In this document: positions 1-42,054 of the stretch, in pieces
Numbering within the stretch: the stretch's first letter is position 1
How the letters are laid out: the number at the start of each line of letters is the position of its first letter
Virus record (IMG/VR): IMGVR_UViG_2609459819_000001
Coordinates: 1-42,054 of that record
Strand: one strand, 5' to 3'
Origin: a virus
Lineage: Duplodnaviria; Heunggongvirae; Uroviricota; Caudoviricetes
Length of the DNA stretch: 42,054 nt
Translations under genes and position numbers: made by a program
The notes under the pieces: model-generated
What the model saw: only the letters and a program-made list of their open reading frames with translations
Databases searched by the model: none
Told to the model about the DNA's origin: nothing

Positions 1-1013
1 CCTGCAAGATTTGTTGTCTGAGAGCCGCGAAAATTAGCCGAATTACCATTCACATTAACGTTGGCGCTCAGAAATGAACTACCGTCAGACAGCACCGCAT
101 TGACGCTTACAAATATGGCGAAAGACTGGCTGTTGGTGTATACGACACCGAGATTTCTAGATTTCATTCCGCATTGACCAAACAACCCTTTCATATCTGA
201 GTAGTTTTGTGATGCAGCAAGTGATGATGCAGCAACACCTGATTCTGTTGATGTTCTGGAATCAGATACGCGGATAATTCCCTTGTTTGTTGGGGTCGCA
301 TCATTGGTCTTGCCTTGCAGAGCTACAATATCCGCATAATTCATCGCTGCCGCTTTTGCTGTTGCAGCAAGCGTTTCAGATTCGGATACCCTTGATGATG
401 TAAGTTGAACAATTCCTTTCTGTGTCGTAGTTGAATCCTGAGTTTTGTTTTGCAAAGATTTTATGTCCGTATAGTTTTGCGCGACAGCATTAGCTGTGGC
501 TGCAATATCCTCTGCACCCGATACCCGCGATGACGTTAACCGGACTAAACCCACCTGTGTTGTTGATGCGTCTTTAATACCAAGGTATGTGAGAATGTCA
601 GCAATAGTATTTTTCCCAATAATGTCACGGCCAACAGAAGTTAAATCAGTCTGCGCTGCTGTATCATTTCCAGTGAAATATGGGAGTTTATTTGCACCTG
701 TTGCGAGCCCAGCTAATGCCGACAGCGTGGCATCAAGCGCCTGGAAATCTTTCCCGAAAGCGGTCCCCATTTTGGATATAAACCCGTTCAGGTCTCCATC
801 ATCAAGCACATCCAGCCTGCTTTTGTTGGCGGTGTACTGCGCCAACGCTGCCGCGATAAAGCTGGCTTGCCGAATAGCTTTGTTGACCTGTGCGCTGGAT
901 GCTTTACCTGCCGTAAACCCTGAAAGCAGAGCCGGAAGTGCTTCCCAGTCAGCTTGTGAGGTGACGTTAGCGTTCGGATCAAGCGCGAAAGGTTTAAAGT
1001 TGTTTATTGCCAT
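1..1013 (-). CDS. Tail fiber protein, N-terminal 337 codons (gene continues past window start)
   Basis: Manually translated minus-strand frame is open from ATG at 1013..1011 to position 1 with no stop; N-terminus MAINNFKPFALDPNANVTSQADWEAL; three tandem ~43-aa repeats (GLVRLTSSRVS.., GIVQLTSSRVS.., GIIRVSDSRTS..); sits downstream of baseplate genes. Confidence 0.55.
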   Translation of the reverse strand, partial: MAINNFKPFALDPNANVTSQADWEALPALLSGFTAGKASSAQVNKAIRQASFIAAALAQYTANKSRLDVLDDGDLNGFISKMGTAFGKDFQALDATLSALAGLATGANKLPYFTGNDTAAQTDLTSVGRDIIGKNTIADILTYLGIKDASTTQVGLVRLTSSRVSGAEDIAATANAVAQNYTDIKSLQNKTQDSTTTQKGIVQLTSSRVSESETLAATAKAAAMNYADIVALQGKTNDATPTNKGIIRVSDSRTSTESGVAASSLAASQNYSDMKGLFGQCGMKSRNLGVVYTNSQSFAIFVSVNAVLSDGSSFLSANVNVNGNSANFRGSQTTNLA

Positions 1014-1693
1014 TAGAGTATTGTCCCCCATGCTCCAACATCGAACCCGCCGATGTATTCGTTATCCATATCAAACCCAAAGAATTTAGAGCCCTCGGAT
1101 GGTGCTTCTACCGAAGGCGTTTCAACATCACCGGCCCATACGCCAGCTGCTTTAACGGTGAGATAGCCCTGTTTGATAGCGGCAATCAGTTCAAGAGACA
1201 CATCAGAAATATCAGTCTCGGGGAATACCCAAACCGATATCGTCATGTCCTGGTTGTCGACAATTTGCATCCTCAGGCCTGAGCCTTCAGTCGCAGCGTC
1301 AAGGATGGGAGGCAGAGAGTCGTTCCGACCGTCCCAGTTGTTGATAGCGATTTTCGCTTTCAGAATGATGCGGTACGTCTCATCGCTTAGCGTCGTATAG
1401 CCAGAATCAGGATCATATGGCCCTTGCCAGATGCCCTGGTCATACCCAAGCCCGTCAGTGTCCCAGCTGAAATAAACTCCGCTAATTGGCTGGCTGACTA
1501 TGCGACTGCGTCCGATCCACAGACCGAGGATGTCGAGCTGTACACCGACAGCAGTATCAATATCGAAGGCTGTTATAAGCCCTGACATAGTGCTGGACAC
1601 ATCAATCAGCGGGCGGGTGCTCAGATCTATATGGTCAAAAAAGAGTGGCTTGGTAGCGTGGTAGTTAGTGATCAGTTCGGTGTATTTGCTCAT
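1013..1693 (-). CDS. Baseplate / tail-fiber-proximal structural protein (gpI-position)
   Basis: 226-aa ORF between J-like gene and tail fiber; TAATG stop/start overlap with tail fiber; assignment by position. Confidence 0.4.
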   Translation of the reverse strand: MSKYTELITNYHATKPLFFDHIDLSTRPLIDVSSTMSGLITAFDIDTAVGVQLDILGLWIGRSRIVSQPISGVYFSWDTDGLGYDQGIWQGPYDPDSGYTTLSDETYRIILKAKIAINNWDGRNDSLPPILDAATEGSGLRMQIVDNQDMTISVWVFPETDISDVSLELIAAIKQGYLTVKAAGVWAGDVETPSVEAPSEGSKFFGFDMDNEYIGGFDVGAWGTIL

Positions 1694-2889
1694 GAGGTCA
1701 CCGTGATACTGATATTCGCGGTGCTACAGGACGCAGAAGCATCATAGGCAATATCAATGTTTGATGCCGATACGCTGCCAGACGACTTACCGATCAGCAG
1801 GTCGGTAATATCGTAATAGCGGGCATTCCCGCCGCTCACAACGCCGAGGTTTGCCGGGGAATAAATACGGCTCAGCAGAACGTCGTCGCCAATTGTTAGG
1901 CCATTTATATAATCGGCAACAGCCTGTTTAATCTGCTCGCCGATTTGAGAGGTATAGCCGGTAAAAACTTTCAGGGTAATGGCTACGAAAATTGGCACAT
2001 CGGTAGAGCGCGAAAAACTGATGACGTGTGGATTACCGTAAGTATCCGGCACCGTGACAGAAGTTTTACCGTAAGTTGCGGTTCCCTGCCCTTTACTCCC
2101 CCGGATTGTTTGGGCTATCTCGGTAACATCCCCTCCATCGACGATGGCGGAAATAGAGTGTGGCGGCAGCCCGTTGCTGTCGGTTGCCCCAGTGTCGTTC
2201 TCATATAGTTTGTGACGTGTCACGCCAGCAACATTAGCGATAGCACCGTCGACACCTTCAAACGGTGTGATCGATGGTAGCGCGACGCTTTGCCCCTGCC
2301 GAATGCGCAGCTCTGCGTCGGTTTCGGCTGGTGAACCGACAGTAGCCGCAACTGGATTGGTTACCGACACCCAACCTCGGGTCGGGGTGTTGATAGTGGT
2401 AATAGTCCCGGCCAGCGCCGCAACCGAACCGCTATTCGCACATGTGGCCGTCACCAGCACAGTACCATCAACGCCGATCGCTACACTTGCGGGAAAATTC
2501 CAGATAATGCCGTTTTTATCCCGTGCGGAGCCATTCGTGATAGTCGTGCCTGCCGTACCGGTTAACAGAAGGTCAGCAGTAGAGTTTGTCGCTACTTTTC
2601 GCGTGATCCCGTTAATTTTCACATTGCTGCTAAGCGCTGCGGCCTGCGCTGTCGTCGGTGAAAAAGAGTTGTAGATCCCGATAGCGGTGTTGTTAGCGTC
2701 ATGCACGGCAAGAGCCACCAGCGCGACCATCTGCCCGTCTTTGCTGTCTGGTTCGAGGTAGGCATCACTACCGTAAATCTGCCTGAAATAGCTGGTCAGT
2801 GTATCTAGGATTGTCTGGTAATCAGGCGCACTAATCCCCTGGGCGGTTACCGTTGCCGATAGCCCCAGCGTGTCGAGGTTCAAAGCCAT
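1690..2889 (-). CDS. Baseplate J-like protein
   Basis: 399-aa ORF; size and position (after W-like, before fiber) as in Mu gp47 / P2 gpJ; start overlaps the upstream stop. Confidence 0.5.
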   Translation of the reverse strand: MALNLDTLGLSATVTAQGISAPDYQTILDTLTSYFRQIYGSDAYLEPDSKDGQMVALVALAVHDANNTAIGIYNSFSPTTAQAAALSSNVKINGITRKVATNSTADLLLTGTAGTTITNGSARDKNGIIWNFPASVAIGVDGTVLVTATCANSGSVAALAGTITTINTPTRGWVSVTNPVAATVGSPAETDAELRIRQGQSVALPSITPFEGVDGAIANVAGVTRHKLYENDTGATDSNGLPPHSISAIVDGGDVTEIAQTIRGSKGQGTATYGKTSVTVPDTYGNPHVISFSRSTDVPIFVAITLKVFTGYTSQIGEQIKQAVADYINGLTIGDDVLLSRIYSPANLGVVSGGNARYYDITDLLIGKSSGSVSASNIDIAYDASASCSTANISITVTS

Positions 2890-3243
2890 TTATGCCTCGC
2901 TTGTTACAGTCGTCTGGCCGTAGATTGTGTCAATGGAGGAAGTGAAGGTGACGCGACGGCTGGTGCCGTCATAATTGGTATCGAAGGAAAGAATCGACAG
3001 AACGCCCGGTGTGTCCTGTATGCGTTCACGTATAGCCAGGATGTAGACGTCAGATCGCTGTTTACCAAGCACCGACTGAACATACGGCGTGCCTTCCGTC
3101 AGATCGAGAAACCACTGACCGCGCCACAGCTCGAAGCGGGTTTTTACTGCCTGGGCGACACATTCCGGACTGTCGATAAGGAAAGTATCGTCACCCTGCC
3201 CGAAAGTGTAATCACCGTCGGCGTCTTCACGTCTGTATCGCAT
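2890..3243 (-). CDS. Small baseplate protein (gpW / Mu gp46 position)
   Basis: 117-aa ORF immediately upstream of J-like gene. Confidence 0.4.
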   Translation of the reverse strand: MRYRREDADGDYTFGQGDDTFLIDSPECVAQAVKTRFELWRGQWFLDLTEGTPYVQSVLGKQRSDVYILAIRERIQDTPGVLSILSFDTNYDGTSRRVTFTSSIDTIYGQTTVTSEA

Positions 3244-3246
3244 AAA

Positions 3247-3345
3247 TCACCACCAGCGTATAGCGCTAATAACGCTTGACAGACCGAATAAAAAGAACAC
3301 GGCCCAGATGAGGAAGAATTTCCAGTTGGGTAGTTTTTCGCCCAT
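3247..3345 (-). CDS. 32-aa hydrophobic small ORF (MGEKLPNWKFFLIWAVFFLFGLSSVISAIRWW)
   Basis: Manually translated; GGGAG about 9 nt upstream of ATG; one predicted TM helix; below the ORF-track length cut-off. Confidence 0.2.
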   Translation of the reverse strand: MGEKLPNWKFFLIWAVFFLFGLSSVISAIRWW

Positions 3346-3424
3346 GACTCGCAACTCCCGTATCAGTTTGCTAAAATTAATCACATATTCTCCCTTGCTA
3401 TCCTCAAGGTGCAGAAAGTAAAAA

Positions 3425-3451
3425 GCCCCGAAGTGTTAGCGCACCCGGGGC
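3425..3451 (-). terminator. GC hairpin (GCCCCG..CGGGGC) with T runs on both sides; weak intrinsic terminator or RNA stability element
   Basis: 6-bp GC stem 3425-3430/3446-3451, flanked by AAAA (3421-3424) and TTTT (3452-3455). Confidence 0.3.
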
Positions 3452-3471
3452 TTTTGTCTGTTTGGTAGTTT

Positions 3472-4212
3472 TTAATTAGGCGCGGTAGTATTCCCGCTGC
3501 CATTCTGCACACCGCCATGGGTATGCTGGATGAGGCTCTTACCTCCAGCCTTCACATCGTTAGTCACCGTCACCGGCCCAAGCATCGTCGCAGTACCGCC
3601 ACTTTCGCCCATTCCCTGAGACAGATTGCCATTAATCGTTACGTTGCCGTTCAGCGTGATAGTCGGGGATGTGATTGTCGTTCCACCTTCAGCCGTAGCC
3701 GTGAGCTGGCCCGGTGTTTGAACGGTGATGTTATGTCCTGCGGCAACCTCTACGAACGCCGCACCATCATCGGTTCGCAGCTGCGCGGCGCTGGTACTGA
3801 TACCGCTGATTTTCTGTGCTTGCGACTGCGGGCCAACGATGGCGAACGCATCAGATAAGTCATGCTGTCGCGGATCGACGGTCTCCTGAACGCCGCCGCT
3901 CTGCCACCAGAAATCGATGCAACGGTCGGCAAAGATCAGCAGGCACTCGTCGCCTTCTTTTACCGGAAAGGTCAGCGTGCAACCGCCGCCGCGCGGGAAG
4001 ATAACCGGCACATCCACCAGCGGTTTTAATTCGGTGGAGCCATCGCCAACAATACCGCGAAGCGCTACCTCTACTGTGCAGGTAACAGTGTCAGGATCGA
4101 ACGACTGAATGATGCCGGGCATCGCTACGCGCATCTGGGTAGACACCGAATCGGCAATGGCCTGCGCGGTCTGCTGCTCACCGCCGATCTGTGATTGAGT
4201 TGTGATTGGCAT
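3472..4212 (-). CDS. Baseplate central spike protein (gpV / Mu gp45-like)
   Basis: 246-aa ORF; Gly/Thr-rich C-terminus ending LIQHTHGGVQNGSGNTTAPN; position between hub and W-like genes; GGGGG 4 nt upstream of ATG. Confidence 0.5.
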   Translation of the reverse strand: MPITTQSQIGGEQQTAQAIADSVSTQMRVAMPGIIQSFDPDTVTCTVEVALRGIVGDGSTELKPLVDVPVIFPRGGGCTLTFPVKEGDECLLIFADRCIDFWWQSGGVQETVDPRQHDLSDAFAIVGPQSQAQKISGISTSAAQLRTDDGAAFVEVAAGHNITVQTPGQLTATAEGGTTITSPTITLNGNVTINGNLSQGMGESGGTATMLGPVTVTNDVKAGGKSLIQHTHGGVQNGSGNTTAPN

Positions 4213-4223
4213 AAAACCCCCAT

Positions 4224-4247
4224 AAAAAAACCAGCCGAAGCTGGTTT
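4224..4247 (-). terminator. Hairpin with T7 run on minus strand (ACCAGC-ttcg-GCTGGT then TTTTTTT)
   Basis: Stem 4230-4235/4240-4245; lies 12 nt upstream of the V-like start, so probably a cargo-gene terminator read through in the late transcript. Confidence 0.4.
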
Positions 4248-4434
4248 GGTATCAATTATCTCTTAGTAACTAAGCTACATCAGTGTGAAGTAAGGCTTTT
4301 CCGCTGCAATGGCACACATTCACAAGGTGTATTAGGATATGTTTGCAACAAGTAAGCATTGAAAATCAATTTCAGCCATGAAGCCGCCATAGAGTGGACC
4401 TGCACCATCGCATTATTGACTACAGGAGTAACAA

Positions 4435-4725
4435 ATGGGATTTAGATTTCGTAAAAGAATCCGGATTGCGCCCGGACTCGCGATCAACATTAGTAAAAGC
4501 GGAGTAAGCACTTCAATTGGTGGTAAAGGTTCCACCATTAACATCGGGAAAAAAGGCGTAAAGATGACAAATGGCCTTCCCGGCACGGGGCTGTCGCATA
4601 CCACTAACCTTTACTCTCCCGGGAAATCGACAGAAAAAAAACAACTTACTCATAAGCAAAAAATAATTAGAAACATCCTGTTCGTAATTATTGTGTTTAT
4701 TATAATTAAAGCTCAATATTTTTGA
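4435..4725 (+). CDS. DUF4236-like small protein with C-terminal TM helix
   Basis: 96-aa ORF on opposite strand to tail genes; N-terminus MGFRFRKRIRIAPGLAINISKSGVSTSIGGKG recalled as the DUF4236 signature; AGGAG 7 nt upstream; AT-rich. Confidence 0.5.
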   Translation: MGFRFRKRIRIAPGLAINISKSGVSTSIGGKGSTINIGKKGVKMTNGLPGTGLSHTTNLYSPGKSTEKKQLTHKQKIIRNILFVIIVFIIIKAQYF

Positions 4726-4730
4726 CGCAT

Positions 4731-4760
4731 GCCCGCCTATCTGGCGGGCTATTTTACTTT
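4731..4760 (+). terminator. Intrinsic terminator after the DUF4236-like gene
   Basis: GCCCGCC-tatct-GGCGGGC stem (4731-4749) followed by TATTTTACTTTT. Confidence 0.5.
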
Positions 4761-5639
4761 TCGGCAGTCGTATGTTGCATACTGACGCGGCGCATTCATG
4801 CTGGCTTGCAGCCACTGGGCATTGAGAATAGCTTTTCCGTTGCGCTTGATGTACTCAAGCCCAACCCAGCGGCCGGGTTGATTAGTGGCAGCCATCCACT
4901 CCATCTTGATGTTATCCGGTTCCCCTTTGGTGCTACCACCAGAGCCGATTGGGCTAATTTTTTGCGTCTCTGGTTTTGCGCCATTAATTCTGGCCCAACC
5001 ATCAGCAGAAGACAGATCAATCGTATAAGGACCACAGACTGTTTTGTAATTCACGCCAAGCTTTTCGTTACTGTGAACATTACTACTTTTCTCGTAATCA
5101 GCCTTGGCTACGTCGTTCATTTTTTGATAGATGGCAGGTTGCTTCAGCGATAACTCATTTAGCTGTTTTACAAAATTTTCTCGTGAAACCTCTGCAAGCC
5201 CCATGGGTTTTCTATCAATGATATAATCATCATAAATCTTTAATACAACAGCCGAAGAAGAAAGTTTCTTAGCTAAATCATTTACAAAATTGAGATAATT
5301 TAGCTGAGAATTATCTCTTACATCGATAGCCCTAACTCCACCTGTGCCGTACTCATGATATGCAGCATAAAAAGCTGGTATATTCTCCGGCTTTTTATTG
5401 ATTGCCTTAATCAACCCGTCAGGACCACAGATCTCGCCACTCCAGTCAATTAGTGACTTCCCTTTAGATTTCCATGTCTGACAATCATCTGTCGATAAAA
5501 TTACTATCGGCTGCCATCCTGGACGTCTTTTGTACTCAGCGTTCTGCGCGGAATTAAAGCCTGCACTCGCGCCCCCGGATAAGAGCAACCCGGAAAGAAA
5601 AAGTGCGCTATATCGAATTCCGTTCTTATTTGTACCCAC
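4749..5639 (-). CDS. Secreted protein of unknown function (Sec-type signal peptide); cargo gene inside the baseplate cluster
   Basis: 296-aa ORF; GTG start 1 nt after hub stop with AGGAGG 7 nt upstream; N-terminus has basic n-region, hydrophobic LFLSGLLLSGGASAGF and ASA/AQNA cleavage-like motif; AT-rich. Confidence 0.5.
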   Translation of the reverse strand: MGTNKNGIRYSALFLSGLLLSGGASAGFNSAQNAEYKRRPGWQPIVILSTDDCQTWKSKGKSLIDWSGEICGPDGLIKAINKKPENIPAFYAAYHEYGTGGVRAIDVRDNSQLNYLNFVNDLAKKLSSSAVVLKIYDDYIIDRKPMGLAEVSRENFVKQLNELSLKQPAIYQKMNDVAKADYEKSSNVHSNEKLGVNYKTVCGPYTIDLSSADGWARINGAKPETQKISPIGSGGSTKGEPDNIKMEWMAATNQPGRWVGLEYIKRNGKAILNAQWLQASMNAPRQYATYDCRKVK

Positions 5640-6707
5640 TTAATTTCCTCCTGAGCGAGCTATAGTCGACTGGCTAATCAGGTCACGAGCCCCACGCGCA
5701 AAACACATCAAATCCATGTACCACGCCTGACCTCTGGTGTCGCCAGTATAGTCGATAGCTTTGACGATATAAACGCCATCCGTCGCAATGCTGGCAGCCT
5801 GTGACGTCGTGCCGGTCAGCACACGGTTGCCGTTCTCTTCTGTTTCGGTGATACGCCCGGGCGACTGTGCGATTTCGCTATTGCCGAGCGCGGCGCGGTA
5901 CACCGAAGCCTGATCGAGCTGGATAAGACCATTAATACGGATGTTTGGGTTTATCAGGCACCGCACGTTTACTCCGCCGCCCATCGTTTGTTGCGGCATA
6001 CCGATCAGGCCAGTATCGGCATTCAACACAATGGCTTCGTGAATATATTTATCCTCCGGCACCATCTGGACCTGACCATCCACCAGCTGCCATGTCGCTT
6101 TGCACTGCGCAGCAATATTATCCATCACGTTACGGGTGGATGAATAAATCGCACGGCCACGAGGAAACACGGTATCAGGAAAGTCACCGGTAATGCCCTG
6201 CGTCACGCCGAACGCGTTGAAATCCTGCATAGTCGCCCGGTGCAGGTCCGCAACGGTATAACCAGCGGCAAGCGTGGTGATGGTAGTCGCGTAGAGGAAC
6301 GCTTCGTGGTTACTGATGGCCTGAATCAGCACCCAGGAATCGGTGATGTTGTCCTTCCCGGTGACGGTGAAGCGAATATCACCGTCAAATATCAGGCCGT
6401 AGTTCTGACCGTTCACCTGCCCTACCTGGTCTGGTGAAATCTCCCGGGCGACACCAACCTGGCTCGCATCAACATCCGGCGCAATACCGTCATACCCGGC
6501 AATGATGCGAATTTTTGCAAACTCCTGCCCCAGTATCTTGTTCGTGGTATCGGTCGAAAGGTTGTAAATTTTCACGTTCGCCACTCGCGGCCAGCGTGTA
6601 TCTGCCCACTCGATCTGGAACGTGACCTTAAAATCAGACAGGGAAACGCCCTGCCCGTTCTGGTCCAACAGTTGCAGCTCAAAATGGCGCATCCAGTTAA
6701 GAGACAT
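5640..6707 (-). CDS. Baseplate hub protein (Mu gp44 / P2 gpD-like position)
   Basis: 355-aa ORF two genes downstream of tape measure. Confidence 0.45.
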   Translation of the reverse strand: MSLNWMRHFELQLLDQNGQGVSLSDFKVTFQIEWADTRWPRVANVKIYNLSTDTTNKILGQEFAKIRIIAGYDGIAPDVDASQVGVAREISPDQVGQVNGQNYGLIFDGDIRFTVTGKDNITDSWVLIQAISNHEAFLYATTITTLAAGYTVADLHRATMQDFNAFGVTQGITGDFPDTVFPRGRAIYSSTRNVMDNIAAQCKATWQLVDGQVQMVPEDKYIHEAIVLNADTGLIGMPQQTMGGGVNVRCLINPNIRINGLIQLDQASVYRAALGNSEIAQSPGRITETEENGNRVLTGTTSQAASIATDGVYIVKAIDYTGDTRGQAWYMDLMCFARGARDLISQSTIARSGGN

Positions 6708-6709
6708 TT

Positions 6710-7015
6710 CTACTCCTGTACGAAAATGAGGTGGCTGTATGTGCCGAGGTTGGTTTTGGTGGGCTCGTCTGGTGCGCCCTTATCGGTCGCCACCACCAGC
6801 GCGCCATCAATGCCAAGCTGTGGATATTGTCGTAAAAGGTTTACGCCGGTCAGTATAGGTACGCCAGAGAGAAGCGCGGCACCGCCGCTATCCATCACGT
6901 CCATAATCCAGCCAGCCGCATCACGCCAGATGATCCTGAGTGTATACGTGGTATTGCCCAGCAAAACGCGGAACTGCTGATTGTCAGGAGAAAGCGGTAT
7001 TTCGTTAAACTGCAT
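6710..7015 (-). CDS. Tail/baseplate protein
   Basis: 101-aa ORF tightly packed between tail genes. Confidence 0.35.
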   Translation of the reverse strand: MQFNEIPLSPDNQQFRVLLGNTTYTLRIIWRDAAGWIMDVMDSGGAALLSGVPILTGVNLLRQYPQLGIDGALVVATDKGAPDEPTKTNLGTYSHLIFVQE

Positions 7016-7016
7016 A

Positions 7017-7619
7017 TCATCCCCCGAATGCTGATGTAACGCTTCCGCCCAGCTGGCTCAGCAAGGATTCGTTTGGCGGTGTAGTGGATTTCATCCCGGA
7101 ATTCTGCACCGCCGATGTGCTGACGCCATCCTGCATATCTGATTTATCTGCAACGCTAACGCTCTGCGTCTGCGACATGATCACTTCACGCAGGGTAAGC
7201 GTGCAGTTCAGCACGTTCTCGCTGGTTTTATCCGTTGTCACCTCGATGGCTCGCACCAGCATATTGCTGTAAACCCGCTTTCCGGTCACTACATCGAACG
7301 GCACCCGAGAGGACTGGAGATCCAGTAGTTGCTGATAGGTCTCTTTCGGGCTAAGTCCGGCGCTGAGGCCGATTGACGATGTATCAATGAAGTCCAGCAA
7401 CGAACCGCCACCAGCGAAGCCGCATTCCATTGTGACTTCGCTGGGGCGCTTATACGCATGATCGGCGATGAAGCCCGAAGCGCTATTCGTTGTTGGCTTC
7501 TCCACCGGGTGCTCAGTAATTTCGAGCGCATCAGAATGCTTTTCGGAGACGACCACGCTGGGGATCAGCAGGCCAATTCGCCGGGATTGCTGGCGAAAAA
7601 TCGCTGATAAAATATCCAT
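7017..7619 (-). CDS. Tail protein (Mu gp43 DNA-circulation position)
   Basis: 200-aa ORF directly after the tape measure gene with overlapping stop/start. Confidence 0.35.
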   Translation of the reverse strand: MDILSAIFRQQSRRIGLLIPSVVVSEKHSDALEITEHPVEKPTTNSASGFIADHAYKRPSEVTMECGFAGGGSLLDFIDTSSIGLSAGLSPKETYQQLLDLQSSRVPFDVVTGKRVYSNMLVRAIEVTTDKTSENVLNCTLTLREVIMSQTQSVSVADKSDMQDGVSTSAVQNSGMKSTTPPNESLLSQLGGSVTSAFGG

Positions 7620-17636: not shown

Positions 17637-18954
17637 TCTCGATATCCTCGTCGGTAATGGATGCCCCGATGCCGGTGACGTCAGAGTTTTCGCGCAGGTC
17701 GGTCATCGCCGCCTTACGCGTCATCAATCCGTCGCCCAGCGCGGTACTGATCGCGTTGGTGGTGTTTACGGCCACCGTTGATCGGTCAACGTCTGACATT
17801 TGCCATAGCGGGTTAAACTCAAACGTGAAATCGTCCGGCAGCGGCTTTCCGAGTTCCGAGCGGTGCATAATGTCCAGTATCCGGCGCATCGGCAGCCGTA
17901 AGCGGCGCTCCTGCAATGAGCTCACCCGGTCGTAATAGTTGGCGAGGTCTGCATCACCAGTAGAGAAGCCTTTCGGGGATTGACCGAACAGGCGTACCAG
18001 CGGGATACCAACGGCACCGCTGATCTGCTCAGCAAACTGCGAAAGAATGTCATCCAGACCACTAAAGCTGTACTGGTGGGTTTCGAACTTATCCCGCGAG
18101 TCCATGAGCGTCATACCTTCATTGCTCTGGAACTGGCGGATCAGGTCGATGTTCTTCAGCAACGCTTCGAACGCCGGGCCTCCAAGCGCGATAAGCTCGC
18201 GCAACTTCTCCACGCTATAGGTACGCAGATGCGCTTTATAGACCAGCTGCGCCGCGCCGACAGTAGCGCTATCGAACGCAGTAAGCCGATCCCAGATACG
18301 CTCTACAACCGACATTCCCCATTCGTTTTCGGTCATCTTCTGCTGGAATGGCAGCGTCACCCCGTCGAAGCGAATCAGGCGGCTGTGATGGATGCGCCAG
18401 GCCGGGATGCCCGTTGCAGTGGTCACCACGTCGTAAAACTCAGGCTTGCCGAGGTCCGGCCCCATATCTTTAATGCGGCGGGTCAGCACCGGGTTAATCA
18501 TCCAGCGGTCGAGCGGGAGAATGCCCTTAAACTTGCCTTCTCCAATGGTTTCGAGCCGCAACGGGGTCATTGGTGCCTGCCCCTCAATCATGATGAAGCC
18601 CACCGCGCCGCCGTAGAGACGCGACCATTTCAGCACGTCGTTCAGCGCATCCCAGATCTGCAACTCATCCAGCTGCGCTTCCAGGGTGCCACGGTCTTTG
18701 GCGTCAATCTCCGAAGTGATGCGAATGCCTTTCCGGGTCATATCGTCCGGGATAGCGTCGACCGCTTCGCCGATAACCCACGATCCGCGATATGACCATT
18801 CCACCAGCATGCGGTTGCGGCTGGTGGAGTTCGCCCGGTAGGTCGATGCTGAATGCTGGTTAGGCGTCTGCATCCCCACGCGGGCGACAAAGTTTTCATA
18901 GCCATCAGCGGTGGCCTGCGCCGTTCGCTGAGAGGCTTGCTTGTTTCGTGCCAT
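17485..18954 (-). CDS. Portal protein
   Basis: 489-aa ORF immediately downstream of terminase large subunit with 1-nt stop/start overlap. Confidence 0.6.
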   Translation of the reverse strand: MARNKQASQRTAQATADGYENFVARVGMQTPNQHSASTYRANSTSRNRMLVEWSYRGSWVIGEAVDAIPDDMTRKGIRITSEIDAKDRGTLEAQLDELQIWDALNDVLKWSRLYGGAVGFIMIEGQAPMTPLRLETIGEGKFKGILPLDRWMINPVLTRRIKDMGPDLGKPEFYDVVTTATGIPAWRIHHSRLIRFDGVTLPFQQKMTENEWGMSVVERIWDRLTAFDSATVGAAQLVYKAHLRTYSVEKLRELIALGGPAFEALLKNIDLIRQFQSNEGMTLMDSRDKFETHQYSFSGLDDILSQFAEQISGAVGIPLVRLFGQSPKGFSTGDADLANYYDRVSSLQERRLRLPMRRILDIMHRSELGKPLPDDFTFEFNPLWQMSDVDRSTVAVNTTNAISTALGDGLMTRKAAMTDLRENSDVTGIGASITDEDIENAEDEAPPGIGELGDKPPEPPGGDPISNEPTADSAGGRGYRKWSLRWFKR

Positions 18955-20582
18955 CAGGCCTGTCTCCCTAGCAGCTCCCAGATGTTCAGGGCTGAATTCA
19001 TTGGCGCGTAGCTGATCATCACCGAGTCGGCGAGGTTCGGCGACTTGGTGCCGTCAGGCTGTTTATCAACAACGATTTTCCCCACACCGTTAATGGAATA
19101 GGTCGGTTGCGACAGCTCGATGATGAGTTTGTCTTTGCTCGCCATGGCGCTGCTGATTGAGATAATTTCGTCCGGGTTGTAGGCCATTCCCTCAACCACG
19201 GCGCGATAGGTGTTCTGGAAAAGCTTGCGTAATTGCCACCAGCTCTGGGCCTTGGCGTTAGCAAAGAAGTCCTTGTTCAGGCGGGCGGCCTGTCCGTTGT
19301 CGCCGCGCACCGCTTCGTCGTCCGGATCAAACACCGCGCCGCTACCGCGAAACGGTGTGGCGAGTATTGACGGTCGGCGCGCAGCGTTACGCAGTTCGTT
19401 GATGGCGCGTGCATCGCCGCGAACGCCAGCGCCCAGGCCGTCCTCGTCGAAGCGAAATTCTTCGAGGTTGTCCTGTTCGCAAAAGCCGAAGACCTTCTCA
19501 ACGGACTGGTAAATGTCGCTGCCCACGCCGGACCATTCCCGCACGTTCTCCAGGAGGAAGCCGTGACGGGTCGAAAAGGCGTTTTTGTCCCGGCCTTCGT
19601 CGGCGACGTCCATCGCGCCCAGTCGCTTGCCCGTTGGCTGAATACCAAGTTTGATATGCGCGTCGACGGCAGCCTGTACCCAGTCGGACGGGATCAGGAC
19701 GCCTTCCGCAGATGCGCTGTAGTTCAGGTCAAGTTCCTGCGCCACCACCACCGGATTGTCGATTTTCTCGCACTCCCTGCGATACCACTCTTCATCCTTG
19801 CGCGGGTCATCTCGCCAGTGGAACGTGAATACTGGTATTTTTCCGCCGTGGCGCTTCTGCGCGAACGGGTTCGCCATGCCATTAACCGAGCTCAGGTCAA
19901 TACGGCAACGGGTGGTTTGCGACAGCGCCGCATCAATCAACAGAGGACGCTGGAGGAATGCAGCTTCATCCACCAGGTAGAGCGTGGTACGGTCACCACG
20001 TCCGATATTGTCGCCAGCCTCGCCTTTGATAACCGCGCCAGTATCGGGAAACTCAACGCGCATGTACGGCGCGTGCTTCTTCTCGTCCCACGAACCGCGA
20101 AACTCGACGGGCAGCGTTTCCACGAACTTGCGCGCCTTCCAGAACAGCGCCTTCGGGTCTCCGGTGCTGTCGACGTATTCCTCTTTACGGGAGCCGAAGC
20201 CGATGACCATTTCTTTGTTGAAGAGGCAGAGCGAACAGGCCAGCCCGATCGCCGTCCAGCTGAGCCCCATTTCGCGGCTCTTTTCGGTGATGCCGTTCTC
20301 CAGCCGTTCGCGCCGCTCCATGATCCAGTGAATCCACTCTTCCTGTTTCGGAAACAGCAGAAAAGGGATGGTGACCGGCAGGCCATAATCGATGTTACGC
20401 GGGTCAGTAGTCATCCCCCAGTCGATGATGAACTGTGCCGGGTTGGTGCGGTAAAACTGCTTTAGCGCTGGCAGCATTTCAGGGTTCTGGCGAATGCGCT
20501 GTAAGCGCTCCATCCGCCATTCAAAAACCATCTGGTAATCAGGGTTTCTGAAATCGAATTCAAACGGGAGAGGCATGATCAC
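18954..20582 (-). CDS. Terminase large subunit
   Basis: 542-aa ORF; ATPase-like N-terminal region and nuclease-like C-terminal region ([12 protein letters not shown]); ATGA overlap with small subunit. Confidence 0.65.
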
Positions 20583-21052
20583 CCCATCATCTTGCGGTAA
20601 ATCTCTGCGGCCTGATCTGCAGTGAGATTGGTCGTCTCGGTCTTGATCGGGCCGCCATCCTTGCCGGTGCTCTCAACCTTCAGCTTATTGGTGTAAGCGT
20701 CGCCAACCTCTTTCGCGGCCTGTTCAATCAGCTGCGCCGTCAGGGAGAAGTTTTTCATCCCCTCGGTTTTGGTTGCCATGCGGTCAAGCACGCGGAGGCG
20801 ATAGGATTTGTTCGCGATCGGAATGTCGCTGGTTTCGGTCAGGAACCGTTCGCGCGTCGCGTGGAACATCTCGATCCACTTTTTGGCGAGCGTCTTACCG
20901 CTGGCCTTCGTGGGGTCGTGAGATTCAGCCTGCTGGCGGGTGATCTTGATCCCAAATTCTTTTTGGACAGCCTCGACCACCTGCGATGGCGTGTCATAGC
21001 ACGCAAGCGACTGAATGATGAAGGCTTTCACATCAGGTTTTAATGCAGCCAT
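20579..21052 (-). CDS. Terminase small subunit
   Basis: 157-aa ORF translationally coupled to TerL. Confidence 0.45.
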
Positions 21053-21083
21053 AAATCACCATTCGTCTTATACAGTCCAGTAT

Positions 21084-21704
21084 TTAAGCCAGTCGCAGCA
21101 TGCACGTCCCGCACGCTCTGGCAATATCGAGATGAGCAACCTCCGCTGGCTGATTCGCCGCATCAATCATTTCCTGCACGTCCCGGCTTGCACCGTAACG
21201 GCGAACCACGCCCACAAACTCTTCCACGTCATGACCGCGCAGCTTCAGCTTTGGCTGCCCTTCCTGCGTGAACTTCGGCGCGCCAAATTCATCTGTCGCC
21301 TGGCAGATGTGATAAAGCTCGTGCTCTATCAGCGCGCAGAACTCCAGATCGGAACATTGCGAACAGTAATCGGCGGCGAGCGTGATGATGAAATGCGGCA
21401 CCCTGCCGAACCATTCATACATCTGCTGCTCCATCCGCGCTTTCTGCCAGCCTCCGGCACGCATTGCCACTTCTTCCGCCTGCCCCAGCACGGAACGCCC
21501 TTTCTTCTCGAAAGCGTTCGACGCCCAGAGAAAGCACAGATCCGCTTCAAGCAAATGCTGGTGGTCAGGGTTGTAGAGGTCACCCTCATCGCTCAGGATG
21601 TGCTGATTCAGCCACTCGCCAACGTCATTAGCGGGCATAATGCTGATGTACGGCTTCGGGTCAGGTGGCATCGTAAAATGCGCTGGTGGGTGTGGTCTGT
21701 TCAT
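21084..21704 (-). CDS. HExxH zinc-metallopeptidase-like protein
   Basis: 206-aa ORF with IEHELYHI (HExxH) and nearby CxxC cysteines; between lysis genes and terminase. Confidence 0.35.
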   Translation of the reverse strand: MNRPHPPAHFTMPPDPKPYISIMPANDVGEWLNQHILSDEGDLYNPDHQHLLEADLCFLWASNAFEKKGRSVLGQAEEVAMRAGGWQKARMEQQMYEWFGRVPHFIITLAADYCSQCSDLEFCALIEHELYHICQATDEFGAPKFTQEGQPKLKLRGHDVEEFVGVVRRYGASRDVQEMIDAANQPAEVAHLDIARACGTCMLRLA

Positions 21705-21758
21705 GAATAATTCCAGTGCTCCATTATCGAAGCCCCTCAGTGAAGGGCTTCTGTAATG

Positions 21759-21944
21759 TCAGTCCCGGACGAACGTAACCTTTGTGGTTATCATTCGCCG
21801 CACAAGGCGCGCCACTTCGCGTTGCATTTCATCAATTACTTTTGGCGTCAGTGGTTGATGCGCATATTTACGCTCAATCTCTGCAAAAATCCCGTTCAGC
21901 GCCTCGCTGCTTGGCGGGATAACTTCAACGTTTAATCGTGCCAT
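21759..21944 (-). CDS. Hypothetical 61-aa protein
   Basis: ORF only; overlaps 3' end of o-spanin by 20 nt. Confidence 0.2.
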   Translation of the reverse strand: MARLNVEVIPPSSEALNGIFAEIERKYAHQPLTPKVIDEMQREVARLVRRMITTKVTFVRD

Positions 21945-22203
21945 CGGTTTGTCCTGCCCTGTTGTTCTCGAAAGTCCTGATATCAGCCTTATCCCTGTTG
22001 CACTGTGCTAACGCTGACAACAACGCAACATTCAGGTTAAGGCTTGCTCCCCACGTAAACGGATCGGGTAAATCTGGCTGGGGTGTTTCAGCCGTCAGGT
22101 TGGCTGGTAACGGAACCACCGGAACTGGAACGTAGACCGTTCGCGTAGTCGTGCAGCCGCTTAACTGCGCCAGAAGGCACAAAACGAACAGCACAATCAT
22201 CAT
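21925..22203 (-). CDS. o-spanin (Rz1-like outer-membrane lipoprotein), overlapped type
   Basis: Internal start MMIVLFVLCLLAQLSGC gives signal peptide plus lipobox (LSGC); Pro-rich mature region; starts inside the Rz-like gene in another frame and extends past its stop. Confidence 0.45.
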   Translation of the reverse strand: MMIVLFVLCLLAQLSGCTTTRTVYVPVPVVPLPANLTAETPQPDLPDPFTWGASLNLNVALLSALAQCNRDKADIRTFENNRAGQTDGTIKR

Positions 22204-22480
22204 CCGCAACAGCCACTTTGATATCTTCCTCGGTTCTCTGTGACTCCAGTGCGATCTGCTGCCTGGCATATTGATTTGTCTCCAGAATGATGTTCGTTAT
22301 TGCTACGGTGCGCAGGACATTCGCGGTGATGGTCTCAAAGGAATCAGCGCGCTGTTCTGCATCGTCAGCGCGCCGCTGTTCCTCCAGAAACTTTCCATGG
22401 TAATGATTCGCTGACCAGACAAGACCACCAGCAATACAAGCAATAAACGTTAAAATGAGCGCCCAATAACTCATCTTCAT
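22088..22480 (-). CDS. i-spanin (Rz-like)
   Basis: N-terminal TM helix followed by charged coiled-coil-like region; WSANHYHGK resembles lambda Rz WAVNHYRDN; ATGA overlap with endolysin. Confidence 0.5.
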   Translation of the reverse strand: MKMSYWALILTFIACIAGGLVWSANHYHGKFLEEQRRADDAEQRADSFETITANVLRTVAITNIILETNQYARQQIALESQRTEEDIKVAVADDDCAVRFVPSGAVKRLHDYANGLRSSSGGSVTSQPDG

Positions 22481-23091
22481 ACCAGCAGCGCCGCCCGCGC
22501 CTTGTTGTATCGGACCTTACGATCCTCAATACCGTTCAGACCGCCGTTAATGATGCGAGTAACACGATTAATATCGGCACCGTAGATCATGCAGCCTTTA
22601 GAGGTGTAGAACCATGCAGCTGAGCGCGCAGCCTGTAGTTCCTGTTCCAGTTGTTCAGGTGAAGTCACCAAATCTAACTTCAGAGCAGCCCCGCAGGTGC
22701 GATAATTGTCGAGGCCAGTGATTTGAATTAACCCTCTGCCGCGATATTTCCAGCCGTCGCCGGGCGCTTTGTTACCCAGGCGGTTGCTATACACCAGATT
22801 GGCAATAGCATCCTGACGAGCTGCATGTCCGGATGTTCTGCCAAGGGCATCAGCCTGCTGCTGTGTGATCCTCTTTCCGAACGTCGCCACCAGCGCAGAT
22901 GGTGTGTAGTTCAAATTTTCAACTACAGCGCTAAAGCCACCAGACTCATGACCTACCTGAGCGATGAACATGGCCTGATCCGCGGGTGCTGTAATGCCGA
23001 ATTCTTTCATCGCTGCATCTACTGGTTGAAACCAGCGCACAGCCAGTCCGGCGCTGATACCAGCCGCCTTTTGAAATAATTGTTGGTTCAT
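22477..23091 (-). CDS. Endolysin, glycoside hydrolase family 19 (chitinase-like)
   Basis: EFGITAPADQAMFIAQVGHESGGF and GLIQITGLDNYRTCG match the GH19 phage endolysin pattern from memory; located between holins and spanins. Confidence 0.7.
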   Translation of the reverse strand: MNQQLFQKAAGISAGLAVRWFQPVDAAMKEFGITAPADQAMFIAQVGHESGGFSAVVENLNYTPSALVATFGKRITQQQADALGRTSGHAARQDAIANLVYSNRLGNKAPGDGWKYRGRGLIQITGLDNYRTCGAALKLDLVTSPEQLEQELQAARSAAWFYTSKGCMIYGADINRVTRIINGGLNGIEDRKVRYNKARAALLV

Positions 23092-23372
23092 TAGTGCCTC
23101 AGATGATCAACCAGGCGTGCAACGTTGCCTCTGACGGCCACCAGCACGGAAAGAAAAATAGTATTCGCCACGATAATGGGCCATGAGGAATGGGGATAAA
23201 TCCCACAGAGATAGGCCAACGGAACAGCACTGTATGTAACAGTAATCAGCCAGGCTAAACGTGAAACCCAAGGACGATGCCGCGAATCACCACGACGATA
23301 AAACATCAGAGTAATAACAACACAAGCACATAACAGCGCGTTTATAGTTGCTGTCGGGTCATTTAGCTCCAC
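23091..23372 (-). CDS. Holin-associated membrane protein (possible antiholin/holin)
   Basis: 93-aa ORF with about three TM segments; GTG start with GGGGAGG 5 nt upstream. Confidence 0.35.
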   Translation of the reverse strand: MELNDPTATINALLCACVVITLMFYRRGDSRHRPWVSRLAWLITVTYSAVPLAYLCGIYPHSSWPIIVANTIFLSVLVAVRGNVARLVDHLRH

Positions 23373-23745
23373 CTGAACCTCCCCGGCGCGTTATGAGCGC
23401 CACCAGCGACCCGATATCCTGATTATTCAGGAACGTCAGGATCTTAACGGCTAAAGCAGATACGATTACGGCACCAATGGCATCCAGAGGTTTATCACTG
23501 TATCCGGTCAAGCTTGCCAGCTTGGAGCCAACCAACCCAGAGCAAAGGATCCCGGCAATATACGACACGATAAAATATGCCAGTCGGCGCGATGCGCTCA
23601 GATCCGCTGCTGTTGCTATGTAGAATACAGCCCCTGCAAATGCGCCAAATACAACGCCGTAATCAGTTCCGGTCAGCAGTCCATAAACACTGGCACCCGT
23701 CAGGGCACCACCAGCCAGCCCAGTACCGGAAATTGGATCGGACAT
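23359..23745 (-). CDS. Putative holin
   Basis: 128-aa Gly-rich multi-TM protein; first gene of the lysis cassette; GAGGGGG upstream of ATG. Confidence 0.4.
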   Translation of the reverse strand: MSDPISGTGLAGGALTGASVYGLLTGTDYGVVFGAFAGAVFYIATAADLSASRRLAYFIVSYIAGILCSGLVGSKLASLTGYSDKPLDAIGAVIVSALAVKILTFLNNQDIGSLVALITRRGGSGGAK

Positions 23746-23861
23746 TTAGCCCCCTCTTAATTGCTGTGAGTCCTCTCAGGTATGAGGGGAAATAGGCTCA
23801 GGCTTCACGGGTTGGATTTATCAACAAAGCACGTAGCGGATGATTACCGTGAGCCGGAAAT

Positions 23862-23887
23862 AAAAAAGCCCCAGCGGGTGCCGGGGC
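23862..23887 (-). terminator. Intrinsic terminator downstream of the Q-lysis cargo gene
   Basis: Minus-strand GCCCC..GGGGC stem followed by TTTTTT. Confidence 0.4.
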
Positions 23888-23979
23888 GAGTTATAGATAA
23901 GTGCATGCTCTAGCAGCAAATCACTGTATTTGATATCGTTAAATCGCCAAAAATAACCCTATCAAACATGGAGAATTAT

Positions 23980-24129
23980 ATGAGTGAATCAAACAAACCA
24001 TCTGGAGAAAATAAGCCTCAACCCGCACCACAGCCTAAACCGGCTCCACAGCCAGCCGAAAGAAATCTGAGGACAGGTTATACCTTTGTTGCCGATTCTG
24101 CTGAAAACATCAGAAAAAAAGGTAAGTAA
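23980..24129 (+). CDS. 49-aa Pro-rich small ORF (MSESNKPSGENKPQPAPQPKPAPQPAERNL...)
   Basis: Manually translated; GGAGA 5 nt upstream of ATG; convergent with and overlapping 20 nt of the 189-aa membrane protein gene. Confidence 0.2.
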   Translation: MSESNKPSGENKPQPAPQPKPAPQPAERNLRTGYTFVADSAENIRKKGK

Positions 24130-24679
24130 GTACTGAGATTACAAGTGCACAAACAGGGGTGAGGATTGTAGCGATCCTTACCCTTTCTAGTTCTCGGCCT
24201 ATTCTGGCATTCTCTTTTTTACTCATTTCAGCCATTCTGGTTAAATCCGCAAGCCGGTAGCGCCGCAAGACGTTCAATGTTGAACGCTTTCCTGAAAATC
24301 CTTTCGACTCAAAACCAGTGTAATCATCTTCAGTAAACCCTTTATAGTCATCATGGTAAAGCGCATAGGGTGTCGATGACACGAGAGCTCGTGACCTTAC
24401 AACGAGGACGCAGCGAACAAGATAAGCCGCACACATTGCCCAGTAGACTAAAAAAACAGACATTCCAGCGGTGAGGTAATCAAAACCTGTACGTTGCGTT
24501 AATAACAAAAATGACGAGCCCACGCCAGCAATGAGTATACTCAATAACTTCTGGCCATTTTCTTTGTTTAGTGCGTTGGACTGGTGAATTTCGCGTATAC
24601 AATCCTCGCCCTGCTTCTCCAGAAAAGCAACGAGTTCGTCGTCCGCATCCAAAAAGTAATCATCGGGTAGATTATTCAT
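24110..24679 (-). CDS. Membrane protein of unknown function (cargo gene between Q and lysis genes)
   Basis: 189-aa ORF; acidic N-terminal region, about three hydrophobic TM segments; bracketed by two minus-strand terminators. Confidence 0.45.
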   Translation of the reverse strand: MNNLPDDYFLDADDELVAFLEKQGEDCIREIHQSNALNKENGQKLLSILIAGVGSSFLLLTQRTGFDYLTAGMSVFLVYWAMCAAYLVRCVLVVRSRALVSSTPYALYHDDYKGFTEDDYTGFESKGFSGKRSTLNVLRRYRLADLTRMAEMSKKENARIGRELERVRIATILTPVCALVISVLTYLFF

Positions 24680-24756
24680 TCCCCAACCTCACATCCTGTA
24701 ATGCATCAATTTTACCTGAATGTCTCGAACCTTGGTATTGCTGTCTCCAGAAACGC

Positions 24757-24784
24757 AAAAAACCCCACGGTGTTATCCGCAGGG
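24757..24784 (-). terminator. tR'-like intrinsic terminator downstream of Q
   Basis: RNA stem CCCUGCGG/CCGUGGGG (with G-U pairs) followed by U6, about 100 nt downstream of Q stop. Confidence 0.5.
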
Positions 24785-24818
24785 CTTGAAACGAAGGCAT
24801 TAACCCATCGTTGGGACA

Positions 24819-24846
24819 AAATTAACACAGATTCGGGAAAAGTAAA
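24819..24846 (-). promoter_or_regulatory. pR'-like late promoter candidate
   Basis: TTTACT-16 nt-TAATTT with TGT extended -10, between Q stop and the tR'-like terminator; predicts a short 6S-like transcript. Confidence 0.3.
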
Positions 24847-24883
24847 TAGCCCAAGACAAAATCATAGGCTATCGCTATAGGCG

Positions 24884-25666
24884 TTACCGCGTTATCTGCT
24901 TAAGCTGTTTTTCGGCCCAGGACTCTTCGATATCAAATTTCGTGATCAGCAGGTCGTAGAATGGCTTAACAGACTTTTTCCAGGTGTCCAGGCTAATGGC
25001 GTCAGTAATCTGGCATACAGCAGCATAGGCTTCAGTCGACGGAAGTCGTTCATACCCACGCCCTCCGCAGCGCTTACAGTCAGCCAGAACAGGAACGCCC
25101 TGTTTCTCAGTAAGAGCCTGGTTCACTGCCTTGCCGCGCCCATGGCAATCACTGCAAGAAGCACTAACCACACCAGAGCCATTACACTTTTTGCATAGCA
25201 CTTTGATGGATTCTTTGACCTTCACCATCCCGGACACGGTCATTTTCCCTTCTGGCTTACGGAATTTATTGGTAAACACGTCAGCCTCAATGAAGCCCTG
25301 ACCGTCACAACAATCGCACTGCTTCACGCTGGCAGCGCTGCGGGAATAGTCCTCAAAAGCGAAGGTGGCCAACTGGTGCATCACCTGAGGTTTAACCGCG
25401 GCACCGAGCTTACGCAGTGCGGCAACCTTGTCGCATTTTGTCATCGCGTACTCAGCCAGCAGACCGATCGCCCGATCCCGGTCGTTATTGCTTATGCCCA
25501 TCTTGCCGAGGAAGGCGCTGTAACCCATTGCGGCGCGTTCCTGCGTCATGCCCATGGCAGCCATTATGTCGGTACCGGTCAGTGAATCGGAGGCGGTAGC
25601 GCGCGGAGAATCGCTAATCAGTGTGGATTTAGCGAAGTGGTATTTCACTGTGTTTTCAAGGTTCAT
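24884..25666 (-). CDS. Q: Late-gene antiterminator Q (lambda Q family)
   Basis: N-terminal SDSPRATASDSLTGTDIMAAMGM and C-terminal TWKKSVKPFYDLL closely resemble lambda Q as recalled; multiple CxxC zinc motifs. Confidence 0.85.
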   Translation of the reverse strand: MNLENTVKYHFAKSTLISDSPRATASDSLTGTDIMAAMGMTQERAAMGYSAFLGKMGISNNDRDRAIGLLAEYAMTKCDKVAALRKLGAAVKPQVMHQLATFAFEDYSRSAASVKQCDCCDGQGFIEADVFTNKFRKPEGKMTVSGMVKVKESIKVLCKKCNGSGVVSASCSDCHGRGKAVNQALTEKQGVPVLADCKRCGGRGYERLPSTEAYAAVCQITDAISLDTWKKSVKPFYDLLITKFDIEESWAEKQLKQITR

Positions 25667-25803
25667 AGCGCTTCTCCAGCATAAGTTTTCACGTAATTCT
25701 TCAGTATCCGGTAGTCCGTTAGCACAGAGCCGGGAAAGTGGTATAAGCGAAGCCGCTGCCAGCGAACGCGGAGGTGATCGGAAAAACAGGATTCAAATGT
25801 CAT
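25663..25803 (-). CDS. ylcG: YlcG-like small protein (46 aa)
   Basis: Manually translated [46 protein letters not shown]; ATGA overlaps with rusA stop and Q start. Confidence 0.5.
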
Positions 25804-26162
25804 ACGGCCTCCAGCCCGGTGATTGTCAGTTCCAGCTTTCCACCTTTGGTAACGGGCATCTTCACAACGCGATAATCAACGACCTGAGCATCGTCCAGCC
25901 AGAAACCTGCTTTGGTGAGTGCGTCAAAAGCGGCCTTTTGCAGATTATCCAGGTCACGGCGACGGCGATCCGGCATGTGGCACTCAATGCGGATTTTCAC
26001 AGGCATAGCCAGACCGATATCCAGCATTGCGTTTTTAATGATTCGGGCGACGTTATCGCGGTATGCCTGCCCTTCTGCGCTGATGTGCGTGCGCCCGCGA
26101 TTATGGCGGTAGTAGCGGTTATTGCTCGGCGGCCAGGGCAATGTGATGTTGTAAGTATTCAC
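25800..26162 (-). CDS. rusA: Holliday junction resolvase RusA
   Basis: [37 protein letters not shown]... nearly identical to E. coli RusA as recalled; 120 aa from GTG at 26162 overlapping ybcO stop. Confidence 0.85.
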
Positions 26163-26449
26163 GCCTTGATTACCCCCTCTTTCAGCCAGATAACCTGCGT
26201 TCTCGCCATACCTTCCAGCGCGCATTCTTTAGCATACTCAGCATCGACAAAATGTGTACGGCGGTCGATCTCGTCGTGACAGGCAGAGCATGCAATGGTG
26301 GCAATCAGATCAGGCGGTTTGATTCCGGTGCCACATAACCCGGCCAGGCGAATGTGCGCCAGTACAGACGTTTCCGGGTTACCGTTGCAGACGCCGGGAA
26401 TTCGAACCTGACAATCACGACCACGAGCCTCTTTGCGTAAATTTGCCAT
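26159..26449 (-). CDS. ybcO: YbcO-like protein (DUF1364, putative nuclease)
   Basis: 96 aa from internal ATG ([42 protein letters not shown]...); DLP12-like gene order ybcN-ybcO-rusA-ylcG. Confidence 0.65.
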
Positions 26450-26451
26450 GC

Positions 26452-26658
26452 TCACCCCCACGCCTTGCTTTGCCATACCCGGCTCGGGCGAGGCGCGTTG
26501 TCGCCTTCCGGCAATTGCACGCTGACGGTCCAGGTGATGTTGTCGCGATTCAGGCTGCGCTCTGTCTTTACACCGCGCGCCCGGTATTTCTCCACCAGCT
26601 CGTCGGCCTGTTCGGTGGTGCATTCGTGATGGTGGAACCAGGAAAATTTCATCGCCAT
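26452..26658 (-). CDS. Hypothetical small protein (NinE position)
   Basis: 68-aa ORF packed between ybcN and ybcO with overlapping stop/start. Confidence 0.3.
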   Translation of the reverse strand: MAMKFSWFHHHECTTEQADELVEKYRARGVKTERSLNRDNITWTVSVQLPEGDNAPRPSRVWQSKAWG

Positions 26659-27257
26659 CACCCCGCAAAGCTCATCAGCTGGGCGGCGGCGTTTTCTGCC
26701 TCTTCACAACTGCGAAATGATCGGGAGAGTATCCATCGCCACAGAACATCGAGCGCGGCTTTGTACAGCTGCTGGAACTCGGTTTCGTCCATGTTAGCGA
26801 AGGCAATACTGCGGGGATGTTTGCGAAGTGTTCCGTCAGGAAGCTGAATAGCGTCATAGTGACCAGACTCGACGATCACCCAGGCGCGATAAGCATCATA
26901 GGATTTGCAGATGCTGATGCTACCGGCGCGCTTATCGGCGATGCGGTCCAGATATTGCTCGGCAGCATCCAGCAGTGCGCCTTCGTTTCCACCAAATGCC
27001 GCGAGGAATTTAGCATAACCACTTACGAGCTTACGCTCATTGCTGGATATCGCCCCTCCAGTAGGTTCCCAGTATTCAAACCCGAGATTCAGGAGCGCAA
27101 AAAAACGGCGATGGAATGCGGGATTCCTCACCTGGCGAAATTCGGCTACCAGCACGGCGCCGAGTTTGATTTTTGATTGCAGAATATCGCTGGTCTCCGG
27201 CGTCGCGGGGATCAGGATTCCTGATGACTGCTTGATGAGTTGTAGTTCGTGCGCCAT
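26658..27257 (-). CDS. ybcN: YbcN-like protein (DUF1367)
   Basis: MAHELQLIKQSSGILIPATPETSDIL... recalled as DLP12 YbcN-like; position upstream of ybcO/rusA. Confidence 0.6.
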   Translation of the reverse strand: MAHELQLIKQSSGILIPATPETSDILQSKIKLGAVLVAEFRQVRNPAFHRRFFALLNLGFEYWEPTGGAISSNERKLVSGYAKFLAAFGGNEGALLDAAEQYLDRIADKRAGSISICKSYDAYRAWVIVESGHYDAIQLPDGTLRKHPRSIAFANMDETEFQQLYKAALDVLWRWILSRSFRSCEEAENAAAQLMSFAG

Positions 27258-27291
27258 GGTTTCTCTCCGTGGCGCAGTAGGTTACGGTTGT

Positions 27292-27540
27292 TCAGACCGT
27301 TGATTTCATATTATCAGAAGGTGGGGTTACCCGGTAGCCGAGACGGTGAATAAACTGCATAAAACCATTAGGAGTAAAGACCTCTTCATCATCCAGCAAA
27401 GGCCGCATAGAAACCATGCCATTGACGCGATAAATTAGATGCCTGCCCGATGAAGGAAAGCTAAACACCACGCAGCCGTCAGACCTTCTTACAATGTCAT
27501 ACCAGTTGTCATCTGACGTTTGCAAAGCTGAATCACTCAC
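27292..27540 (-). CDS. Hypothetical 82-aa protein, likely co-transcribed with the dinI-like gene
   Basis: GTG start with AGGGAG upstream; no terminator seen between it and dinI-like gene. Confidence 0.3.
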   Translation of the reverse strand: MSDSALQTSDDNWYDIVRRSDGCVVFSFPSSGRHLIYRVNGMVSMRPLLDDEEVFTPNGFMQFIHRLGYRVTPPSDNMKSTV

Positions 27541-27657
27541 ATTTATGTTCTCCCTTCGAGCGACTAACAGACGCGATTAAAGATTGTCGGCAGCAGCATC
27601 AGAGGGTTACGCAAATTGCGGTATTCTGATAAATGCGCGCCAGCCTTAAGCGCAATT

Positions 27658-27891
27658 CTAATAAAACCAGTCGTCAGCGCTTTCCCAGGTTTCCTGGAGG
27701 ATGGATTCGATTTTCTTTTTATCGTCCTTGTCTCCACCGAAAACACTTAACCCATCGGACCCGGCACGGCGGATTGTGAGCCTGCAATTGTCATAGTGAT
27801 CATTCAGGCGCTTAAGCAATTCTTTCTCCAGTGCTGGTACCGCGCCTTTAGGAAGTTCTTTCATGCGATCAATGGTTAATTCAACTTTCAT
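27658..27891 (-). CDS. dinI: DinI-family protein
   Basis: C-terminus KKIESILQETWESADDWFY matches DinI signature; start at second ATG with GGAGG 5 nt upstream; LexA box directly upstream. Confidence 0.75.
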   Translation of the reverse strand: MKVELTIDRMKELPKGAVPALEKELLKRLNDHYDNCRLTIRRAGSDGLSVFGGDKDDKKKIESILQETWESADDWFY

Positions 27892-27909
27892 AATGGCCTC
27901 CATTGCATG

Positions 27910-27929
27910 TACTGTGTTTTTATACAGTA
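27910..27929. promoter_or_regulatory. LexA (SOS) box TACTGTGTTTTTATACAGTA
   Basis: Perfect CTGT-N8-ACAG with flanking TA/TA, 19 nt upstream of dinI-like start codon, overlapping a TATACT -10-like hexamer. Confidence 0.7.
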
Positions 27930-27990
27930 TACCTATGCACGGAAATGATCAACGTTTTAAGAGCACAAATTGTTAATTTTCTGTCAGTAG

Positions 27991-28018
27991 AAAAAAAAAA
28001 AAACCCGCCGTAGCGGGT
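27991..28018 (-). terminator. Strong intrinsic terminator (minus strand)
   Basis: ACCCGC-tacg-GCGGGT stem followed by a 12-13 nt T run on the minus strand. Confidence 0.6.
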
Positions 28019-28222
28019 TGAATTAGCAATGTTTTATTAAGCCGCTATTTGTTTCTGCTGACAAAGCTCTGGCAAATTTGCACGCACCAGTGCTTCAGCA
28101 AACATCGCTGGCTCCGCCGTGAAATCGCGGGATTCTGTTTTGTATCTGCTAATTATGAACCAGCAGAAACTTTACTAAGATATGAAAATTAGCCTGCTTA
28201 AACAGCCTTTATGAAAGGTTAG

Positions 28223-28690
28223 TTAATCTTCAAAAAGCTTAAAAGCCAAGTAAGCAACACTTGCGACTGCTGCGACAGGTGCCACCGCTGTGATTATTGC
28301 CCCGGCGGCCATTCCTCCTCCAACAACCGAACCAACGGCTGCCATTCCGGATGAGATCGACGCAGCCCCTGCCGTTCCTGCTGCGCCTGCTAAAGATGCA
28401 ACACTGGCTCCAACTGTTCCAGCTGTTGCAGACATTATAGTAGCAGCTGACCCACCAGTAACGGCCGAAGCTGTAGTGGCTGCAACGCCAGCAGTTCCGA
28501 TCAATCCACCAGCACCGACAATTGTTGAAGATTTTATTTCTGAATTTGAATCAAGCACAGTTTTTCCAGGCGACCGAGAGTTCGAATCTTCTATAGTGTT
28601 CTCCCTAACGGCTTGTTCAAGGGCCTCGGCAAATACTCTCACTGCCTGCTGGGGTGATGAATGTTGCACAACTTCATTCTTAGTATCCAT
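28223..28690 (-). CDS. Gly/Ala-rich putative membrane-active protein
   Basis: 155-aa ORF; polar 55-aa N-terminus then about 100 aa of G/A/S/T/V-rich sequence with repeated small-xxx-small spacing; GGAGAG 6 nt upstream; own downstream terminator. Confidence 0.4.
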   Translation of the reverse strand: MDTKNEVVQHSSPQQAVRVFAEALEQAVRENTIEDSNSRSPGKTVLDSNSEIKSSTIVGAGGLIGTAGVAATTASAVTGGSAATIMSATAGTVGASVASLAGAAGTAGAASISSGMAAVGSVVGGGMAAGAIITAVAPVAAVASVAYLAFKLFED

Positions 28691-28818
28691 TATCGCTCTC
28701 CGGGTATAATTTCATTGCTGTCCATTATCATAAACTAAGATTTACACTCTCAGTAATGTCCATCTCACAATGCATAATCAAATACACTCGAAACATTATT
28801 CATTGTTGCTACGGTGAG

Positions 28819-29295
28819 TCAGCTAAAATCAATACGCTCATGATTCATTCTGTCATGTACACATGGCTCACCGTCTTTCGGCTCAGGCCATTTGCGCTGT
28901 TTGTTAATCGCCAACTTCTCTACCATCGCTTGGGTAATCTGTTCATCACTGATACCGGCACGACGTTGCGCATCCCATAACAGGAATTGCATGTCAGCCC
29001 ATTCGGTAAGGTCACTTGGTTCAGCTGCCGCCTCGAGCGCTTCTTTGGAAAGGTGCTTCAGCGGACCAACTGGACCGACATCGCCGAAAGTAGCCTGTGA
29101 CCATGTAGCATGCTCACGGCGTACTTGCTCACGGGCCATCGACTCCAGAACTCCATCAATCACCTTCACAGCATCAGCCATTGCGTAGCCGAGATTACCG
29201 CCGTCGCTTTGTGCTGCTGCGTTGCTGAGTATTTCGCGTATCTGGTGCAGGCGATCGAGTGATACATGACCGTGCGCCGGGTGGTTAGTTGTCAT
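28819..29295 (-). CDS. DUF550-like protein (possible dATP/dGTP pyrophosphohydrolase domain)
   Basis: 158-aa ORF; family assignment from memory of similar prophage proteins, not verified. Confidence 0.35.
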   Translation of the reverse strand: MTTNHPAHGHVSLDRLHQIREILSNAAAQSDGGNLGYAMADAVKVIDGVLESMAREQVRREHATWSQATFGDVGPVGPLKHLSKEALEAAAEPSDLTEWADMQFLLWDAQRRAGISDEQITQAMVEKLAINKQRKWPEPKDGEPCVHDRMNHERIDFS

Positions 29296-29298
29296 GGG

Positions 29299-29502
29299 TT
29301 AGTCCGTCCAGTAAGTAAGTTCTTCCGCCAGGCGGTCATCTGCTTCGGCTTGGTTAGGGATATCAGCATCGGTTTCTATGCTGGCTCCGGCAAAATCACG
29401 AGCACAAGCTTTGCGGTGTTTACGATTGCCCATGTCCCATTCTGGATTTTTAAGCTCTTTGTTCCATGCCCGTAGCATGAGTTTCATTGGTGACTTTGAC
29501 AT
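29299..29502 (-). CDS. Hypothetical 67-aa protein
   Basis: ORF in tightly packed early-right operon. Confidence 0.3.
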   Translation of the reverse strand: MSKSPMKLMLRAWNKELKNPEWDMGNRKHRKACARDFAGASIETDADIPNQAEADDRLAEELTYWTD

Positions 29503-29503
29503 C

Positions 29504-30049
29504 TCATTCCCCCTTCACGCCAATGCCAGCGGCGCGGTCAATGCGTTCAATTTCTGCCAGAATAAGAGCGCCAGCTTTTACCAAGTCGCAGCGTGCTCCT
29601 GATTGCTTCCACCAATCAGGCGACCACGGCCAATGTGCTGGAGTGGAGAAACCTTGGTTGTGCGCATGAATTGCGTAACAAGCCGCTGCATCTGCTAATT
29701 CGCTATTTTGATATGCGTTGTCATGTTCAGGAGTCCATCCTTCAACCGACTGTTGCCGCTGACGTTCGGCTACCACATCCAGAATTGCTGGATTGAATGA
29801 ACGCGCCTCCAGTTCTGCTATGCGCTTCTCTGCGGCTTCCAGCTCATCCAGCAGCGCCAGCACGGTGGCGGGGTTGGCTGCGGCGATAAATGCAGCATCA
29901 CGCGCTTCGTTTTCACTGAATACCATGGCTATTTGCTCATGGTTCACGCCGTCAGTGGAGTAAATCTCATCGTCGAACTCAACAGCCCACCGGCCTTTCG
30001 TCGCCTTCTCCGCTGCTTCCCGTAATCCACGTTTGTCGATGTTGCTCAT
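29504..30049 (-). CDS. Ead/Ea22-like protein
   Basis: NPATVLALLDELEAAEKRIAELEAR motif recalled from Ead/Ea22-like prophage proteins. Confidence 0.4.
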   Translation of the reverse strand: MSNIDKRGLREAAEKATKGRWAVEFDDEIYSTDGVNHEQIAMVFSENEARDAAFIAAANPATVLALLDELEAAEKRIAELEARSFNPAILDVVAERQRQQSVEGWTPEHDNAYQNSELADAAACYAIHAHNQGFSTPAHWPWSPDWWKQSGARCDLVKAGALILAEIERIDRAAGIGVKGE

Positions 30050-30243
30050 TGGGCGGCCTCCTCCATGGCTGGGTCTGCTGGTAAAGTCATGTGCGGCACT
30101 TCAATCAGTTCTGCCCGAGCATCAGCCGTGTTAAGCGCCATTAATGCGACGATCCGCTTCTGCTCAGCATCCATTCGTAACGCTACTGTCTTGCCGTTCA
30201 TATTGAAGAACACCGCAACGTTTTTGATATCTTCGATTTTCAT
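30046..30243 (-). CDS. Hypothetical 65-aa protein
   Basis: Start at internal ATG 30243 (ATGA overlap with ren stop); GGGAGGG upstream. Confidence 0.3.
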   Translation of the reverse strand: MKIEDIKNVAVFFNMNGKTVALRMDAEQKRIVALMALNTADARAELIEVPHMTLPADPAMEEAAQ

Positions 30244-30584
30244 ACCCCTACCCTCCCCCAAACCATCAATACCCTTCTCATCGCCGCGCTGTTGCGGCAC
30301 TCCTGGCAGATCACGTTTGTGTCCGTCCGCTGAATTAACTTCGACTTACCCTGCTTCATGCCAGGTATCGTGTCAGGGGCGAAGCGCATTCCGTAGCTGG
30401 TCAGGCTGTAAAGGCGCTGGCCGTATTTTCCTTCGCAGCGGATCAGGCCGTCTGCCAGCAGCGTGCTCACCGTTCCGGATATCTTTTTGGTGTCCATGCC
30501 GATAAGCCCTGCCAGTTTGGCGTTGTTCAACCCTGGGTTGTTGCGCAGGGCTGCCAGCACCTGCTCACGGATTGTTATGTTCAT
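30240..30584 (-). CDS. ren: Ren-like protein
   Basis: C-terminus CQECRNSAAMRRVLMVWG resembles lambda Ren (ECRQSAAMKRVLAVYG) as recalled; located directly after P. Confidence 0.7.
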   Translation of the reverse strand: MNITIREQVLAALRNNPGLNNAKLAGLIGMDTKKISGTVSTLLADGLIRCEGKYGQRLYSLTSYGMRFAPDTIPGMKQGKSKLIQRTDTNVICQECRNSAAMRRVLMVWGRVGV

Positions 30585-30585
30585 G

Positions 30586-31275
30586 TCACACCATCCCGTT
30601 CGACTTGTTGCGGTTGTACTTGGCCAGCAGCAGCTGGATCGGCGTCGGCCCTTGCTCGGCAGCTGGTGCGGCAATAGCCCGGCGTACCGGCGGCACTGGC
30701 TTACCCTCGGTGACGCGCCTTTCCCACATGTCCAGCAGATCGCCTGCCTCGCGTGCCAGTTCACCATGCGTTAACTGGCGCTCGGTGCTGCGGTGGCGCA
30801 ATTCTACGCAAATGTGGTACATGACCGGCTGCGACCATGGAAATTGCTCGCTGGAGATGAATTCGAACGAGCGGTTACGCCAGTCCCAGTATTCGGCGAT
30901 CACCTGGTCAACGTTGACGCCCAGCGCGCCGCTGCTCTGCTTGCACCAGGCGACGAACTGGCCCGGCGACGGCAGGAATGGGCGCTCCTGGCGGCGGGCA
31001 ATGCGCATGCCGGCATCGACCTGAGCCATGGTGTGGATCCCGTTCTCCTGAAACGCCAGCAGCCACTGACGGCGGAATTCGTTCAGGTCTTCCTGGGTGC
31101 GGAAGTTCGCCATGCTGGCCGGGAACGCGGCGCGCAGCTCGTTGAACAGCTTGTTGAATACCTGCGCCACCTGCTCGACCGGCGCGCACTCCTGGTACTG
31201 CTCTGGCAGGTTATGGGCCATGCGGCTCATCTGCTCGCGGTCGCGGTTACGCATCTGCTCTGCAAGAGATTTCAT
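30586..31275 (-). CDS. P: Replication protein P (DnaB helicase loader), lambda P family
   Basis: MKSLAEQMRNRDREQM...FPAS..RRQWLLAFQENGI..RPFLPSPGQFVAWC closely parallels lambda P as recalled. Confidence 0.85.
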   Translation of the reverse strand: MKSLAEQMRNRDREQMSRMAHNLPEQYQECAPVEQVAQVFNKLFNELRAAFPASMANFRTQEDLNEFRRQWLLAFQENGIHTMAQVDAGMRIARRQERPFLPSPGQFVAWCKQSSGALGVNVDQVIAEYWDWRNRSFEFISSEQFPWSQPVMYHICVELRHRSTERQLTHGELAREAGDLLDMWERRVTEGKPVPPVRRAIAAPAAEQGPTPIQLLLAKYNRNKSNGMV

Positions 31276-32180
31276 CGGATCACCCCATAGGCCCAGTCAG
31301 TGTTGTTGAAGTCCAGATCTGGCTTGACAGCGCGCTGCTCACCTCCGGCGTTACGCTGCATTGTCAGCTTGTCCCACTGCTTACGCAGGCTTTCGGGACT
31401 CAGGATGTTGGTCTGCCAGAAGTGGTGTTTGCTAGCCCAGTCATACAGCGCGCAGATGTCCTGGTGCGACCGGTTGTCTATCTGGCGCATCAGGCGAACA
31501 GTGTTAGACCAGGAGGTCATGTCCGGGGCTTTGCAGGTTGGGTTAATCAGCTTCACCCTGGAGGAAATCCACTTAGCTGTCTCGAGGTCTTCAGCAGAGC
31601 CCCACTTCGCACCGGATGGTGTGTAGACCGCAGCTTCAGGATGAGTTGATAAAAATTTCTTCAGACGTGCGTCAGAGGATTCGTCAGAATTCTCTGACGA
31701 AGATCTTTTAATACTGTTCTTGTTCTTGTATTGGGTGTCTACCGTTTTCGGGAAGGTTATTCCTGATTTCGGGAAGGATTTTCCCGTTTTCGGGAATTTT
31801 CTTCCCGTTTCCGGTTTGTCTAAAATCCATGCTGAAAGGTCAGTGTTTACACCGACGATTTTCATCATGCCCTGCTTCTGTGAAAAGATGATTTTGCGTT
31901 CTGCGAGAGACTTAAGCGCGTCCGATACATGCGTATCGCTCAGGCCCGTAAGCTCGGCAATAACCGTATTTGTCACGCGGTCCTGTTTCTTGTTCCAGCC
32001 GTAGGTAAGCCAGATCACCGCCTCAAAACATTGCCATTCCCGGCCTGACAGTCTCAGGCGAGGCTTAAGCTGTTGGATCTCGTTAGCGACCTTGGTATAC
32101 CCGTTCGACAGGTCGGCCATACGACCTCCCGGTTGTTCGGTTTTATTTGGGAAATTGATTATTTCAGCGGTGTTTGACAT
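31272..32180 (-). CDS. O: Replication initiator O (lambda O family, N-terminal iteron-binding domain)
   Basis: Start MSNTAEIINFP (lambda O: MTNTAKILNF); contains iteron-encoded FPKTGKSFPKSGITFPKT linker. Confidence 0.8.
   Translation of the reverse strand: MSNTAEIINFPNKTEQPGGRMADLSNGYTKVANEIQQLKPRLRLSGREWQCFEAVIWLTYGWNKKQDRVTNTVIAELTGLSDTHVSDALKSLAERKIIFSQKQGMMKIVGVNTDLSAWILDKPETGRKFPKTGKSFPKSGITFPKTVDTQYKNKNSIKRSSSENSDESSDARLKKFLSTHPEAAVYTPSGAKWGSAEDLETAKWISSRVKLINPTCKAPDMTSWSNTVRLMRQIDNRSHQDICALYDWASKHHFWQTNILSPESLRKQWDKLTMQRNAGGEQRAVKPDLDFNNTDWAYGVIR
31740..31816. repeat. Origin iterons: four direct repeats (core TTTTCGGGAA) at 21-bp spacing, adjacent AT-rich segment
   Basis: Cores at 31745, 31766/7, 31787, 31807; each part of a TTCCCG..CGGGAA inverted repeat; inside the O gene as in lambda ori. 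Confidence 0.6.
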
Positions 32181-32189
32181 ACTGTTCTC

Positions 32190-32257
32190 CGCAATTACGC
32201 CCTGTTTTTGCACCTGAAAGCCGTTGGTGTTCGAGCACCGCGGCTTTCGCCATTTTT
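32190..32257 (+). ncRNA. oop-like antisense small RNA (predicted, about 70 nt)
   Basis: Plus-strand promoter TTGATT(32155-60)-17 nt-CATACT(32178-83) and plus-strand terminator GAAAGCCG..CGGCTTTC + TTTTT (32216-32257); antisense to the O start / cII-position gene 3' end. Confidence 0.35.
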
Positions 32258-32264
32258 GAACCGG

Positions 32265-32804
32265 TCATATAACCCCCAGCATAATCTGCACCATTTCCAT
32301 CAACGGACCGGTTAACCCAGGGTCAACGCGATACATCTCCACGATCCCCTCGCTCAACTCTTTCAGCTTCTGATGACGTGGCGCATCCATTGCGACAGCA
32401 ATCTTCGCTTCGCTGGTTTCCTTCCCCAGCCTTGCCAGACGAGCCATTACGTTGTCTTCTGGTAGCAGACGATTGCGGTATTCAATCGGCAGGACAGCGA
32501 GGATTGCCGGCGTCAGCTGGCGAACGTTTTCGCGGTACCGTTCGCTGTTGAAATGGTTATCCAGAAAGCGGAAAAGCTTCTGACGCTGTCGGCTGAGGTC
32601 ATCAGGGAAAGTGATCTCGTCTCCCCCTTGAGCCTGGTACTCTTCGATGATCAGAGCAGAAACGACATCCTGACCATCTACACCCGCCCACGCACGAACG
32701 GCATCGCGGATCTGGTCATGTTTATCTACCGAGACAGGTTGATTGCGATTTATCATCGCAGCCGTTTGATATCCGCTATTTTGATGAAGTGATAGTGACT
32801 GCAT
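32265..32804 (-). CDS. cII-position regulatory protein (YdaT-like?)
   Basis: 179-aa ORF directly downstream of cro-like gene; YdaT-like assignment by position (Rac ydaS-ydaT arrangement), low certainty. Confidence 0.35.
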   Translation of the reverse strand: MQSLSLHQNSGYQTAAMINRNQPVSVDKHDQIRDAVRAWAGVDGQDVVSALIIEEYQAQGGDEITFPDDLSRQRQKLFRFLDNHFNSERYRENVRQLTPAILAVLPIEYRNRLLPEDNVMARLARLGKETSEAKIAVAMDAPRHQKLKELSEGIVEMYRVDPGLTGPLMEMVQIMLGVI

Positions 32805-32806
32805 GG

Positions 32807-33040
32807 TTATGCCCTCGCTTCCTGAGCCGGTAATCCATCCGTAGGGTTGAGGTACAAATCAGGGCGTAACTCATGTGGAGTTACACCTGTAGCATTGAAA
32901 ATAGGAATGACACGGTTAGCCGGTACGAATCCATTGTCACGGTGACGCCAGTGACTGACCGTCATTGGGGATACATTGAGCTTTTCTGCTAAACGGGTTG
33001 CACCCCCTACGATGCATATTGCTTTATCAAGTGCTTTCAT
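32807..33040 (-). CDS. cro: Cro-like HTH regulator (YdaS/Cro family)
   Basis: 77 aa from internal ATG 33040 (MKALDKAICIVGGATRLAEKLNVSPMTVSHW...); GGAG 6 nt upstream; divergent from the repressor gene. Confidence 0.55.
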   Translation of the reverse strand: MKALDKAICIVGGATRLAEKLNVSPMTVSHWRHRDNGFVPANRVIPIFNATGVTPHELRPDLYLNPTDGLPAQEARA

Positions 33041-33067
33041 ATTTGGCTCCAAGTAATAACGAACCAA

Positions 33068-33096
33068 ATTAAACATTATGTTTATGTTCAAGTCAA
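33068..33096 (-). promoter_or_regulatory. pR-like promoter (TTGACT-17 nt-TTTAAT)
   Basis: -35 at 33096..33091, -10 at 33073..33068 on minus strand; operator palindrome in the spacer. Confidence 0.5.
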
Positions 33097-33111
33097 CATT
33101 ATGAATGTTGA
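33070..33111. promoter_or_regulatory. OR-like operators: palindromes TAAACATTATGTTTA (33070-33084) and TCAACATTATGAATGTTGA (33093-33111)
   Basis: Two perfect palindromes sharing AACATTATG in the 103-bp cro/repressor intergenic region, overlapping the pR -10/-35. Confidence 0.5.
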
Positions 33112-33135
33112 GGCGATAAACTTTTAGTTTAGAAT
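33108..33135 (+). promoter_or_regulatory. pRM-like promoter for the repressor (TTGAGG-16 nt-TAGAAT), near-leaderless transcript
   Basis: -10 ends 8 nt before the repressor ATG (33144); no SD present. Confidence 0.35.
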
Positions 33136-33143
33136 CTTGATAT

Positions 33144-33539
33144 ATGAGAAAAAACACACACCAAACAGATAACCCGCAGGTTCGGCGGTTAAATGAAATC
33201 ATCGAGAAGAAGCGCATATCCAAAGCGGATATAGCGAGAATCTGTGGTGTGAGCGCACAATCAGTCAACAACTGGTTTGTCAGAGGAGCGATAGGAAAAA
33301 GCTCAGCAATAAAACTTGCCGATGCGCTAGGCGTAAGTCTTGAGTGGGTTCTAGGTCAGGACGTGGATGCTAAGAACGGTTTGAGACACGACGAACGGAG
33401 ACTGTTGGAACTCTATAATCAACTCCCAAACGAAGAAGAACAACAGAACATGTTGCGGATCGTATCTCTACGGTTGAAAGAACTCGATGAACTGTACGCC
33501 AAGTACATGGGACGGCGGATTAAGGGCGATGCCGAGTAA
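33144..33539 (+). CDS. Phage repressor, HTH XRE family (cI-like but without peptidase S24 domain)
   Basis: 131-aa ORF divergent from cro; HTH-like region ISKADIARICGVSAQSVNNW; no Ala-Gly / Ser-Lys autocleavage region visible. Confidence 0.6.
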   Translation: MRKNTHQTDNPQVRRLNEIIEKKRISKADIARICGVSAQSVNNWFVRGAIGKSSAIKLADALGVSLEWVLGQDVDAKNGLRHDERRLLELYNQLPNEEEQQNMLRIVSLRLKELDELYAKYMGRRIKGDAE

Positions 33540-33584
33540 CGAGCCGCTGGTGCCCAGGAAGCATGGGTAGACAGGGATAAAATC

Positions 33585-33683
33585 ATGAGAATTGGTATAG
33601 TGTTTCCGATCTTGGTGTTCATCGTAGCTATGGGGTTTATGGCATGGTTTATCATCGATGGATACGCAACACCCAGCGGCTAA
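33585..33683 (+). CDS. 32-aa hydrophobic peptide (MRIGIVFPILVFIVAMGFMAWFIIDGYATPSG)
   Basis: Manually translated; AGGGA 7 nt upstream; single TM helix; immediately downstream of repressor. Confidence 0.25.
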   Translation: MRIGIVFPILVFIVAMGFMAWFIIDGYATPSG

Positions 33684-33795
33684 TTCGCAGTTCCACCGGT
33701 TGATAGCTTATAACAAATTATAGTAGTTGAAGGTGAAACAGATCGGGTATCTTCTGATATAACAATGAAACATTTTGTCTATAGATAGCATAGCT

Positions 33796-33816
33796 TGCAA
33801 CTAGATTTCAGTTGCA
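33796..33816. promoter_or_regulatory. Inverted repeat TGCAACT-N7-AGTTGCA upstream of hicA (candidate HicB operator)
   Basis: Perfect 7-bp arms, about 28 nt upstream of hicA start. Confidence 0.3.
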
Positions 33817-33843
33817 CTACCTTTAACAGAGGATGTATCCTTC

Positions 33844-34098
33844 GTGGGAAGAAAGGAAAAGCTAAAGTCAAAGTTAGACGGCTTACCCAAAAATTTTACT
33901 TGGGATGAGTTCGTTACTCTCATGAACCAGTATGGCTTCAAGCTTTTGAATGCTAAACGAGGTTCTGGTCGTAAATTTTACAACCAACGTGTTGATAGAT
34001 TGGTCATTTTTCATGAGCCTCATCCTGAAAACACCCTCAAAAGGTACGTCTTGGAAGAAGTTAAACAGCTGTTAGATGAGATTGATGATCATGAATAA
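33844..34098 (+). CDS. hicA: HicA-family toxin (YcfA-like mRNA interferase)
   Basis: 84-aa ORF with GF..L...KRGSGRKF...FHEPHP pattern resembling HicA; directly upstream of a HicB-like gene; GTG start. Confidence 0.5.
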   Translation: MGRKEKLKSKLDGLPKNFTWDEFVTLMNQYGFKLLNAKRGSGRKFYNQRVDRLVIFHEPHPENTLKRYVLEEVKQLLDEIDDHE

Positions 34099-34102
34099 CT
34101 TG

Positions 34103-34549
34103 ATGAAATACAAAGGTTACTATGGTAGCTCCAGCATTTCATTTGAAGATGGGGTGATGCATGGAAAACTCGAATGTATAAATGATCTCGTCACTTATGA
34201 GGGTGCAACGGTTGCAGAACTCCGTGCAGCCTTTGAGGAGGCCGTGGACGATTACCTCTCCACTTGTGAAGAGATAGGAAAATCTCCAGATAAGACAATG
34301 AGTGGTTCGTTTAACATCCGGATAGGTGAATCCCTGCATAAAAAAGCATATTTAGCTGCTAAAGCTAAGAATATGACTTTAAACGATTATGTAAAACAGG
34401 CTGTCAGTGAGTCAGTTAATGGGAAAAAAGAGGTTCACTACCACTTTGAAAAACCGAGGGATGTTAGAGAAGTTACTTTCTTCTCATCCCGTAGACGTAC
34501 AGAAGAGACCTATTGGGAAGTTTCAGTAGACAACGGAGTGCCACATTGA
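34103..34549 (+). CDS. hicB: HicB-family antitoxin (HicB fold + C-terminal RHH-like region)
   Basis: MKYKGYYGSSSISFEDGVMHGKLECINDLVTYEGATVAELRAAFEEAVDDYLSTCEEIGKSP...FNIRIGESLHKKA matches the HicB pattern. Confidence 0.65.
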   Translation: MKYKGYYGSSSISFEDGVMHGKLECINDLVTYEGATVAELRAAFEEAVDDYLSTCEEIGKSPDKTMSGSFNIRIGESLHKKAYLAAKAKNMTLNDYVKQAVSESVNGKKEVHYHFEKPRDVREVTFFSSRRRTEETYWEVSVDNGVPH

Positions 34550-34974
34550 TGCTTGATAAAATTCGCTTTAAGGGATTTGATCTCGAGGGTTCTTCCCTTT
34601 TTATCGACGACAGTGATAATTCTGAAGGCGGAAAATATAGCTTAAAATTTTCTGAGCATCACGTTGTTCCTCAAAAAGATGAAGATGGAAATTGGCTCTT
34701 TATTGAAGTTAAGCCATCGATAACTGGTTTCCCTCGCGATAAAAAAGATTTTGATGATGGTGAGGATGTATTGTTCAAGGCAGAGGCTACCTTGACACTA
34801 ACATTTGAGTGTGACCTCGATGAAGAAGTAACTGAGGATTTTTATAATGAAAATGCTTGGTTTTTTGAAAATTATGTATATGTATGTACAAAAACAGTTT
34901 TTGAAAATATGTTCAAAAACACAGTGTTAGATACTATAACGTTACCTTGGTCCCCAACATCATCTAGAAAATAA
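34549..34974 (+). CDS. Acidic hypothetical protein (141 aa) co-oriented with hicAB
   Basis: ATG overlaps hicB stop (TGATG); about 30 Asp/Glu vs about 14 Lys/Arg; AT-rich DNA; followed by terminator. Confidence 0.4.
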   Translation: MLDKIRFKGFDLEGSSLFIDDSDNSEGGKYSLKFSEHHVVPQKDEDGNWLFIEVKPSITGFPRDKKDFDDGEDVLFKAEATLTLTFECDLDEEVTEDFYNENAWFFENYVYVCTKTVFENMFKNTVLDTITLPWSPTSSRK

Positions 34975-34981
34975 TCTCCAA

Positions 34982-35009
34982 CCCGGCCACCGCGCCGGGG
35001 TTTCTTTTG
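34982..35009 (+). terminator. Intrinsic terminator ending the repressor/hicAB transcription unit
   Basis: CCCGGC-caccgc-GCCGGG stem followed by TTTCTTTTG. Confidence 0.5.
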
Positions 35010-35010
35010 C

Positions 35011-35205
35011 CTACCCTTTTCGCACTTCCTCAGCAGCAAACCTGAACACCTGTCGCCAAAAATCGTTCTGCTCAATATCCCCCAGCGACTCCAGCATTGA
35101 AATGATCGCCTCAGTAGTGGGCGCGTCTCCATGTGATATCAGATTCAGCGTCGCTCTACCTACCGCCTGACATACATCGTTGTAACCCACGTAGAACTTT
35201 TCCAT
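35011..35205 (-). CDS. Hypothetical 64-aa protein
   Basis: ORF with GAGGGTGGG upstream of ATG; convergent with hicAB unit. Confidence 0.3.
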   Translation of the reverse strand: MEKFYVGYNDVCQAVGRATLNLISHGDAPTTEAIISMLESLGDIEQNDFWRQVFRFAAEEVRKG

Positions 35206-35317
35206 ATCCCACCCTCATCGATTTTTTTATAACCACAAAATAGACCACAAAACATACTACTCGTGCCAACGAGCGCAACCAACTAAACTTTTTGTTTATA
35301 TAAAAATGCTCATTATG

Positions 35318-35346
35318 TTGACACGCAAATAAACATTGTGTTTAAT
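35318..35346 (+). promoter_or_regulatory. pL-like early promoter (TTGACA-17 nt-TTTAAT) with embedded operator TAAACATTGTGTTTA
   Basis: Near-identical architecture to pR; operator 35330-35344 in spacer/-10; second partial site CATTATGTTGA overlaps the -35. Confidence 0.5.
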
Positions 35347-35589
35347 TGCTCCATCAACACAACCACCAAAGCAGGACGCCCACGAAGAAGCCGTCCGGGG
35401 CATTCGAAGACCGGAATGAGGTGGTGAGATTAACGCGCAGTAGGTTTGAAACGTTCCGCCAGCCTGGCGACAAGGGCAAAGCACAGAGTGAGCTTCGCGG
35501 TGGTGAATTGCAGAGTTAAAGCGCTCAACCGTGAAGATCAGCGCCGCAGCAACACCAGCGAAGTTCACTCAGAAAAACTGGAGTACATC

Positions 35590-35796
35590 ATGGTTCATCA
35601 GCACTACGGTACACAGACAGTAAACCGCGGCGCAGTTCAGCCGGGGATGCTTGTAAAACACAAAGACTCAACCTGGACCGCATCTGCTAACGCACGCGGT
35701 CGCCTGTATCTTCACCGTGGCATCGAACGTACCTACACCAAAGATTTGCTGGTTGAGGTTTATCTAAACGGTTTAGGACATGGCCTTAGCCATTAA
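35590..35796 (+). CDS. Hypothetical 68-aa protein (first gene of pL-like operon)
   Basis: ATG with GGAG 6 nt upstream; preceded by about 240-nt leader. Confidence 0.3.
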   Translation: MVHQHYGTQTVNRGAVQPGMLVKHKDSTWTASANARGRLYLHRGIERTYTKDLLVEVYLNGLGHGLSH

Positions 35797-35807
35797 CGGA
35801 GTGAGTT

Positions 35808-35969
35808 ATGCAGGAGAAAAAATGCGCGTACTGCCGCAAGCCGATCAAGCAAGGGAAGGAAGTTAAAAACGAACTGCTCTTTATCCACGGCACGCAGTTG
35901 AAACGCGAGCAACGTGATTACTGTTCAGTACGTTGCGCTTCGTTCGACCAGATGGCCCACGAAGCATAA
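35808..35969 (+). CDS. Small zinc-ribbon protein (53 aa; CxxC...CxxxC)
   Basis: Manually translated MQEKKCAYCRKPIKQGKEV...DYCSVRCASFDQMAHEA; GGAG 6 nt upstream; occupies the position of Rac ydaE upstream of recE. Confidence 0.3.
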   Translation: MQEKKCAYCRKPIKQGKEVKNELLFIHGTQLKREQRDYCSVRCASFDQMAHEA

Positions 35970-36107
35970 CGAAAACCCCGCGCAAGGCGGGATTCACGTC
36001 CGGTGCCACCGACCAAAGTTACACCGGAATTTATACCAAACCAAAAAACATCCAATGGGCGCTATCTCTGGCCCGGGGATTCTAACACTCAAAAAAGAGG
36101 ATCTCAC

Positions 36108-39017
36108 ATGGAATTTTTCCATCTGATAAAAGCCAGTCAGAAGTCTGGCAAGAAAGATGCAGTGATTTGGTTCACTGCGAAAAGTGTAGCGCGCGCCAAT
36201 CTCCAACTCGATGTGGCACTGGAAGAAGCCGGAATTGAAGAAACTGGCCGCGGTAAAGATTATGCCAAACCAATCCGCACCGATTTCCCGGTATATGACG
36301 ACCTGCCGGAAGAAGGCGCAGTGGATTACACCTGGTGCAAACGCTACGAACTGCAGAACGATGACCGCACCTGGCTGCCAAAAGTCACAGCTGAAAACTC
36401 TGACGAGAAAACGGCTCAGACCGTTGATAGTCACATAACTACTGAGTCAACGCTGCCAGAAACCGCTGGCATCACGCTGGACGAACACGACGACGACTCA
36501 ACCCTCTACCCGGTAGTGCAGATGCCGTTTCGTAAGCAACTGCTTTCCCAGTTCACCGCCGACGAACTGCGCCACCACGTAACCCGCGAAGAGTACGAAG
36601 CTATCGGCGCGCTGGAGATGGACACTGATAACAGTTACGTCCAGAACTTGCTGTTAGCTGCTGAGAACTGCCCGGACGTGAAGGGTTACGACACCAAAGA
36701 CCTGTGGCGCTACACCGATGCCATTCGCAAAGTGTTCAGCCAGGACAAGCGTCACGAACTCGCGCTGGTACTCCGTTTCACCAGAATGTGGGCGGCGACT
36801 GATTACATTGACCGTGGCATCCTGGCGCGTGAATGGGCTGCCGGTAATCACATCAGTAGTGTTCAGCGTACTGATTCCGGAACCAATGCCAACGGCGGTT
36901 ACGTCACTGACCGTGGACCTGATGCATACCATACCCTTGACACTCTCGATTTAGAGATTGCATGTGCCCTTCTGCCTATGGACTTCAACCACTTCGAGAT
37001 CCCGGGCAGCATTCTTCGTCGCGCTAAAGAAATCGTGACCAAAAAAGAAGAACCGTGGAAATCATGGAGCAGCATTCTGCGCAATCAACCCGGCGTTCTT
37101 GGCGTTAACCGCACAGCTATTTTTAACCTGATACGTATCGCGCCGGAAAATATTCATCTAACTCCTGTCGCTCACCTGGAGTTTGTTAACCGGACCATGA
37201 CTGCTGCGTTTAATGCTGCTGTTGAGTTATTGCCATTGCATGAAGCTGAGCCCGCAACACAGGAAATTCCCCAACCTGAAGGTAAGGAGTCTCCGCGCAA
37301 ATCCTTCTGCACTCACGAAGAGAACCTGCAACGCGTGCGTGAAGAAGGAGCACGCCGCCGCGCAGAGGAAGCGGCAGCACAACCGCAGAAAGTCGAACAA
37401 GAACTGGTTAAAAATGTCGGCAACGGAATATTCGACGTTACGGCTTTGCTGCAGAACTCAGCAACTCATGGCACGAAAAAGGCTACGGAGACCACCAGCA
37501 ATGTGCAGGTTCAAGAAACTGTCAGTGATGAAAAACAAGCTGGTGATGAAGTACAGCCAGGCGAAAGCAGTCTGGAGTCTGGTGAAGAGTCAGATACCAG
37601 CCAGAAGGACGATGTAGACCAGAATACGGATTCTGTCGCCAAAAATAGCGATTCTGTAAGCCAAACCGAACCAGTTGCAGCACAAACCGAGCCAGAAGCG
37701 CAATCTGACGAACCAGCTGTTGTTTATCCCGCTTATTTCGAGCCAGGCCGCTATGAAGGGCTGCCAAACGAGGTTTACCACGCCGCCAACGGCATCAGCT
37801 CAACCCAGGTGAAAGATGCGCGCGTTTCGCTGATGTACTTCAATGCGCGCCACGTAGAGAAAACCATCGTCAAAGAGCGCTCAGCGGTGCTGGACATGGG
37901 CAACTTGGTGCATGCGCTGGCGTTGCAGCCTGAACTACTGGACGCAGAATTCAGCGTTGAACCGGTGATCCCTGAAGGCGCATTCACAACGGCCGCGACC
38001 CTGCGCGCCTTTATCGATGAGCACAATGCCAGCCTGCCGGCGCTGCTGTCTGCCGACGACATCAAGGTGTTACTGGAAGAGTACAACGCCACCCTGCCGC
38101 CGCAGGTTCCGCTTGGCGCTAACCTGGAAGAAACGGCACAGAACTATATGGCGCTGCCAGCTGACTTCCAGCGTATTGATGGTGACCAGAAGCAGACGGC
38201 GACGGCAATGAAGGAATGCATTAAAGAGTACAACGCCACCCTGCCGCCGCCGGTTAAAACCAGCGGCAGCCGTGACGCGCTGCTGGAGCAGTTGGCAATC
38301 ATCAACCCTGACCTTGTGGCTCAGGAAGCACAGAAACCGGCACCACTGAAAGTGTCCGGTACCAAAGCAGACATGATCCAGGCCGTGAAGGCAGTCAAAC
38401 CAGATGCCGTATTTGCCGACGAACTGCTGGATGCCTGGCGCGATAACCCGGAAGGAAAAGTGCTGGTCACCCGCCAGCAGCTGAGCACCGCGCTGAATAT
38501 TCAAAAAGCGCTTCTGGCACACCCGACCGCCGGCATGCTGCTGACCCACCCTAGCCGAGCCGTTGAGGTGAGCTACTTTGGTTTTGACGAGGAGACGGGC
38601 TTGGAAGTTCGTGTGCGCCCTGACCTTGAGATCGACCTGGATGGCGTGCGTATAGGTGCAGACCTGAAAACCATCAGCATGTGGAATGTTAAGCAGGAAA
38701 GCCTGCGCGCCAGGCTACACCGGGAAATTATTGAACGTGATTATCACCTGAGCGCGGCTATGTACTGCGAAACCGCAGCGCTGGATCAGTTCTTCTGGAT
38801 TTTCGTCAACAAAGACGAGAACTACCACTGGATCGCCATCATCGAGGCATCCGCTGAACTACTGGAGCTGGGTATGCTCGAGTACCGCAAAGCGATGCGC
38901 AATATCGCAACCGGATTCGACACAGGTGAATGGCCAGCGCCAATCACTGCTGACTACACCGACGAACTGAACGACTTCGACCTGCGCCGCCTTGAAGCGC
39001 TGCGTACTCAGGCATAA
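36108..39017 (+). CDS. recE: RecE-like exonuclease VIII (C-terminal PD-(D/E)xK nuclease domain)
   Basis: 969 aa from ATG 36108 (AAGAGG upstream); acidic N-terminal region; C-terminal RPDLEIDLDGVRIGADLKT with Asp and D-x-K motifs; followed by recT-like gene. Confidence 0.55.
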   Translation: MEFFHLIKASQKSGKKDAVIWFTAKSVARANLQLDVALEEAGIEETGRGKDYAKPIRTDFPVYDDLPEEGAVDYTWCKRYELQNDDRTWLPKVTAENSDEKTAQTVDSHITTESTLPETAGITLDEHDDDSTLYPVVQMPFRKQLLSQFTADELRHHVTREEYEAIGALEMDTDNSYVQNLLLAAENCPDVKGYDTKDLWRYTDAIRKVFSQDKRHELALVLRFTRMWAATDYIDRGILAREWAAGNHISSVQRTDSGTNANGGYVTDRGPDAYHTLDTLDLEIACALLPMDFNHFEIPGSILRRAKEIVTKKEEPWKSWSSILRNQPGVLGVNRTAIFNLIRIAPENIHLTPVAHLEFVNRTMTAAFNAAVELLPLHEAEPATQEIPQPEGKESPRKSFCTHEENLQRVREEGARRRAEEAAAQPQKVEQELVKNVGNGIFDVTALLQNSATHGTKKATETTSNVQVQETVSDEKQAGDEVQPGESSLESGEESDTSQKDDVDQNTDSVAKNSDSVSQTEPVAAQTEPEAQSDEPAVVYPAYFEPGRYEGLPNEVYHAANGISSTQVKDARVSLMYFNARHVEKTIVKERSAVLDMGNLVHALALQPELLDAEFSVEPVIPEGAFTTAATLRAFIDEHNASLPALLSADDIKVLLEEYNATLPPQVPLGANLEETAQNYMALPADFQRIDGDQKQTATAMKECIKEYNATLPPPVKTSGSRDALLEQLAIINPDLVAQEAQKPAPLKVSGTKADMIQAVKAVKPDAVFADELLDAWRDNPEGKVLVTRQQLSTALNIQKALLAHPTAGMLLTHPSRAVEVSYFGFDEETGLEVRVRPDLEIDLDGVRIGADLKTISMWNVKQESLRARLHREIIERDYHLSAAMYCETAALDQFFWIFVNKDENYHWIAIIEASAELLELGMLEYRKAMRNIATGFDTGEWPAPITADYTDELNDFDLRRLEALRTQA

Positions 39018-39028
39018 GGGGAATGATG

Positions 39029-40141
39029 ATGGAAAACACGAATATCGTAACCGCTGAACAGCAGACTCCAAACACGATCTCAGCCAGCAATGCCATTTTC
39101 AACGTGCAGGCTTTAACCCAGCTTCAGTCTGTCGCCGGGTTGATGGCACAGGCAGCCGTAACGGTGCCTGAGCACCTCCGCGGCAATCCGGCAGACTGCA
39201 TGGCCATCATCATGCAGGCGATGCAGTGGGGTATGAACCCTTACGCCGTGGCGCAAAAGACGCACCTGGTTAACGGTGTCCTGGGATACGAAGCGCAACT
39301 GGTTAATGCGGTGATCTCCAGCTCAAACGCCATCGTTGGCCGCTTTCACTATGAGTACGAGGGCGACTGGTCGAAATGTGCCAGCAGCCGCGAGATAACC
39401 GTTAAAAAGCCTGCGAAAGGTGGCGGGACGTACGACAAGAAAGAAATGGTACGCGGTTGGGAAAGTGCTGATGAACAAGGACTGTCGGTACGGGTAGGTG
39501 CCGTTATTCGCGGTGAAAGTGATATCACCTGGGGAGAGCCTGTTTTCCTCTCCAGCGTAATCACACGTAATTCTCCACTTTGGGTATCAAACCCGAAACA
39601 GCAGATCGCTTATCTGGCACTCAAATACTGGGCGCGCCTATATTGCCCTGCAGTTGTTCTTGGTGTGTACACCCCTGATGAGATTGAACAGCGCACAGAA
39701 AAAGAGATCAACCCAACGCCGCAACGCGTTAGCCTGGCTGATATCTCAGGTGACACCGTCACAACCACGCAAAGCGCACAGGAATCGTCGGTAAATGTCG
39801 ACTCTCTTGCCGATGATTTCCGCGAACGCATCGAATCTGCTCAGGACGTGGATAGCGCCAAATCGCTGCGTGCCGACATTGAAACGGCGAAAGCTACGCT
39901 GGGATCCGCACTATTCACCGAGCTGAAAAACAAAGCCGTAAAGCGTTATTACCTAGTGGATGCACGCAACAAGGTTGAGGAGGCTATTAAATCCCTGCCC
40001 CAGCCCGACGAGCCGCATGCAGCCGAACGGTTCGCTGAAGCCGAGCGCATGCTTGCATCTTCAAAGCGTCACTTAGGCGATGAACTGCACGATCAATTCA
40101 GCATCACCCTGGCGGATATGAAACCGGAATACGTGGCCTGA
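39029..40141 (+). CDS. recT: RecT/Bet-family single-strand annealing protein
   Basis: AIIMQAMQWGMNPYAVAQKTHLV and NPKQQIAYLALKYWARLYCP parallel lambda Bet/RecT motifs; start ambiguous among three consecutive ATGs (39023/39026/39029). Confidence 0.6.
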   Translation: MENTNIVTAEQQTPNTISASNAIFNVQALTQLQSVAGLMAQAAVTVPEHLRGNPADCMAIIMQAMQWGMNPYAVAQKTHLVNGVLGYEAQLVNAVISSSNAIVGRFHYEYEGDWSKCASSREITVKKPAKGGGTYDKKEMVRGWESADEQGLSVRVGAVIRGESDITWGEPVFLSSVITRNSPLWVSNPKQQIAYLALKYWARLYCPAVVLGVYTPDEIEQRTEKEINPTPQRVSLADISGDTVTTTQSAQESSVNVDSLADDFRERIESAQDVDSAKSLRADIETAKATLGSALFTELKNKAVKRYYLVDARNKVEEAIKSLPQPDEPHAAERFAEAERMLASSKRHLGDELHDQFSITLADMKPEYVA

Positions 40142-40179
40142 CGAGACCGGGAGGGGTAACCCTCCCTCAAGGAGATTAT

Positions 40180-40422
40180 ATGCGACTGATCAATCGAGGA
40201 AGTAAGCAATCACCTTTAGCTCGCCAAGCATGCGACATCGCGCTGGCAGCTCACTTGCAAACATATGGCGACTATGGGCGAAGCAAGATGAAAGAGACTT
40301 ATACGGTGAAGGTTGAAGGCGTGAAAGTCTGGGTGGAGGTGGTGAACCGAAAGGCGAGCTACGTGGCCACAGCGATGACCGGCATGCGCCGTCTCCGCTC
40401 CCTGCCCGGGCAGGTTGGTTGA
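40180..40422 (+). CDS. Hypothetical 80-aa protein
   Basis: AGGAG 7 nt upstream of ATG; position of Rac ralR/ydaC. Confidence 0.3.
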   Translation: MRLINRGSKQSPLARQACDIALAAHLQTYGDYGRSKMKETYTVKVEGVKVWVEVVNRKASYVATAMTGMRRLRSLPGQVG

Positions 40423-40463
40423 AAAAGATTTTGAATGGCCCGAACGGGCAACTGGAGAGAGCT

Positions 40464-40661
40464 ATGGATGATATTTTGGTAACGTCAGACCTGACCAGTC
40501 GCTACAAAATTTCACGCAAAACCCTTTGGTCATGGCAAAGTGCAGACACAATGCCTCGGGGCTTCGTATGCCCGTTCCCACCCCCTGACTGGCCCGGCAA
40601 CCCTAACCGCTGGCGCTCTGAGTCAATCAAAGAGTGGGAGGATAAAAAGAAGATAAATTAA
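40464..40661 (+). CDS. xis: Excisionase / AlpA-family DNA-binding protein
   Basis: 65 aa from ATG 40464 (GGAGAG upstream); [19 protein letters not shown] pattern; 4-nt convergent overlap with integrase stop. Confidence 0.45.
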
Positions 40662-41851
40662 CTGAAGGGCTCTCCGATGATCTCTTCAAGATGGCTCTGC
40701 CAAACGCGGAGCCAGTGTTTCTGATCATCGATATAGTCATGAAGGTTGTAATGCGCCATAACCCCCACCATCTGATGCCCGAGCAGCTTTTCAATTACGT
40801 GCGGCGGGCAACCTAACTCAGAGAGATTTGTGGCTATCGTCCGCCTCATATCATGAAGCGACCACTCTGCCATACCTGTTCCATTCCAAATAGAACGGGC
40901 GTAATTGGATGCCACAGGTGAATGAACGGGCGAATCTTTGATCCCGCCATCAATTTTACGTTGTGAAGTCACCAGGTGATTGGTGTTTATTTTCTTGAGG
41001 TGATTTCTGACCAGGTTAACGGCGGCGTCTGAGAGTCCCCTTCTAATATGTACCCGAGTTTTATAACTGCCCGCAGGCACGACCCACTCATTATCATCCA
41101 ATCGAAACCATGATCTCTCACTAAGTCGAATCTCAGCCGTACGGCATCCGGTAAGCATAATAAATTTCACCAGGAAAACGGACTCTATCGACATATGGCT
41201 TTTCAACCACTGATAGATTTTGCGCAGATCGTCATCGTCCATCCTGCGAGTTCTCTTTTTAGGCTTTTGCCCGACATCAGATGGCAGTAATCCCTCGAGT
41301 GGGTTTGAGGCGATCACACTTCTGTTAACGCAGAACCTAAACGCCCGTTTGCACAGCGAAAGCATGTAATGAGCCATCACCCTGCTTTCTATAGAATCGA
41401 AGACGTTGATCCAGTGCATTTTCGCTGTGTTATCGACTTTGACATTCTTCATCGGTTCGGCGATATGTTTCTCAAACACCTGGCGATAGTAATCGACTTT
41501 AACTAGCCCGTTAGCGATACAGTGCCTTTCAATCCAGTAATTGAACGCTTCGGCAACGGACATCGCTTCCTGTCGGGTCTGCTTATCCAGCTTCACCTGC
41601 TCTCGCGGATCCAGTCCCTCAGTTAACCAGTTTCTGAATTGTTGGCGACGCTCTCTTGCCTGGGTGATACTCATTGCAGGATAATCACCAACATTGAGTT
41701 TTACCGCTTTACCGGCCCAGCGATACCGATAGAAAAATGATATTTTTCCGGCCTGGCTGATTCTGGCGTTGAGCCCGTGCGAATCAGAAATAATCTCGAT
41801 ATCATCTCTTTTCTTGCCGAGCGCCTTCCTGAGCTTTGTGTCGGTGATCAT
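40658..41851 (-). CDS. int: Tyrosine integrase (P4-like, N-terminal arm-binding domain)
   Basis: C-terminal [28 protein letters not shown]...MAHY catalytic region; N-terminal [14 protein letters not shown]...[23 protein letters not shown]; start taken at internal ATG 41851. Confidence 0.8.
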
Positions 41852-41856
41852 TGAAT

Positions 41857-41898
41857 GGGTACACATTTTTGTTTTTGGGTACACAAAAGTGTACACAA
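41857..41898. repeat. Three direct repeats G(G/T)GTACACA immediately upstream of integrase start
   Basis: Copies at 41857-41865, 41878-41886, 41889-41897 (GTGTACAC is palindromic). Confidence 0.35.
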
Positions 41899-42054
41899 AG
41901 TTGCCCACTCAAAGCTACACGCAATGTAACACTAGTTCGCAGAGTGTTATGATTTACATCCTTGAAAGCCTGCTGGATAAGGGTTTAGCGTAACAGAACG
42001 TTTTTACGCGGAATTGTTCGTAATATGCCAAATGACAATTTAAGAAAGTGTTCT

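Follow-up and report, generated by a model that had tools for sequence, protein, structure and literature searches.

The interval between the baseplate hub and spike genes of the virus record IMGVR_UViG_2609459819_000001 is a conserved accessory-gene slot and not a private insert. In the window, by which we mean the whole 42,054-nucleotide stretch of DNA that was analyzed, this slot occupies positions 4213 to 5639, between the hub stop codon and the spike ATG, and contains the gene for a 296-amino-acid (aa) exported protein, a convergent 96-aa DUF4236 gene, and two terminators. Across related loci, the first position in the slot, abutting the hub stop, is almost always taken by an exported beta-barrel gene, and the second position holds free cargo. 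We read the slot in the window as the filling of a moron hotspot within the E217/PhiTE-type contractile tail module of a lambdoid, Q-antiterminated prophage, and we give this reading, together with the manner of working proposed for it below, about an even chance of being right. The slot cargo is probably an envelope-located binder that would be made by the prophage and serve in superinfection exclusion.

A conserved slot between the hub and spike genes

The slot, its boundaries, and its contents comprise the following features (window coordinates).

3472 to 4212, minus strand: gpV-type baseplate spike gene, the downstream slot boundary
4224 to 4247, minus strand: intrinsic terminator closing the slot (hairpin and T7, from scan and fold)
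4248 to 4434, plus strand: non-coding 5' part of the DUF4236 cassette, the presumed promoter region
4435 to 4725, plus strand: 96-aa DUF4236 gene (Pfam PF14020), convergent with the tail operon, product with a hydrophobic anchor at its C-terminus
4731 to 4749, plus strand: intrinsic terminator of the DUF4236 gene (T-rich tail after a 7-bp all-GC stem with a 5-nt loop)
4749 to 5639, minus strand: open reading frame (ORF) for the 296-aa exported two-domain protein, the long form of the PHROG 3443 family
4752 to 5045, minus strand: C-terminal beta-barrel domain, residues 199 to 296, with the conserved Cys pair C202/C292
5082 to 5543, minus strand: N-terminal all-alpha domain, residues ~33 to 186, with two conserved Cys (C53 and C71)
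5562 to 5639, minus strand: putative signal peptide, residues 1 to 26, predicted cleavage after A-S-A (residues 24 to 26)
5640 to 6707, minus strand: baseplate hub gene (PHROG 196, E 8.8e-85), the upstream slot boundary
5745 to 5773, minus strand: candidate sigma-70 promoter (TTTATA, 17 nt, TATACT) in the hub 3' end

Every feature listed in a first-pass annotation of this DNA was found where that annotation had placed it. The description of the cargo as AT-rich was borne out by a GC content of 0.43 in the slot versus 0.54 in the 1.5-kb flanks; a base composition unlike that of the surrounding genes is one mark of a moron. The tail itself had been called Mu-like. Pfam instead assigns it to the E217/Pam3/PhiTE type, and we dropped the picture of a Mu-like tail with an anomalous insert in favor of a module with a standing slot. 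The spike gene matched the Pfam spike N-terminal domain (E 1e-41) and Apex motif (E 3.8e-07), and the hub scored 26 bits against E217_GP41, slightly under the cut-off.

The annotation had also proposed a comparison with relatives, and this placed limits on the exchanged DNA. Homology with relatives carrying other cargo stops on the spike side at 4230 to 4245 and restarts at 5664 to 5692, within the final hub codons. We surveyed 141 related hub-spike loci, of which 136 were occupied and 5 were empty, and GC content was below that of the flanks in all 136 occupied slots (median difference, -0.11). Thus, the 1.4-kb insert described earlier is indeed present, but it is one filling of a slot occupied in nearly all relatives and not private to this virus. 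The empty slots (L061, L062, L063, L066, and L070) belong to distant relatives with hubs 46 to 49% identical, and in them only 37 to 57 nt separate hub and spike, such that the genes flanking the slot are neighbors in related phages, as expected around a moron. These five loci imply that the slot cargo is dispensable for the tail, which upholds the earlier claim that it is accessory cargo and not tail structure. The text on the E217 virion structure (PMC10329688) makes no mention of the ORF lying between hub gp41 and tip gp43.

Even where relatives share at least 94% hub identity, slot content differed. The exported beta-barrel C-terminal domain, which belongs to the PHROG 3443 family, was detected directly after the hub stop in at least 122 of the 141 loci. 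In nearly all loci, genes of this barrel family (cluster 0) have their start between -8 and +12 nt relative to the hub stop. All are on the tail strand, and N-termini resembling signal peptides were seen in 118 of the 125. Some slots have a 240-aa lipoprotein at the hub-adjacent position, and one Serratia slot contains seven tandem paralogues of the barrel family. In place of DUF4236, other slots carry Phd/Doc or T5orf172/MUG113 genes, and we observed a borderline EACC1 match; such co-cargo is of a conflict type. The order hub, barrel, convergent DUF4236, spike also recurs in the cultured Klebsiella phage RCIP0034. The arrangement in the window is more than chance, as the low GC content and the pre-spike terminator return across the occupied slots of relatives.

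DUF4236 is a self-contained cassette

The convergent gene had been described as DUF4236-like and as having a Shine-Dalgarno site and a terminator of its own; all three elements were recovered. The 96-aa protein matches DUF4236 (PF14020) with an E value of 1.8e-20 and 73.6 bits against a cut-off of 27, passing the gathering threshold, with residues 3 to 55 aligned to profile positions 1 to 54 of 55. It is thus a member of a Pfam family that is uncharacterized, and a literature search on DUF4236 returned unrelated work only. Nine PHROGs match the protein, their common part being the N-terminal ~60 aa only; the C-terminus is the hydrophobic tail. The gene has an AGGAG Shine-Dalgarno site, and its terminator at 4731 to 4749 folds at -16.7 kcal/mol (z -3.2); on the minus strand, the same sequence forms a hairpin and has no T-run.

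DUF4236 occurs in 24 of the 141 slots, and the 19 ORFs called for it all run antisense to the tail genes. Comparison with loci L079 and L003 to L006 put the cassette boundaries at ~4236 and ~4764, with the non-coding 5' part traveling along. DUF4236 is therefore a self-contained cassette that is gained and lost independently. A scan of the region upstream of the gene gave no strong sigma-70 match, and since this region is near-identical in all carriers, its conservation is uninformative regarding a promoter.

The 296-aa protein and its family

The first gene of the slot was found as described in the first-pass annotation: a 296-codon ORF whose GTG start (5637 to 5639) abuts the hub stop (5640 to 5642), with an AGGAGG Shine-Dalgarno site 7 nt upstream. 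We found 21 full-length homologue clusters at 43 to 98% identity, including homologues that take up this place in Dickeya solani and in prophages from metagenomes, and the abutment of hub stop and barrel-gene start is kept down to ~50% identity (Dickeya). Residues 198 to 296 match positions 21 to 114 of the 115-position profile of PHROG 3443 (E 8.5e-35), an uncharacterized family without a Pfam assignment. Compared with that profile, the protein in the window adds a 170-aa alpha domain. The conserved unit is the C-terminal third, and the N-terminal 170 aa are an add-on in 16 of 141 loci, making the window copy the rarer long form, composed of a signal peptide, a novel alpha-helical domain, and the barrel.

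Members of the barrel family range from 111 to 299 aa. Among loci sharing at least 94% hub identity, they have a median identity of 70%, compared to 90 to 98% for most structural proteins and ~80% for the tape-measure protein (TMP). The family is narrow, with 61 clusters among 1.84 billion representatives, and hardly occurs outside this tail module; one distant member sits on a chromosome and not in a prophage. One locus, L001, carries a pseudogene of the long form in an otherwise intact module.

Searches of Pfam, NCBIfam, PADLOC, and the PDB gave no functional annotation. For both window proteins and for slot proteins of relatives, Pfam returned DUF4236 and nothing further. It yielded no match to the 296-aa protein at E 0.01 and no consistent match for 53 family members at E values up to 10, and sequence searches of the PDB with two profiles produced nothing significant. 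Both window proteins and four slot proteins of relatives were without a match in PADLOC, as were the window proteins and the slot proteins of relatives in NCBIfam. Literature searches did not find the RefSeq accessions of the slot proteins, and a poorly targeted one did not find virion proteomics for SEN34-type phages. Avidins and unrelated barrels outscore MliC/PliC for the C-terminal domain; as modeled, the barrel fold is generic and points to no particular ligand.

The N-terminus of the 296-aa protein had been read as a Sec-type signal peptide. Heuristically, it has the expected parts: in MGTNKNGIRYSALFLSGLLLSGGASA, followed by GF beyond the cleavage point, we recognized a charged n-region (K5 and R9), a hydrophobic h-region (SALFLSGLLLSGG), and an A-S-A cleavage motif at residues 24 to 26. 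In the predicted structure, pLDDT is low for residues 1 to 32. The lipobox pattern [LVI][ASTVI][GAS]-Cys is absent from the window protein, which has L-S-G-G; the lipobox Cys of its homologues is a Gly in this allele (codon 5571 to 5573), and we therefore discarded the idea that it is a lipoprotein processed by signal peptidase II. A Cys stands at this column in 18 of 20 other full-length homologues, in lipoboxes reading L-S-G-C, V-A-G-C, or V-T-G-C. P0001 has Gly and P0007 has Tyr instead; P0010 lacks part of its N-terminus in the alignment. Among the surveyed loci, (S/A/T)GC is found in 13 of 16 long forms. By these motifs, the long-form norm is a lipoprotein, and the window allele is an exception. 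Given the loss of the lipobox Cys, the Sec-type signal peptide holds for the window allele only and fails as a family trait, and the window protein would differ in localization from the family norm and could be impaired. The Gly allele is nonetheless common (P0001 comprises 81 member sequences, and L077 and L078 carry Gly too), and it gains a good A-S-A site for signal peptidase I, pointing to a change toward a soluble product and not to inactivation.

Transcription signals around the exported-protein gene

A candidate sigma-70 promoter lies in the hub 3' end, ~100 nt upstream of the exported-protein start. It matches the consensus at 9 of 12 positions, a score that is not significant alone, as chance gives as many in the region. 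We also considered codon constraint in 66 de-replicated hubs adjoining occupied slots. Thr321, encoded by ACT in 92% and located inside the -10 hexamer, is the most codon-constrained hub position of at least 3-fold degeneracy; Gly311 ranks 2nd and Val312 5th, and Tyr313 is TAT in 94%. Synonymous constraint in the hub is thus at its strongest over the two hexamers. Windowed synonymous diversity shows dips of similar depth elsewhere in the hub. The hexamer TATACT is present in 111 of the 136 occupied loci and TTTATA in 112 of 136, and neither occurs in the five empty-slot loci, whose hubs are also the most divergent and amount to only ~4 independent ones. From these patterns, we infer that a candidate promoter may be embedded in the hub coding sequence.

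The hairpin and T7 run reported just before the spike start were present at 4224 to 4247, 15 nt before the spike ATG (4212), so the slot, like the DUF4236 gene on the plus strand, has a terminator of its own, as morons do. A pre-spike hairpin with a T-run was found in 123 of the 136 occupied slots, in 122 of these 123 at 15 to 25 nt upstream of the ATG. The 40 stem/loop variants all preserve pairing, with compensatory changes in the stem, and the terminator is missing from four of the five empty slots. Rfam searches of the slot gave sub-threshold matches only (isrK, STnc130, and Trp leader), driven by the terminators. The annotation had supposed read-through of the pre-spike terminator by Q-modified polymerase. 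A Q antiterminator gene (PF03589) was found in the window at 24884 to 25666, and its presence makes such read-through plausible.

Proposed working of the slot and alternative explanations

The first-pass annotation had named lysogenic conversion, superinfection exclusion, and receptor modification as candidate roles. We propose that, in the lysogen, the weak candidate promoter in the hub 3' coding sequence would transcribe the exported-protein gene, and that this transcript would be halted by the terminator ahead of the spike gene. During lytic growth, Q-modified polymerase coming from the late promoter would pass through both gene and terminator. Judging from sequence, the 296-aa product would be exported by Sec and, in the window allele, signal peptidase I would cut it after ASA26 and leave it free in the periplasm, whereas most homologues would be lipid-anchored, probably in the outer membrane, given that no Asp follows the Cys. 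One disulfide may stabilize each domain. The avidin/calycin-like barrel would act as a binder, either masking an envelope component used in entry or engaging the incoming tail tip, and so could exclude superinfecting phages of the same tail type and possibly spare progeny from debris. The DUF4236 protein would be a separate membrane-anchored accessory factor, also expressed from the prophage. Taken this way, the slot holds a prophage moron of an ordinary kind that probably serves to block other phages.

That the barrel gene starts right at the hub stop is just as compatible with expression that is late only and coupled to the hub. In that case, the exported barrel would depend on translational coupling to the hub, be produced only alongside the tail genes, and play no part in the lysogen. 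It would act at or after lysis, perhaps covering the receptor on debris or helping to break down the envelope. This we consider unlikely. In its favor, the barrel start stays within the narrow range around the hub stop noted above and always in tail-operon orientation, the hub-adjacent position is conserved to ~50% identity, the family is tied to this tail type, and the independent promoter is a 9/12 candidate only. However, a purely late gene in a Q-antiterminated operon needs no conserved terminator, such as the one that is missing from four of the five empty slots; synonymous constraint on promoter-like hub hexamers would likewise be superfluous, and neighboring cargo is of a lysogen-expressed type, such as toxin-antitoxin modules. 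That the gene encodes a virion or assembly component, namely a tail-tip accessory or chaperone needed by the tail, with a hydrophobic N-terminus that is not a signal peptide, is very improbable. Its fixed place within the baseplate cluster, shared by at least 122 of 141 relatives, would suit such a role, but unlike a structural protein of an E217/Pam3-type baseplate it is absent from five relatives, and lipoboxes or A-X-A sites occur throughout the family. Moreover, its forms are highly variable (111 to 299 aa, tandem arrays, a 240-aa lipoprotein in some slots), the barrel evolves much faster than structural proteins, and pseudogenized copies sit in otherwise intact modules (L001).

The exported barrel might instead serve the host. 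Located in the periplasm or anchored in the outer membrane, it would inhibit peptidoglycan hydrolases (MliC/PliC/PhiA-like) or protect as some other kind of binder, and would raise the resistance of the lysogen to lysozyme, type VI secretion system amidases, or serum, and not to phage. On present evidence, we do not count it among the PliC, MliC, or Brucella PhiA periplasmic inhibitors, as no Pfam match, even a weak one, to MliC/PliC appeared in the 53 members or the window protein and avidin-type and unrelated barrels scored higher. A family so narrow (61 clusters) and nearly restricted to one tail module is also unexpected for a general host-fitness factor, and we regard host-directed conversion as improbable. 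Marginally less probable still is that the long-form gene of the window is decaying or neutral filler, impaired by the loss of its lipobox Cys and kept by linkage only. The Gly in place of the acylated Cys and the pseudogene of the same long form in L001 are consistent with decay, but the reading frame is intact over 296 codons, and the Gly allele is both common and furnished with a good signal peptidase I site.

A more novel reading is that the PHROG 3443 barrel blocks entry in a tail-type-specific manner and confers homotypic exclusion on lysogens, a proposal we offer tentatively and think rather unlikely as it stands. Such a barrel would recognize the E217/PhiTE-type tip (spike, hub, or SLT-bearing tape measure) or an envelope component that this tip needs. 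It could diversify through its variable N-terminal half, through tandem paralogue arrays, and through addition of the alpha domain and lipid anchor, and it would constitute a new superinfection-exclusion family, hard-wired to the tail module that it targets, with its promoter hidden in the hub gene. In a comparison with ten tail-protein segments, co-variation of the barrel stood out for none (Spearman 0.34 to 0.65) and was lowest for the TMP SLT domain (Spearman 0.34) and the spike C-terminus.

Implications

The barrel family occurs in E. coli, Salmonella, Klebsiella, Citrobacter, Serratia, Dickeya, Pantoea, and Yersinia. If the barrel blocks phage entry, it would amount to an exclusion system that is widespread among Enterobacterales prophages and has so far had no name, with relevance to host range in phage therapy; if the family is neutral or purely late-acting, the slot would be an ordinary prophage moron. 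The slot is a ready hunting ground for new accessory and defense genes, recognizable by the signature of hub stop, cargo, hairpin with T-run, and spike ATG. A promoter under synonymous-site selection within a structural gene would further exemplify how morons can be wired into late operons.

Comparison with known systems

The Spackle protein (Sp) of T4 is a helical periplasmic inhibitor of the gp5 tail lysozyme. Like Spackle, the window protein has a putative signal peptide and is predicted to be periplasmic, and the TMP of this module carries an SLT lytic transglycosylase domain, which makes it a plausible analogue of Spackle's target. The analogy would be functional only; unlike Spackle, the window domain is a beta-barrel, and it shows no specific co-variation with SLT.

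Llp of T5 and Cor of T1, phi80, N15, and HK022 are outer-membrane lipoproteins that act as exclusion factors, and for T5 Llp, the proposed role is to mask the receptor on debris and thereby save progeny. The slot protein resembles these in being a small exported or lipidated phage protein, encoded near tail and receptor-binding genes, that could block phages of the same type. It differs from them in being larger and two-domained, in that the window allele is no lipoprotein, and in that no sequence relationship was detected, the sole PHROG match being the unannotated 3443.

The morons of lambdoid phages, such as lambda lom and bor and HK97 gp15, are promoter-gene-terminator units located between late genes and expressed from the prophage. 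Like these, the slot lies between genes that are adjacent in some relatives, is AT-rich relative to its flanks, is closed by a terminator within a Q-antiterminated late operon, and encodes envelope proteins, with content swapped between close relatives. Unlike the sporadic lambdoid morons, it is fixed in place, occupied in 136 of 141 relatives, and home to one resident family; its candidate promoter lies within the upstream structural gene, and its first gene directly abuts the hub stop.

Genes and signals between the hub and spike genes

The hub-spike interval of the window (4213-5639) is flanked by the genes for a baseplate hub (PHROG 196, E 8.8e-85; 5640-6707, minus strand) and a gpV-type spike (3472-4212, minus strand), within a tail module that as a whole is of the E217 gp41/Pam3 gp18/Dit-like/DUF2612/Baseplate_J type and whose tape-measure protein (TMP) contains a lytic transglycosylase (SLT) domain. 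The prophage is lambdoid overall, with O/P replication genes, a Q late antiterminator, holin, endolysin, RecET and integrase. Its early region (32265-34549) holds further genes of accessory or toxin-antitoxin type, identified with Pfam as YdaS/YdaT-like genes and a HicB-family antitoxin gene. The features needed here are the following.

4749-5639, minus strand: exported-protein ORF, 296 aa; GTG directly after the hub stop codon, AGGAGG 7 nt upstream
4435-4725, plus strand: DUF4236 ORF, 96 aa; Pfam DUF4236, E 1.8e-20; AGGAG ribosome-binding site, hydrophobic C-terminal tail
4731-4749, plus strand: strong terminator after the DUF4236 ORF
4224-4247, minus strand: hairpin with T7 run, 15 nt before the spike ATG
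24884-25666: Q antiterminator

The first-pass annotation had proposed a secreted-protein gene abutting the hub stop, a convergent DUF4236-like gene with its own ribosome-binding site and terminator, a hairpin with a T-run before the spike start, and an AT-rich composition, all of which were borne out. The N-terminus of the 296-aa protein has the n/h/c layout of a Sec-type signal peptide (read from the sequence, with the break between MGTNKNGIRYSALFLSGLLLSGGASA and GF), and GC content is 0.37 to 0.48 within the interval versus 0.52 to 0.60 outside it in the window.

A conserved slot with variable content

Loci with a hub alignment were taken from species-representative genomes and viral contigs, hub and spike were placed by tblastn, and the 141 loci with both slot ends definable were retained. 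The slots measured 37 to 5001 nt. In five loci, from Buttiauxella, Rouxiella and Dryocola (hubs 46 to 49% identical), the slot is empty (37 to 57 nt), and the slot genes are therefore dispensable for building this tail. Each of the 136 occupied slots has a lower GC content than the 3 kb of flanking tail genes (median difference, -0.11). E. coli relatives sharing at least 94% hub identity each carry one to three hub-spike genes, but gene content differs. DNA comparison with relatives carrying other cargo set the breakpoints at 4230-4245 (spike side) and, within the last hub codons, at 5664-5692 (hub side). Of the insert that had been claimed, the accessory content stands, given the five empty-slot relatives, but its being private does not, since 136 of 141 relatives have the slot occupied. 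At the sequence level, these comparisons show the interval to be accessory DNA in a conserved, terminator-closed slot rather than a private insert.

Of the 136 occupied slots, 123 have a perfect GC-rich hairpin and T-run shortly before the spike ATG, the distance being 15 to 25 nt in 122 of them. Because the slot terminators comprise 40 distinct stem/loop sequences (e.g., CCAGC/GCTGG, CCCGC/GCGGG and AGCCGC/GCGGCT), stem pairing is maintained through compensatory change. The hairpin is missing from four of the five empty slots; the 57-nt slot of a Rouxiella sp. (L063) retains the hairpin and a T7 run directly before the spike ATG, so that the terminator either arrived ahead of any cargo or outlasted cargo since lost. 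At 4222-4307 (minus strand), Rfam gave sub-threshold matches to isrK (23 bits, gathering score 50) and STnc130 (26 bits, gathering score 55). Inspection of the STnc130 alignment showed that it spans the terminator hairpin and its A/T run, and the isrK match stops at the same terminator; both are probably not meaningful.

The first gene encodes a fast-evolving exported protein

Clustering of all slot ORFs produced one dominant cluster, found in 119 loci, and tblastn with its C-domain (E 1e-5) detected it in 122 of 141. These barrel genes are invariably on the tail strand and start -8 to +12 nt from the hub stop, and 118 of the 125 genes in the cluster have signal-peptide-like N-termini. The usual form, of 110 to 122 aa, consists of a signal peptide and an ~95-aa domain with conserved Cys near both ends. 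This domain makes up residues 199-296 of the window protein (62 to 64% identity to short forms; PHROG 3443, E 8.5e-35), preceded by a 170-aa domain that occurs in only 16 of 141 loci. Full-length homologues range down to 43% identity and also abut the hub stop in Dickeya solani and a metagenomic prophage. A profile search of 1.84 billion representatives returned only 61 clusters at E ≤0.001, and all source names of family members are "hypothetical" or "secreted protein".

Searches of Pfam, NCBIfam, PADLOC and PDB sequences with the barrel protein found no match. In the full-length model (pLDDT 74), residues 33-186 form an all-alpha N-domain of high confidence (pLDDT 80-97), followed by a beta C-domain; modelled separately from 53 sequences, the C-domain reached pLDDT 85 and pTM 0.76. 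Foldseek against the PDB gave no match at E ≤0.001, the top, non-significant match being Brucella PhiA, and a structure search with the alpha domain was without match. The fold thus points to a small exported binder but is no more informative than that.

Between pairs with hubs at least 94% identical, median barrel identity is 70%, versus 90 to 98% for Dit, plug, hub, spike N-domain, sheath initiator, J and wedge, and variability peaks in the signal peptide and first barrel strands. Spearman correlations of pairwise distances between the barrel protein and ten tail-protein segments were all 0.34 to 0.65, with the TMP SLT domain and spike C-terminus at the bottom of this range, and thus indicate no specific partner. 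The spike C-terminal half (window 3472-3820) and the SLT-bearing C-terminal part of the TMP (7619-8280) are mosaic: among loci with at least 94% hub identity, the 10th percentile of identity is 29% for the former and 36% for the latter, and both are therefore exchanged as modules. On this sequence evidence, the barrel family of which the first slot gene is a member is exported, fast-evolving, uncharacterised and tied to the tail module.

The 5001-nt slot of Serratia aquatilis (NZ_CP173186.1; L044 6000-12100) has seven tandem barrel paralogues, one truncated to 75 aa, in an array broken by a 402-aa reverse-strand ORF resembling an IS transposase; such a seven-copy expansion is typical of arms-race genes. 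E. coli SY3626 (L001 3010-3900) carries a long-form copy annotated as an N-terminally incomplete pseudogene, although the rest of the tail module is intact, consistent with the long-form gene being dispensable. A distant 112-aa member (P0133, profile E 8e-9) has a chromosomal setting (L160 4001-4339), where its neighbours are a Tsx channel, YoaK, a LysR regulator and UbiD, with no phage genes nearby; this copy may be domesticated or ancestral.

In 18 of the 20 further full-length homologues from the databases, and in 13 of the 16 long forms among the surveyed loci, the signal peptide ends in a lipobox (L-S-G-C, V-A-G-C or V-T-G-C; the residue following the Cys is not Asp). Gly occupies the Cys position in the window, in loci L077 and L078 and in a database cluster of 81 sequences (P0001), and there an A-S-A signal peptidase I site remains. 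The window codon (5571-5573) is GGC, and the close alleles L079 to L081 have TGC, a single-base switch. The Gly codon has presumably switched a lipoprotein to a soluble periplasmic form, and we infer that this allele is periplasmic whereas Cys alleles are outer-membrane-anchored.

The second position holds exchangeable cargo

The DUF4236 cassette spans about 4236-4764 and is independent of the first gene: one locus (L079) has the 296-aa gene at 97% identity with other cargo behind it, and in another (L002) the same cassette accompanies a short barrel gene. By tblastn, 24 of the 141 slots contain DUF4236, and each of the 19 such ORFs called in the clustering lies antisense to the tail genes. 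By this distribution, the second slot gene is an independently mobile DUF4236 cassette. The cultured Klebsiella phage RCIP0034 (OR532828; L157 3441-4121) has the order hub, barrel, convergent DUF4236, spike, with the barrel gene overlapping the hub stop (ATGA) and identities of 36% for the barrel protein and 62% for DUF4236. Since this phage is of a different lineage, the pairing recurs beyond the E. coli group. The cargo of other slots includes toxin-antitoxin genes (Phd/Doc), T5orf172/MUG113, a borderline EACC1 protein, additional proteins with signal peptides, and membrane proteins; such accessory and conflict genes are what prophages usually carry.

A small accessory ORF also lies between the spike and the sheath initiator (3247-3384, minus strand). 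It encodes 45 aa from a GTG start, with one hydrophobic segment, and is preceded by a hairpin and T5 run directly after the spike stop. Salmonella phage SEN34 has an ORF of the same size (SEN34_23), and the related loci L001, L002, L004 and L005 lack it, the spike there abutting the initiator.

A candidate promoter inside the hub gene

Upstream of the first gene, a single promoter-like site is present on the minus strand: TTTATA, 17 nt, TATACT at 5773-5745 (hub codons 312-322). It agrees with the consensus at 9 of 12 positions, as many as chance would give in this region. A set of 66 hubs, de-replicated at 96% nucleotide identity, was used to rank residues with at least 3-fold degeneracy by codon constraint. 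Thr321, within TATACT, was the most constrained such residue of the whole gene (ACT in 92%); in or beside the -35-like hexamer, Gly311 ranked 2nd and Val312 5th, and Tyr313 is TAT in 94%. TATACT occurs in 111 and TTTATA in 112 of 136 occupied loci, and neither occurs in any of the 5 empty-slot loci, whose hubs are also the most divergent. The codon data support nucleotide-level selection at exactly the two hexamers and are not proof of a promoter; a smoothed diversity profile dips as deep elsewhere in the hub.

Discussion

In the lysogen, transcription would start from the candidate promoter inside the hub gene, and Q-independent transcripts from the slot or just upstream would end before the spike. 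During lytic growth, Q-modified polymerase would read through the slot, and late transcription would pass the pre-spike terminator, the genome having a Q gene. The barrel protein may act as a binder, shutting out superinfecting phage of the same entry type. The chief reason to propose a tail-related target, and not a general contribution to host fitness, is that the family occurs almost exclusively with the tail module.

A structural role for the barrel protein is very unlikely because the family has export signals and empty slots exist. The text of the E217 paper describes the hub gp41 and the tip gp43 as virion parts and never mentions gp42 (PMC10329688), a hint that a non-structural ORF at the hub-tip junction is old. 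We consider it unlikely that the barrel protein has a purely late function, more doubtful still that it is a PliC/MliC-like hydrolase inhibitor, and slightly less probable again that the window allele is decaying. We favour an exported binder with a tail-related target.

Moron hotspots with envelope proteins are well known, as in lambda (lom, bor), HK97 (gp15) and the T5/T1-type lipoproteins, and the slot described here is of the same kind. Specific to it are the fixed frame, a resident family without a characterised member, the two-domain long form and a candidate promoter inside a structural gene.

What the first reader, a model, noticed from the sequence alone, without database searches (positions are those of the whole stretch)
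5439..5489. Secreted cargo protein shares a DDxQTWKxxGKSLIDWS motif with the tape measure protein
The secreted protein (residues 51-67, DDCQTWKSKGKSLIDWS) and the tape measure protein (residues 331-347, DDYQTWKEGGKSLIDWS; DNA 8591-8641) share 14 of 17 residues, in both cases just after a hydrophobic segment. The DNA differs at synonymous positions, so this is protein-level conservation rather than a recent DNA duplication. It suggests a shared membrane-proximal module, possibly targeting the same host envelope component.
Basis: seen in the sequence. Interest (0 to 1): 0.5.

Follow-up and report, generated by a model that had tools for sequence, protein, structure and literature searches.

The report
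Phage periplasmic protein copies tape-measure motif
A secreted accessory protein of this prophage carries the same short, highly conserved sequence as the phage's own tape measure protein (the protein that opens the way for DNA into a cell), which suggests, but does not prove, that it is a decoy blocking infection by related phages.

Summary
ORF296 (4749-5639) residues 51-67 and the tape measure protein (TMP, 7619-9631) residues 331-347 share 14 of 17 residues. The best of 1000 shuffles gave 9. Half of the identical residues use different codons, so this is not a recent DNA copy.

The motif is conserved in both protein families:
- In TMPs of a wide myophage lineage it sits at a fixed position just after a hydrophobic hairpin, and it is the only part still alignable in the most distant TMPs.
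- In ORF296 it lies inside a confidently predicted all-alpha periplasmic N-domain with no Pfam family and no structural neighbour.
- Profile-profile comparison of the two families gives 96% probability (E about 3e-9) over about 36-46 columns. Nothing beyond the motif aligns.

The N-domain is modular. It is fused to a beta-barrel here and to another domain elsewhere. It occurs only in the accessory slot near the baseplate hub of phages whose TMP has the motif, or in two satellite-like islands.

My best reading, which is inferred and not shown, is a periplasmic decoy or adaptor that mimics the TMP and interferes with genome injection by related phages.

The parts
4749..5639 (-). ORF296: secreted two-domain accessory protein, with a GTG start directly after the hub stop codon
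   Evidence: ORF list. AGGAGG lies 7 nt before the GTG and directly follows the hub TAA. 21 homologues at 43-98% identity, most with an SGC/TGC/AGC lipobox. No Pfam, NCBIfam or PADLOC family.
5562..5639 (-). Signal peptide (residues 1-26). In this copy the lipobox Cys is replaced by Gly (LSGGASA), so signal peptidase I cleavage at ASA|G is likely
   Evidence: Alignment A2: 19 of 22 family members have Cys at this column. The window copy and P0001 (a cluster of 81 sequences) have Gly. Hydrophobic segment at residues 12-26.
5082..5537 (-). All-alpha N-domain (residues 35-186) that contains the motif. It is an orphan fold.
5439..5489 (-). Motif copy 1: DDCQTWKSKGKSLIDWS (residues 51-67)
   Evidence: In A2, D51, D52, C53, G60, W66 and C71 are invariant. 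The family consensus is DDCxTWKxGGKSLIxW.
4752..5048 (-). C-domain (residues 198-296): small eight-stranded beta-barrel with two conserved Cys, PHROG 3443. It also exists as a stand-alone secreted protein.
7619..9631 (-). Tape measure protein, 670 aa, with a C-terminal lytic transglycosylase domain
   Evidence: phrog_2276, E = 5e-222. SLT domain at residues 504-604, E = 3e-25. The gene follows the tail tube and chaperone genes.
8591..8641 (-). Motif copy 2: DDYQTWKEGGKSLIDWS (TMP residues 331-347), the signature of this TMP lineage
   Evidence: In A3, D62, Y63, T65, W66, G69, G70, S72 and W76 are invariant across 12 TMPs, including Acinetobacter AP22 and a Helicobacter prophage. 119 of 120 viral-contig matches to the GGKSLIDW pattern are TMPs with the motif at about residue 342-350.
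8645..8755 (-). Hydrophobic helical hairpin of the TMP (residues 293-329), immediately N-terminal to the motif
   Evidence: Kyte-Doolittle scan.
8780..8809 (-). Degenerate upstream echo of the motif's second half (GAGSVIDWWK, residues 275-284), so the hairpin is bracketed by two xGxSxIDWxK elements
   Evidence: Seen in the BLASTP secondary hits and in the conserved WW columns of A3. This is a sequence reading only.
5640..6707 (-). Baseplate hub gene, upstream neighbour of ORF296. Its stop codon abuts the ORF296 start.
   Evidence: Pfam E217_GP41, weak hit. Synteny.
3472..4212 (-). Baseplate spike (gpV-like), the other border of the accessory slot
   Evidence: Pfam N-terminal spike domain, 1e-41, plus the GpV Apex motif.
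4213..5640 (.). Low-GC accessory island (0.37-0.48, against 0.53-0.58 in the flanks) holding ORF296 and a convergent DUF4236 gene (4435-4725, + strand)
   Evidence: Composition profile. Pfam DUF4236, 1.8e-20. The slot content differs among otherwise 90-95% identical prophages.

Best explanation
Shown:
- The 17-residue stretch is the signature motif of the TMPs of one myophage lineage (sheath Pfam E217_gp31_N, called DUF3383 in the RefSeq annotation of relatives; tube Phage_Tube_PhiTE; Pam3-type plug). There it sits at a fixed position at the C-terminal edge of a hydrophobic hairpin.
- The same motif is a conserved core element of an otherwise unrelated all-alpha periplasmic domain with no known relatives.
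- That domain is normally lipid-anchored and is fused to interchangeable C-terminal domains. It is encoded in the accessory slot near the baseplate hub of phages of exactly this lineage. In most it lies between hub and spike; in L023 it lies between the plug and an Arc/antirepressor/Bro cluster. It also occurs in two integrase-plus-primase satellite-like islands.

Inferred:
- ORF296 is exported to the periplasm. Most homologues have no Asp at the position after the lipid-modified Cys, so they are probably tethered to the outer membrane. This copy has lost the Cys and is probably soluble.
- Its N-domain displays a copy of the segment of the incoming TMP that lies next to the membrane-inserting hairpin.
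- By imitating that segment it either occupies the partner the TMP needs (a host envelope factor, or neighbouring TMP chains during conduit assembly) or docks on the ejected TMP itself. In doing so it brings the C-terminal beta-barrel to the injection site.
- The net effect would be superinfection exclusion against phages with this TMP type.
For: - Significance and conservation of the match.
- An HMM of the N-domain finds 93 TMP reading frames through the motif alone. It finds no other of about 7,900 reading frames and none in reversed sequences.
- The motif is the only segment still alignable in distant TMPs such as AP22-type and a Helicobacter prophage.
- Every phage-borne N-domain gene with enough flank lies in a phage whose TMP has the motif: window, L001, L003-L006, L016, L017, L023, L057, L145, L146.
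- Export signals and lipobox.
- Modular architecture: N-domain plus barrel, N-domain plus a second type of C-domain, and barrel alone.
- Low GC, and presence/absence differences among near-identical prophages.
- Location in satellite-like islands, in one case next to a toxin-antitoxin pair.
- Precedents in the literature. The Ltp lipoprotein and HK97 gp15 block injection, and escape maps to the TMP (PMC10883804 text; Bebeacua 2013 cited). SNIPE binds TMPs, and some SNIPE homologues carry N-terminal adaptors homologous to the P22 tail needle (PMC13190303).
Against: - No functional data exist.
- No promoter of its own was detected: promoter-like hits are at chance level. The start codon abuts or overlaps the hub stop. 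This points to late co-expression with tail genes rather than expression from the prophage.
- Co-occurrence with motif-bearing TMPs is not independent evidence, because the gene is confined to a lineage in which all TMPs have the motif.
- The lipoprotein motif does not track the resident TMP. In the Dickeya-type homologue it is DDCETAKSGGKALIQW while the TMP stays EDYQTWQDGGKSLIDW.
- The N-domain is rare: 1 of 62 viral loci, 2 species among 185,579 representative genomes, and 4 of 5,426 E. coli genomes.
- The window copy has lost the lipid anchor.
- No physical interaction could be modelled with these tools.
Confidence: 0.4

Rival explanations
1. Structural relic. The N-domain originally grew around a captured TMP fragment, or the reverse. 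The motif is kept in each protein only because it forms a helix end, a GG turn and a Trp-anchored loop that each fold needs. There is no functional link between the two proteins.
For: The match is confined to about 20 residues, and nothing else aligns. In the AF2 models the motif is an integral, confidently placed part of the fold. In the lipoprotein it has acquired a Cys pair that the TMP lacks. The two motifs drift independently.
Against: This does not explain why the shared piece is the most conserved stretch of the TMP. Nor does it explain why the domain is confined to the accessory slots of this phage lineage and to satellite-like islands, or why it is fused to exchangeable C-domains.
Confidence: 0.25
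2. Common envelope target. Both proteins use the Trp-rich motif independently to bind the same host structure, such as a membrane interface, peptidoglycan or an envelope protein. The lipoprotein uses it for a purpose other than blocking injection, for example host fitness, a lysis-related role, or protecting released virions from cell debris.
For: Both proteins act in the periplasm: the TMP after ejection, with its SLT domain, and ORF296 through its signal peptide. In the TMP the hairpin is bracketed by two xGxSxIDWxK elements rich in Trp, which is typical of membrane-interface segments. Late-operon coupling fits a role during lytic growth.
Against: In ORF296 the motif is packed in a soluble folded domain, not next to a membrane segment. 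The profile search found only about 20 clusters with the N-domain and no identifiable host housekeeping protein among the 68 hits. No known envelope-binding family matched.
Confidence: 0.2
3. The beta-barrel C-domain is the working part, for example a periplasmic inhibitor of the tail-borne muralytic domain, as T4 Spackle inhibits gp5 lysozyme. The N-domain is only an anchor or spacer, and its motif is incidental.
For: The barrel alone is the common occupant of the slot, in 44 of 62 loci, and has its own signal peptide. The TMP carries an SLT domain.
Against: The N-domain also occurs with a different C-domain and in a shorter 269-aa form. N-plus-barrel proteins also occur with TMPs that have no SLT Pfam hit. 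The motif is near-invariant in the N-domain.
Confidence: 0.1
4. Chance resemblance of a low-information sequence, or a recent gene conversion between the two genes.
For: The match is short.
Against: The best shuffle gives 9/17 against the observed 14/17. hhalign E is 3e-9 to 1.3e-8. There were 0 hits in reversed controls. Both families conserve the motif across 20-50% overall identity. Seven synonymous codon differences and each gene's own GC content rule out recent conversion.
Confidence: 0.02

Closest known systems
Ltp of Streptococcus thermophilus phage TP-J34 (superinfection-exclusion lipoprotein whose target is the TMP)
   Same: A prophage-encoded, exported, lipid-anchored protein. It blocks DNA injection, and escape mutations lie in the TMP (PMC10883804; Bebeacua et al. 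2013 as cited in PMC3952083).
   Different: No Ltp-type structure appears among the listed structural matches, and no known family matched. The host here is Gram-negative. Ltp is not reported to copy a TMP sequence (my knowledge). Function here is untested.
HK97 gp15 moron (superinfection exclusion linked to the TMP)
   Same: An accessory gene in a phage genome that excludes phages according to their TMP and tail tube.
   Different: gp15 is predicted to be an inner-membrane protein. ORF296 is a two-domain periplasmic protein, and no promoter of its own was detected.
SNIPE defence nuclease and its variable N-terminal adaptors
   Same: A defence that works at the genome-injection site by contacting the TMP. 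Some homologues carry N-terminal regions homologous to a phage envelope-penetration protein, the P22 tail needle (PMC13190303). This is a precedent for a modular 'phage-derived adaptor plus variable effector' design.
   Different: SNIPE is a cytoplasm-facing membrane nuclease. ORF296 is periplasmic, has no nuclease domain, and shares only a short motif with the TMP.
Small motifs embedded in mycobacteriophage TMPs (TM4)
   Same: A short conserved motif inside a TMP that is related to a secreted protein and acts in the cell envelope (title and abstract of PMC1796659).
   Different: The TM4 motif is a peptidoglycan-hydrolase motif related to host enzymes (that it is Rpf-like is my knowledge). Here the partner is a phage accessory protein, and the motif has no recognisable catalytic character.
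T4 Spackle, and T5 Llp / Cor-type exclusion lipoproteins
   Same: Phage-encoded periplasmic or lipoproteins that block a step of entry by related phages (T5: PMC9586334, seen; Spackle and Cor are my knowledge).
   Different: These act on a tail lysozyme or on the outer-membrane receptor, not by resembling the TMP. None of them appears among the listed matches.

Membership tests
Tape measure proteins of the E217/PhiTE/AP22-type myophage lineage (phrog_2276) | Full-length profile match, and gene position after the tail tube and chaperone genes | tested here: met
   phrog_2276, E = 5e-222 over residues 1-669. Synteny in the window and relatives.
Tape measure proteins of the E217/PhiTE/AP22-type myophage lineage (phrog_2276) | Signature LxDDYxTWKEGGKSLIDW at about residue 340, after a hydrophobic hairpin | tested here: met
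Bacterial lipoproteins | Signal peptide ending in a lipobox [LVI][ASTVI][GAS]C | tested here: not met
   The window copy reads LLSG-G-ASA, with Gly in place of Cys. 19 of 22 relatives do have the Cys. The family is a lipoprotein family, but this copy is probably a soluble periplasmic protein.
Ltp-type superinfection-exclusion lipoproteins | Sequence or fold of Ltp (helix-turn-helix repeat domains, per my knowledge) | tested here: not met
Ltp-type superinfection-exclusion lipoproteins | Blocks DNA injection; escape mutations map to the TMP | not testable with these tools
   Needs plating and escape-mutant experiments.
Morons (independent accessory units in phage genomes) | Composition unlike the flanks, and presence/absence among close relatives | tested here: met
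   GC 0.37-0.48 against 0.53-0.58. The slot content differs in L001, L002 and Omnitron at 90-95% flank identity.
Morons (independent accessory units in phage genomes) | Own promoter and terminator | tested here: inconclusive
   Promoter-like sites are at chance level: 4 found, 3.5 expected. The start codon abuts the hub stop and has a strong ribosome-binding site. A GC-rich hairpin follows the stop codon, but its T-run is on the other strand.
PHROG 3443 (secreted small beta-barrel, function unknown) | Profile match of the C-domain | tested here: met
   E = 8.5e-35, residues 198-296.
Known anti-phage defence systems (PADLOC-DB) | Match to any model | tested here: not met
   Only a 0.024 / 11.7-bit hit.

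The most novel reading that the evidence does not exclude
The N-domain is a portable mimic of the tape measure protein. It would define a new class of periplasmic exclusion module, carried by phages and satellite-like islands, that copies the most conserved segment of a myophage TMP to reach or jam the genome-injection conduit and delivers interchangeable C-terminal effector domains there. If so, the DDYxTWKEGGKSLIDW segment would be the TMP's critical interaction site: the point where it meets a host factor, or its own partner chains, while crossing the periplasm.
Probability: 0.3. Interest if true: 0.75.

Novelty: new variant of a known kind. Interest (0 to 1): 0.5.

Why it matters
How tape measure proteins of contractile-tailed phages cross the periplasm and open the inner membrane is poorly understood. 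This finding marks one short segment, next to the membrane-inserting hairpin, as the only part still alignable in the most distant TMPs of a lineage that spans Enterobacterales, Acinetobacter and Helicobacter phages. It also shows that phages of that lineage sometimes export a protein displaying the same segment.

If the exported protein is a decoy or adaptor, it gives a direct genetic handle on the TMP's partner, through motif mutants and escape mutants. It would also add mimicry of the TMP to the known ways of excluding superinfecting phages. That matters for prophage-mediated resistance in clinical Enterobacterales and for the choice of therapeutic phages. If it is only a structural relic, it is a minor case of motif sharing.

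Tried and rejected
1. A word-indexed homologue search with a 151-aa TMP segment returned only short TMP fragments and was uninformative.
2. Extended homology between the N-domain and the TMP was rejected. The alternative hhalign hit (N-domain 76-145 against TMP 123-189) has P = 0.09 and probability 0.6%. Second-domain HMM matches score about 0 bits.
3. P0107, the only long protein hit by the family profile through the motif region, is an unrelated 836-aa repeat protein, not a TMP.
4. No TMP reached E <= 0.001 in the 1.84-billion-protein profile search. The motif alone gives only about 20 bits.
5. No known family matched ORF296 or its relatives in Pfam, NCBIfam, PADLOC or PDB sequences. PHROGs matched only the C-domain.
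7. The search for related loci with the broad alignment A4 failed because it lacks a conserved stretch. It was rerun with A2.
8. The promoter scan gave chance-level hits.
9. Recent DNA duplication or gene conversion was rejected on codon usage.
10. A structural role in the virion was rejected, because the family has export signals.

Full report
1. The observation

All genes in this part of the window are on the minus strand. Read on that strand, 5439-5489 encodes DDCQTWKSKGKSLIDWS, residues 51-67 of a 296-aa ORF at 4749..5639. Likewise 8591-8641 encodes DDYQTWKEGGKSLIDWS, residues 331-347 of a 670-aa ORF at 7619..9631.

Fourteen of 17 residues are identical. In 1000 shuffles of the smaller protein the best 17-residue window never exceeded 9 identities. 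BLASTP gives E = 3e-6 for the pair. Only 34 of 51 bases are identical. Seven of the 14 conserved residues use different codons, including TCA against AGC for Ser. Each copy also has the base composition of its own gene. A pattern scan of all six frames finds the motif nowhere else in the window.

2. The two genes and their setting

The large protein is the tape measure protein (TMP):
- It matches phrog_2276 at E = 5e-222 over its full length.
- It has a C-terminal SLT lytic transglycosylase domain at residues 504-604.
- It lies after the sheath (386 aa; DUF3383 in the RefSeq annotation of relatives, Pfam E217_gp31_N), the tube (146 aa; DUF3277, Pfam Phage_Tube_PhiTE) and the chaperone genes.
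- It lies before the Dit-like, Pam3-type plug, hub, spike, sheath-initiator and baseplate-J genes.

The small protein sits between the hub (5640..6707) and the gpV-like spike (3472..4212). This 1.4-kb stretch has GC 0.37-0.48, against 0.53-0.58 in the flanks. It also holds a convergent DUF4236 gene. The GTG start of the small protein follows the hub stop codon directly and has an AGGAGG seven bases upstream.

3. The TMP side

The motif is the signature of a whole TMP lineage.
- A tblastn search of an 80-aa TMP segment against 50,697 phage records hit 119 records: Acinetobacter, Klebsiella, Hafnia, Providencia, Salmonella SEN34, Yersinia, Elizabethkingia and a Helicobacter prophage. In the distant ones only the motif still aligns.
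- Twelve TMP fragments as low as 25% identical to the window's keep D, Y, T, W, GG, S and W invariant.
In 119 of them the match is in a TMP at about residue 342-350, in the context SP(I/V)G...L(Y/W)(D/E)DYxTWKEGGKSLIDW.
- The motif directly follows a hydrophobic helical hairpin at residues 293-329.
- It also marks the border between the conserved N-terminal half and a mosaic central part of the TMP.
- In an alignment of 85 TMPs it is among the three most conserved 17-residue windows. The second half of the motif was a selection criterion for that set, so this result is biased.

4. The small-protein side

The word-indexed search found 21 relatives at 43-98% identity. The named ones come from Serratia, Dickeya and Pectobacteriaceae. 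A genome scan added full-length copies in Enterobacter bugandensis and Phytobacter ursingii. Nineteen of the 22 aligned sequences have a lipobox Cys. The window copy and its 98%-identical cluster of 81 sequences have Gly instead, so this copy is probably cleaved by signal peptidase I and soluble.

AlphaFold2 gives two domains:
- An all-alpha N-domain, residues 35-186. Modelled alone with a broad alignment it reaches pLDDT 92 and pTM 0.85.
- An eight-stranded beta-barrel, residues 198-296.

The motif forms the end of helix 42-57 and the ordered loop 58-72. D51, D52, C53, G60, W66 and C71 are invariant, and C53/C71 look like a periplasmic disulfide. That pairing is my inference.

5. The family is modular

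A profile search of 1.84 billion representative proteins found 68 hits.
- The N-domain also occurs in lipoproteins of 350-374 aa with a different C-terminal domain, and in a 269-aa protein.
- The barrel occurs alone in many proteins of about 115 aa.
- All N-domain relatives keep the core DD-x6-GG-x-SL, and most keep the final W and the Cys pair.

Among 62 viral loci of this lineage that include both hub and spike, 44 carry the barrel, 1 carries the N-domain, and 18 carry neither. In 185,579 species-representative genomes only two carry the N-plus-barrel form, while most of the other 19 loci found carry barrel-only genes. In 5,426 E. coli genomes, 4 carry the full gene. The N-domain is therefore a rare add-on to a common slot occupant.

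6. Family-level test of the similarity

- hhalign of the lipoprotein family against the TMP fragments gives 95.6% probability, E = 1.3e-8.
- With the broad N-domain alignment it gives 96.1%, E = 3e-9.
- Against 85 full-length TMPs it gives 95.8%, E = 6.6e-9 over 36 columns.
- An HMM of the N-domain searched against 7,994 reading frames from the 120 viral loci hits the one true homologue and 93 TMPs. All TMP hits come through HMM positions of about 16-56. It hits nothing else, and nothing in reversed sequences.
- Beyond the motif there is no collinear similarity.

7. Genomic context

Distant N-domain homologues P0017, P0013 and P0070 occupy the same hub-to-spike slot. Their start codons abut or overlap the hub stop. 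P0106 lies between the plug and an Arc/antirepressor/Bro cluster. Every such phage has a motif-bearing TMP.

P0043 and P0045 lie instead in islands with an integrase and a Toprim/DUF927 primase (P0043's island also has an AlpA-type regulator), which look like phage satellites. P0045 lies next to a TumE/HVO_A0114 pair, inside an island that interrupts the head-gene module of a prophage of this same lineage.

Close relatives of the window phage differ in the slot. L001 has the full gene. L002 and Omnitron have the barrel only, with its own signal peptide.

8. Interpretation

What is shown: a short, highly specific motif is shared and conserved between the TMP of one myophage lineage and an exported, modular accessory domain. 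That domain is confined to the accessory slots of the same lineage and to satellite-like islands.

What I infer: the domain imitates the segment of the incoming TMP that lies beside its membrane-inserting hairpin. It would then act either as a decoy for the TMP's partner or as an adaptor that docks on the TMP and brings a C-terminal effector. The result would be exclusion of related phages.

The literature gives precedents for each element:
- TMP-directed exclusion by the Ltp lipoprotein and by HK97 gp15 (reference).
- A TMP-contacting defence, SNIPE, some of whose homologues use adaptors homologous to a phage penetration protein.
- Short functional motifs inside TMPs.

Several points weigh against this reading. 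No promoter of its own was detected, and translational coupling to the hub gene points to late expression. The motif in the lipoprotein drifts while the resident TMP's stays fixed. Co-occurrence is confounded by lineage restriction. Nothing functional could be tested.

9. Novelty and score

Neither the N-domain family nor the TMP motif matches any library or paper I could search. If the mechanism is right, it is a new variant of TMP-directed superinfection exclusion. Interest is 0.5.

Noticed in passing
window 4435-4725 (+): A DUF4236 gene lies convergent to ORF296. This part of the island is 94-99% identical in many E. coli prophages, while the neighbouring secreted gene differs. It has no PADLOC match and appears in only one paper in the library.
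   Followed up: partly
window 4228-4247 (-): A strong terminator-like hairpin (AAACCAGC-TTCG-GCTGGTTT followed by a T-run) sits about 15 nt upstream of the spike gene start on the coding strand. It would stop late transcription before the baseplate genes unless transcription is antiterminated.
   Followed up: no
window 7747-8585: The TMP is mosaic. Identity to relatives runs from the N-terminus up to the motif and then breaks (no alignment to Omnitron over 7747-8585, or to L001 over 8203-8516). The motif therefore marks a recombination boundary.
   Followed up: partly
window 8780-8809 (-): An upstream echo of the motif's second half (GAGSVIDWWK, TMP residues 275-284). The hydrophobic hairpin is thus flanked on both sides by xGxSxIDWxK elements. 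The WW is conserved in most TMPs of alignment A3.
   Followed up: partly
window 5571-5573 (-), ORF296 residue 23: The lipobox Cys is replaced by Gly in the window copy and in the 98%-identical cluster P0001 (81 member sequences). P0007 has Tyr at this position. Some members have evidently switched from lipoprotein to soluble periplasmic protein.
   Followed up: partly
L002 9884-12151 (E. coli O18ac:H14 prophage TMP) and L138: In these TMPs the otherwise invariant Trp of the motif is Arg (DDYQTRKEGGKSLIDWS). The L002 prophage also has a frameshifted recombinase gene and a truncated tail protein gene, so it may be decaying.
   Followed up: no
L015 7124-19465: A satellite-like island (integrase, TumE/HVO_A0114 pair, N-domain lipoprotein P0045, Toprim/DUF927 primase, DUF2280) sits between the Pa193_gp24-type gene and the cement and major capsid genes of a prophage of the same lineage. 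This looks like an element integrated inside a phage's head module (compared).
   Followed up: no
L148 (Serratia aquatilis) and L155 (Pseudescherichia vulneris): Multiple paralogous copies of the small beta-barrel gene (at least 7 and 4 reading frames), with no motif-bearing TMP in the fetched flanks.
   Followed up: no
L013 (Helicobacter pametensis prophage TMP): This TMP carries the motif twice, about 40 residues apart: DDYKTWAEGGKSLFNW and a degenerate TSWAEAGKGLFDW.
   Followed up: no
L024 2279-2665 (-) (Citrobacter phage Omnitron): In place of the DUF4236 gene, the slot holds a different 128-aa protein with a signal peptide, next to the barrel-only gene. The hub-spike slot appears to collect secreted proteins.
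   Followed up: no

Follow-up and report, generated by a model that had tools for sequence, protein, structure and literature searches.

Genes and signals between Q and the holin

The locus lies on the minus strand of the window, by which we mean the whole stretch of 42,054 nucleotides that was analysed, so that coordinates fall as one moves downstream from Q. Its upstream boundary is the gene for the late-gene antiterminator Q (24884..25666, minus strand), whose 260-residue product matches PF03589 at 2e-45 and phrog_127, and whose homologue in the annotation of the identical E. coli AR_0119 prophage is labelled antitermination protein. The downstream boundary is the first holin gene (23359..23745, minus strand; Phage_holin_8, PF16931 at 1e-34, phrog_198). 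Read along the minus strand, the order is Q, a pR'-like promoter, a tR'-like terminator, the gene of a 189-amino-acid protein, a second terminator and the holin gene. Every element of this layout, which the earlier note had proposed, was located on that strand.

The pR'-like promoter (24799..24846, minus strand) was recognized when the sequence was aligned with those of lambda pR' and HK225. Its -35 element is TTTACT (24846-24841; TTGACT in lambda) and its -10 element is TTAATT (24825-24820; TAAATT in lambda). The 14 nt AACGATGGGTTAAT after the -10 element (24812-24799) are identical in lambda, where they form the sigma-70-dependent pause and Q-engagement site of pR'. A strict sigma-70 consensus scan did not call this promoter. 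The strong tR'-like intrinsic terminator (24750..24787, minus strand; -19.1 kcal/mol) is made of an 11-bp stem (24787-24760) and a U tract, and the homologous site in phage HK225 is annotated as a rho-independent terminator. The second, also strong, intrinsic terminator (23858..23887, minus strand; -17.5 kcal/mol), with an 8-bp GC-rich stem (23887-23868) and a U tract, closes the cassette described below ahead of the holin, and loci L003 and L007 also have a terminator there.

The 189-amino-acid protein, encoded at 24110..24679 on the minus strand, is a predicted inner-membrane protein assigned to phrog_11870 (function unknown). The earlier note had described an acidic N-terminus and about three transmembrane (TM) helices, and this description holds: the N-terminal 44 residues carry a net charge of -7, and three hydrophobic segments span residues 45-61, 69-94, and 170-189 approximately. 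The predicted layout comprises an acidic cytoplasmic N-terminus, a TM1-TM2 hairpin, a basic cytoplasmic region of about 75 residues, and a C-terminal TM3. An AF2 model (pLDDT 81.6) shows three long helices and, taken with hydrophobicity, points to three TM helices and a long helical cytoplasmic bundle. The protein has 115 homologues, most of them exactly 189 residues long and all named ones from Enterobacterales; the profile search for the family covered 104 representatives. The window protein has no match in Pfam or NCBIfam, nor any in PADLOC at E <= 1, and fold searches were uninformative. At the level of the family, the profile reached a best E of 0.18 against PDB sequences, and Pfam returned scattered DUF noise only on 62 members. 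The PADLOC models for PycTM and CBASS 2TM effectors (PDLC02364, PDLC00700) did match some of these 62 relatives, two for PycTM (1.5e-8 and 5.5e-4, the better one assigned to the closer relatives by elimination) and one for the CBASS "2TM effector" (4e-5). These matches are few, and TM composition could lie behind part of them. In none of the loci examined did the gene tables or Pfam listings show a cyclase gene nearby.

About 30 nt ahead of the start codon lies the motif GACATTCAGGTAAAATTGA (24706..24724, minus strand), which includes a -10-like TAAAAT (24714-24709). It is kept even between loci that share only about 50-60% identity in their coding sequences, and it is a possible promoter of the membrane-protein gene's own. 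It has no conserved -35 element and was not called by the consensus promoter scan; indeed, promoter scans found no consensus promoter for either this gene or the mini-gene that faces it. The membrane-protein gene is interrupted by an IS in locus L009 and frameshifted in locus L010, where the mini-ORF is intact. Both disruptions fit a costly gene, but they are weak evidence because pseudogenes are common in decaying prophages.

The facing mini-gene and its leader

On the opposite strand, a 49-codon mini-ORF (23980..24129, plus strand; alternative in-frame start at 23968) converges on the membrane-protein gene and overlaps its 3' end by 20 nt (24110..24129). The encoded protein is rich in proline (8 residues) and basic (9 K+R against 5 D+E), belongs to phrog_14506 (5e-26), and has no recognizable domain in Pfam or NCBIfam and no PADLOC match. 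A GGAG lies 6 nt ahead of the ATG, and the exact CDS is present in RefSeq (WP_162842358) from the identical AR_0119 prophage. The earlier note had reported the proline-rich ORF, its good Shine-Dalgarno (SD) sequence and the overlap, all of which are confirmed, but it had treated the ORF as an incidental overlap. By position alone, such an ORF is not rare: among the 39 remaining long ORFs of the window, 5 have a facing ORF of 44-80 codons at the 3' end. Its conservation, by contrast, is far beyond chance. It is retained in all 12 loci with an intact homologue of the 189-residue protein, and close relatives show overlaps of 20, 23, or 32 nt. Both the core F-x-T/V-x-R-x-x-V-G-D-S-A and the basic tail are conserved, indels are exclusively in-frame, and substitutions per codon position (0.415/0.327/0.58) follow the third-position-biased pattern of coding sequence. 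The mini-protein has 15 database homologues and co-diverges with the 189-residue protein (Mantel r = 0.78, 0 of 5000 permutations). By these sequence data the mini-ORF is a real gene that is inherited and diverges together with the membrane protein, as the partner in a two-gene module. Since 24130-24700 contains no intrinsic terminator on the strand of the mini-gene, the mini-gene transcript should run antisense into the membrane-protein gene.

Just upstream of the SD sequence of the mini-gene lies a conserved hairpin, TTTGATA-TC-GTTA-[AATCGCCAAAAA]-TAAC-CC-TATCAAA (23929..23966). The same element precedes unrelated cargo genes in the Q-holin slot. RNAalifold predicted no structure on the leader alignment, and the helix was therefore supplied by hand for testing: 82.6% of the cells were paired, against 26-41% in slid controls, and at alignment pair 20-56 CG is found in 12 sequences and UA in 12. 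The helix suits the late (minus) strand better, with 45 AC/CA cells against 11 GU/UG cells. A swap test for specific covariation between anti-SD and SD sequences of the leader gave no significant result (32/200 and 42/200), and Rfam gave nothing credible for the window at the gathering threshold or for the locus at an E-value threshold. Among 5426 complete E. coli genomes, 258 (about 5%) have the leader motif, the commonest case being the Rac-like allele of the pair.

An exchangeable cassette and its remote relatives

Comparison with relatives delimits an exchangeable cassette at approximately 23873..24744, where similarity breaks off and then resumes. Similarity to an empty-slot prophage, HK225 and mEp237 ends at 23872/23877 and restarts at 24745. 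HK225, mEp237, and E. coli prophages share the conserved flanks themselves (23789-23872 and 24745-24950); the tR'-like terminator lies inside the right one and is thus not a component of the cassette. Between the flanks, these relatives carry nothing, unrelated genes, or a divergent allele of the same pair, which bears out the cargo slot postulated in the earlier note. The window allele was found in only 6 of 5426 E. coli genomes and the flanking sequences in 81, and many sibling phages are without the cassette. Across loci, the Q gene ahead of the pair belongs to three different families, and the holins with it to at least four unrelated types. In lambdoid loci the pair always comes last before the holin and runs in the direction of the late operon, also where other cargo separates it from Q. 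The family is nearly confined to phages and prophages: none of 83 E. coli matches was plasmid-borne, and 2 of 72,556 plasmid records matched. The locus is thus identified by sequence comparison as a moron of a lambdoid E. coli prophage: two genes that form an accessory cassette complete in itself and occupy the variable slot between Q and the holin.

Remote homologues of the membrane protein, with about 20-26% identity, are found in other phage contexts: after a P2-like gpD gene, in a lambdoid immunity region, beside SieB/HicAB, and elsewhere. A proline-rich mini-ORF again faces the gene at or over its 3' end in six of seven remote loci, with overlaps of 24-65 nt in five and abutting ORFs in one; the homologue in locus L145 is without one. 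Proline runs in the remote alleles extend from PPP to PPPPP. An HMM of the close mini-proteins placed four partner ORFs of the remote loci in the top 13 of 761, at E >= 0.37. These E-values are not significant, and homology to the close mini-proteins is therefore not claimed; only position and composition recur. Because the remote loci repeat the facing mini-ORF in other contexts, the pair behaves as one module that is not tied to lysis genes.

Candidate functions of the pair

Several known systems share part of this organization. The morons of the Q-to-S slot, such as stx in 933W-type phages and lambda orf-64, likewise sit after pR'/tR' and before the holin, show variable occupancy among homologous phages, and bring a terminator of their own. 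The present cassette differs in being a convergent gene pair, with one gene directed against the late operon behind a conserved, portable leader. The Pycsar PycTM and CBASS 2TM effectors are also small proteins with N-terminal TM helices; the window protein, however, does not match them, no cyclase or signalling partner is present in any locus, and the partner is a proline-rich protein of 45-53 residues instead. Convergent transcripts that overlap at their 3' ends are a feature of some type I toxin-antitoxin loci, such as the prophage-borne txpA/RatA and bsrG/SR4 of B. subtilis. As here, a prophage-borne membrane protein faces a convergent, 3'-overlapping unit, but the membrane protein of the present pair has 189 residues and three TM helices rather than being a peptide of fewer than 60 residues, and its partner encodes a conserved protein. 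Type II toxin-antitoxin systems, which are co-directional bicistronic operons with a DNA-binding antitoxin, do not fit: here the genes are convergent, and the mini-protein has no recognizable domain.

SieB/Esc and RexAB are prophage exclusion systems in which a membrane protein of about 190 residues has a small cognate antagonist or partner. This is also the composition of the present pair, and among the relatives of the 189-residue protein, one is encoded in an immunity region and one adjoins a SieB gene. Here, the partner is a separate convergent gene and not the product of an internal start. A relationship to SieB itself was rejected (hhalign probability 0.2%, no PF14163 match). Finally, as a precedent for antisense units in this place, prophages of EPEC and EHEC encode the antisense sRNAs PasA and PasC between the cargo and the holin (PMC8550237; bioRxiv 10.64898/2026.05.13.724894). 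These are also transcribed from just upstream of the holin back toward Q, whereas the unit described here leads into a protein-coding gene. No relationship to them was found, either as sequence similarity on reading the PasA region of E2348/69 or as an Rfam match.

The reading that we favour, with a probability of about 0.42, is that the 189-residue protein is a membrane effector, that its small partner holds it back, as a protein and/or as an antisense RNA, and that the pair serves exclusion, abortive infection, or addiction. The effector would perturb the membrane and would probably be toxic if left unchecked. A separate unit in antisense orientation, behind the hairpin leader, would express the small basic protein, which would hold the effector in check and may bind its acidic cytoplasmic part; in addition, the convergent transcripts would be complementary to each other across the mini-gene and the effector gene's 3' end. 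Lysogens would make little or no effector, with tR' blocking late transcription and the partner being made. If this balance were upset, either by Q-driven read-through or because a second phage infects and a short-lived or translation-sensitive partner is lost, the effector would act on the membrane, resulting in exclusion or abortive infection, or in post-segregational addiction. A role in exclusion or abortive infection is plausible from the weak PycTM and 2TM matches of relatives, not from any match of the window protein.

Other explanations share part of this evidence. The pair could be a non-toxic lysogenic-conversion factor that changes the envelope or transport or blocks entry of superinfecting DNA, with the mini-protein as a regulator or as independent cargo. 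The classic moron layout (an own terminator, a possible own -10 element, the cargo slot), the near confinement of the family to phages and prophages, and the one relative in an immunity region, the usual home of exclusion genes, all agree with it. Yet independence of the two genes is at odds with their family-wide coupling and the conserved 3' overlap, and the protein has no similarity to SieB; we consider this explanation possible but doubtful. Instead, a membrane protein made from the late transcript might influence the triggering of the holin, whether as antiholin, as holin enhancer, or as lysis-inhibition factor, with the mini-protein tuning it. Such a lysis-timing role, which the earlier note had listed among its candidates, is suggested by the small multi-TM protein, resembling holins and antiholins, and by the position of the pair immediately before the holin and in line with the late operon in lambdoid loci. 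It is weakened by the variety of unrelated holin types that accompany the pair and by the remote homologues, with their facing mini-ORFs, far from lysis genes; the absence of the cassette from many sibling phages further implies that it is dispensable for lysis. Clear homology to a holin, an antiholin, or another core lysis component, which the earlier note had named as the finding that would overturn its proposal, was looked for, and the protein matched no holin or antiholin family in Pfam, NCBIfam, or PHROG (function unknown). Lysis timing is accordingly the less likely role, and we regard it as unlikely overall.

The antisense transcript might also be the essential element, in the manner of a type I-like toxin-antitoxin system or an excludon, with the 49-residue peptide dispensable. 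Convergent genes with a conserved 3' overlap, the structured hairpin 5' of the mini-gene, and the missing intrinsic terminator after it all suit such RNA-level control. The mini-ORF, however, is maintained by in-frame-only indels, third-position-biased change, and a conserved amino acid motif, and the candidate toxin is far longer than the hydrophobic peptides of fewer than 60 residues typical of type I systems, which makes a purely RNA-based system quite improbable. As for the pair being a decaying hitch-hiker with a chance antisense ORF, the similar-sized facing ORFs elsewhere in the window show that such an arrangement can arise. Conservation of both ORFs across Enterobacterales, with constant length (mostly exactly 189 residues, and 47-53 for the mini-ORF product) and coding-type divergence, nevertheless effectively refutes the absence of function, to which we assign a negligible likelihood.

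The favoured reading of a restrained membrane effector can be extended, in a version that we consider speculative, to a widespread two-gene class. In this class, a three-helix effector would be obligatorily wired through a 3'-3' overlap to a proline-rich protein whose synthesis, through its XPX motifs, PP/PPP runs, and structured leader, would report on the state of host translation or transcription; an infecting second phage would make the partner collapse and so set the effector free. The invariant hairpin would in parallel be a shared "expression socket" that lets lambdoid phages place many different antisense-oriented cargo genes beside the holin.

If the pair is a toxin-like or anti-phage module, it would be a system that defence catalogues have missed, being absent from PADLOC 2023, Pfam, and NCBIfam. 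Its close family is spread through Enterobacterales. A mini-protein gene that overlaps convergently throughout the family offers a concrete and testable design principle. The shared hairpin leader marks a site, not described before, where cargo genes plug in beside the lysis cassette, and searching by it could uncover further accessory or defence genes.

Late-region layout and the Q-to-holin slot

The window is a lambdoid prophage of E. coli; in nucleotide comparison, a 1151-bp region matches the E. coli AR_0119 chromosome at 100% identity. On the minus strand, Q (24884–25666; PF03589, 2e-45) is followed by the 189-aa ORF (24110–24679), two holin genes and a GH19 endolysin gene (22477–23091), after which comes the Rz/Rz1 region. 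The holin tandem (23091–23745) combines two distinct families, Phage_holin_8 (23359–23745) and Phage_holin_3_7 (23091–23372), with a 14-nt overlap, ahead of the endolysin.

An earlier note, made from the sequence alone, had placed a pR'-like promoter and a tR'-like terminator after Q, and both are present. The promoter (24846–24799, minus strand), located 3' of Q, aligns with lambda pR', with a −35 of TTTACT against TTGACT in lambda and a −10 of TTAATT against TAAATT; it is absent from the calls of a strict consensus promoter scan. The 14-nt element AACGATGGGTTAAT that comes after the pR' −10 (24799–24812, minus strand) is identical to that of lambda, where it is established as the sigma-70-dependent pause at which Q engages. 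The tR'-like intrinsic terminator (24787–24760, minus strand; −19.1 kcal/mol plus a U tract) is homologous in position to a rho-independent terminator annotated in HK225. The predicted pR'-to-tR' RNA is only ~60–65 nt, compared with 194 nt for lambda 6S RNA. With a second intrinsic terminator (23887–23868, minus strand; −17.5 kcal/mol plus a U tract), the 189-aa gene is enclosed by two strong stems on the late strand, as had been described. Upstream of this gene, the motif GACATTCAGGTAAAATTGA, which includes a −10-like TAAAAT at 24714–24709, is kept between loci whose proteins are only 50–60% identical. Cross-locus comparison found no conserved −35 beside it, and the consensus scan called no promoter for the 189-aa gene or for the mini-gene that faces it.

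The proposal that this interval is a cargo slot is supported by its conserved flanks and variable content. Similarity to an empty-slot E. coli prophage (L011), HK225 and mEp237 is confined to 23789–23872/7 and 24745–24950; the interval between these flanks is either empty or occupied by an opposite-strand gene of 137 aa or by one of 213 aa, and E. coli W619 carries a divergent allele of the same 189-aa/mini-ORF pair. Since flank similarity stops and resumes at 23872/7 and 24745, the cassette spans about 23873–24744; tR' is part of the conserved flank, and the second terminator, at the left junction, is counted with the cassette. Among 5426 complete E. coli genomes, the window allele was found in just 6, and the flanking sequences match in 81. 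Among lambdoid loci, the Q genes preceding the pair belong to three different families and the holins following it to four different types. Judged by these comparisons, the region of the 189-aa gene and mini-ORF is a cargo cassette; the slot and moron layout is classical and already known.

The 189-aa membrane protein

The acidic N-terminus and roughly three TM helices that had been attributed to this protein are borne out: residues 1–44 carry a net charge of −7, three hydrophobic segments lie at ~45–61, 69–94 and 170–189, and an AF2 model (36-sequence alignment, pLDDT 81.6) has long helices at 14–62, 68–92 and 134–188. A basic 75-residue region separates TM2 from TM3, and the positive-inside rule suggests an N-in/C-out topology. 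The protein belongs to phrog_11870 (6e-84), a PHROG family without known function; its 115 homologues are mostly exactly 189 aa, with identity down to 43%, and the named ones are all from Enterobacterales.

The profile search advised in the earlier note gave no match in Pfam, NCBIfam or PADLOC for the window's 189-aa protein or mini-protein, and none to PDB sequences with the family profile; a few relatives did match. The PADLOC PycTM model is matched by 2 of 62 family members (best 1.5e-8) and the CBASS '2TM effector' model by 1 of 62 (4e-5). Member P0216 matches PycTM at 5.5e-4 (residues 15–137); by elimination, the best match lies among the 16 closer relatives. No cyclase was found near any family member in the loci examined, and the matches may be read as a lead toward a membrane-perturbing effector, not as membership. 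A relationship to SieB was rejected, the comparison showing no relation.

In Leclercia adecarboxylata (L010, 4001–4760) the membrane-protein gene is frameshifted twice, with mini-ORF and leader intact, and in Symbiopectobacterium purcellii (L009, 4001–4372) it is cut by a putative insertion-sequence transposase gene. Both disruptions would fit a costly gene, as weak evidence.

The convergent mini-gene, its leader and remote relatives

The 49-aa Pro-rich ORF described in the earlier note (23980–24129, plus strand) has 8 Pro, a GGAG 6 nt before its ATG and a 20-nt overlap with the 189-aa gene. It is annotated by RefSeq, and its product falls in phrog_14506 (5e-26), again a PHROG family without known function. 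A facing ORF is mechanically not rare, being found at 5 of the 39 other long ORFs of the window; it is conservation, not mere presence, that argues for a real partner gene. A facing ORF of 47–53 aa lies at the 3' end in 12 of 12 loci with an intact homologue (Serratia, Yersinia, Trabulsiella, Citrobacter, Providencia, phage records and metagenomes), with overlaps of 20, 23 or 32 nt. The products share a M-S/T-x-x-x-K/Q-P start, a Pro/Gln/Lys-rich middle, a F-x-T/V-x-R-x-x-V-G-D-S-A core and a basic tail, and differences per codon position (0.415, 0.327 and 0.58) are distributed as in translated sequence. The pairwise distances of one protein correlate with those of the other (Mantel r = 0.78, reached by 0 of 5000 permutations), which shows that the two genes are passed on together.

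A common E. coli allele, seen in E. coli TA8571 (L141) and phage vB_EcoS-673R7 (L003), belongs to a Rac-like prophage in which trkG directly adjoins the lysis cassette; for this type RefSeq annotates a longer mini-ORF (216 nt). A 58%-identical allele is shared by PP818812 ('Actinobacillus phage vB_Apl-pPE4', L002), where it lies within a typical enterobacterial lambdoid late region, and CP100067 (a 47.7-kb E. coli 'plasmid'); the host assignment and replicon type of these records look questionable.

Just upstream of the mini-gene, TTGATATCGTTAAATCGCCAAAAGTAAC (23929–23966) is more conserved than either coding sequence. A viral-contig scan with 16 nt of it yielded at least 120 stretches (L021–L140), of which ~72 among those listed have the extended motif. 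In every listed locus placeable by tblastn it lies upstream of holin/endolysin and points toward Q, ~170–190 nt from the holin start where a holin was identified. The gene starting 25–30 nt after it varies (for example in L030, L037, L049, L111, L117, L122, L132 and L136) and encodes the mini-protein, a Zn-ribbon of 67–72 aa, proteins of 92–99 aa, a DUF2441 protein of 179 aa, or proteins of 163, ~150 and 170 aa; one 92–99 aa protein weakly resembles the antitoxin GhoS (PF11080, 9e-4, below threshold). A search of 5426 E. coli genomes detects the motif in 258, and its largest identity band corresponds, in one sampled genome, to the Rac-like allele next to trkG.

The element folds into a hairpin: an invariant 12-nt loop closes a GTTA/TAAC upper stem, below which lies a lower stem of 7–9 bp. 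In a set of 33 distinct leaders, 82.6% of cells are paired, compared with 26–41% after the partner is slid, and at one pair 12 sequences have C-G where another 12 have U-A. Among the non-Watson-Crick cells A·C/C·A predominates (45, against 11 G·U/U·G), so that the late strand gives the better helix (381/420 versus 347/420 cells), on counts that are not phylogenetically independent. Specific anti-SD/SD pairing in the leader was not supported when tested. From its distribution, the leader resembles a common socket, for expression or for recombination, that serves antisense-oriented cargo. In E. coli 300709 (L142, 2555–3049), it precedes a 92-aa gene whose 3' end overlaps that of a convergent 76-aa late-strand gene by 15 nt, a second cassette type of the same convergent-overlap design. 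Antisense units at the same position, the PasA/PasC sRNAs, are known from EPEC prophages (PMC8550237; bioRxiv 10.64898/2026.05.13.724894); they resemble the mini-gene unit in antisense placement, but no sequence similarity was seen on reading the PasA region.

A profile search returned 104 representatives, including relatives of 160–200 aa with the same architecture at ~20–35% identity, and contexts were read for seven. One follows a P2-like gpD (L144) and faces a 51-aa Pro/Gln/Glu-rich mini-ORF (28-nt overlap). Two on short contigs face mini-ORFs of 44 aa (MTSNNNKPAAPRPQPQP..., 56-nt overlap; L148) and 45 aa (MSNQKPSQPKPQQPP...ERAIVFDHAE..., 24-nt overlap; L152). Another, in an immunity region with YdaS/YdaT genes and a divergent 153-aa gene, cI-like by position (L150), faces one of 46 aa (...PPPPPKP...VPVFDHV...RKKK, 34-nt overlap). 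At L146 a Pro-rich frame overlapping by ~65 nt is cut by the early contig end, and a relative in a lambdoid early/replication region (L145) has no facing mini-ORF. The remaining one (L020, 2968–5451) shares a small accessory island with SieB and a HicA/HicB pair, located downstream of a Q-like gene, and is abutted at its 3' end by a 34-aa Pro-rich ORF that begins at an internal start codon. An HMM built from the close mini-proteins gave no significant match to the remote mini-ORFs (E ≥ 0.37); four of them rank within the top 13 of 761 six-frame ORFs. Position and composition recur, homology to the close mini-proteins being unproven, and in this sense the coupling extends across the wider family without being tied to lysis.

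A proposed restrained membrane effector and its alternatives

The pair has no functional annotation in the libraries and records searched. The convergent wiring to a Pro-rich mini-gene across the family, and a portable hairpin element common to many cargo genes, are described nowhere in the literature searched and in that sense appear novel. Our tentative reading, with a probability of roughly 0.4, is a restrained membrane effector acting in exclusion, abortive infection or addiction. Next in probability, and in our view rather unlikely, comes a factor for lysogenic conversion or exclusion that is not toxic; such a factor would suit a cargo slot. That the protein or the pair times lysis, another suggestion of the earlier note, draws on its place ahead of the holins; it is weakened because the coupling is family-wide, with three Q families, four holin types and remote contexts away from lysis genes, and is now improbable. 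Slightly less probable still is a partner acting purely at the RNA level: the antisense arrangement would allow it, and the mini-ORF nonetheless varies as a translated gene does. A pair without function, given such conservation, is hardly credible.

Under the restrained-effector reading, pR' transcripts in a lysogen would stop at tR', and transcription of the mini-gene would run toward Q. Past the mini-gene, its strand has no intrinsic terminator within the effector gene, so that the mini-gene RNA should be antisense to the mRNA of the effector. This mRNA, whether started at a weak promoter of its own or made by read-through, would end at the second terminator and would thus lie antisense to the leader and the full length of the mini-gene. 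In addition, the effector's acidic cytoplasmic N-terminus may be bound by the basic mini-protein. Upon Q antitermination, or failed synthesis of the partner, the effector would build up and exert its action on the inner membrane.

Follow-up and report, generated by a model that had tools for sequence, protein, structure and literature searches.

The window analysed here, a stretch of 42,054 nucleotides, is an E. coli prophage that is found in identical form in strain AR_0119 and others, with the full region present in about 10 of 5,426 complete genomes. The genes around its late switch are all encoded on the minus strand (the strand of all features below unless stated otherwise), beginning with a Q antiterminator gene (25666-24884), followed by an ORF of 189 codons (ORF189; 24679-24110) and a lysis cassette (23745-22477) composed of a holin (23745-23359), a second holin (23372-23091) and a GH19 endolysin (23091-22477), with Pfam matches to PF16931, PF05449 and PF00182 across it. 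Beyond the endolysin lie the spanin, terminase and structural genes, all on the same strand. In the E. coli prophage copies PGAP leaves the interval from Q to the following ORF without annotation, and it is within this interval that the promoter, pause element and terminator described below are located.

The 260-residue product of the Q gene (stop codon at 24884-24886) is a member of the Q-lambda family, matching PF03589 with E = 2e-45, phrog_127 with E = 6e-104, and the PDB structures of lambda Q with E = 1.6e-50 (7UBM/7UBN) and E = 2.9e-33 (4MO1). PF03589 is the only Pfam family above threshold, and both PF06530 (Q21) and PF06323 (Q82) are absent from the Pfam scan of this protein. Alignment with lambda Q gives two colinear blocks (residues 1-113 and 168-260) with 48% amino acid identity outside an insertion, and the two genes are 57% identical at the DNA level. 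The 53-residue insertion (residues 114-167, window 25166-25327) falls exactly at the junction of the body and the zinc-ribbon arm, and it bears two additional CxxCxGxG motifs, which brings the total to four, the number present in the DnaJ cysteine-rich domain; this explains why the DnaJ central domain is matched below threshold (the sub-threshold Pfam matches being DnaJ_CXXCXGXG and BSD2_CRD). The two proteins have in common the torus-forming N-terminal segment, residues G39, L202 and T206, and the arm-tip T-E..G motif, while lambda Q residues V6, C53, H56 and L58 are T, L, M and I, respectively, in the window's Q. In lambda Q the N-terminal segment refolds together with NusA into a nozzle in the RNA exit channel, and the arm-tip motif contacts sigma region 4 (PMC9388147). 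Further upstream, a strong intrinsic terminator on the early-right strand (28002-28019; AACCCGCTACGGCGGGTT followed by T10) precedes the nin-like genes and Q, and its position, which is that of the lambda tR2-type terminators, suggests by analogy that expression of Q needs an early antitermination step.

The stop codon of Q is separated by 37 nt from a -35 hexamer, TTTACT (24846-24841; -34 to -29), which is followed by a 16 nt spacer, TTTCCCGAATCTGTGT (24840-24825), and a -10 hexamer, TAATTT (24824-24819; -12 to -7). The last four bases of the spacer include a TG dinucleotide (24827-24826; -15 and -14), so that the -10 region reads TGtTAATTT (24827-24819), an extended -10 element. These elements form part of a conserved block extending from -38 to -7 (24850-24819) that begins with GCTA, and which was delimited by alignment to lambda pR' and by conservation among relatives. 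TGTCCC (24818-24813; -6 to -1) completes the interval to the predicted transcription start, A24812, to which the mapped start of lambda pR' aligns. The spacer is also the expected place of the QBE, which in Q cassettes sits between the -35 and -10 elements (PMC6606751); given its near-invariance in the family we assume that Q binds there. At -7 to -2 the sequence TTGTCC (24819-24814) occupies the place of the -35-like TTGACT of lambda, an element that docks sigma region 4 during Q loading and is needed by lambda Q (PMC6606751, PMC9388147). The window's version matches TTGACA at four of six positions, and the number ranges from one to four of six across 66 relatives.

As a promoter this sequence is not conspicuous. 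Its hexamers match consensus at four of six (-35) and three of six (-10) positions, seven of twelve in all, and a strict sigma-70 scan of the window did not call the pR'-like promoter at 24846-24819. A relaxed pattern (TGnTAnnnT with a -35 matching at four or more of six positions) occurs 10 times in the window where 6.4 ± 2.5 are expected, which is chance frequency. Because pattern matching performs at chance level, the significance of the promoter rests on homology and conservation. On these grounds we predict that the -35, TG and -10 elements behind Q constitute a sigma-70 promoter, the spacing of which is fixed among relatives; the presence of the extended -10 TG within the invariant block fits with a -10 hexamer that is weaker than that of lambda.

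The first fourteen bases from the predicted start, AACGATGGGTTAAT (24812-24799; +1 to +14), are the same as those of lambda pR' at 14 of 14 positions, and they include a putative sigma-dependent pause element (SDPE; 24812-24804) consisting of a -10-like AACGAT at +1 to +6 and a discriminator-like GGG at +7 to +9. The corresponding lambda element, with its -10-like AACGAT, discriminator-like GGG and a pause at +16, was defined experimentally (PMC4005639, PMC5001585), and the predicted pause site in the window is at +16/+17 (24797/24796). The window contains two copies of the 9-mer AACGATGGG. Comparison with the lambda reference (43800-45600), in which pR' consists of TTGACT, a 17 nt spacer and TAAATT with a start at 44587 and a transcript beginning AACGATGGGTTAATTCG, gives ungapped identities of 29/36 from -12 to +24 and 20/24 from +1 to +24, dropping to 9/27 from -40 to -13 and to 10/36 from +25 to +60. 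This base-for-base alignment together with the pause element shows that the unit is homologous to lambda pR', beyond having a similar layout.

Downstream of the pause element is a tR'-like intrinsic terminator (24787-24757) with a stem at 24787-24760 (+26 to +53; 11 pairs, six of them G-C), a 6 nt loop, ATAACA, and a run of six T residues at 24762-24757 (+51 to +56), 51-56 nt from the predicted start. Initiation at 24812 and release within the T-run would generate a transcript of about 53-56 nt (24812-24757) comprising a 5′ hairpin (+1 to +23), the terminator hairpin and a U-tract. A 61 nt RNA starting at 24812 has a minimum free energy of -23.9 kcal/mol (z = -3.27 relative to shuffled sequences). 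The leader of the window type (+10 to +56) is about 90% identical among 20 aligned variants out of 34 unique ones, and 98.7% of the cells in its two hairpins are paired in these variants. None of the 20 has compensatory changes in either the 5′ hairpin or the terminator stem; this is uninformative rather than negative because the leader module is about 90% identical, and support for the terminator comes from replacement of the module, as described below, and not from covariation. Rfam gives no match at the gathering threshold across the whole window, and relaxing to E values of up to 10 around the site returns only chance-level matches, the best being RF02425 (E = 2.2), with isrJ at E = 6.6.

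The original prediction, made from the sequence without database searches, was of a unit at 24757-24846 that mirrors lambda pR'-qut-tR', with an extended -10 promoter-like element and a terminator about 55 nt downstream, lying right after Q and yielding a short 6S-like RNA. The interval it gave has the last T of the T-run at one end and the first -35 base at the other, and the TG at 24827-24826 with TAATTT at 24824-24819, the 51-56 nt from start to T-run and the 11-pair hairpin with its T6 agree with it, as does the position of the unit 37 nt past the stop codon of a Pfam-supported Q gene; the mirroring of lambda is upheld by the 29/36 identity over -12 to +24, AACGAT plus GGG at +1 to +9 and the intrinsic terminator at +26 to +56. 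The description of the RNA as 6S-like stands as regards its position only, since past +24 there is no similarity to the lambda 6S RNA.

In order to judge which parts of this unit are maintained we drew on Q-protein scans, which yielded 27 genome loci and 80 IMG/VR loci. The hosts of the genome loci include Kluyvera, Enterobacter, Siccibacter, Pseudescherichia, Silvania, Leclercia and Klebsiella, with more distant loci in Providencia and Moellerella in which the Q proteins are 33-40% identical. Of 68 unique sequences following Q, 66 have the most frequent promoter spacing, and their consensus reads GCTATTTACTTTTCCcGAAtCTGTGTTAATTT over -38 to -7, then six variable bases, then AACGATGGG, after which the sequences are variable. 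The mean majority-base frequency is 0.977 over -38 to -7 and 0.99 over +1 to +9, compared with 0.72 (-45 to -39), 0.65 (-6 to -1), 0.66 (+10 to +24) and 0.63 (+25 to +60) in the flanking segments, and the -35, TG and -10 elements are each at least 90% conserved. The last 90 nt of the Q gene serve as a yardstick, with majority frequencies of 0.70 at third codon positions and 0.96-0.97 at first and second positions; by this measure, constraint on the promoter, spacer and pause element is no weaker than on the codon positions that determine amino acids. In Providencia and Moellerella the more distant loci have the same layout of -35 and -10, with AATAAT or AAGAAT plus GG at +1 to +8 and a terminator at about +63 to +66.

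The sequences beyond +9 behave differently from the promoter block, in that at least five unrelated leaders are present among the 68 unique sequences. A hairpin and T-run nonetheless end at +53 to +71 in 64 of the 68 and at about +128 in two others, the remainder being one with a leader like that of lambda 6S and one without a terminator within 180 nt. As judged from these alignments the terminator is kept as an element of the architecture, the sequence of which is replaceable. What follows the terminator is also variable, with 24 different sequences after +65 behind the unit of Q, promoter and pause element, which shows that the unit goes with Q rather than with whichever gene is downstream.

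The spacer, too, comes in more than one form. About 40 nt before the pause element three Providencia/Moellerella loci (L026, L029 and L030) contain CATAAAATTGG (CATAAACTTAG in L030), in register with AATAAAATTGGG in lambda, whereas a Providencia stuartii locus (L025) contains TCCGGAACTG, which is like CCCGAATCTG or CCGGAAACTG of the window's family. There appear to be two types of spacer, and thus of putative QBE, in the Q-lambda family, and comparison of L025 with the other three indicates that spacer type does not track the long-arm insertion.

Several of the loci are mosaic. Phage Louie (L004, 1436-1600) has a lambda Q and a lambda promoter up to GGGTTAAT, after which it continues with a leader and terminator of the window/HK225 type; the reverse arrangement, a Q and promoter of the window type followed by a leader resembling that of lambda 6S, is found at L036 (3283-3480). 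In both the junction is at the pause element, and it seems from these two loci that the invariant AACGATGGGTTAAT is a recombination joint. We considered that the leader might be swapped generally among Q types and rejected this, as the window-type leader lies behind a window-type promoter in all 77 of the further IMG/VR loci, and Louie is a rare recombinant. At two other loci (L007 and L059, +24 to +128 after the Q stop region) there is a leader about 72 nt longer which ends in a window-type terminator and starts with TCGTTGAAGTGGTGAGGAAATAAG, resembling TCGTTGTGGTAGTGAGATGAAAAG of lambda; the 55 nt leader may be a deletion derivative of such a longer lambda-like leader.

A further folded element follows the Q stop codon ahead of the promoter, namely a hairpin at 24872-24846 followed by TTACTTTTCC, the 3′ arm of which (GGGCTAT) extends into the -35 hexamer. 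In 32 unique relatives 85% of its cells are paired, compared with 33-41% when the partners are slid, its covariation score exceeds those of 500 of 500 shuffles, and four pairs are altered on both sides. Loci of the HK225 type have a different and shorter hairpin at this position. The window's hairpin may be a 3′ structure of the Q transcript, either a weak terminator or a stabiliser.

The first gene past the tR'-like terminator, ORF189, encodes a 189-residue membrane protein (phrog_11870, E = 6e-84) in a moron-like position. Together with a convergent 53-codon gene on the plus strand (ORF53, 23968-24129; phrog_14506), the 3′ end of which overlaps its own, it makes up a two-gene insertion (23968-24679) between tR' and the holin. 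Neither product has a match in Pfam, PADLOC or NCBIfam, the PHROG families of both are of unassigned function, tblastn returns only hypothetical or membrane proteins, and the annotation of E. coli AR_0119 calls ORF189 hypothetical. This slot contains other cargo in mEp237, HK225 and Louie.

A second intrinsic terminator is situated before the holin (23887-23858), with an 8-pair stem, seven of the pairs G-C, at 23887-23868 (GCCCCGGCACCCGCTGGGGC), followed by TTTTTTATTT, and a predicted fold of -17.5 kcal/mol (z = -2.6). Another strong one, AAACCAGCTTCGGCTGGTTT then TTTTATGG, is at 4247-4228; with a plus-strand terminator at 4731-4749 it flanks a 96-codon plus-strand ORF (4435-4725) in the tail-gene region, and 4228-4749 looks like either a further moron or the place where the late operon ends. 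The proposal that additional terminators interrupt the late operon thus finds support at one or two sites (23887-23868 and 4247-4228) and not in the other candidates, which are weak and intragenic, the total count of terminator-like structures being no higher than in shuffled sequences. From 24750 down to 12368 there is no consensus-like sigma-70 promoter on the late strand, which, with the lysis and virion genes all on that strand, fits a single Q-dependent late operon. Dependence of the late genes on read-through by Q would be the natural reading of this arrangement.

Considering these observations together, we propose with a probability of roughly 85% that the unit switches on the late genes of a lambdoid prophage of E. 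coli, as a Q-lambda-type cassette comprising Q, pR', QBE, SDPE, tR' and the late operon. The most substantial of the alternatives concerns the product and not the position of the unit: the transcript of about 55 nt from pR' to tR' could be a prophage sRNA, made constitutively in lysogens and acting in trans, either in addition to its role in cis or as the role for which it is selected. There is a precedent in StxS, an Hfq-binding by-product of a pR'-tR' unit, and in lysogens the 6S RNA of lambda, like its analogues, is abundant (PMC7547250); moreover the window-type leader, 90% identical across 20 variants with two hairpins 98.7% paired, also occurs in Louie, where the Q and promoter preceding it are genuine lambda ones. 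An RNA that is nearly all base-paired would have scant single-stranded sequence to act as a seed, however, and it has neither compensatory changes nor a match in Rfam. Selection for an RNA sequence also sits uneasily with at least four unrelated leaders that replace the window-type one behind the same Q and promoter, and in the 77 of 77 further loci the leader is simply linked to promoter type. We therefore regard an sRNA function of this kind as unlikely. The more specific proposal that the transcript is a constitutive trans-acting sRNA that is a far shorter counterpart of StxS, and the related one that a long-arm Q loads through a larger site without the -35-like element, we consider doubtful.

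Much less probable is that the hairpin and T-run merely terminate the early transcript containing Q, with hexamers that occur by chance and late genes that are driven from elsewhere. The weakness of the hexamers, the chance-level frequency of the pattern and the location of the terminator some 100-130 nt past the Q stop codon would all be expected if this were so, but it leaves unexplained the 14/14 identity to the lambda initial transcribed region, the high conservation of -38 to -7 and +1 to +9 beside variable flanks, and the absence of any other promoter-like site ahead of the late genes; furthermore, the 3′ end of the Q message is more plausibly supplied by the hairpin at 24872-24846 than by the tR'-like terminator. 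The least probable of the readings we weighed is that the promoter and leader are a private attenuator of the moron ORF189 and not a switch for the late operon. ORF189 is indeed the first gene downstream, and is bracketed by the terminators at 24787-24757 and 23887-23858, but the unit travels with Q, most of its 24 downstream contexts are without ORF189, and homology with mEp237 and HK225 stops right past the terminator.

The late-switch reading leads to a straightforward model for how the unit would operate. Host sigma-70 RNA polymerase would initiate constitutively at A24812, the weak TTTACT/TAATTT pair being aided by the extended -10 TG. Sigma region 2 would then rebind the non-template AACGAT plus GGG at +1 to +9, and the scrunched polymerase would pause near +16/+17. 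Without Q the polymerase would escape and transcribe the hairpin at +26 to +53, with release of an RNA of about 55 nt at the U-tract (+53 to +56). When Q has been supplied by the early operon upstream, it would bind the spacer and dock on the paused complex, and the conserved N-terminus of Q together with NusA would form a nozzle in the RNA-exit channel. Polymerase so modified would pass tR', the 23887 terminator and later ones, and transcribe ORF189, the lysis genes and about 20 kb of morphogenesis genes.

Read in this way, the sequence describes a previously unannotated yet orthodox Q-lambda late switch which leaves the textbook model unchanged, the variations on it being minor: the leader is very short, the spacer differs from that of lambda and comes with an extended -10, Q has a long arm, and there is a slot for morons after tR'. 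The late promoter, start, pause element and tR' can now be placed, as predictions, to the base in the window and in more than 100 relatives from the Enterobacteriaceae. These make a natural comparison set for loading of Q-lambda proteins, in which an invariant pause element is combined with a variable -35-like element and two apparent types of spacer, and the terminators, though interchangeable, are at a fixed short distance. The slot directly past tR' is a site for cargo (moron) genes, which would turn on with Q.

The closest described relatives are the coliphages mEp237 (JQ182730) and HK225 (JQ086371), which by megablast share Q and the switch region at 83-91% DNA identity, the similarity ending just past the terminator. 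From Q and the promoter block through the pause element to the terminator, their parts are orthologous to those of the window, and the HK225 record includes a 'rho-independent terminator' at the site homologous to 24787-24757, while in both records the promoter and pause element are unannotated. The differences are found after the stem, where there is T6 in the window and CTTTT in HK225 and mEp237, and beyond the terminator, where HK225 has an opposite-strand ORF, mEp237 an ORF of 213 codons and the window ORF189.

Lambda is similar in having pR' directly after a Q gene of PF03589, an identical +1 to +14 segment, a similar -10 (TAAATT; TAATTT in the window) and an intrinsic terminator ahead of the lysis genes. 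By definition a Q cassette consists of a Q gene, PR', a sigma-dependent pause element, a terminator and late genes (PMC9388147). Lambda differs from the window in a spacer that is of other sequence and 17 rather than 16 nt; the window has in addition the extended -10 TG, a degenerate -35-like element, and a Q with a 53-residue insertion carrying two extra zinc-knuckle motifs. The terminators are also differently placed, at +56 in the window and with the T-run ending about 194 nt downstream of the start in lambda, giving an RNA of about 55 nt as opposed to the 194 nt 6S RNA.

The Shiga-toxin phages offer a parallel in the position of cargo, since a moron follows directly after tR' in both, stx in those phages and ORF189 in the window. 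Their StxS RNA, a 258 nt molecule that RNase E cuts down to 74 nt and that binds Hfq (PMC7547250), has in common with the window's RNA only the type of origin, from a constitutive late promoter to tR'; the latter is predicted to be compact and about 55 nt long. The cassettes of Q21 (PF06530) and Q82 (PF06323) follow the same logic of promoter, QBE, sigma-dependent pause, terminator and late genes (PMC6606751, PMC9388147), but with proteins of a fold unrelated to that of the Q-lambda type, a QBE that is a direct repeat in the case of Q21, and pause elements that sit elsewhere, with a 9 bp offset in phage 82 (PMC5001585).

Follow-up and report, generated by a model that had tools for sequence, protein, structure and literature searches.

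The locus studied here raises the question of how a lambdoid prophage can be induced by DNA damage when its repressor carries no autocleavage domain. The window, by which we mean the whole stretch of 42,054 nt analysed, is a lambdoid prophage; its minus strand carries the rightward early and late genes. A first-pass annotation had noticed in it a LexA box at the promoter of a DinI-family gene, an unknown 82-aa ORF behind that gene and a repressor that seemed non-cleavable, and had suggested that induction may run through the SOS promoter via an antirepressor and/or through direct SOS-driven expression of Q. The immunity region, from which the question arises, has the following features:

33144-33539, plus strand: lysogenic repressor of the GfoR family, 131 aa, with matches to HTH_3 and Phage_CI_repr (PF07022) only
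33041-33143, both strands: divergent control region between the repressor and cro genes, with repeats that are candidate operators
32807-33040, minus strand: Cro-like (YdaS-family) gene (PF15943, E = 7.6e-16; phrog_35)

The Pfam search of the repressor gave no Peptidase_S24 match at E ≤ 0.01, which upholds the initial reading of an HTH protein without an S24 autocleavage domain, and neither an Ala-Gly nor a Cys-Gly dipeptide occurs anywhere in its 131 residues. A sequence search found no relative of the repressor in the PDB. In the 103-nt control region, two near-palindromes of the form TAAAC-N5-GTTTA, TAAACAttaTGTTTA in 33070-33085 and TAAACttttaGTTTA in 33116-33131, are putative operators, and the Cro-like gene opens the rightward early operon, the predicted target of silencing by the repressor. 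Directly downstream of the repressor lies a HicA toxin/HicB antitoxin pair (33844-34098 and 34076-34549, plus strand), at the place occupied by parA in Gifsy-1. Besides HicAB, the leftward operon contains Kil, an excisionase and proteins of no assigned function only, with no N-like antiterminator among them; the earlier statement that such a protein is missing agrees with the PHROGs and Pfam scans, which gave no N-family match among the proteins scanned.

Induction without self-cleavage of the repressor has been described for the Salmonella prophages Gifsy-1, -2 and -3 (Lemire, Figueroa-Bossi & Bossi, 2011; PMC3121763). According to that work, a LexA-repressed operon is situated 1.3 kb downstream of the replication genes, behind a terminator-like palindrome, and encodes, in this order, a dinI homologue, a small protein with a non-canonical start codon and an irsA homologue (PMC3121763). 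The small proteins GftA, GfoA and GfhA are antirepressors, which bind the short repressors GtgR, GfoR and GfhR and strip them from DNA (PMC3121763); the complex expected of the Gifsy type has the form A2B2. A lexA3(Ind-) allele abolishes Gifsy induction, and the repressors stay uncleaved when induction occurs (PMC3121763). Deletions narrowed the interval needed for induction of Gifsy-1 and Gifsy-2 to the small ORF, non-polar deletion of dinI or irsA left induction unaffected, and expression of GfoA from P-BAD at the ara locus led, in the absence of DNA damage, to lysis and high phage titres (PMC3121763).

To relate the proteins of the window to this system, the identities of gfoR and gfoA were anchored by the cloning primers published in PMC3121763, which we located in Salmonella Gifsy-1 DNA. 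A homology search with the window repressor found an S. Typhimurium protein (P0129), and primers le144 and le145 for gfoR match both ends of its gene exactly in three Gifsy-1 loci; because of these exact matches at both gene ends, P0129 is taken to be GfoR. Its loci adjoin rseC and have parA downstream, as expected of the Gifsy-1 site. Over 127 residues, this protein and the window repressor share 74% identity and 91% similarity (E = 3e-73).

The operon that would correspond to the LexA-repressed operon of the Gifsy phages runs leftward on the map of the window, with the repressor gene 5.6 kb away from the predicted antirepressor gene. In the direction of transcription, its elements are:

27991-28019, minus strand: intrinsic terminator, with the stem AACCCGC-uacg-GCGGGTT at 28002-28019 and then T11 at 27991-28001
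27924-27952, minus strand: SOS promoter of the PdinI-gfoA type, read by eye and from conservation
27947-27952, minus strand: -35 hexamer TTGATC
27926-27931, minus strand: -10 hexamer TATACT, with a 15-nt spacer from the -35
27924-27929, minus strand: alternative -10 hexamer TACTGT, with a 17-nt spacer from the -35
27910-27929, both strands: LexA operator (SOS box), TACTGTATAAAAACACAGTA
27658-27891, minus strand: dinI homologue, 77 aa (PF06183, E = 1.7e-26; phrog_189; NF007893)
27541-27657, minus strand: non-coding spacer of 117 nt and conserved length that separates dinI from the antirepressor gene
27292-27540, minus strand: predicted antirepressor gene (putative gfoA orthologue), 82 aa, with a GTG start after GGGAG
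26658-27257, minus strand: DUF1367/YbcN-family gene (PF07105, E = 4.8e-92)
24884-26661, minus strand: rest of the operon to Q, with overlapping stops and starts (PF07102, PF05866, PF03589), made up of the five genes that follow
26452-26661, minus strand: orf69, 69 aa
26159-26449, minus strand: YbcO nuclease
within 25800-26225, minus strand: RusA
25663-25803, minus strand: ORF of YlcG size
24884-25666, minus strand: antiterminator Q

The LexA box overlaps the -10 region whichever of the two -10 hexamers is chosen. A motif search of the 42-kb window found no other CTGT-N8-ACAG than the box at 27910-27929, which is also the sole exact TACTGT-N8-ACAGTA. The shorter motif by itself is common, being found at least once in 28 of 100 shuffles, while the expectation for the 12-base palindromic box is about 0.0025 per window (42054/4^12). 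Compared with the consensus TACTGTATATATATACAGTA, TACTGTATAAAAACACAGTA agrees at 17 of 20 positions and both of its arms are perfect. The first-pass annotation had described a perfect LexA box at a promoter; this stands for the arms and for the overlap with the -10, but not for the AT spacer, in which the box departs from the consensus. The promoter was not called by a consensus promoter scanner, because its hexamers are 15 nt apart. Nevertheless, its parts are well preserved among related phages: the terminator, the -35, the -10 and the LexA box are all kept in mEp237, SEN34 and Gifsy-2, TTGA together with AGGTATACTGT is invariant among the four phages, and similar sequences are present in further loci. 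The functional weight of the -10 is known from the Gifsy-1 homologue in S. Typhimurium D23580, where induction is lost through one SNP in the PdinI-gfoA -10 and Gifsy-1 phage production returns when the SNP is reverted (PMC5322425).

The terminator in front of this promoter has a stem of 7 bp with 5 GC pairs and a hairpin energy of -11.0 kcal/mol (RNAfold), so that it is the strong terminator it had been taken for, and terminators also precede the LexA box in all Gifsy prophages (Lemire et al.; PMC3121763). It is predicted to shield the SOS promoter from upstream (pR-side) transcription. It also stands between the nin-Q block and the genes for replication and accessory functions, and no N-like antiterminator or nut-like site was detected by which the pR transcript might pass through 28002-28019 to reach Q in lytic growth. 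A boxA/nut-like motif beside the SOS promoter, TGCTCTTAA, was discarded because such motifs occur at chance level (2 found vs 1.04 expected).

As to the genes behind the promoter, the PF06183 match places a member of the DinI family directly under the LexA-box promoter, as the first reading had it. It comes first among the operon's genes, and its ATG at 27891 is preceded by GGAGG and gives a protein of 77 aa, the length found in Gifsy-2 and mEp237; an ATG at 27903 was rejected as the start on these grounds. The DUF1367 gene is 87% identical to STM1020 of Gifsy-2 and stands where the Gifsy operon has its irsA homologue. From this gene through Q, stops and starts overlap, and a terminator scan of the minus strand from 28002 to 24787 found no terminator-like site, in keeping with the earlier claim that dinI, the 82-aa ORF, the ybcN-ybcO-rusA-ylcG block and Q follow one another without a terminator.

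In Gifsy-1 loci, the match of the gfoA primer pp866 falls on the start of an ORF of 82 aa that begins with TTG and lies between dinI and DUF1367, while the reverse primer pp867 matches near the end of this ORF with its 3′ 19 of 22 nt, the first 3 nt being mismatched in those Gifsy-1 genomes. With this primer-matched ORF of other Gifsy-1 genomes serving as the GfoA reference in place of the 14028 sequence, the 82-aa protein of the window is identical at 75 of 82 positions (91%, E = 4e-58). Its relation to GftA is much more remote: BLASTP gave no match, a MAFFT alignment gave 25% identity, and profile comparison by hhalign gave a weak likeness (65% probability, E = 5.9e-5). As the BLASTP search against GftA was empty and the profile match weak, the antirepressor assignment is based on GfoA and not on GftA. 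The weak likeness agrees with the published placing of gfoA and gfhA, which were described as "more distantly related to gftA" (PMC3121763). Judged from its sequence, the 82-aa protein is an orthologue of GfoA and thus the predicted antirepressor of this phage.

No other search gave the protein a function. Sequence searches of Pfam, NCBIfam and the PDB found no match, and specifically no ANT, KilAC or ORF6N domain, as in antirepressors of the P22 Ant or KilAC-ORF6N type, was found in Pfam or NCBIfam. Its matches are limited to phrog_340 and phrog_1813, both of which are listed as "unknown function", and in all annotation sources compared the gene is either labelled "hypothetical protein" or not called. 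An AF2 model, with four strands and a helix, was discarded (pLDDT 65; best Foldseek match to the PDB, E = 2.5). Across genera, 15 columns are invariant among 15 sequences of the ORF, suggesting that it is under purifying selection. Its start codon is at a conserved position (27538-27540 in the window) and is GTG or TTG wherever it could be read (L001, L003, L011 and L013-L037); in these cases, the non-ATG start is always preceded by a GGAG/GGGGG site, a pattern suggesting that the inducer has been selected to be translated weakly.

The stretch that separates dinI from this gene is conserved as well. Across genera it measures 105-117 nt (the window, L002, L003 and L013-L027), and between the window and Gifsy-2 it is 82% identical, whereas the flanking dinI genes are 68% and the antirepressor genes 51% identical. 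A structured RNA in the spacer found no support: the RNAalifold covariation term was -0.15 with one compensatory pair only, the z-score from single-sequence folding was -0.57, and no Rfam family was found anywhere in the window.

Given that the anatomy is the same as that of the published module and that the homology of both partners is anchored by primers, we assign the locus to the Gifsy type; very probably, it is best explained as an induction module of that type, in which LexA gates the antirepressor of a lambdoid prophage. In the lysogen, the 131-aa HTH repressor would silence the divergent early promoters, while host LexA bound at 27910-27929 would block the dinI-operon promoter, about 5.6 kb from the immunity region, and the upstream terminator would exclude other transcription from the operon. 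DNA damage would lead to RecA-stimulated cleavage of LexA and thereby open the dinI-operon promoter. The second gene (27292-27540) would then yield the 82-aa antirepressor from its GTG codon, and the antirepressor would bind the repressor stoichiometrically and take it off the operators in 33041-33143, releasing the lytic programme. With the repressor left uncleaved, induction would in principle be reversible. That the promoter responds to LexA, that the antirepressor binds the repressor and that the repressor goes uncleaved in this phage is inferred from the published Gifsy work. The suggestion that induction runs through the LexA promoter and the 82-aa protein against a non-cleavable repressor is thus supported by the 91% and 74% identity to GfoA and GfoR, for which the mechanism is established in Gifsy. 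In principle, a repressor with 74% identity to GfoR could evade the 82-aa antirepressor. In the published work, GfoA inactivates both GfoR and GfhR, the mutual similarity of which is just 66%, and GtgR does not respond to GfoA or GfhA (PMC3121763).

The module is present well outside Salmonella. From the terminator to the antirepressor gene, its DNA is 97% identical in coliphage mEp237 (NC_019704) and 85% identical in Salmonella phage SEN34, and at 95% identity or more it was found in 51 of 5426 complete E. coli genomes, where the annotation always reads "hypothetical protein | DinI family protein". A comparative scan, with one genome taken per species, gave 26 loci in other Enterobacteriaceae, spanning Citrobacter, Enterobacter, Raoultella, Kluyvera, Leclercia, Atlantibacter, Silvania and other genera. 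Upstream of the antirepressor gene, all 26 and all seven reference loci have a CTGT-N8-ACAG box, at about -380 nt where dinI intervenes. Nine loci have a module without dinI (among them L029-L033 and L036-L038, from Kluyvera, Silvania, Leclercia, Pseudescherichia and Mangrovibacter). In eight of the nine the box is found at -134 to -197 nt, L037 being the exception with -348 nt. As the box is retained where dinI is missing, it travels with the antirepressor gene and not with dinI.

A GfoR-family gene on the opposite strand lies within 10 kb of the antirepressor gene in 18 of the 26 loci. Four of the remaining eight have the P gene at the extreme edge of the 10-kb flank, with the immunity region beyond it; of the other four, one is on a short contig, two are without upstream O, P and cro-type early genes, and one carries a RecT-like gene where the repressor would be expected. 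These eight loci have no bearing on the question of repressor-antirepressor pairing. In mEp237 (L001, 3147-3539 and 3559-4026, minus strand) and SEN34 (L003, 490-891 and 919-1302, minus strand), two tandem GfoR-family paralogues adjoin cro. The identity of these paralogues to the window repressor is 60-72%, and a near-invariant C-terminal segment, SLRLKELD-x2-Y-x-KYM, is common to them; the window and Gifsy-1 have only one such gene each. Another arrangement was seen in L012 (Salmonella enterica GCA_001955265.1, Gifsy-1 site), where gfoR (10001-10396) occurs with gftA (5420-5641) and not with gfoA, both genes having been identified by exact primer matches. If GftA does not act on GfoR, the L012 prophage would need an antirepressor supplied in trans by another prophage.

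Among the alternatives to the Gifsy-type switch, the one that fares best, improbable as it is, holds that the LexA promoter mainly transcribes Q directly, so that late expression is SOS-driven and the 82-aa protein is incidental. It fits an operon in which the minus-strand scan from the promoter to the end of Q turned up no terminator-like site, in which the genes are translationally coupled, and which is cut off from pR transcripts by a strong terminator just upstream of the SOS promoter; the lack of an N-family match among the scanned proteins likewise speaks for it. In Gifsy-1 and Gifsy-2, however, the small ORF alone is needed, and its expression from P-BAD, with no damage and with LexA intact, results in lysis and high titres (PMC3121763). 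As GfoA made from P-BAD gives phage while LexA is intact, Q can be expressed without the LexA promoter being opened. The retention of the LexA box with the antirepressor gene where dinI is absent also argues against this alternative, as do mEp237 and SEN34, which are sequenced phage records and presumably propagate lytically. Direct SOS-driven expression of Q may still be an additional input to induction. This part of the first-pass proposal accords with the anatomy, that is, with the missing terminator and the coupled genes, but such expression is not required in Gifsy-1, where GfoA acts in trans.

A very improbable second alternative is that the operon is an accessory set for modulating the SOS response, in which the phage DinI tunes host RecA filaments without any part in derepression, the prophage being induced in another way or never. 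DinI does belong to a bona fide RecA-filament-binding family, and the 82-aa ORF is nowhere annotated as more than a hypothetical protein. Against this, the non-polar dinI and irsA deletions had no effect on Gifsy induction (PMC3121763), the nine loci without dinI retain both the LexA box and the antirepressor gene, and the 15 invariant columns among 15 sequences point to purifying selection on the 82-aa ORF itself. We give next to no credence to the formal possibility, which nothing in the sequence favours, that RecA-stimulated or other proteolysis acts directly on the short repressor to inactivate it and that the LexA operon is irrelevant to induction, given a repressor with neither an S24 domain nor an Ala-Gly or Cys-Gly dipeptide, and homologous Gifsy repressors that stay uncleaved in a system in which lexA3(Ind-) abolishes induction (PMC3121763).

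The Gifsy-type antirepressor switch may have a further aspect. It is conceivable, although rather unlikely, that the LexA promoter provides, through Q, an SOS-dependent feed-forward to the expression of late genes, while the 105-117 nt spacer and the non-ATG start throttle the dosage of the antirepressor and so set the threshold of induction. Neither the feed-forward through Q nor a post-transcriptional throttle is addressed in the Gifsy literature that was searched.

The closest described relatives of the module are GfoR/GfoA of Gifsy-1 and GfhR/GfhA of Gifsy-3 (S. Typhimurium ATCC14028), with which the window shares the gene families and the order of terminator, LexA-box promoter, dinI, non-ATG ORF and DUF1367. 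As in Gifsy-1, the immunity region of the window is kilobases away and its repressor is an HTH-only protein of about 131 aa. The immunity allele, however, is a different one, with 26% of the repressor residues changed and another cro/YdaT set. The window and Gifsy-1 also differ in the neighbour downstream of the repressor (HicAB vs parA), in the nin region (YbcO and RusA vs NinG), in the family of Q (PF03589 vs PF06323) and in the start codon of the antirepressor gene (GTG vs TTG). Unlike Gifsy-1 with its Salmonella host, the window type of the module is not specific to Salmonella, E. coli and Citrobacter being carriers too. With GtgR/GftA of Gifsy-2, the window has in common the layout of the operon, the position of the LexA box, the terminator and the conserved spacer between dinI and the antirepressor gene, although GftA is only a remote relative of the window antirepressor. 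A tblastn search with the window repressor found no match in the Gifsy-2 stretch used, which begins inside the O gene and excludes the immunity region. In mEp237, the pair gp48-gp49 is followed by the same DUF1367 gene as in the window and gp49 is annotated "hypothetical protein", but its GfoR-family paralogues form a tandem pair (gp38 and gp39) where the window has a single gene.

Outside the Gifsy group, the nearest parallel is Tum of coliphage 186, together with the split tum-dinI arrangement of Fels-2 and PSP3, where likewise a LexA-controlled antirepressor binds a non-cleavable repressor and is associated with a DinI-like sequence. In 186, however, the antirepressor and the DinI-like part are fused in one protein of 146 aa, and in PSP3 the antirepressor comes first and DinI second; in the window, dinI (27658-27891) precedes the antirepressor gene (27292-27540), the two are separate genes, and the 82-aa protein has no DinI match in Pfam. 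Moreover, 186 is a P2-like phage and the window phage is lambdoid. CI of lambda and C2 of P22 respond to the same input, RecA filaments formed after DNA damage, and have in common with the window repressor the CI-type HTH (PF07022), but the window repressor is without the S24 peptidase/dimerisation domain and without a cleavage site. The RecA-sensitive protein is therefore the phage repressor itself in lambda and P22 and would be host LexA in the window system, whose switch would in principle be reversible.

In summary, the mechanism proposed for this prophage is already published, and the window carries a further ordinary copy of the Gifsy switch. Its biological weight is small, because the mechanism was solved in the Salmonella Gifsy phages in 2011 and the spread of the module to prophages of Escherichia, Citrobacter, Klebsiella and Enterobacter was already remarked then (PMC3121763). 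The practical value of the finding lies in annotation: with the antirepressor gene labelled hypothetical or left uncalled, the SOS input of such prophages could be overlooked. Recognition of the module predicts that the prophage is SOS-inducible through LexA and that its induction is possibly reversible. It also predicts that the antirepressor could cross-induce co-resident prophages with repressors of the GfoR or GfhR type.

Follow-up and report, generated by a model that had tools for sequence, protein, structure and literature searches.

A small Gly/Ala-rich protein, plausibly of the inner membrane, encoded by a moron in a variable nin-region slot of a lambdoid prophage

We analyzed a 42,054-nt stretch of viral DNA (Caudoviricetes; IMG/VR record IMGVR_UViG_2609459819_000001, positions 1 to 42,054), which we will call the window. 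Its nearest relatives are the phages mEp237, HK225, and phi80, along with prophages of E. coli. The gene of interest encodes a 155-aa protein and lies in what corresponds to the lambdoid early/nin region. Its neighbors are all on the minus strand: O-like and P-like replication genes, a ren-like wHTH gene, Ead/Ea22, and a DUF550 dATP/dGTP pyrophosphohydrolase gene on one side, and DinI, DUF1367, YbcO, RusA, and Q on the other. The features at the locus are:

27991..28019, minus strand: strong intrinsic terminator (stem-loop 28019-28002, 7 bp with 5 G-C, then a long T-run; from a terminator scan)
28037..28103, minus strand: relic 3' end of a displaced DNA (cytosine) methyltransferase gene (from homology to annotated fragments)
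28104..28864, minus strand: acquired cassette of 761 bp (last 15 DUF550 codons, 128 nt of intergenic sequence, the coding sequence, and 119 nt of 3' sequence)
28104..28222, minus strand: 3' untranslated stretch of 119 nt that came with the cassette
28223..28690, minus strand: coding sequence of the Gly/Ala-rich small protein (155 aa, ATG start, stop codon included; from the ORF list)
28226..28534, minus strand: family core, codons 53-155 (uncharged, G/A/S/T/V-rich, four predicted helices, ending in FKLFED)
28535..28690, minus strand: polar N-terminal extension, codons 1-52 (lineage-specific; predicted amphipathic helix at residues 13-35)
28698..28701, minus strand: Shine-Dalgarno sequence GGAG, 7 nt 5' of the ATG (read directly from the sequence)
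28724..28753, minus strand: candidate promoter CTGAGA-18-GATAAT, weak and sigma-70-like (9/12 matches, which is at chance level)

An earlier reading, made from the sequence alone, had proposed that the 155-aa ORF (28690..28223 on the minus strand, from an ATG) is a real gene with its own Shine-Dalgarno sequence. Both proposals hold up. GGAG at 28701-28698 precedes the ATG by 7 nt. There is also an in-frame GTG at codon 46 (28555-28553), and a start there would give a 110-aa product, which is the usual size in this family. Nevertheless, given the ATG and the good Shine-Dalgarno sequence, the 52-aa extension is likely to be translated. The evidence for a promoter is at chance level: a scan found 2 sites, as compared to 2.7 ± 1.5 in shuffled sequences.

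Within its own lineage, the protein is not rare. The identical 155-aa protein is called in the 24 contigs that we read (the index gives 558 blocks of public assemblies), and the gene order DUF550 - 155-aa gene - DinI is found in all six of the places shown from these contigs. A 100% identical protein is also present in four IMG/VR viral contigs. When the gene was compared to 10 other copies, there was no nucleotide variation across it, which suggests a recent acquisition. This invariance also means that the SNP data is uninformative as to whether the N-terminal part is coding.

A Pro/Ala-rich frame on the opposite strand (28290-28709) is open across most of the gene, and the sequence-only reading had allowed that it could be the real one. 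Codon usage does not separate the two strands: with log-likelihoods of −0.10 (sense) and −0.03 (antisense), neither frame is typical of the phage (14 phage genes scored from +0.14 to +0.47). Among five homologous genes from other organisms, differences are dominated by third positions (919, versus 351 and 278 at the other two), and with the core aligned without gaps to homologs from other taxa, pN/pS (NG86) is 0.31 for the sense frame and 0.37 for the antisense frame. The antisense frame mimics purifying selection because third codon positions are common to both frames. As pN/pS does not give a clean separation of the strands, we relied on the conservation of ORF boundaries instead. In unrelated taxa, the sense ORFs are sharply bounded, with a Shine-Dalgarno sequence and an ATG 5-6 codons before a conserved lysine and a stop codon straight after FKLFED. 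In contrast, the antisense frame is automatically open over the Gly/Ala core because its stop codons can arise only opposite sense Tyr, His, or Gln codons. In the homologs it closes 2-24 codons past the core (59 codons in the window), and its length ranges from 73 to 139 aa. The sense alignments are full-length and score higher (99 bits versus 69 bits), amino-acid identity is also higher for the sense frame, and the flanking genes and the terminator are all on the minus strand. These comparisons show that the minus-strand ORF is a real gene under purifying selection and that the antisense ORF is its compositional shadow.

The C-terminal 103 residues of the protein belong to a conserved family whose usual member has 105-112 aa. 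We found 25 matches among 5.8 billion proteins, and in the 17 strong ones, the similarity is limited to the C-terminal ~105 residues. In an alignment with 16 relatives (A1), the protein is 43-70% identical to them, the similarity is confined to the core, and 23 columns are invariant. A profile search of 1.84 billion cluster representatives gave 186 clusters at E ≤ 1e-3 (32 at E ≤ 1e-10), and a scan of one genome per species (185,579 species) gave 31 loci. The family is scattered across Gamma-, Beta-, and Epsilonproteobacteria, cyanobacteria, Desulfobacterales, Flavobacteriaceae, and Fusobacteria; close members from the three proteobacterial classes, cyanobacteria, and Fusobacteria share 60-75% identity. 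The canonical N-terminus is M-S-x-x-x-K-x-S-T, and in most relatives, the start codon is 5-6 codons upstream of the conserved lysine. A few members (for example, P0006 and P0009) do carry a polar N-terminal extension, but with the N-terminal 55 aa as the query, no homolog of the 52-aa extension turned up among the 5.8 billion proteins or in the family loci.

The tight family has no meaningful match to Pfam, NCBIfam, PHROG, PADLOC, or PDB sequences (in PADLOC, the best E value for the 155-aa protein and the tight family was 0.11, which is not significant). This agrees with the sequence-only reading, which saw no canonical phage function in the protein. A tblastn search against phages also returned no match, but nothing can be concluded from this, since low-complexity filtering hides the Gly/Ala core (as confirmed by BLAST with SEG), so we used DNA searches instead. 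In the literature on glycine zippers together with prophages, anti-phage systems, superinfection exclusion, or LRAT, the family is not described. Judging from the alignments, then, this is a real and previously undescribed family that is conserved across phyla and absent from all of the domain libraries that we searched.

The protein has two dissimilar parts, much as the sequence-only reading had it. Residues 1-53 are polar and include 15 that are charged, while residues 54-150 (97 residues) have no charge and are 84.5% G/A/S/T/V. AlphaFold2 predicts an N-terminal helix at residues 13-35 (pLDDT 73-77) and four core helices (54-79, 82-104, 109-122, and 128-154). The overall confidence is low, with a pLDDT of 59 for the full protein and of 51 for a canonical 108-aa member (26 sequences), in which the same four helices are predicted. 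With pLDDT below 60, these models are too uncertain for meaningful fold searches. The Kyte-Doolittle hydropathy exceeds 1.6 solely at residues 117-151, and it is 1.0-1.3 in the remainder of the core. Thus, only the last of the four predicted helices is clearly transmembrane, and the other three are below the usual hydropathy threshold. As to the membrane-active look that had been noted from the sequence, a place in the membrane is plausible, given four predicted helices, one of them clearly hydrophobic, and the C-terminal module fusions described below.

The glycine-zipper-like spacing that had also been noted fares less well as a statistic. There are 6 [GAS]xxxGxxx[GAS] motifs in the protein, as compared to 6.2 ± 2.0 in shuffled sequences of the same composition. 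What does stand is the conservation of particular positions: the motif GSxVGGGMAAG, P138, and Y147 vary little or not at all within the family. The best explanation for small residues being almost completely conserved from phylum to phylum is the packing of helices in a homo-oligomer. We infer that the module is helical, membrane-embedded, and tightly packing, with its N-terminus in the cytoplasm.

In more distant relatives, the last ~70 residues form the C-terminal part, in some cases as two copies, of LRAT/NlpC-P60, ADP-ribosylglycohydrolase, or XRE-HTH proteins. Four of the distant relatives (P0021, P0069, P0095, and P0105) weakly match positions ~282-409 of the 544 in the BnzA profile (E = 6e-8 to 7e-4). 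BnzA, from the Bunzi anti-phage system, is a TerB protein with two predicted transmembrane helices, and the stretch that is matched probably corresponds to those helices. The similarity may reflect a shared Gly-rich transmembrane composition. Neither the window protein, P0007, P0013, nor the tight family matches BnzA or TerB, and none of the 30 family loci that we inspected has a BnzB partner.

The family loci are nearly always in mobile or conflict-gene contexts. The family gene is at the edge of elements that are inserted in comM (L001 and L003), next to a HigBA-like pair on a Rep3 plasmid (L007), next to RelE and HepT/MNT modules (L009), next to type I restriction-modification genes and an integrase in Acinetobacter (L029, judged from translated sequences alone), and next to a Bro-N gene in E. 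albertii (L021). In Enterobacter, on a ColE1-type plasmid of 8 kb, it follows a TM2/NINE gene and a zinc-ribbon glycine-zipper gene. In Xenorhabdus, it comes right after the PAAR gene of a T6SS VRR-NUC/TsiV island (L025), and in a P2-like viral contig, it comes right after an endolysin gene and a small gene, phrog_9646, which is a possible holin candidate (L050). An all-against-all comparison of neighbors found no neighbor family that is common to more than 3 of the 30 loci (an earlier set of 6 loci also gave none), and no exporter or immunity partner is conserved among them. So, the gene moves alone, as stand-alone cargo of mobile or conflict-rich regions.

How did the gene come to be in this phage? 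In the closest prophage (L011, from E. coli 2022CK-00450), homology to the window ends at 28099 and restarts at 28865, within the last DUF550 codons. The homology breaks are at 28103/28104 and 28864/28865, and when 5,426 complete E. coli genomes and 50,697 phage records were searched with blastn or megablast, nothing matched the 761 bp between them. The GC3 of the conserved core is 0.31, as compared to a total G+C (not GC3) of ~0.50-0.65 in the neighboring phage sequence. These comparisons indicate that the cassette is foreign to the phage and was acquired horizontally. In its place, L011, L012, L014, and 51 E. coli genomes have RosmerTA, Dcm, gp47, or other ORFs. Specifically, L011 has RmrT and RmrA, which make up the RosmerTA anti-phage toxin-antitoxin system (PADLOC E = 2e-26 and 2e-106); mEp237 has gp47, with an annotated promoter, plus a methylase fragment; KMi029 has other small ORFs; and further genomes have an intact Dcm. 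By alignment, then, the 155-aa gene is allelic with defense and anti-restriction cargo of sister prophages.

The same comparisons account for part of the region between the stop codon (28223) and the terminator, which is about 200 nt long. The sequence-only reading had singled out this unusually long 3' region and its dedicated terminator as features of the gene. However, positions 27900-28103 of the window are 91-97% identical to 51 E. coli prophages and phage mEp237, all of which lack the 155-aa gene, and the terminator sequence is conserved in them, so it is not dedicated. The stretch that is homologous to 28037-28103 is annotated in L011 and L012 as "DNA methyltransferase, incomplete, missing N-terminus" (a pseudogene fragment), and in other genomes it is the end of intact Dcm genes. 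The terminator, as well as roughly one third of the 3' region, was therefore inherited from the displaced methyltransferase gene. What might be taken for a long 3' UTR with its own terminator is thus largely a methyltransferase relic, and it marks a recombination hot spot of lambdoid prophages. Downstream of the terminator are a perfect LexA box (27910-27929) and dinI.

The rest of the 3' region, 28104-28222, came with the cassette. It has no Rfam match, its sequence does not resemble the flanks of the other family loci (in a search for the origin of the flank), and otherwise identical copies have SNPs at 28157 and 28106. Searching Rfam with the whole window at the gathering threshold, and with 27850-28850 at E ≤ 1, gave only sub-threshold hits that were driven by the terminator. 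The fold z-score of the 3' region is −3.5, but the terminator contributes most of this, together with a single 10-nt inverted repeat that is at chance level. Thus, neither Rfam nor folding gives any sign of an sRNA or functional element in the 3' region, and no plus-strand promoter is predicted in 27500-29500.

The gene belongs to an uncharacterized family and is in a setting of a known kind, as a phage moron in a hot-swap slot. The slot is fixed and is variably filled among near-identical phages, and the base composition of the gene is atypical (GC3 of 0.31 and a codon log-likelihood of −0.10). As to signals of its own, the terminator was inherited from the displaced gene, and the promoter candidate (9/12) is what shuffled sequences give. 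The nearest parallels are the lambdoid nin-region morons RosmerTA and orphan Dcm. They occupy the same slot, from the DUF550 or replication genes to the relic and terminator upstream of dinI, and like them, the 155-aa gene is variably present among near-identical phages, has a foreign base composition, and has a terminator downstream. Unlike them, it is a single small gene without a recognizable domain, its promoter candidate is at chance level, and its terminator is inherited.

Of the explanations that we considered, the best is that this moron encodes an oligomerizing inner-membrane protein for phage-host conflict, although we advance it tentatively. We are confident of the genomic and structural description, but the conflict or permeability mechanism is somewhat doubtful. 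In this proposal, a cassette was acquired horizontally into the nin-region slot of a lambdoid, E. coli-type prophage, where the slot is limited by the DUF550 dNTP pyrophosphohydrolase gene on one side and by the relic and terminator upstream of dinI on the other. The protein would insert into the inner membrane with both its N-terminus and its charged C-terminal end (FKLFED) in the cytoplasm. The last helix, which is strongly hydrophobic, would be the anchor, and the three weakly hydrophobic small-residue helices would pack tightly to form a homo-oligomer. In what is the weakest step of the proposal, the oligomer would alter membrane permeability or block a membrane step of an incoming competitor. 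The outcome would be superinfection exclusion or an abortive-type defense for the lysogen, rather than phage morphogenesis or lysis. The sequence-only reading had offered a toxin, exclusion factor, or lysis modulator; exclusion or conflict fits the slot, which holds RosmerTA or Dcm in sister prophages, but lysis does not (see below).

Several observations count against this mechanism. The searches found no homology that links the protein to a function, and the AlphaFold2 models have pLDDT of just 59 and 51. The zipper motif count is at its compositional expectation, and three of the helices are under the hydropathy threshold. The known glycine-zipper pore formers have immunity genes, and none is conserved in the 30 loci. 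The promoter match is at chance level, and hence expression in the lysogen is only presumed. Finally, the argument from location is weak, as the slot also holds genes of unassigned function.

The obvious models for such a mechanism are the glycine-zipper pore formers: the C-terminus of TelE, CdzC and CdzD, Tse4, and the N-terminus of VacA. In these proteins, glycine-zipper helices drive pore formation, and for TelE, permeabilization was studied by expression, with propidium iodide or DiSC3(5) assays and G-to-V mutants (PMC10434224). Our protein likewise has small-residue helices and a glycine-rich motif, GSxVGGGMAAG, and family relatives are also found near conflict genes, including a T6SS island (1 of 30 loci). 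By analogy with the assemblies of TelE, CdzC/D, Tse4, and VacA (PMC10434224), a Gly/Ala oligomer could conduct ions. Unlike these toxins, the protein has no secretion-targeting domain or leader, and no cognate immunity gene is found in the 30 loci. Pfam and NCBIfam models do not link it to glycine-zipper toxins.

That no immunity partner is conserved makes a constitutively toxic pore or a secreted bacteriocin less likely. This leaves two main alternatives: a regulated or conditional effector (exclusion or abortive defense) or a harmless, protective membrane protein. A more specific and broader form of the first, which we think unlikely, is that the family is a single-gene membrane effector of mobile elements. 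Its Gly/Ala oligomer would provide anti-phage defense or exclusion, for example by gated depolarization or by blocking DNA entry, and would be interchangeable with RosmerTA and Dcm at the nin hot spot; the ~70-aa module would be a reusable effector or anchor domain that is also found on LRAT, ADP-ribosylglycohydrolase, and HTH proteins. A partner-less membrane effector would be a compact, single-gene addition to the defense and exclusion functions of prophages. Also, if this is true, the Gly/Ala-rich module would be a new kind of membrane domain, one that larger conflict proteins have taken up as well.

The second alternative is that the protein is protective or neutral: either an orphan, immunity-like protein (against colicins, T6SS effectors, or Cdz-type effectors) or a stress-related or membrane-stabilizing gene that benefits the host. 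We consider this rather unlikely, but it would explain why there is no antitoxin or immunity partner in the 30 loci, as a harmless protein needs none and orphan immunity genes are often solitary. The immunity proteins of pore-forming colicins are small and polytopic, and the 155-aa protein is similar to them in its size and its four predicted helices. In addition, the relative in Xenorhabdus is right after the PAAR gene of a T6SS effector-immunity island, and the module could be a plain C-terminal anchor in the LRAT, ARH, and HTH fusions. However, neither sequence nor profile comparisons link the protein to any family of immunity or stress proteins, its composition is far less hydrophobic than that of typical polytopic immunity proteins, and it shows strict conservation across phyla without an obvious cognate toxin that is equally widespread. 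Stress-related families do offer a general likeness. The Pfam families Gly-zipper_Omp, Gly-zipper_YMGG, Rick_17kDa_Anti/SlyB, and Transgly_assoc/YmgE-GlsB are also small, Gly-rich, helical, and putatively membrane-embedded. Unlike them, our protein has no lipoprotein signal, and its uncharged sequence runs on for ~100 aa, where those families have a hairpin of two transmembrane helices. For the window protein and for 17 family members, there was no HMM match to Gly-zipper_Omp, Gly-zipper_YMGG, Rick_17kDa_Anti, or Transgly_assoc at E ≤ 10.

Third, the protein could be an exported membrane toxin or bacteriocin-like peptide, similar to microcins H47 and V or to CdzC/D, or a toxin of a type I-like toxin-antitoxin system. 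Relatives on small ColE1-type and Rep3 plasmids and beside toxin-antitoxin modules would fit with this. So would the composition: the class II microcins H47, M, and V are G/A/S/T/V-rich and uncharged, like the core of the 155-aa protein. The Cdz proteins have a similar composition (PMC10434224). Unlike the class II microcins, the protein is longer, has no maturation genes, and matches no NCBIfam or Pfam bacteriocin model. The family N-termini (M-S-x-x-x-K-x-S-T) have no conserved GG cleavage motif, so there is no double-glycine leader consensus; in the window protein, the 52-aa polar extension is where a leader would be expected. The 30 loci have no conserved neighbor that is an ABC/C39 exporter, MFP, T1SS, or immunity gene. 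Type I toxins are hydrophobic proteins of less than 60 aa that are paired with an antisense sRNA, whereas this family has 105-155 aa, and in the window we found neither an antisense promoter (27500-29500) nor an Rfam match. We therefore consider a toxin of these kinds to be improbable; a secreted bacteriocin is unlikely, and the bacteriocin-like character that was suggested from the sequence is not supported by the N-termini or the loci.

Fourth, the protein could affect the timing of lysis, as a holin, antiholin, or pinholin-like factor that acts with the phage lysis cassette. The assembly of pinholins is mediated by glycine zippers, and in L050, the P2-like contig, an endolysin gene and the possible holin phrog_9646 come directly before the family gene. 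However, holins and antiholins are next to the endolysin in the lysis cassette, whereas the 155-aa gene belongs to the early nin region, and the presumed lysis region (at about 22.1-23.7 kb, as assigned from ORF layout only) is ~4.5 kb downstream of it. A terminator separates the gene from those downstream, and 28 of the 29 other family loci have no lysis-gene neighbor, with L050 as the sole exception. Also, sister phages that lack the gene still lyse. A role in lysis, as the sequence-only reading had suggested, is thus very improbable.

Finally, that the antisense Pro/Ala-rich ORF (28290-28709, plus strand) is the true product, or that the region is non-coding, is scarcely credible: codon usage does not discriminate and the antisense frame has a low pN/pS of its own (0.37, via the third positions that it has in common with the sense frame), but this frame is open automatically and varies in its end point and length, while starts, Shine-Dalgarno sequences, and stops are conserved for the sense ORFs, bit scores and amino-acid identity favor the sense frame, and the neighbors and terminator are all on the minus strand. 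For annotation, the lesson is that such an antisense ORF is a predictable artifact of GCN/GGN-rich coding.

The DUF550 gene that borders the acquired cassette (window 28819-29295) is itself a mosaic. The part from 28865 upward shares 99.6% identity with the allele of the closest prophage (L011, in E. coli 2022CK-00450), while the last 15 codons are of the type found in the cassette-bearing lineage. (Upstream of the junction, that lineage differs from the window at about 20 sites.) Window 28865 marks a recombination junction within the DUF550 gene. In the closest prophage, the allelic slot is filled by a defense system, which PADLOC identified with E-values of 1.6e-106 for RmrA and 2.4e-26 for RmrT:

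L011 1601-3335 (NZ_CP104681.1 2746100-2747834): RosmerTA

RefSeq labels these genes merely as "helix-turn-helix domain-containing protein" and "hypothetical protein."

On the other side of the cassette, just downstream of the terminator, is dinI:

window 27658-27903, directly downstream of a LexA box: DinI-family gene

The LexA box is a perfect match (TACTGT-N8-ACAGTA, window 27910-27929) and is the only copy in the window, where 0.04 would be expected. As it lies immediately upstream of the DinI-family gene, the prophage carries an SOS-regulated dinI.

The family gene is also found on plasmids and islands. An 8-kb ColE1-type plasmid of Enterobacter cloacae (L013, CP056477.1) encodes three consecutive small glycine-rich membrane proteins (6787-7806): a TM2/"NINE" protein, one with a zinc ribbon and a glycine zipper, and then the family member. 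In a Moraxellaceae MAG (L020), too, a homolog of the zinc-ribbon protein is encoded near the family gene, at a distance of about 1.5 kb. In a Vibrio-type contig (L001 8001-9097) and a marine metagenome contig (L003 7038-8327), an element truncates comM, leaving ChlI/Mg-chelatase fragments, and the family gene is exactly at the border of the element in both. Among the genes of the L001 element are those for a serine recombinase, Mob_Pre, and a Phage_GPA replication protein. Finally, Xenorhabdus mauleonii (L025 5607-6336) has a family member inside a VRR-NUC effector/TsiV immunity island, where a PAAR gene precedes it by 109 nt. No other locus gives a hint of delivery through a type VI secretion system.

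An antisense Pro/Ala ORF that looks conserved (window 28290-28709, plus strand), and that the sequence-only reading had raised as possibly the real gene, accompanies every family member at the equivalent position in all homologous loci, with a mean amino-acid identity of 63%. It is open in all of them because coding that is rich in GCN, GGN, ACN, and GTN yields no antisense stops. The stop-free frame is the one that shares its third positions with the sense frame. Such an ORF can mislead both gene callers and dN/dS tests.

The C-terminal Gly/Ala module of about 70 amino acids recurs in more distant relatives (P0046, P0069, P0095, P0030, and P0035), where it forms the C-terminal end of proteins of the LRAT/NlpC-P60, ADP-ribosylglycohydrolase, and XRE-HTH types. 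Its recurrence suggests that the module is a reusable and so far undescribed membrane domain. It is sometimes present as two copies.

What the first reader, a model, noticed from the sequence alone, without database searches (positions are those of the whole stretch)
32155..32257. oop-like antisense RNA between the cII-position gene and O
On the strand opposite to cro/O there is a sigma70-like promoter (TTGATT-17-CATACT) overlapping the O start codon, and about 70 nt downstream a long GC-rich hairpin followed by T5. This is a textbook intrinsic terminator, but on the plus strand only. Lambda has the oop antisense RNA at the equivalent position; here it would be antisense to the O translation-initiation region.
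Basis: partly seen in the sequence, partly recalled or inferred. Interest (0 to 1): 0.5.

Follow-up and report, generated by a model that had tools for sequence, protein, structure and literature searches.

The report
OOP-type antisense RNA gene upstream of O
Between the CII-like regulator gene and the replication gene O of this lambda-like phage lies a small antisense RNA gene, the counterpart of lambda OOP RNA and phi80 M3 RNA; it is a well-supported but expected feature of such phages.

Summary
On the + strand, TTGATT (32155-32160), a 17-nt spacer and CATACT (32178-32183, preceded by TGn) overlap the O start codon. A strong hairpin (32215-32249) and T5 (32253-57) follow.

The promoter match alone is no better than chance. 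It is, however, base-for-base the promoter in front of the annotated M3 RNA of phage phi80, and it has the same layout as lambda p_o. By analogy the RNA starts at G32191 and is about 67 nt long (32191-32257).

The same two-hairpin RNA occurs in all 80 related viral contigs, in 28 enterobacterial genomes and in Salmonella Gifsy-1 and Gifsy-2. It sits next to many different replication modules. In these relatives, 7-10 of 17 base pairs show compensatory changes. G-U pairs occur almost only on the + strand (72 versus 1), so selection acts on the antisense RNA.

Differences from lambda OOP:
- There is no sequence similarity.
- The RNA stops 7 nt short of the ydaT-like stop codon, as M3 stops short of phi80 cII.
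- Its 5' end abuts the O Shine-Dalgarno rather than covering it.
- The U-run lies 3-4 nt from the stem, after a conserved R-C-C.

Verdict: a new member of a known kind. Transcription and function are inferred, not shown.

The parts
32155..32160 (+). -35 hexamer TTGATT of the p_o-type promoter
   Evidence: Read. Identical in phi80 upstream of the annotated M3 RNA. Lambda p_o has TTGAGT with the same 17-nt spacing.
32175..32183 (+). Extended -10: TGA then CATACT (32178-32183). The CAT is the complement of the O start codon.
   Evidence: In 44 related loci the hexamer is CATACT (24), CATAAT (19) or CATTAT (1), and TG precedes it in 39.
32191..32257 (+). Predicted 67-nt antisense RNA. The start at G32191 is inferred by analogy with phi80 M3 and lambda OOP; the end is the last U of the U-run.
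   Evidence: Fold -27.1 kcal/mol, z -4.8. Covariance model R1 scores 93 bits on 32185-32257 +. No ATG inside.
32191..32211 (+). 5' hairpin (GCAA...UUGC in the window; longer GUAAUU/AAUUAC in relatives)
   Evidence: RNAalifold helix 1. Compensatory CG to UA, GC or AU changes at alignment columns 9/29.
32215..32249 (+). GC-rich terminator hairpin (10 bp, bulge, 5 bp, tetraloop)
   Evidence: 6-7 of its 13 pairs show compensatory changes. Pairs in 575 of 576 cells on the + strand, 504 of 576 on the minus strand.
32250..32257 (+). 3' tail CCA + U5. An R-C-C spacer and then a U-run are conserved in relatives.
   Evidence: RCC follows the stem in 64 of 69 distinct sequences; the U-run varies from 3 to 7 and is absent in two loci.
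32185..32190 (-). Shine-Dalgarno GGAGAA of O, immediately next to the predicted 5' end of the antisense RNA
   Evidence: Same arrangement in lambda and phi80.
32265..32267 (-). Stop codon of the YdaT-domain gene in the cII position, 7 nt beyond the predicted RNA 3' end

Best explanation
This is a small RNA gene of the OOP / M3 class.

**Proposed mechanism.**
1. Host sigma-70 RNA polymerase starts at a p_o-type promoter whose -10 hexamer overlaps the start codon of the replication gene O.
2. It transcribes away from O, on the strand opposite to the early rightward operon.
3. It stops about 67 nt later at a hairpin followed by a U-run, just before the stop codon of the CII-like (YdaT-domain) gene.
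4. The product is a two-hairpin RNA (32191-32257) that is perfectly complementary to the spacer between ydaT and O in the early mRNA.
5. The most likely action is pairing with that mRNA. The duplex would be cut by RNase III and/or would hinder ribosome loading at the adjacent O ribosome-binding site. Either would lower expression of the CII analogue and/or O and so bias the lysis-lysogeny and replication decisions.
6. Firing of the promoter against incoming early transcription may add to the effect.

**Shown here.** Promoter homology to two phages with known RNAs; the RNA structure, its conservation, covariation and strand bias; and the geometry relative to the flanking genes.

**Inferred.** That the transcript is made, its exact ends, its target and the nuclease involved.
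For: **Promoter**
- The window is 99.3% identical to phi80 up to the -10 hexamer.
- The phi80 record X13065 annotates 'M3 RNA' between cII and gene 15. Read on the antisense strand, the feature starts at the G seven bases after that hexamer and ends at the last U after a hairpin.
- Lambda p_o and OOP have the same layout.

**Structure**
- The RNA folds at -27.1 kcal/mol, z -4.8.

**Conservation**
- All 80 viral contigs found through the YdaT protein carry the element. In 70 it lies directly after ydaT. In 10 it lies after an extra small gene and still directly before the replication gene.
- 28 genomes from about 15 enterobacterial genera carry it, as do Gifsy-1, Gifsy-2, SPN3UB and Klebsiella phages.

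**Covariation**
- MAFFT alignment A1: 7 of 17 pairs are compensatory, 99.8% of cells pair, and the covariation score is 0.265 against 0.127 shuffled and at most 0.055 when partners are slid.
- Wider alignment A2: 10 of 17 pairs are compensatory.

**Strand**
- There are 72 G-U cells on the + strand against 1 on the minus strand.
- The U-run is on the + strand only.

**Promoter and RNA travel together**
- The -10 hexamer CATAAT/CATACT, usually with TGn, is kept next to at least 8 unrelated upstream modules.
- In about 20 of 44 loci its CAT opens only a 13-15-codon remnant ORF.

**Precedent**
- OOP-type RNAs are documented in lambda, P22 and BTP1 (PMC12197685, PMC13397905, PMC7067206).
Against: - No transcript data exist for this phage or for any member of this sequence family.
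- The Gifsy-1 and Gifsy-2 copies are not among the ncRNAs named for Gifsy-1 in PMC7067206. The region appears duplicated between the two prophages, and that paper notes that RNA-seq reads from duplicated Gifsy regions could not be uniquely mapped.
- The promoter is only an 8 of 12 match and is not above chance on its own.
- The U-run is 3-4 nt from the stem, is short (UUUC) in many relatives, and is missing in L086 and L087. Termination efficiency is therefore uncertain.
- Unlike lambda OOP, the RNA does not overlap the coding sequence of the cII-position gene, so the lambda mechanism cannot simply be transferred.
- The strand of the phi80 M3 feature is not stated in the record. I inferred it from the sequence.
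Confidence: 0.72

Rival explanations
1. The promoter matters more than the RNA. Transcription from p_o converges on the early operon and runs away from the origin inside O. It would tune O expression or origin activation by transcriptional interference or topology, and the short RNA would be a by-product kept short by the terminator.
For: [quoted passage not shown] In the present family the -10/TGn unit is retained next to every replication module, even as part of a remnant ORF.
Against: In lambda, replacing 45 nt of the OOP sequence while keeping the promoter and terminator abolished both the antisense activity and the replication-inhibition phenotype (PMC3349717). Here the 5' hairpin also shows compensatory changes, which a by-product would not need.
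Confidence: 0.12
2. The hairpin works in the early (minus-strand) mRNA. It could be a 3' stabiliser of the ydaT message, an RNase III site, or a structure that couples ydaT and O translation. The + strand promoter would be fortuitous.
For: - The hairpin also forms on the minus strand (-21 kcal/mol).
- A sense-strand ORF that starts at an ATG overlapping the ydaT stop runs through the hairpin towards the O start in most variants.
Against: - G-U pairs are tolerated only on the + strand: 72 against 1, and 575 of 576 cells pair against 504 of 576.
- The minus-strand fold is not better than shuffles (z -1.6).
- The U-run is on the + strand.
- The identical promoter precedes the annotated M3 RNA of phi80.
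Confidence: 0.07
3. It is a conserved junction sequence between exchangeable phage modules. It would be preserved because it mediates recombination, with no RNA function.
For: - The hairpin core is nearly identical across many genera while both flanks are mosaic. Homology with phi80 breaks right after the -10 hexamer.
- A mosaic joint inside p_o is also described for a lambda/P22 hybrid (PMC3349717).
Against: A recombination linker needs sequence identity, not base pairing. Yet four or five diverged hairpin versions keep the pairing through double changes.
Confidence: 0.05
4. The region encodes a small protein on the sense strand (34 aa, 32268-32164).
For: The ORF's ATG overlaps the ydaT stop (ATGA) and a G-rich stretch precedes it.
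Against: - Indels that are not multiples of three change the frame after the hairpin.
- The ORF ends at different places, fuses to the next gene, or is absent (L003, L097).
- Stem substitutions follow pairing, not codon logic.
Confidence: 0.03

Closest known systems
Phage phi80 M3 RNA (GenBank X13065 feature 4164..4223; an RNase P substrate according to PMC10731613 and PMC11143913, which cite Bothwell et al. 1976)
   Same: - The promoter is identical (TTGATT-17-CATACT, TGn) and overlaps the start of the same type of replication gene (gene 15 / O, 99.3% identity).
- The RNA lies wholly in the spacer between the cII-position gene and O.
- It is about 60-67 nt long, with two hairpins and a U-run at the end.
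   Different: - The transcribed sequence is unrelated from the base after the -10 hexamer onward, and model R1 finds nothing in the phi80 locus.
- The neighbouring regulator is a YdaT-domain protein, not phi80 cII.
- In phi80 the U-run follows the stem directly. Here it follows an RCC(A) spacer.
Phage lambda OOP RNA (77 nt, promoter p_o, terminator t_o)
   Same: - It lies between cII and O on the opposite strand.
- The -10 hexamer (CATAAT) contains the complement of the O start codon and is preceded by TGn, with a 17-nt spacer.
- The +1 G comes right after the complement of the Shine-Dalgarno.
- It has a two-hairpin architecture.
- Some relatives of the window element carry TTTGTCATAATGACCTCG, close to lambda's TTTGTCATAATGACTCCTG.
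   Different: - There is no sequence similarity in the RNA body.
- OOP overlaps the last 55 nt of cII (PMC3349717). The window RNA ends 7 nt before the stop codon of the cII-position gene.
- Lambda's terminator has its U-run next to the stem.
OOP-equivalents of P22 (63 nt, antisense to c1) and of Salmonella prophage BTP1
   Same: They belong to the same positional class, and transcripts were detected by RNA-seq (PMC13397905, PMC7067206).
   Different: The sequences differ. These RNAs are described as antisense to the coding region of the cII analogue.

Membership tests
OOP-type antisense RNA of lambdoid phages (positional/functional class) | Encoded between the cII-position gene and the replication initiator gene, on the opposite strand | tested here: met
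   + strand 32191-32257, between the ydaT-like gene (minus, ends 32265) and O (minus, starts 32180).
OOP-type antisense RNA of lambdoid phages (positional/functional class) | p_o-type promoter whose -10 hexamer overlaps the replication gene start codon, with +1 just past the Shine-Dalgarno complement | tested here: met
   Direct comparison with lambda and phi80. The hexamer is conserved in 44 of 44 related loci. Promoter activity itself was not tested.
OOP-type antisense RNA of lambdoid phages (positional/functional class) | Short (about 60-80 nt) self-terminating RNA with a 5' hairpin and a terminator hairpin | tested here: met
   Caveat: the U-run is offset by 3-4 nt.
OOP-type antisense RNA of lambdoid phages (positional/functional class) | Complementary to the 3' coding end of the cII-position gene (lambda: 55 nt) | tested here: not met
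   The predicted 3' end at 32257 lies 7 nt before the stop codon (32265-32267). phi80 M3 behaves the same way.
OOP-type antisense RNA of lambdoid phages (positional/functional class) | A transcript is made in vivo and lowers cII-analogue expression in an RNase III-dependent way | not testable with these tools
   No expression data are available. Literature searches found nothing for this family.
Lambda OOP sequence family | Sequence and structure homology of the RNA body | tested here: not met
   Model R1 gives no hit at E up to 10 in the lambda locus L084. Rfam has no matching family.
phi80 M3 RNA | Same promoter and same genomic position | tested here: met
   identity through the -10 hexamer; both RNAs are intergenic.
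phi80 M3 RNA | Homologous transcribed sequence | tested here: not met
   The sequences diverge from the base after CATACT. R1 gives no hit in L002.
phi80 M3 RNA | Cleavage by RNase P | not testable with these tools
   Only a suggestive R-C-C after the helix, in 64 of 69 sequences.
Intrinsic (Rho-independent) terminator | GC-rich stem-loop | tested here: met
Intrinsic (Rho-independent) terminator | U-run directly (0-2 nt) after the stem | tested here: inconclusive
   U5 starts 3 nt (with a closing U-G pair) or 4 nt after the stem. The scan did not list it. The tail is shorter or absent in some relatives.

The most novel reading that the evidence does not exclude
The conserved R-C-C between the 13-15-bp helix and the U-run is not a sloppy terminator. 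It may be a tRNA-acceptor-like 3' end (helix + RCCA; the window reads GCCA). This would make the RNA a substrate of RNase P, like phi80 M3 RNA. Cleavage at the 5' base of the hairpin would release a free antisense fragment of about 24 nt. On this reading, RNase P processing is a shared, selected feature of OOP-class RNAs whose sequences are unrelated.
Probability: 0.1. Interest if true: 0.55.

Novelty: new member of a known kind. Interest (0 to 1): 0.35.

Why it matters
- **Annotation gap.** The element is an unannotated small RNA gene. It is absent from Rfam and from the GenBank records of mEp237, PHB10, Gifsy-1 and Gifsy-2. It is nonetheless widespread in enterobacterial lambdoid prophages, including the virulence-associated Gifsy phages.
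- **Conserved design.** The promoter-over-start-codon design of lambda OOP is conserved even where the RNA body and both neighbouring genes have been swapped.
- **A test case for mechanism.** Because this RNA does not overlap the regulator's coding sequence, it could show whether OOP-class RNAs act on the CII analogue, on O, or through the promoter itself. That question remains debated for lambda.
- **Limits.** The finding does not change the general picture of lambdoid regulation.

Tried and rejected
- **Rfam.** Searches of the whole window, of the local region at E up to 10, and of the Gifsy loci gave only chance hits (RMST_8, PsrR1, RalA).
- **Promoter and terminator scan.** It listed neither the promoter (8 of 12) nor the terminator, whose stem has a bulge and whose U-run is offset.
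- **Named Salmonella sRNA.** I tested whether the Gifsy-1 copy is STnc1380 (68 nt). Positions relative to the tRNA-Arg and STnc2080 place STnc1380 near 3.4 kb of the Gifsy-1 record, not at 40.3 kb. STnc1160 did not emerge as a candidate: the only other paper holding the term is the Gifsy-1 IsrK study, and its position was not checked.
- **Rac prophage of E. coli K-12.** This is the type locus of ydaT. Only 12 nt separate ydaT and ydaU, so the element is absent.
- **Sense-strand small ORF.** Rejected as a conserved protein.
- **tRNA-like T-loop reading of GUUCGAG.** The loop varies (UUCGCG, UUCUAG, UUGGCG, and ACCCCU in Gifsy), so it is not a T-loop.
- **Alternative promoter.** The perfect TTGACA at 32174-32179 has no usable -10 hexamer 16-18 nt downstream (by eye).
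- **Literature.** Searches for mEp237, for YdaT with antisense, and for phi80 with oop found no description of this RNA. Bothwell et al. 1976 (PMC430417) is not held.

Full report
**1. Context**

The window matches phage mEp237 at 99.4% over 31900-32600. Its early region runs on the minus strand.
- A CI-like repressor gene lies at 33144-33539 on the + strand.
- A Cro/YdaS-like gene lies at 32807-33031 on the minus strand.
- A 179-aa YdaT-domain gene occupies the cII position, minus strand 32265-32804.
- An O-like replication gene follows, minus strand 31272-32180. Its ATG is at 32180 and its Shine-Dalgarno GGAGAA is the complement of 32185-32190.

These assignments rest. The finding lies in the 84-nt spacer between the last two genes.

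**2. The observation**

- TTGATT lies at 32155-32160, then a 17-nt spacer, then CATACT at 32178-32183. The CAT is the complement of the O start codon.
- A TG at 32175-32176 gives an extended -10.
- A hairpin spans 32215-32249, followed by CCA and T5 at 32253-32257.

The + strand RNA 32191-32257 folds at -27.1 kcal/mol with z -4.8, and none of 200 shuffles is as stable. The complementary strand folds at -21 kcal/mol with z -1.6 and lacks a U-run.

Two qualifications apply.
- The promoter is only an 8 of 12 match. Sites of this quality are no more frequent in the window than in shuffled sequence: 104 against 124 +/- 7, or 11 against 8.4 when TGn is required. It falls below the threshold of the scan.
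- The U-run is 3-4 nt from the stem base, so the scan did not report a terminator here either.

**3. What makes the promoter credible**

The window is 99.3% identical to phage phi80 from inside gene 15 (the O equivalent) up to the -10 hexamer, and unrelated from the next base onward.

The phi80 early-region record X13065 annotates 'M3 RNA' at 4164..4223, between cII and gene 15. Read on the strand opposite to gene 15, that feature begins with the G seven bases after CATACT. It ends with the fifth U after a 15-bp hairpin. The record gives no strand; the strand is my inference from this fit. M3 RNA is a known phage-induced RNA and an RNase P substrate (PMC10731613 and PMC11143913, citing Bothwell et al. 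1976).

Lambda has the same layout:
- lambda: TTGAGT-17-CATAAT (CAT is the O start codon, preceded by TGT), then GACTCCT, then the G that begins OOP.
- phi80: TTGATT-17-CATACT, then TACTCCC, then G.
- window: TTGATT-17-CATACT, then GTTCTCC, then G32191.

In all three the seven bases are the complement of the O Shine-Dalgarno region. By analogy the window RNA starts at 32191 and is 67 nt long.

**4. Relatives**

- A search of viral contigs with the YdaT-like protein gave 80 loci.
  - In 70 of them the hairpin and U-run directly follow the ydaT stop.
  - In the other 10 an extra small gene follows ydaT. The element lies about 270 nt further on, still directly before the replication gene.
- An exact-pattern scan for the hairpin core found 28 genomes. 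The genera include Leclercia, Enterobacter, Citrobacter, Kluyvera, Raoultella, Buttiauxella, Siccibacter, Yokenella, Atlantibacter, Lelliottia and Escherichia.
- BLAST against phage records found the element in PHB10, SPN3UB, several Klebsiella phages, and Salmonella Gifsy-1 and Gifsy-2.
- In the Gifsy phages the neighbouring regulator is a P22-C1-like CII analogue, not YdaT.

The RNA therefore travels with the position in front of the replication gene, not with one particular regulator. None of these records annotates it, and Rfam has no family for it.

**5. Structure and strand**

- A MAFFT alignment of 34 distinct sequences (A1) gives a consensus of a 5' hairpin plus a long interrupted hairpin.
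  - 7 of 17 pairs show compensatory double changes.
  - 99.8% of cells pair.
  - The covariation score is 0.265, against 0.127 in column shuffles (0 of 500 as high) and at most 0.055 when partners are slid by 1-3 columns.
- A wider, model-fitted alignment of 42 distinct sequences (A2) shows 10 of 17 compensatory pairs. Because it was fitted to the model, this alignment leans towards the structure.
- Counting the same pairs on both strands gives 575 of 576 paired cells on the + strand, including 72 G-U. On the minus strand only 504 of 576 pair, including 1 G-U.

Many of these cells are inherited rather than independent events. Even so, the direction is unambiguous: substitutions are tolerated where they keep pairing in the + strand RNA. 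This argues against the hairpin acting in the early mRNA or as a DNA palindrome.

**6. Promoter and RNA as a unit**

Across 44 loci the hexamer is CATACT (24), CATAAT (19) or CATTAT (1). TG precedes it by one base in 39.

The sequence upstream of the hexamer falls into at least eight unrelated classes. In about 20 loci the CAT opens only a 13-15-codon ORF, for example MTNACTKHQAKGA*, which resembles the lambda O N-terminus MTNTAK. The real replication gene then starts about 45 nt further on. The hexamer is therefore not conserved merely as a start codon.

The -35 elements vary in quality. Homology blocks break within or next to the promoter, as was described for a lambda/P22 hybrid whose p_o has a lambda -10 region and a P22 -35 region (PMC3349717).

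**7. Mechanism**

*Shown:* the geometry. The RNA is complementary to positions -11 to -77 of the O leader. It ends 7 nt after the ydaT stop codon. Its 5' end abuts the Shine-Dalgarno without covering it.

*Established for lambda:* OOP pairs with the cII-O mRNA and triggers RNase III-dependent decay of cII (Krinke and Wulff, cited in PMC7067206 and PMC3349717). The p_o promoter and OOP also influence replication (PMC3349717; PMC12197685).

*Inferred here:* the RNA pairs with the ydaT-O spacer. Cleavage of the duplex would strip the ydaT message of its 3' hairpin and separate it from O. The duplex next to the ribosome-binding site could reduce O translation. Convergent promoter firing may contribute.

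I rate the existence of the RNA at about 0.8, and a cis-antisense regulatory role at about 0.55-0.6.

**8. Differences from the known examples**

- Model R1 finds nothing in the lambda or phi80 loci, so this is a separate sequence family in the same positional class.
- It does not overlap the regulator's coding sequence. This is unlike lambda OOP and the P22 and BTP1 RNAs as described, and like phi80 M3.
- The stem is followed by R-C-C in 64 of 69 distinct sequences before the U-run. The U-run is short in many relatives and absent in two.
- This conserved spacer is unexplained. Because M3 RNA is an RNase P substrate and helix + RCCA is the minimal RNase P determinant, processing by RNase P is a speculative reading (see the novel case).

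**9. Dead ends**

These are listed under 'tried and rejected'. They cover Rfam, STnc1380, the Rac prophage, the sense-strand ORF, the T-loop idea and the literature searches.

**10. Verdict**

It needs small corrections on the extent of overlap with the O initiation region and on the quality of the terminator.

The element is a new, widespread sequence family of the well-known OOP/M3 class. It is useful for annotation and as a comparative test case. It is not surprising to a specialist.

Noticed in passing
window 32164-32268, minus strand: A 34-codon ORF (MTGSKMAKAAVLEHQRLSGAKTGRNCGEQYVKHR) starts at an ATG that overlaps the ydaT stop (ATGA). It runs through the hairpin to 16 nt past the O start. 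In relatives the equivalent frame stops at or near the next gene's ATG, or fuses to it. It is not conserved as a protein but might bridge translation between ydaT and O.
   Followed up: partly
L062, L072, L009, L017 and similar loci, about 45 nt upstream of the RNA (minus strand of those loci): The CAT of the -10 hexamer opens only a 13-15-codon ORF (MTNACTKHQAKGA*, MSEKSAFRKIDGPPL*, MTKSFSKYQVREA*), and the real replication gene starts after it. This looks like a remnant of a lambda-O-like N-terminus that is retained together with p_o.
   Followed up: partly
window 32250-32252 and the same position in 64 of 69 related sequences: A conserved R-C-C (GCCA in the window) lies between the helix and the U-run. 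It resembles a tRNA 3' end. phi80 M3 RNA is an RNase P substrate.
   Followed up: partly
window 3400-3463, + strand: Weak hit of the RNA model (21.7 bits, E 4e-4). The hairpin AAAAGCCCCGAAGTGTTAGCGCACCCGGGGCTTTTGTCTGTTT has an A-run before it and a T-run after it. It looks like a terminator, possibly bidirectional.
   Followed up: no
Gifsy-1 NC_010392 40292-40362 and Gifsy-2 NC_010393 7988-8058 (L115 and L114, 1501-1571): The same RNA family, with a different apical loop (GGUGACCCCUCACC), lies between a P22-C1-like CII analogue and O in both Salmonella prophages. It is unannotated. The region appears duplicated between the two prophages, so reads may not map uniquely.
   Followed up: partly
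L014, L017, L022, L027, L030, L034, L041, L057, L059, L068, about 3040-3300: In ten loci an extra small gene starts 17 nt after the ydaT stop. It is inserted between ydaT and the RNA element. Its function was not examined.
   Followed up: no
window 32174-32179, + strand: A perfect TTGACA hexamer lies inside the spacer of the proposed promoter. No acceptable -10 hexamer lies 16-18 nt downstream, so it is probably incidental.
   Followed up: no
E. coli K-12 Rac prophage, L113 4107-4120: ydaT and ydaU are only 12 nt apart. The type YdaT locus therefore has no room for this RNA.
   Followed up: yes

What the first reader, a model, noticed from the sequence alone, without database searches (positions are those of the whole stretch)
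31740..31816. Replication origin iterons embedded in the O gene
Four 21-bp-spaced direct repeats with core TTTTCGGGAA, each part of a TTCCCG..CGGGAA inverted repeat, are followed on the transcribed side by an AT-richer segment. The iterons are translated as the FPKTGKSFPKSGITFPK linker of O. This locates ori and the O-binding sequence.
Basis: partly seen in the sequence, partly recalled or inferred. Interest (0 to 1): 0.35.

Follow-up and report, generated by a model that had tools for sequence, protein, structure and literature searches.

The report
Phage phi80-type replication origin
This is the already-described replication origin of a phi80-like lambdoid phage: four initiator-binding repeats and an easily melted AT-rich stretch lying inside the initiator's own gene.

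Summary
The repeats are real. The period-21 array at 31742-31814 is the best tandem repeat in the 42-kb window. TTTCGGGAA occurs three times at exact 21-bp spacing, which happened in 0 of 300 resamples.

The array lies in the middle of a 302-aa O-type initiator gene (31272-32180, minus strand), which is followed by a lambda-P-type helicase-loader gene. The gene is 99.7% identical to phage phi80 gene 15. The 211-bp origin segment matches phi80 and mEp237 at 210 of 211 positions. The four "gp15" binding sites annotated in the phi80 genome record (JX871397) map exactly onto 31740-31816.

Reading in the direction of O transcription, the array is followed by the most AT-rich stretch of the gene (31699-31732, 26% GC) and then a palindrome shared with lambda.

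In 26 O genes from prophages of other species, picked by N-domain peptides rather than by iterons, synonymous-site diversity falls from about 0.39-0.40 in the flanking domains to 0.02-0.11 across 31671-31820. The DNA itself is therefore under selection.

One side observation may be new: initiator residue 87 (Asp/Glu versus Asn) tracks iteron base 3/14 (C:G versus A:T).

The parts
31272..32180 (-). O-type replication initiator gene (phi80 gene 15 homologue, 302 aa from the ATG at 32180). The ORF lister's GTG start at 32213 is an upstream extension.
   Evidence: ORF. Pfam Phage_rep_O, E 6e-25, over the N-terminal domain. 99.7% identical to phi80 gene 15 and mEp237 O. 39% identical to lambda O over the full length.
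31802..31817 (-). Iteron 1, the one farthest from the AT-rich tract. O-sense AAACCG-GAAA-CGGGAA. The outer arm is degenerate but conserved in that form.
   Evidence: Maps to the phi80 gp15 site at L001 3031-3045. The outer arm is AAACCG in most of the 28 arrays, and its CCG core is present in at least 92% of them.
31781..31796 (-). Iteron 2, a perfect inverted repeat TTCCCG-AAAA-CGGGAA.
   Evidence: This exact 16-mer sits at the same place inside an O-like gene in 81 of 119 viral contigs that carry it.
31760..31775 (-). Iteron 3, O-sense TTCCCG-AAAT-CAGGAA.
31739..31754 (-). Iteron 4, next to the AT-rich tract. O-sense TTCCCG-AAAA-CGGTAG.
   Evidence: The right arm is CGGTAG in nearly all of the 28 arrays; T at position 14 and G at position 16 each occur in 96%.
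31699..31738 (.). AT-rich tract, the presumed DNA-unwinding element.
   Evidence: Lowest GC in the gene, 26.5% over 34 bp. Synonymous diversity 0.023 against 0.39 in the N-terminal domain, p 2e-7. Lambda's AT-rich tract sits at the homologous position.
31663..31706 (.). Origin palindrome: imperfect 20-nt arms with a perfect 9-nt core, TTCGTCAGA/TCTGACGAA, at 31680-31688 and 31693-31701.
   Evidence: pairs I2 and I10. Homologous to the lambda sequence TTCGTCAGAGAATTCTGGCGAATCCTCTGAC. Synonymous diversity 0.11.
31671..31820 (.). Whole stretch under DNA-level purifying selection (codons 121-170 of O). This is the functional extent of the origin as seen by evolution.
   Evidence: Third-position diversity profile along the gene in two independent samples.
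30586..31275 (-). Lambda-P-type helicase-loader gene (phi80 gene 14 homologue). Its start overlaps the O stop codon.
   Evidence: Pfam Phage_lambda_P, E 5e-50. Annotated as gene 14 or P in phi80 and mEp237.

Best explanation
This is the origin of replication of a phi80-type lambdoid phage or prophage, lying inside the gene of its own initiator.

Shown here by sequence:
- There are four 16-bp sites with dyad symmetry. Their consensus is TT(C/a)CCG-(A/g)AA(A/t)-CGG(G/t)AA.
- They repeat every 21 bp, which is two helical turns and also seven codons.
- In the direction of O transcription they are followed by an AT-rich tract and then a palindrome.

Inferred from the lambda paradigm:
- Dimers of the initiator bind each site through the N-terminal winged-helix domain.
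- They assemble into a bent nucleoprotein complex (the O-some) on supercoiled DNA and melt the adjacent AT-rich tract.
- The C-terminal domain recruits the P-type protein (gene 14 homologue) carrying host DnaB helicase.
- Host chaperones release the helicase, and transcription from pR through the region activates firing.

The peptide encoded by the iterons (KPETGRKFPKTGKSFPKSGITFPKT) is a tolerant inter-domain linker. Its sequence is dictated by the DNA sites rather than the reverse.
For: Identity to phi80:
- The O gene is 99.7% identical to phi80 gene 15, mEp237 O and HK225 O.
- The 211-bp origin segment matches phi80 and mEp237 at 210 of 211 positions.
- The four annotated gp15 binding sites of JX871397 fall exactly on 31740-54, 31760-75, 31781-96 and 31802-16.

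Gene context:
- Phage_rep_O followed by Phage_lambda_P, downstream of cro-like and cII-like genes and a divergent repressor.

Anatomy matching lambda:
- Lambda has four annotated iterons in O at 39034-39118.
- The AT-rich tract lies at the homologous position.
- The palindrome segment is conserved between the two.

Statistics:
- The array is far beyond chance.

Evolution:
- In 26 O genes (the window's and 25 from prophage loci of other Enterobacterales species), found through N-domain peptides outside the iterons, third-codon-position diversity is 0.391 in the N domain and 0.404 in the C domain.
- It is 0.055 in the iterons (p 3e-11), 0.023 in the AT-rich tract and 0.110 in the palindrome.
- A second sample from viral contigs shows the same trough.
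- The half-site cores CCG/CGG and the central AA are nearly invariant, while the 5-nt spacers vary.
- The N domain (79-99% identical) travels with the iteron type, while the C domain varies from 12 to 54%. This fits N-domain/iteron specificity.

Literature:
- Lambda-type origins lie in the middle of O and consist of iterons plus an AT-rich tract. O dimers bind the inverted repeats and open the AT-rich region (PMC7466680; PMC5043065).
Against: - Nothing here is biochemical. Binding of the initiator and origin firing were not tested.
- I could not read a paper showing gp15 footprints on phi80 DNA. The GenBank 'protein_bind' features may themselves rest on analogy with lambda.
- The older phi80 record X13065 carries no origin feature.
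- The outer arms of iterons 1 and 4 are degenerate.
- The AT-rich tract (26% GC) is less extreme than lambda's (21% GC).
- A single-sequence structure model was too poor (mean pLDDT 38) to confirm the winged-helix fold or linker disorder.
- No solved structure of an O homologue exists.
Confidence: 0.94

Rival explanations
1. The repeats exist only because the protein needs a repetitive FPK(T/S)G linker. The DNA has no cis-acting role.
For: The array is in frame, its unit is exactly 7 codons, and the peptide is repetitive.
Against: - Selection on the protein alone would leave synonymous sites free. Instead, third-position diversity falls from about 0.39-0.40 in the flanking domains to 0.055 in the iterons (p 3e-11). 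Codons stay fixed as TTC CCG ... ACG GGA.
- The constraint continues through the non-repetitive AT-rich tract and the palindrome.
- In the Morganella and Photobacterium relatives the peptide changes (FPKTG to LPETV or LPKSV) while the dyad symmetry of the DNA is kept.
Confidence: 0.02
2. The sites do bind the initiator, but chiefly for control (autoregulation, titration or silencing of replication, or a transcription roadblock), and replication starts elsewhere in the phage.
For: - In lambda, iteron-bearing plasmids can silence replication of incoming phages (PMC3349717).
- The palindrome followed by a T-run scores as terminator-like on the antisense strand.
Against: - The full origin grammar is present and co-conserved: iterons, adjacent AT-rich tract, palindrome.
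- It is the homologous position of the mapped lambda origin.
- No other comparable repeat array lies in the replication module.
Confidence: 0.03
3. The origin sequence is intact, but this copy belongs to a defective prophage and never fires.
For: I did not check the completeness of the element outside the early region. 121 of 5426 complete E. coli genomes carry this origin as a chromosomal prophage, and DH5alpha is among them.
Against: - The O gene (302 aa) and P gene (229 aa) are full length.
- The origin is intact.
- The right half of the window is collinear with the viable phage mEp237 over 59% of its length at 97% identity.
- This possibility concerns the state of the element, not the nature of the feature.
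Confidence: 0.05

Closest known systems
Replication origin of phage phi80, inside gene 15 (GenBank JX871397 and NC_021190; also phages mEp237 and HK225)
   Same: Essentially the same sequence. It matches at 210 of 211 bp across iterons, AT-rich tract and palindrome. The four annotated gp15 sites coincide with the finding. The O and P homologues are the same.
   Different: There is one synonymous base, A at 31686 where phi80 and mEp237 have C. It makes the 9-nt palindrome arms perfect, as in lambda. The flanking immunity region and the oop-like RNA are not those of phi80.
Phage lambda origin (ori-lambda: iterons ITN1-4, 40-bp AT-rich region and palindrome inside gene O)
   Same: - Same position in the initiator gene between its two domains.
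- Four dyad-symmetric sites, then an AT-rich tract, then a homologous palindrome.
- A P-type loader gene follows.
- Same proposed mechanism (PMC5043065, PMC7466680).
   Different: - Lambda's iteron sequence is TCCCTC-AAAAC-GAGGGA, in 18-bp sites, against TTCCCG-AAAA-CGGGAA in 16-bp sites here.
- Lambda's spacing is 20, 24 and 23 bp, against a uniform 21 bp here.
- The O proteins are only 39% identical, so the initiators should not cross-recognise.
Origins of Shiga-toxin phages (933W, P27)
   Same: A lambda-type origin inside O. The number of iterons varies by whole units (PMC7466680), as seen here in relatives with 3 or 5 units.
   Different: These phages have six lambda-type iterons and a different iteron sequence family.
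Iteron-controlled plasmid origins (P1, F, R6K, pSC101, RK2)
   Same: Arrays of initiator sites phased with the DNA helix, next to an AT-rich unwinding element (PMC5043065).
   Different: - Plasmid iterons are direct repeats bound by Rep monomers and lie outside the rep gene.
- Here the sites are inverted repeats, presumably bound by dimers, and are embedded in the coding sequence.

Membership tests
Lambdoid-phage origin inside the O gene (ori-lambda type) | Lies within an O-family initiator gene, between the N-terminal DNA-binding domain and the C-terminal domain | tested here: met
   The Phage_rep_O domain covers aa 31-129 of the 313-aa ORF, which is aa 20-118 of the 302-aa protein. The iterons encode aa 122-147.
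Lambdoid-phage origin inside the O gene (ori-lambda type) | Array of about four 16-19 bp sites with dyad symmetry, spaced about two helical turns apart | tested here: met
   Four sites at exact 21-bp spacing. 0 of 300 resamples gave such an array.
Lambdoid-phage origin inside the O gene (ori-lambda type) | AT-rich tract immediately after the last iteron in the direction of O transcription | tested here: met
   31699-31732 has 26.5% GC, the minimum of the gene and within the lowest 0.9% of the window.
Lambdoid-phage origin inside the O gene (ori-lambda type) | Palindrome beyond the AT-rich tract, homologous among lambdoid phages | tested here: met
   Inverted repeats I2 and I10. The alignment with lambda is nearly identical over about 35 nt.
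Lambdoid-phage origin inside the O gene (ori-lambda type) | Helicase-loader gene (P type) directly downstream in the same operon, after cro and cII | tested here: met
   Phage_lambda_P at 30586-31275. Cro-like, cII-like and repressor genes lie upstream.
Lambdoid-phage origin inside the O gene (ori-lambda type) | DNA-level (cis) constraint on the sites, independent of the encoded protein | tested here: met
   Synonymous diversity 0.055, 0.023 and 0.110 (iterons, AT-rich tract, palindrome) against 0.39-0.40 in the flanking domains. Replicated.
Lambdoid-phage origin inside the O gene (ori-lambda type) | Initiator binds the iterons and unwinds the AT-rich tract; the fragment supports O/P-dependent replication | not testable with these tools
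   Needs EMSA or footprinting and a plasmid replication assay.
phi80 origin specifically | Sequence identity with the phi80 gene 15 origin segment, and coincidence with its annotated gp15 sites | tested here: met
   210 of 211 positions identical. Site coordinates map one to one.
Iteron-plasmid Rep origins | Direct repeats bound by monomeric Rep, located outside the rep coding sequence | tested here: not met
   Each site is an inverted repeat, and the array lies inside the initiator gene. The description of plasmid iterons comes from PMC5043065.

The most novel reading that the evidence does not exclude
A single residue of the presumed recognition helix, position 87 of the initiator, may read iteron base 3/14.

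- All 81 loci whose O-like gene aligns to the window's N domain across residue 87 and that carry TTCCCG..CGGGAA iterons have Asp87.
- A 41%-identical relative (L011) with the same iteron, and lambda (TCCCTC..GAGGGA), have Glu.
- Every relative with TTACCG..CGGTAA iterons has Asn87: Morganella L149, Photobacterium L151, viral contigs L158/L160/L232/L266, and the 42%-identical L269.

If this is real, it identifies a base-contacting residue and a natural specificity switch in a family of initiators that has no solved structure. This goes beyond the finding itself, which is already known.
Probability: 0.35. Interest if true: 0.3.

Novelty: already known. Interest (0 to 1): 0.1.

Why it matters
For annotation, it fixes where replication of this prophage or phage starts, and which initiator/iteron specificity class it belongs to. 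That class is phi80 type, and it is not interchangeable with lambda type.

It is not a discovery. The phi80 origin was sequenced decades ago, and its sites are annotated in GenBank.

The comparative results add modest value:
- a clean demonstration that a coding stretch is constrained at the DNA level;
- a refined consensus, CCG-N4-CGG core with variable 5-nt spacers;
- natural variants with 3 and 5 iterons;
- a candidate residue/base specificity pair that could guide mutagenesis of O-type initiators.

Tried and rejected
- **Rfam scan of 29000-35000.** It found no described RNA family, so the oop-like element is not recognised by Rfam.
- **PDB sequence search with O.** It gave only a marginal hit (E 0.009) to a metal-dependent regulator's HTH region. 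No O homologue has a solved structure.
- **Single-sequence AlphaFold model of O.** Mean pLDDT was 38 and pTM 0.27, too poor to use. Its secondary-structure pattern (helices 71-78 and 82-94, strands 98-110, no structure in 111-168) is compatible with a winged helix plus linker, but I do not count it as evidence.
- **Attempts to read the phi80/Lula genome paper.** Look-ups by DOI and by a guessed PMC id both failed. Full-text searches found no accessible paper describing gp15-iteron biochemistry.
- **First viral-contig sample.** It was ascertained on the iteron-2 16-mer and accidentally included two unrelated ORFs (L038, L083). I therefore repeated the constraint test on a sample chosen by N-domain peptides, with the same result.
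- **Reading the repeats as a purely protein-level repeat.** Rejected on synonymous-site conservation.
- **Reading the repeats as plasmid-type iterons.** Rejected because the sites are inverted repeats lying inside the gene.

Full report
**1. Observation**

On the + strand, 31739-31817 reads CTACCGTTTTCGGGAA-ggtta-TTCCTGATTTCGGGAA-ggatt-TTCCCGTTTTCGGGAA-ttttc-TTCCCGTTTCCGGTTT.

- The repeat finder reports three 31-nt copies at 21/21 spacing, plus nested inverted repeats.
- Tandem Repeats Finder reports period 21, 3.5 copies and score 90 at 31742-31814. This is the top-scoring array in the 42-kb window.
- The 9-mer TTTCGGGAA occurs exactly four times in the window on both strands. Three of them are at 31746, 31767 and 31788.
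- This is the only equal-spaced triple of any 9-mer in the window. None arose in 300 first-order Markov resamples.

- The fourth copy of the quoted core (31808) is degenerate, matching 6 of 10.
- Only 31781-31796 is a perfect TTCCCG-N4-CGGGAA dyad.
- The quoted peptide (aa 129-145, encoded by 31746-31796) covers three of the four sites. The fourth site encodes KPETGR.

**2. Context**

The array lies in a minus-strand ORF. Counted from the ATG at 32180, it encodes 302 aa.

- Its N-terminal part matches Pfam Phage_rep_O (E 6e-25).
- The next gene, 30586-31275, matches Phage_lambda_P (E 5e-50).
- Upstream lie a YdaT-type cII-like gene, a YdaS/Cro-like gene and a divergent HTH repressor. This is the classical repressor | cro-cII-O-P layout.

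**3. Identity**

- The O gene is 99.7% identical to phi80 gene 15 (X13065, JX871397) and to the O genes of phages mEp237 and HK225.
- The phi80 genome record annotates four protein_bind features with bound moiety gp15. They convert to window coordinates 31740-54, 31760-75, 31781-96 and 31802-16, which is exactly the span of the finding.
- Over 211 bp of origin the window differs from phi80 and mEp237 at one synonymous base. That base is 31686, A rather than C (Ser codon TCA versus TCC). It makes the 9-nt palindrome arms perfect and is the lambda-like state.
- The same origin is present in 121 of 5426 complete E. coli genomes, including DH5alpha.
- The right half of the window is a mosaic. It is closest to mEp237, with 59% coverage at 97% identity.

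**4. Anatomy compared with lambda**

- Lambda's record annotates four iterons inside O at 39034-39118, with spacings of 20, 24 and 23 bp.
- Aligning the two origins puts the iteron arrays, the AT-rich tracts and the palindrome in register. The palindrome segment (TTCGTCAGAGAATTCTG.CGAATCCTCTGAC) is nearly identical.
- The window's AT-rich tract is the GC minimum of the gene: 26.5% over 34 bp at 31699-31732, within the lowest 0.9% of the window. Lambda's minimum (20.6%) is at the homologous place.
- The O proteins are 39% identical over their full length.

**5. Evidence from relatives**

I used two samples.

*Sample 1.* This was a scan of viral contigs for the iteron-2 16-mer.

- It returned 119 loci.
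- In 81 of them the match sits about 383 nt into an O-like gene.
- 49 distinct origin variants align without trouble.
- Half-sites are conserved and spacers vary.
- One variant has five units (L069, +21 bp) and one has three (L112, -21 bp).

*Sample 2.* This sample avoids ascertainment on the iterons.

- I searched one genome per species using peptide words from the N domain (YGWNKKQ, MADLSNGY).
- The search gave 27 prophage loci, one per species, in Enterobacter, Citrobacter, Klebsiella, Kluyvera, Pantoea, Pectobacterium, Morganella, Xenorhabdus, Photobacterium and others.
- All keep a four-unit, 21-bp array.

Among codons that keep the majority amino acid, third-position nucleotide diversity in sample 2 (26 full-length genes including the window's) is as follows.

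| Region | Third-position diversity | Mann-Whitney p against the N domain |
|---|---|---|
| N domain | 0.391 | - |
| C domain | 0.404 | - |
| Iterons | 0.055 | 3e-11 |
| AT-rich tract | 0.023 | 2e-7 |
| Palindrome | 0.110 | not computed |

- Sample 1 gives the same trough even with iteron 2 excluded.
- The trough spans codons 121-170, which is 31671-31820.
- The DNA is thus constrained in its own right, which rules out a purely protein-level repeat.
- The pooled consensus is TT(C/a)CCG-(A/g)AA(A/t)-CGG(G/t)AA followed by a variable 5-nt spacer.
- In nearly every array the outer arm of iteron 1 is AAACCG and the outer arm of iteron 4 is CGGTAG.
- The N domain stays 79-99% identical while the C domain drops to 12-54%. 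This is the expected signature of an N-domain/iteron specificity unit joined to exchangeable loader-binding domains.

**6. Mechanism**

Shown here:

- the site grammar;
- its identity with phi80;
- its DNA-level conservation;
- its linkage to the N domain.

Inferred from the lambda literature (PMC5043065; PMC7466680):

- Initiator dimers bind the dyad sites.
- The complex bends supercoiled DNA and opens the AT-rich tract.
- The C-terminal domain recruits the P-type protein with DnaB.
- Chaperones free the helicase.

The 21-bp period places all four sites on one face of the helix. A-tracts at the site centres and in some spacers fall roughly every 10-11 bp, which would favour intrinsic bending. 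This last point is my inference and was not computed.

From my own knowledge, not verifiable in the library: the comparative sequencing of lambdoid origins including phi80 is in Grosschedl & Hobom 1979 and Moore et al. 1979. Both are cited in PMC5043065. Cis-acting lambda ori mutations are in-frame deletions that leave O active in trans.

**7. Limits**

- There is no biochemistry here.
- The GenBank gp15 sites may be annotated by analogy. The older record X13065 has no origin feature.
- No O homologue has a solved structure.
- The single-sequence model was unusable.

**8. Side observation**

In Morganella (L149) and Photobacterium (L151), all the iterons that fit the dyad read TTACCG..CGGTAA.

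- Both arms change symmetrically, and the change is shared across the array.
- The encoded peptide becomes LPETV or LPKSV.
- Asp87, in the predicted recognition helix, becomes Asn. This change is unique among the 26 genes compared.

A scan for the variant iteron found four more viral contigs with an 86-88% identical N domain. All have Asn87. It also found a 42%-identical relative (L269) with Asn87.

Conversely, the 81 loci whose O-like gene aligns to the window's N domain across residue 87 and that carry the CCC/GGG iteron all have Asp87. The 41%-identical L011, which has the same iteron, has Glu. Lambda also has Glu. L011 and L269 are 54% identical to each other.

This suggests a residue-base contact: an acidic residue with C:G, and Asn with A:T. 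The events are few, there is no phylogenetic correction, and some Asp87 arrays tolerate a TTACCG arm in a single iteron.

**9. Verdict**

The feature is the known phi80-type origin. Interest is low.

Noticed in passing
window 31920-31922 (codon 87 of O) and iteron positions 3/14; loci L149, L151, L158, L160, L232, L266, L269, L011: Initiator residue 87, in the predicted recognition helix, is Asp or Glu wherever the iterons read TTCCCG..CGGGAA (or lambda's CCC/GGG type). It is Asn wherever they read TTACCG..CGGTAA. This holds in a close lineage and in a distant (~42% identical) one. It is a candidate specificity-determining contact.
   Followed up: partly
L069 and L112 (viral contigs), aligned to window 31739-31817: Natural variants of the same origin carry five iterons (one 21-bp unit duplicated) or three (one unit lost), always in frame.
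   Followed up: partly
window 31686: This is the only difference from phi80 and mEp237 in 211 bp of origin. It is a synonymous A (phi80 has C) that makes the palindrome arms TTCGTCAGA/TCTGACGAA perfect, as in lambda. All the E. coli genome hits listed (the eight best of 121) are 99.5% identical over the 211-nt query, i.e. about one mismatch, whose position I did not check.
   Followed up: yes
window 32215-32257, + strand (between O and the cII-like gene): A strong hairpin followed by a T-run, antisense to the cII-O transcript. The 76-nt stretch 32185-32260 that contains it folds at -26.9 kcal/mol, z -3.9. It sits where phi80 has its M3 (oop-like) RNA, but the sequence differs from phi80's. There is no Rfam match, and the simple terminator scan missed it.
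   Followed up: partly
window 33844-34098 and 34076-34549, + strand: A HicA-toxin/HicB-antitoxin gene pair lies just beyond the repressor gene in the immunity region (Pfam).
   Followed up: partly
window 32265-32804 and 32807-33271, minus strand: The genes in the cII and cro positions match Pfam YdaT_toxin and YdaS_toxin, which are Rac-prophage-type regulators. They are not the lambda CII and Cro families.
   Followed up: no
window 31670-31709, + strand: The origin palindrome plus the following T-run scores as an intrinsic-terminator-like site for transcription antisense to O. This may be incidental.
   Followed up: no
L125-L150 (prophage loci in other species): The O N-terminal domain is 79-99% identical across genera, while the C-terminal domain is only 12-54% identical. 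The junction is at the origin, so the origin marks a recombination boundary between modules.
   Followed up: partly
window 13850-13904 and 24014-24053: Two other short tandem arrays: period 21 with 2.6 copies, and period 18 with 2.2 copies.
   Followed up: no
window 30240-30767, minus strand: An ORF downstream of P has a winged-helix (HTH_24/MarR-like) match. It occupies the position where mEp237 has ren and phi80 has an N15 gp45-like gene.
   Followed up: no
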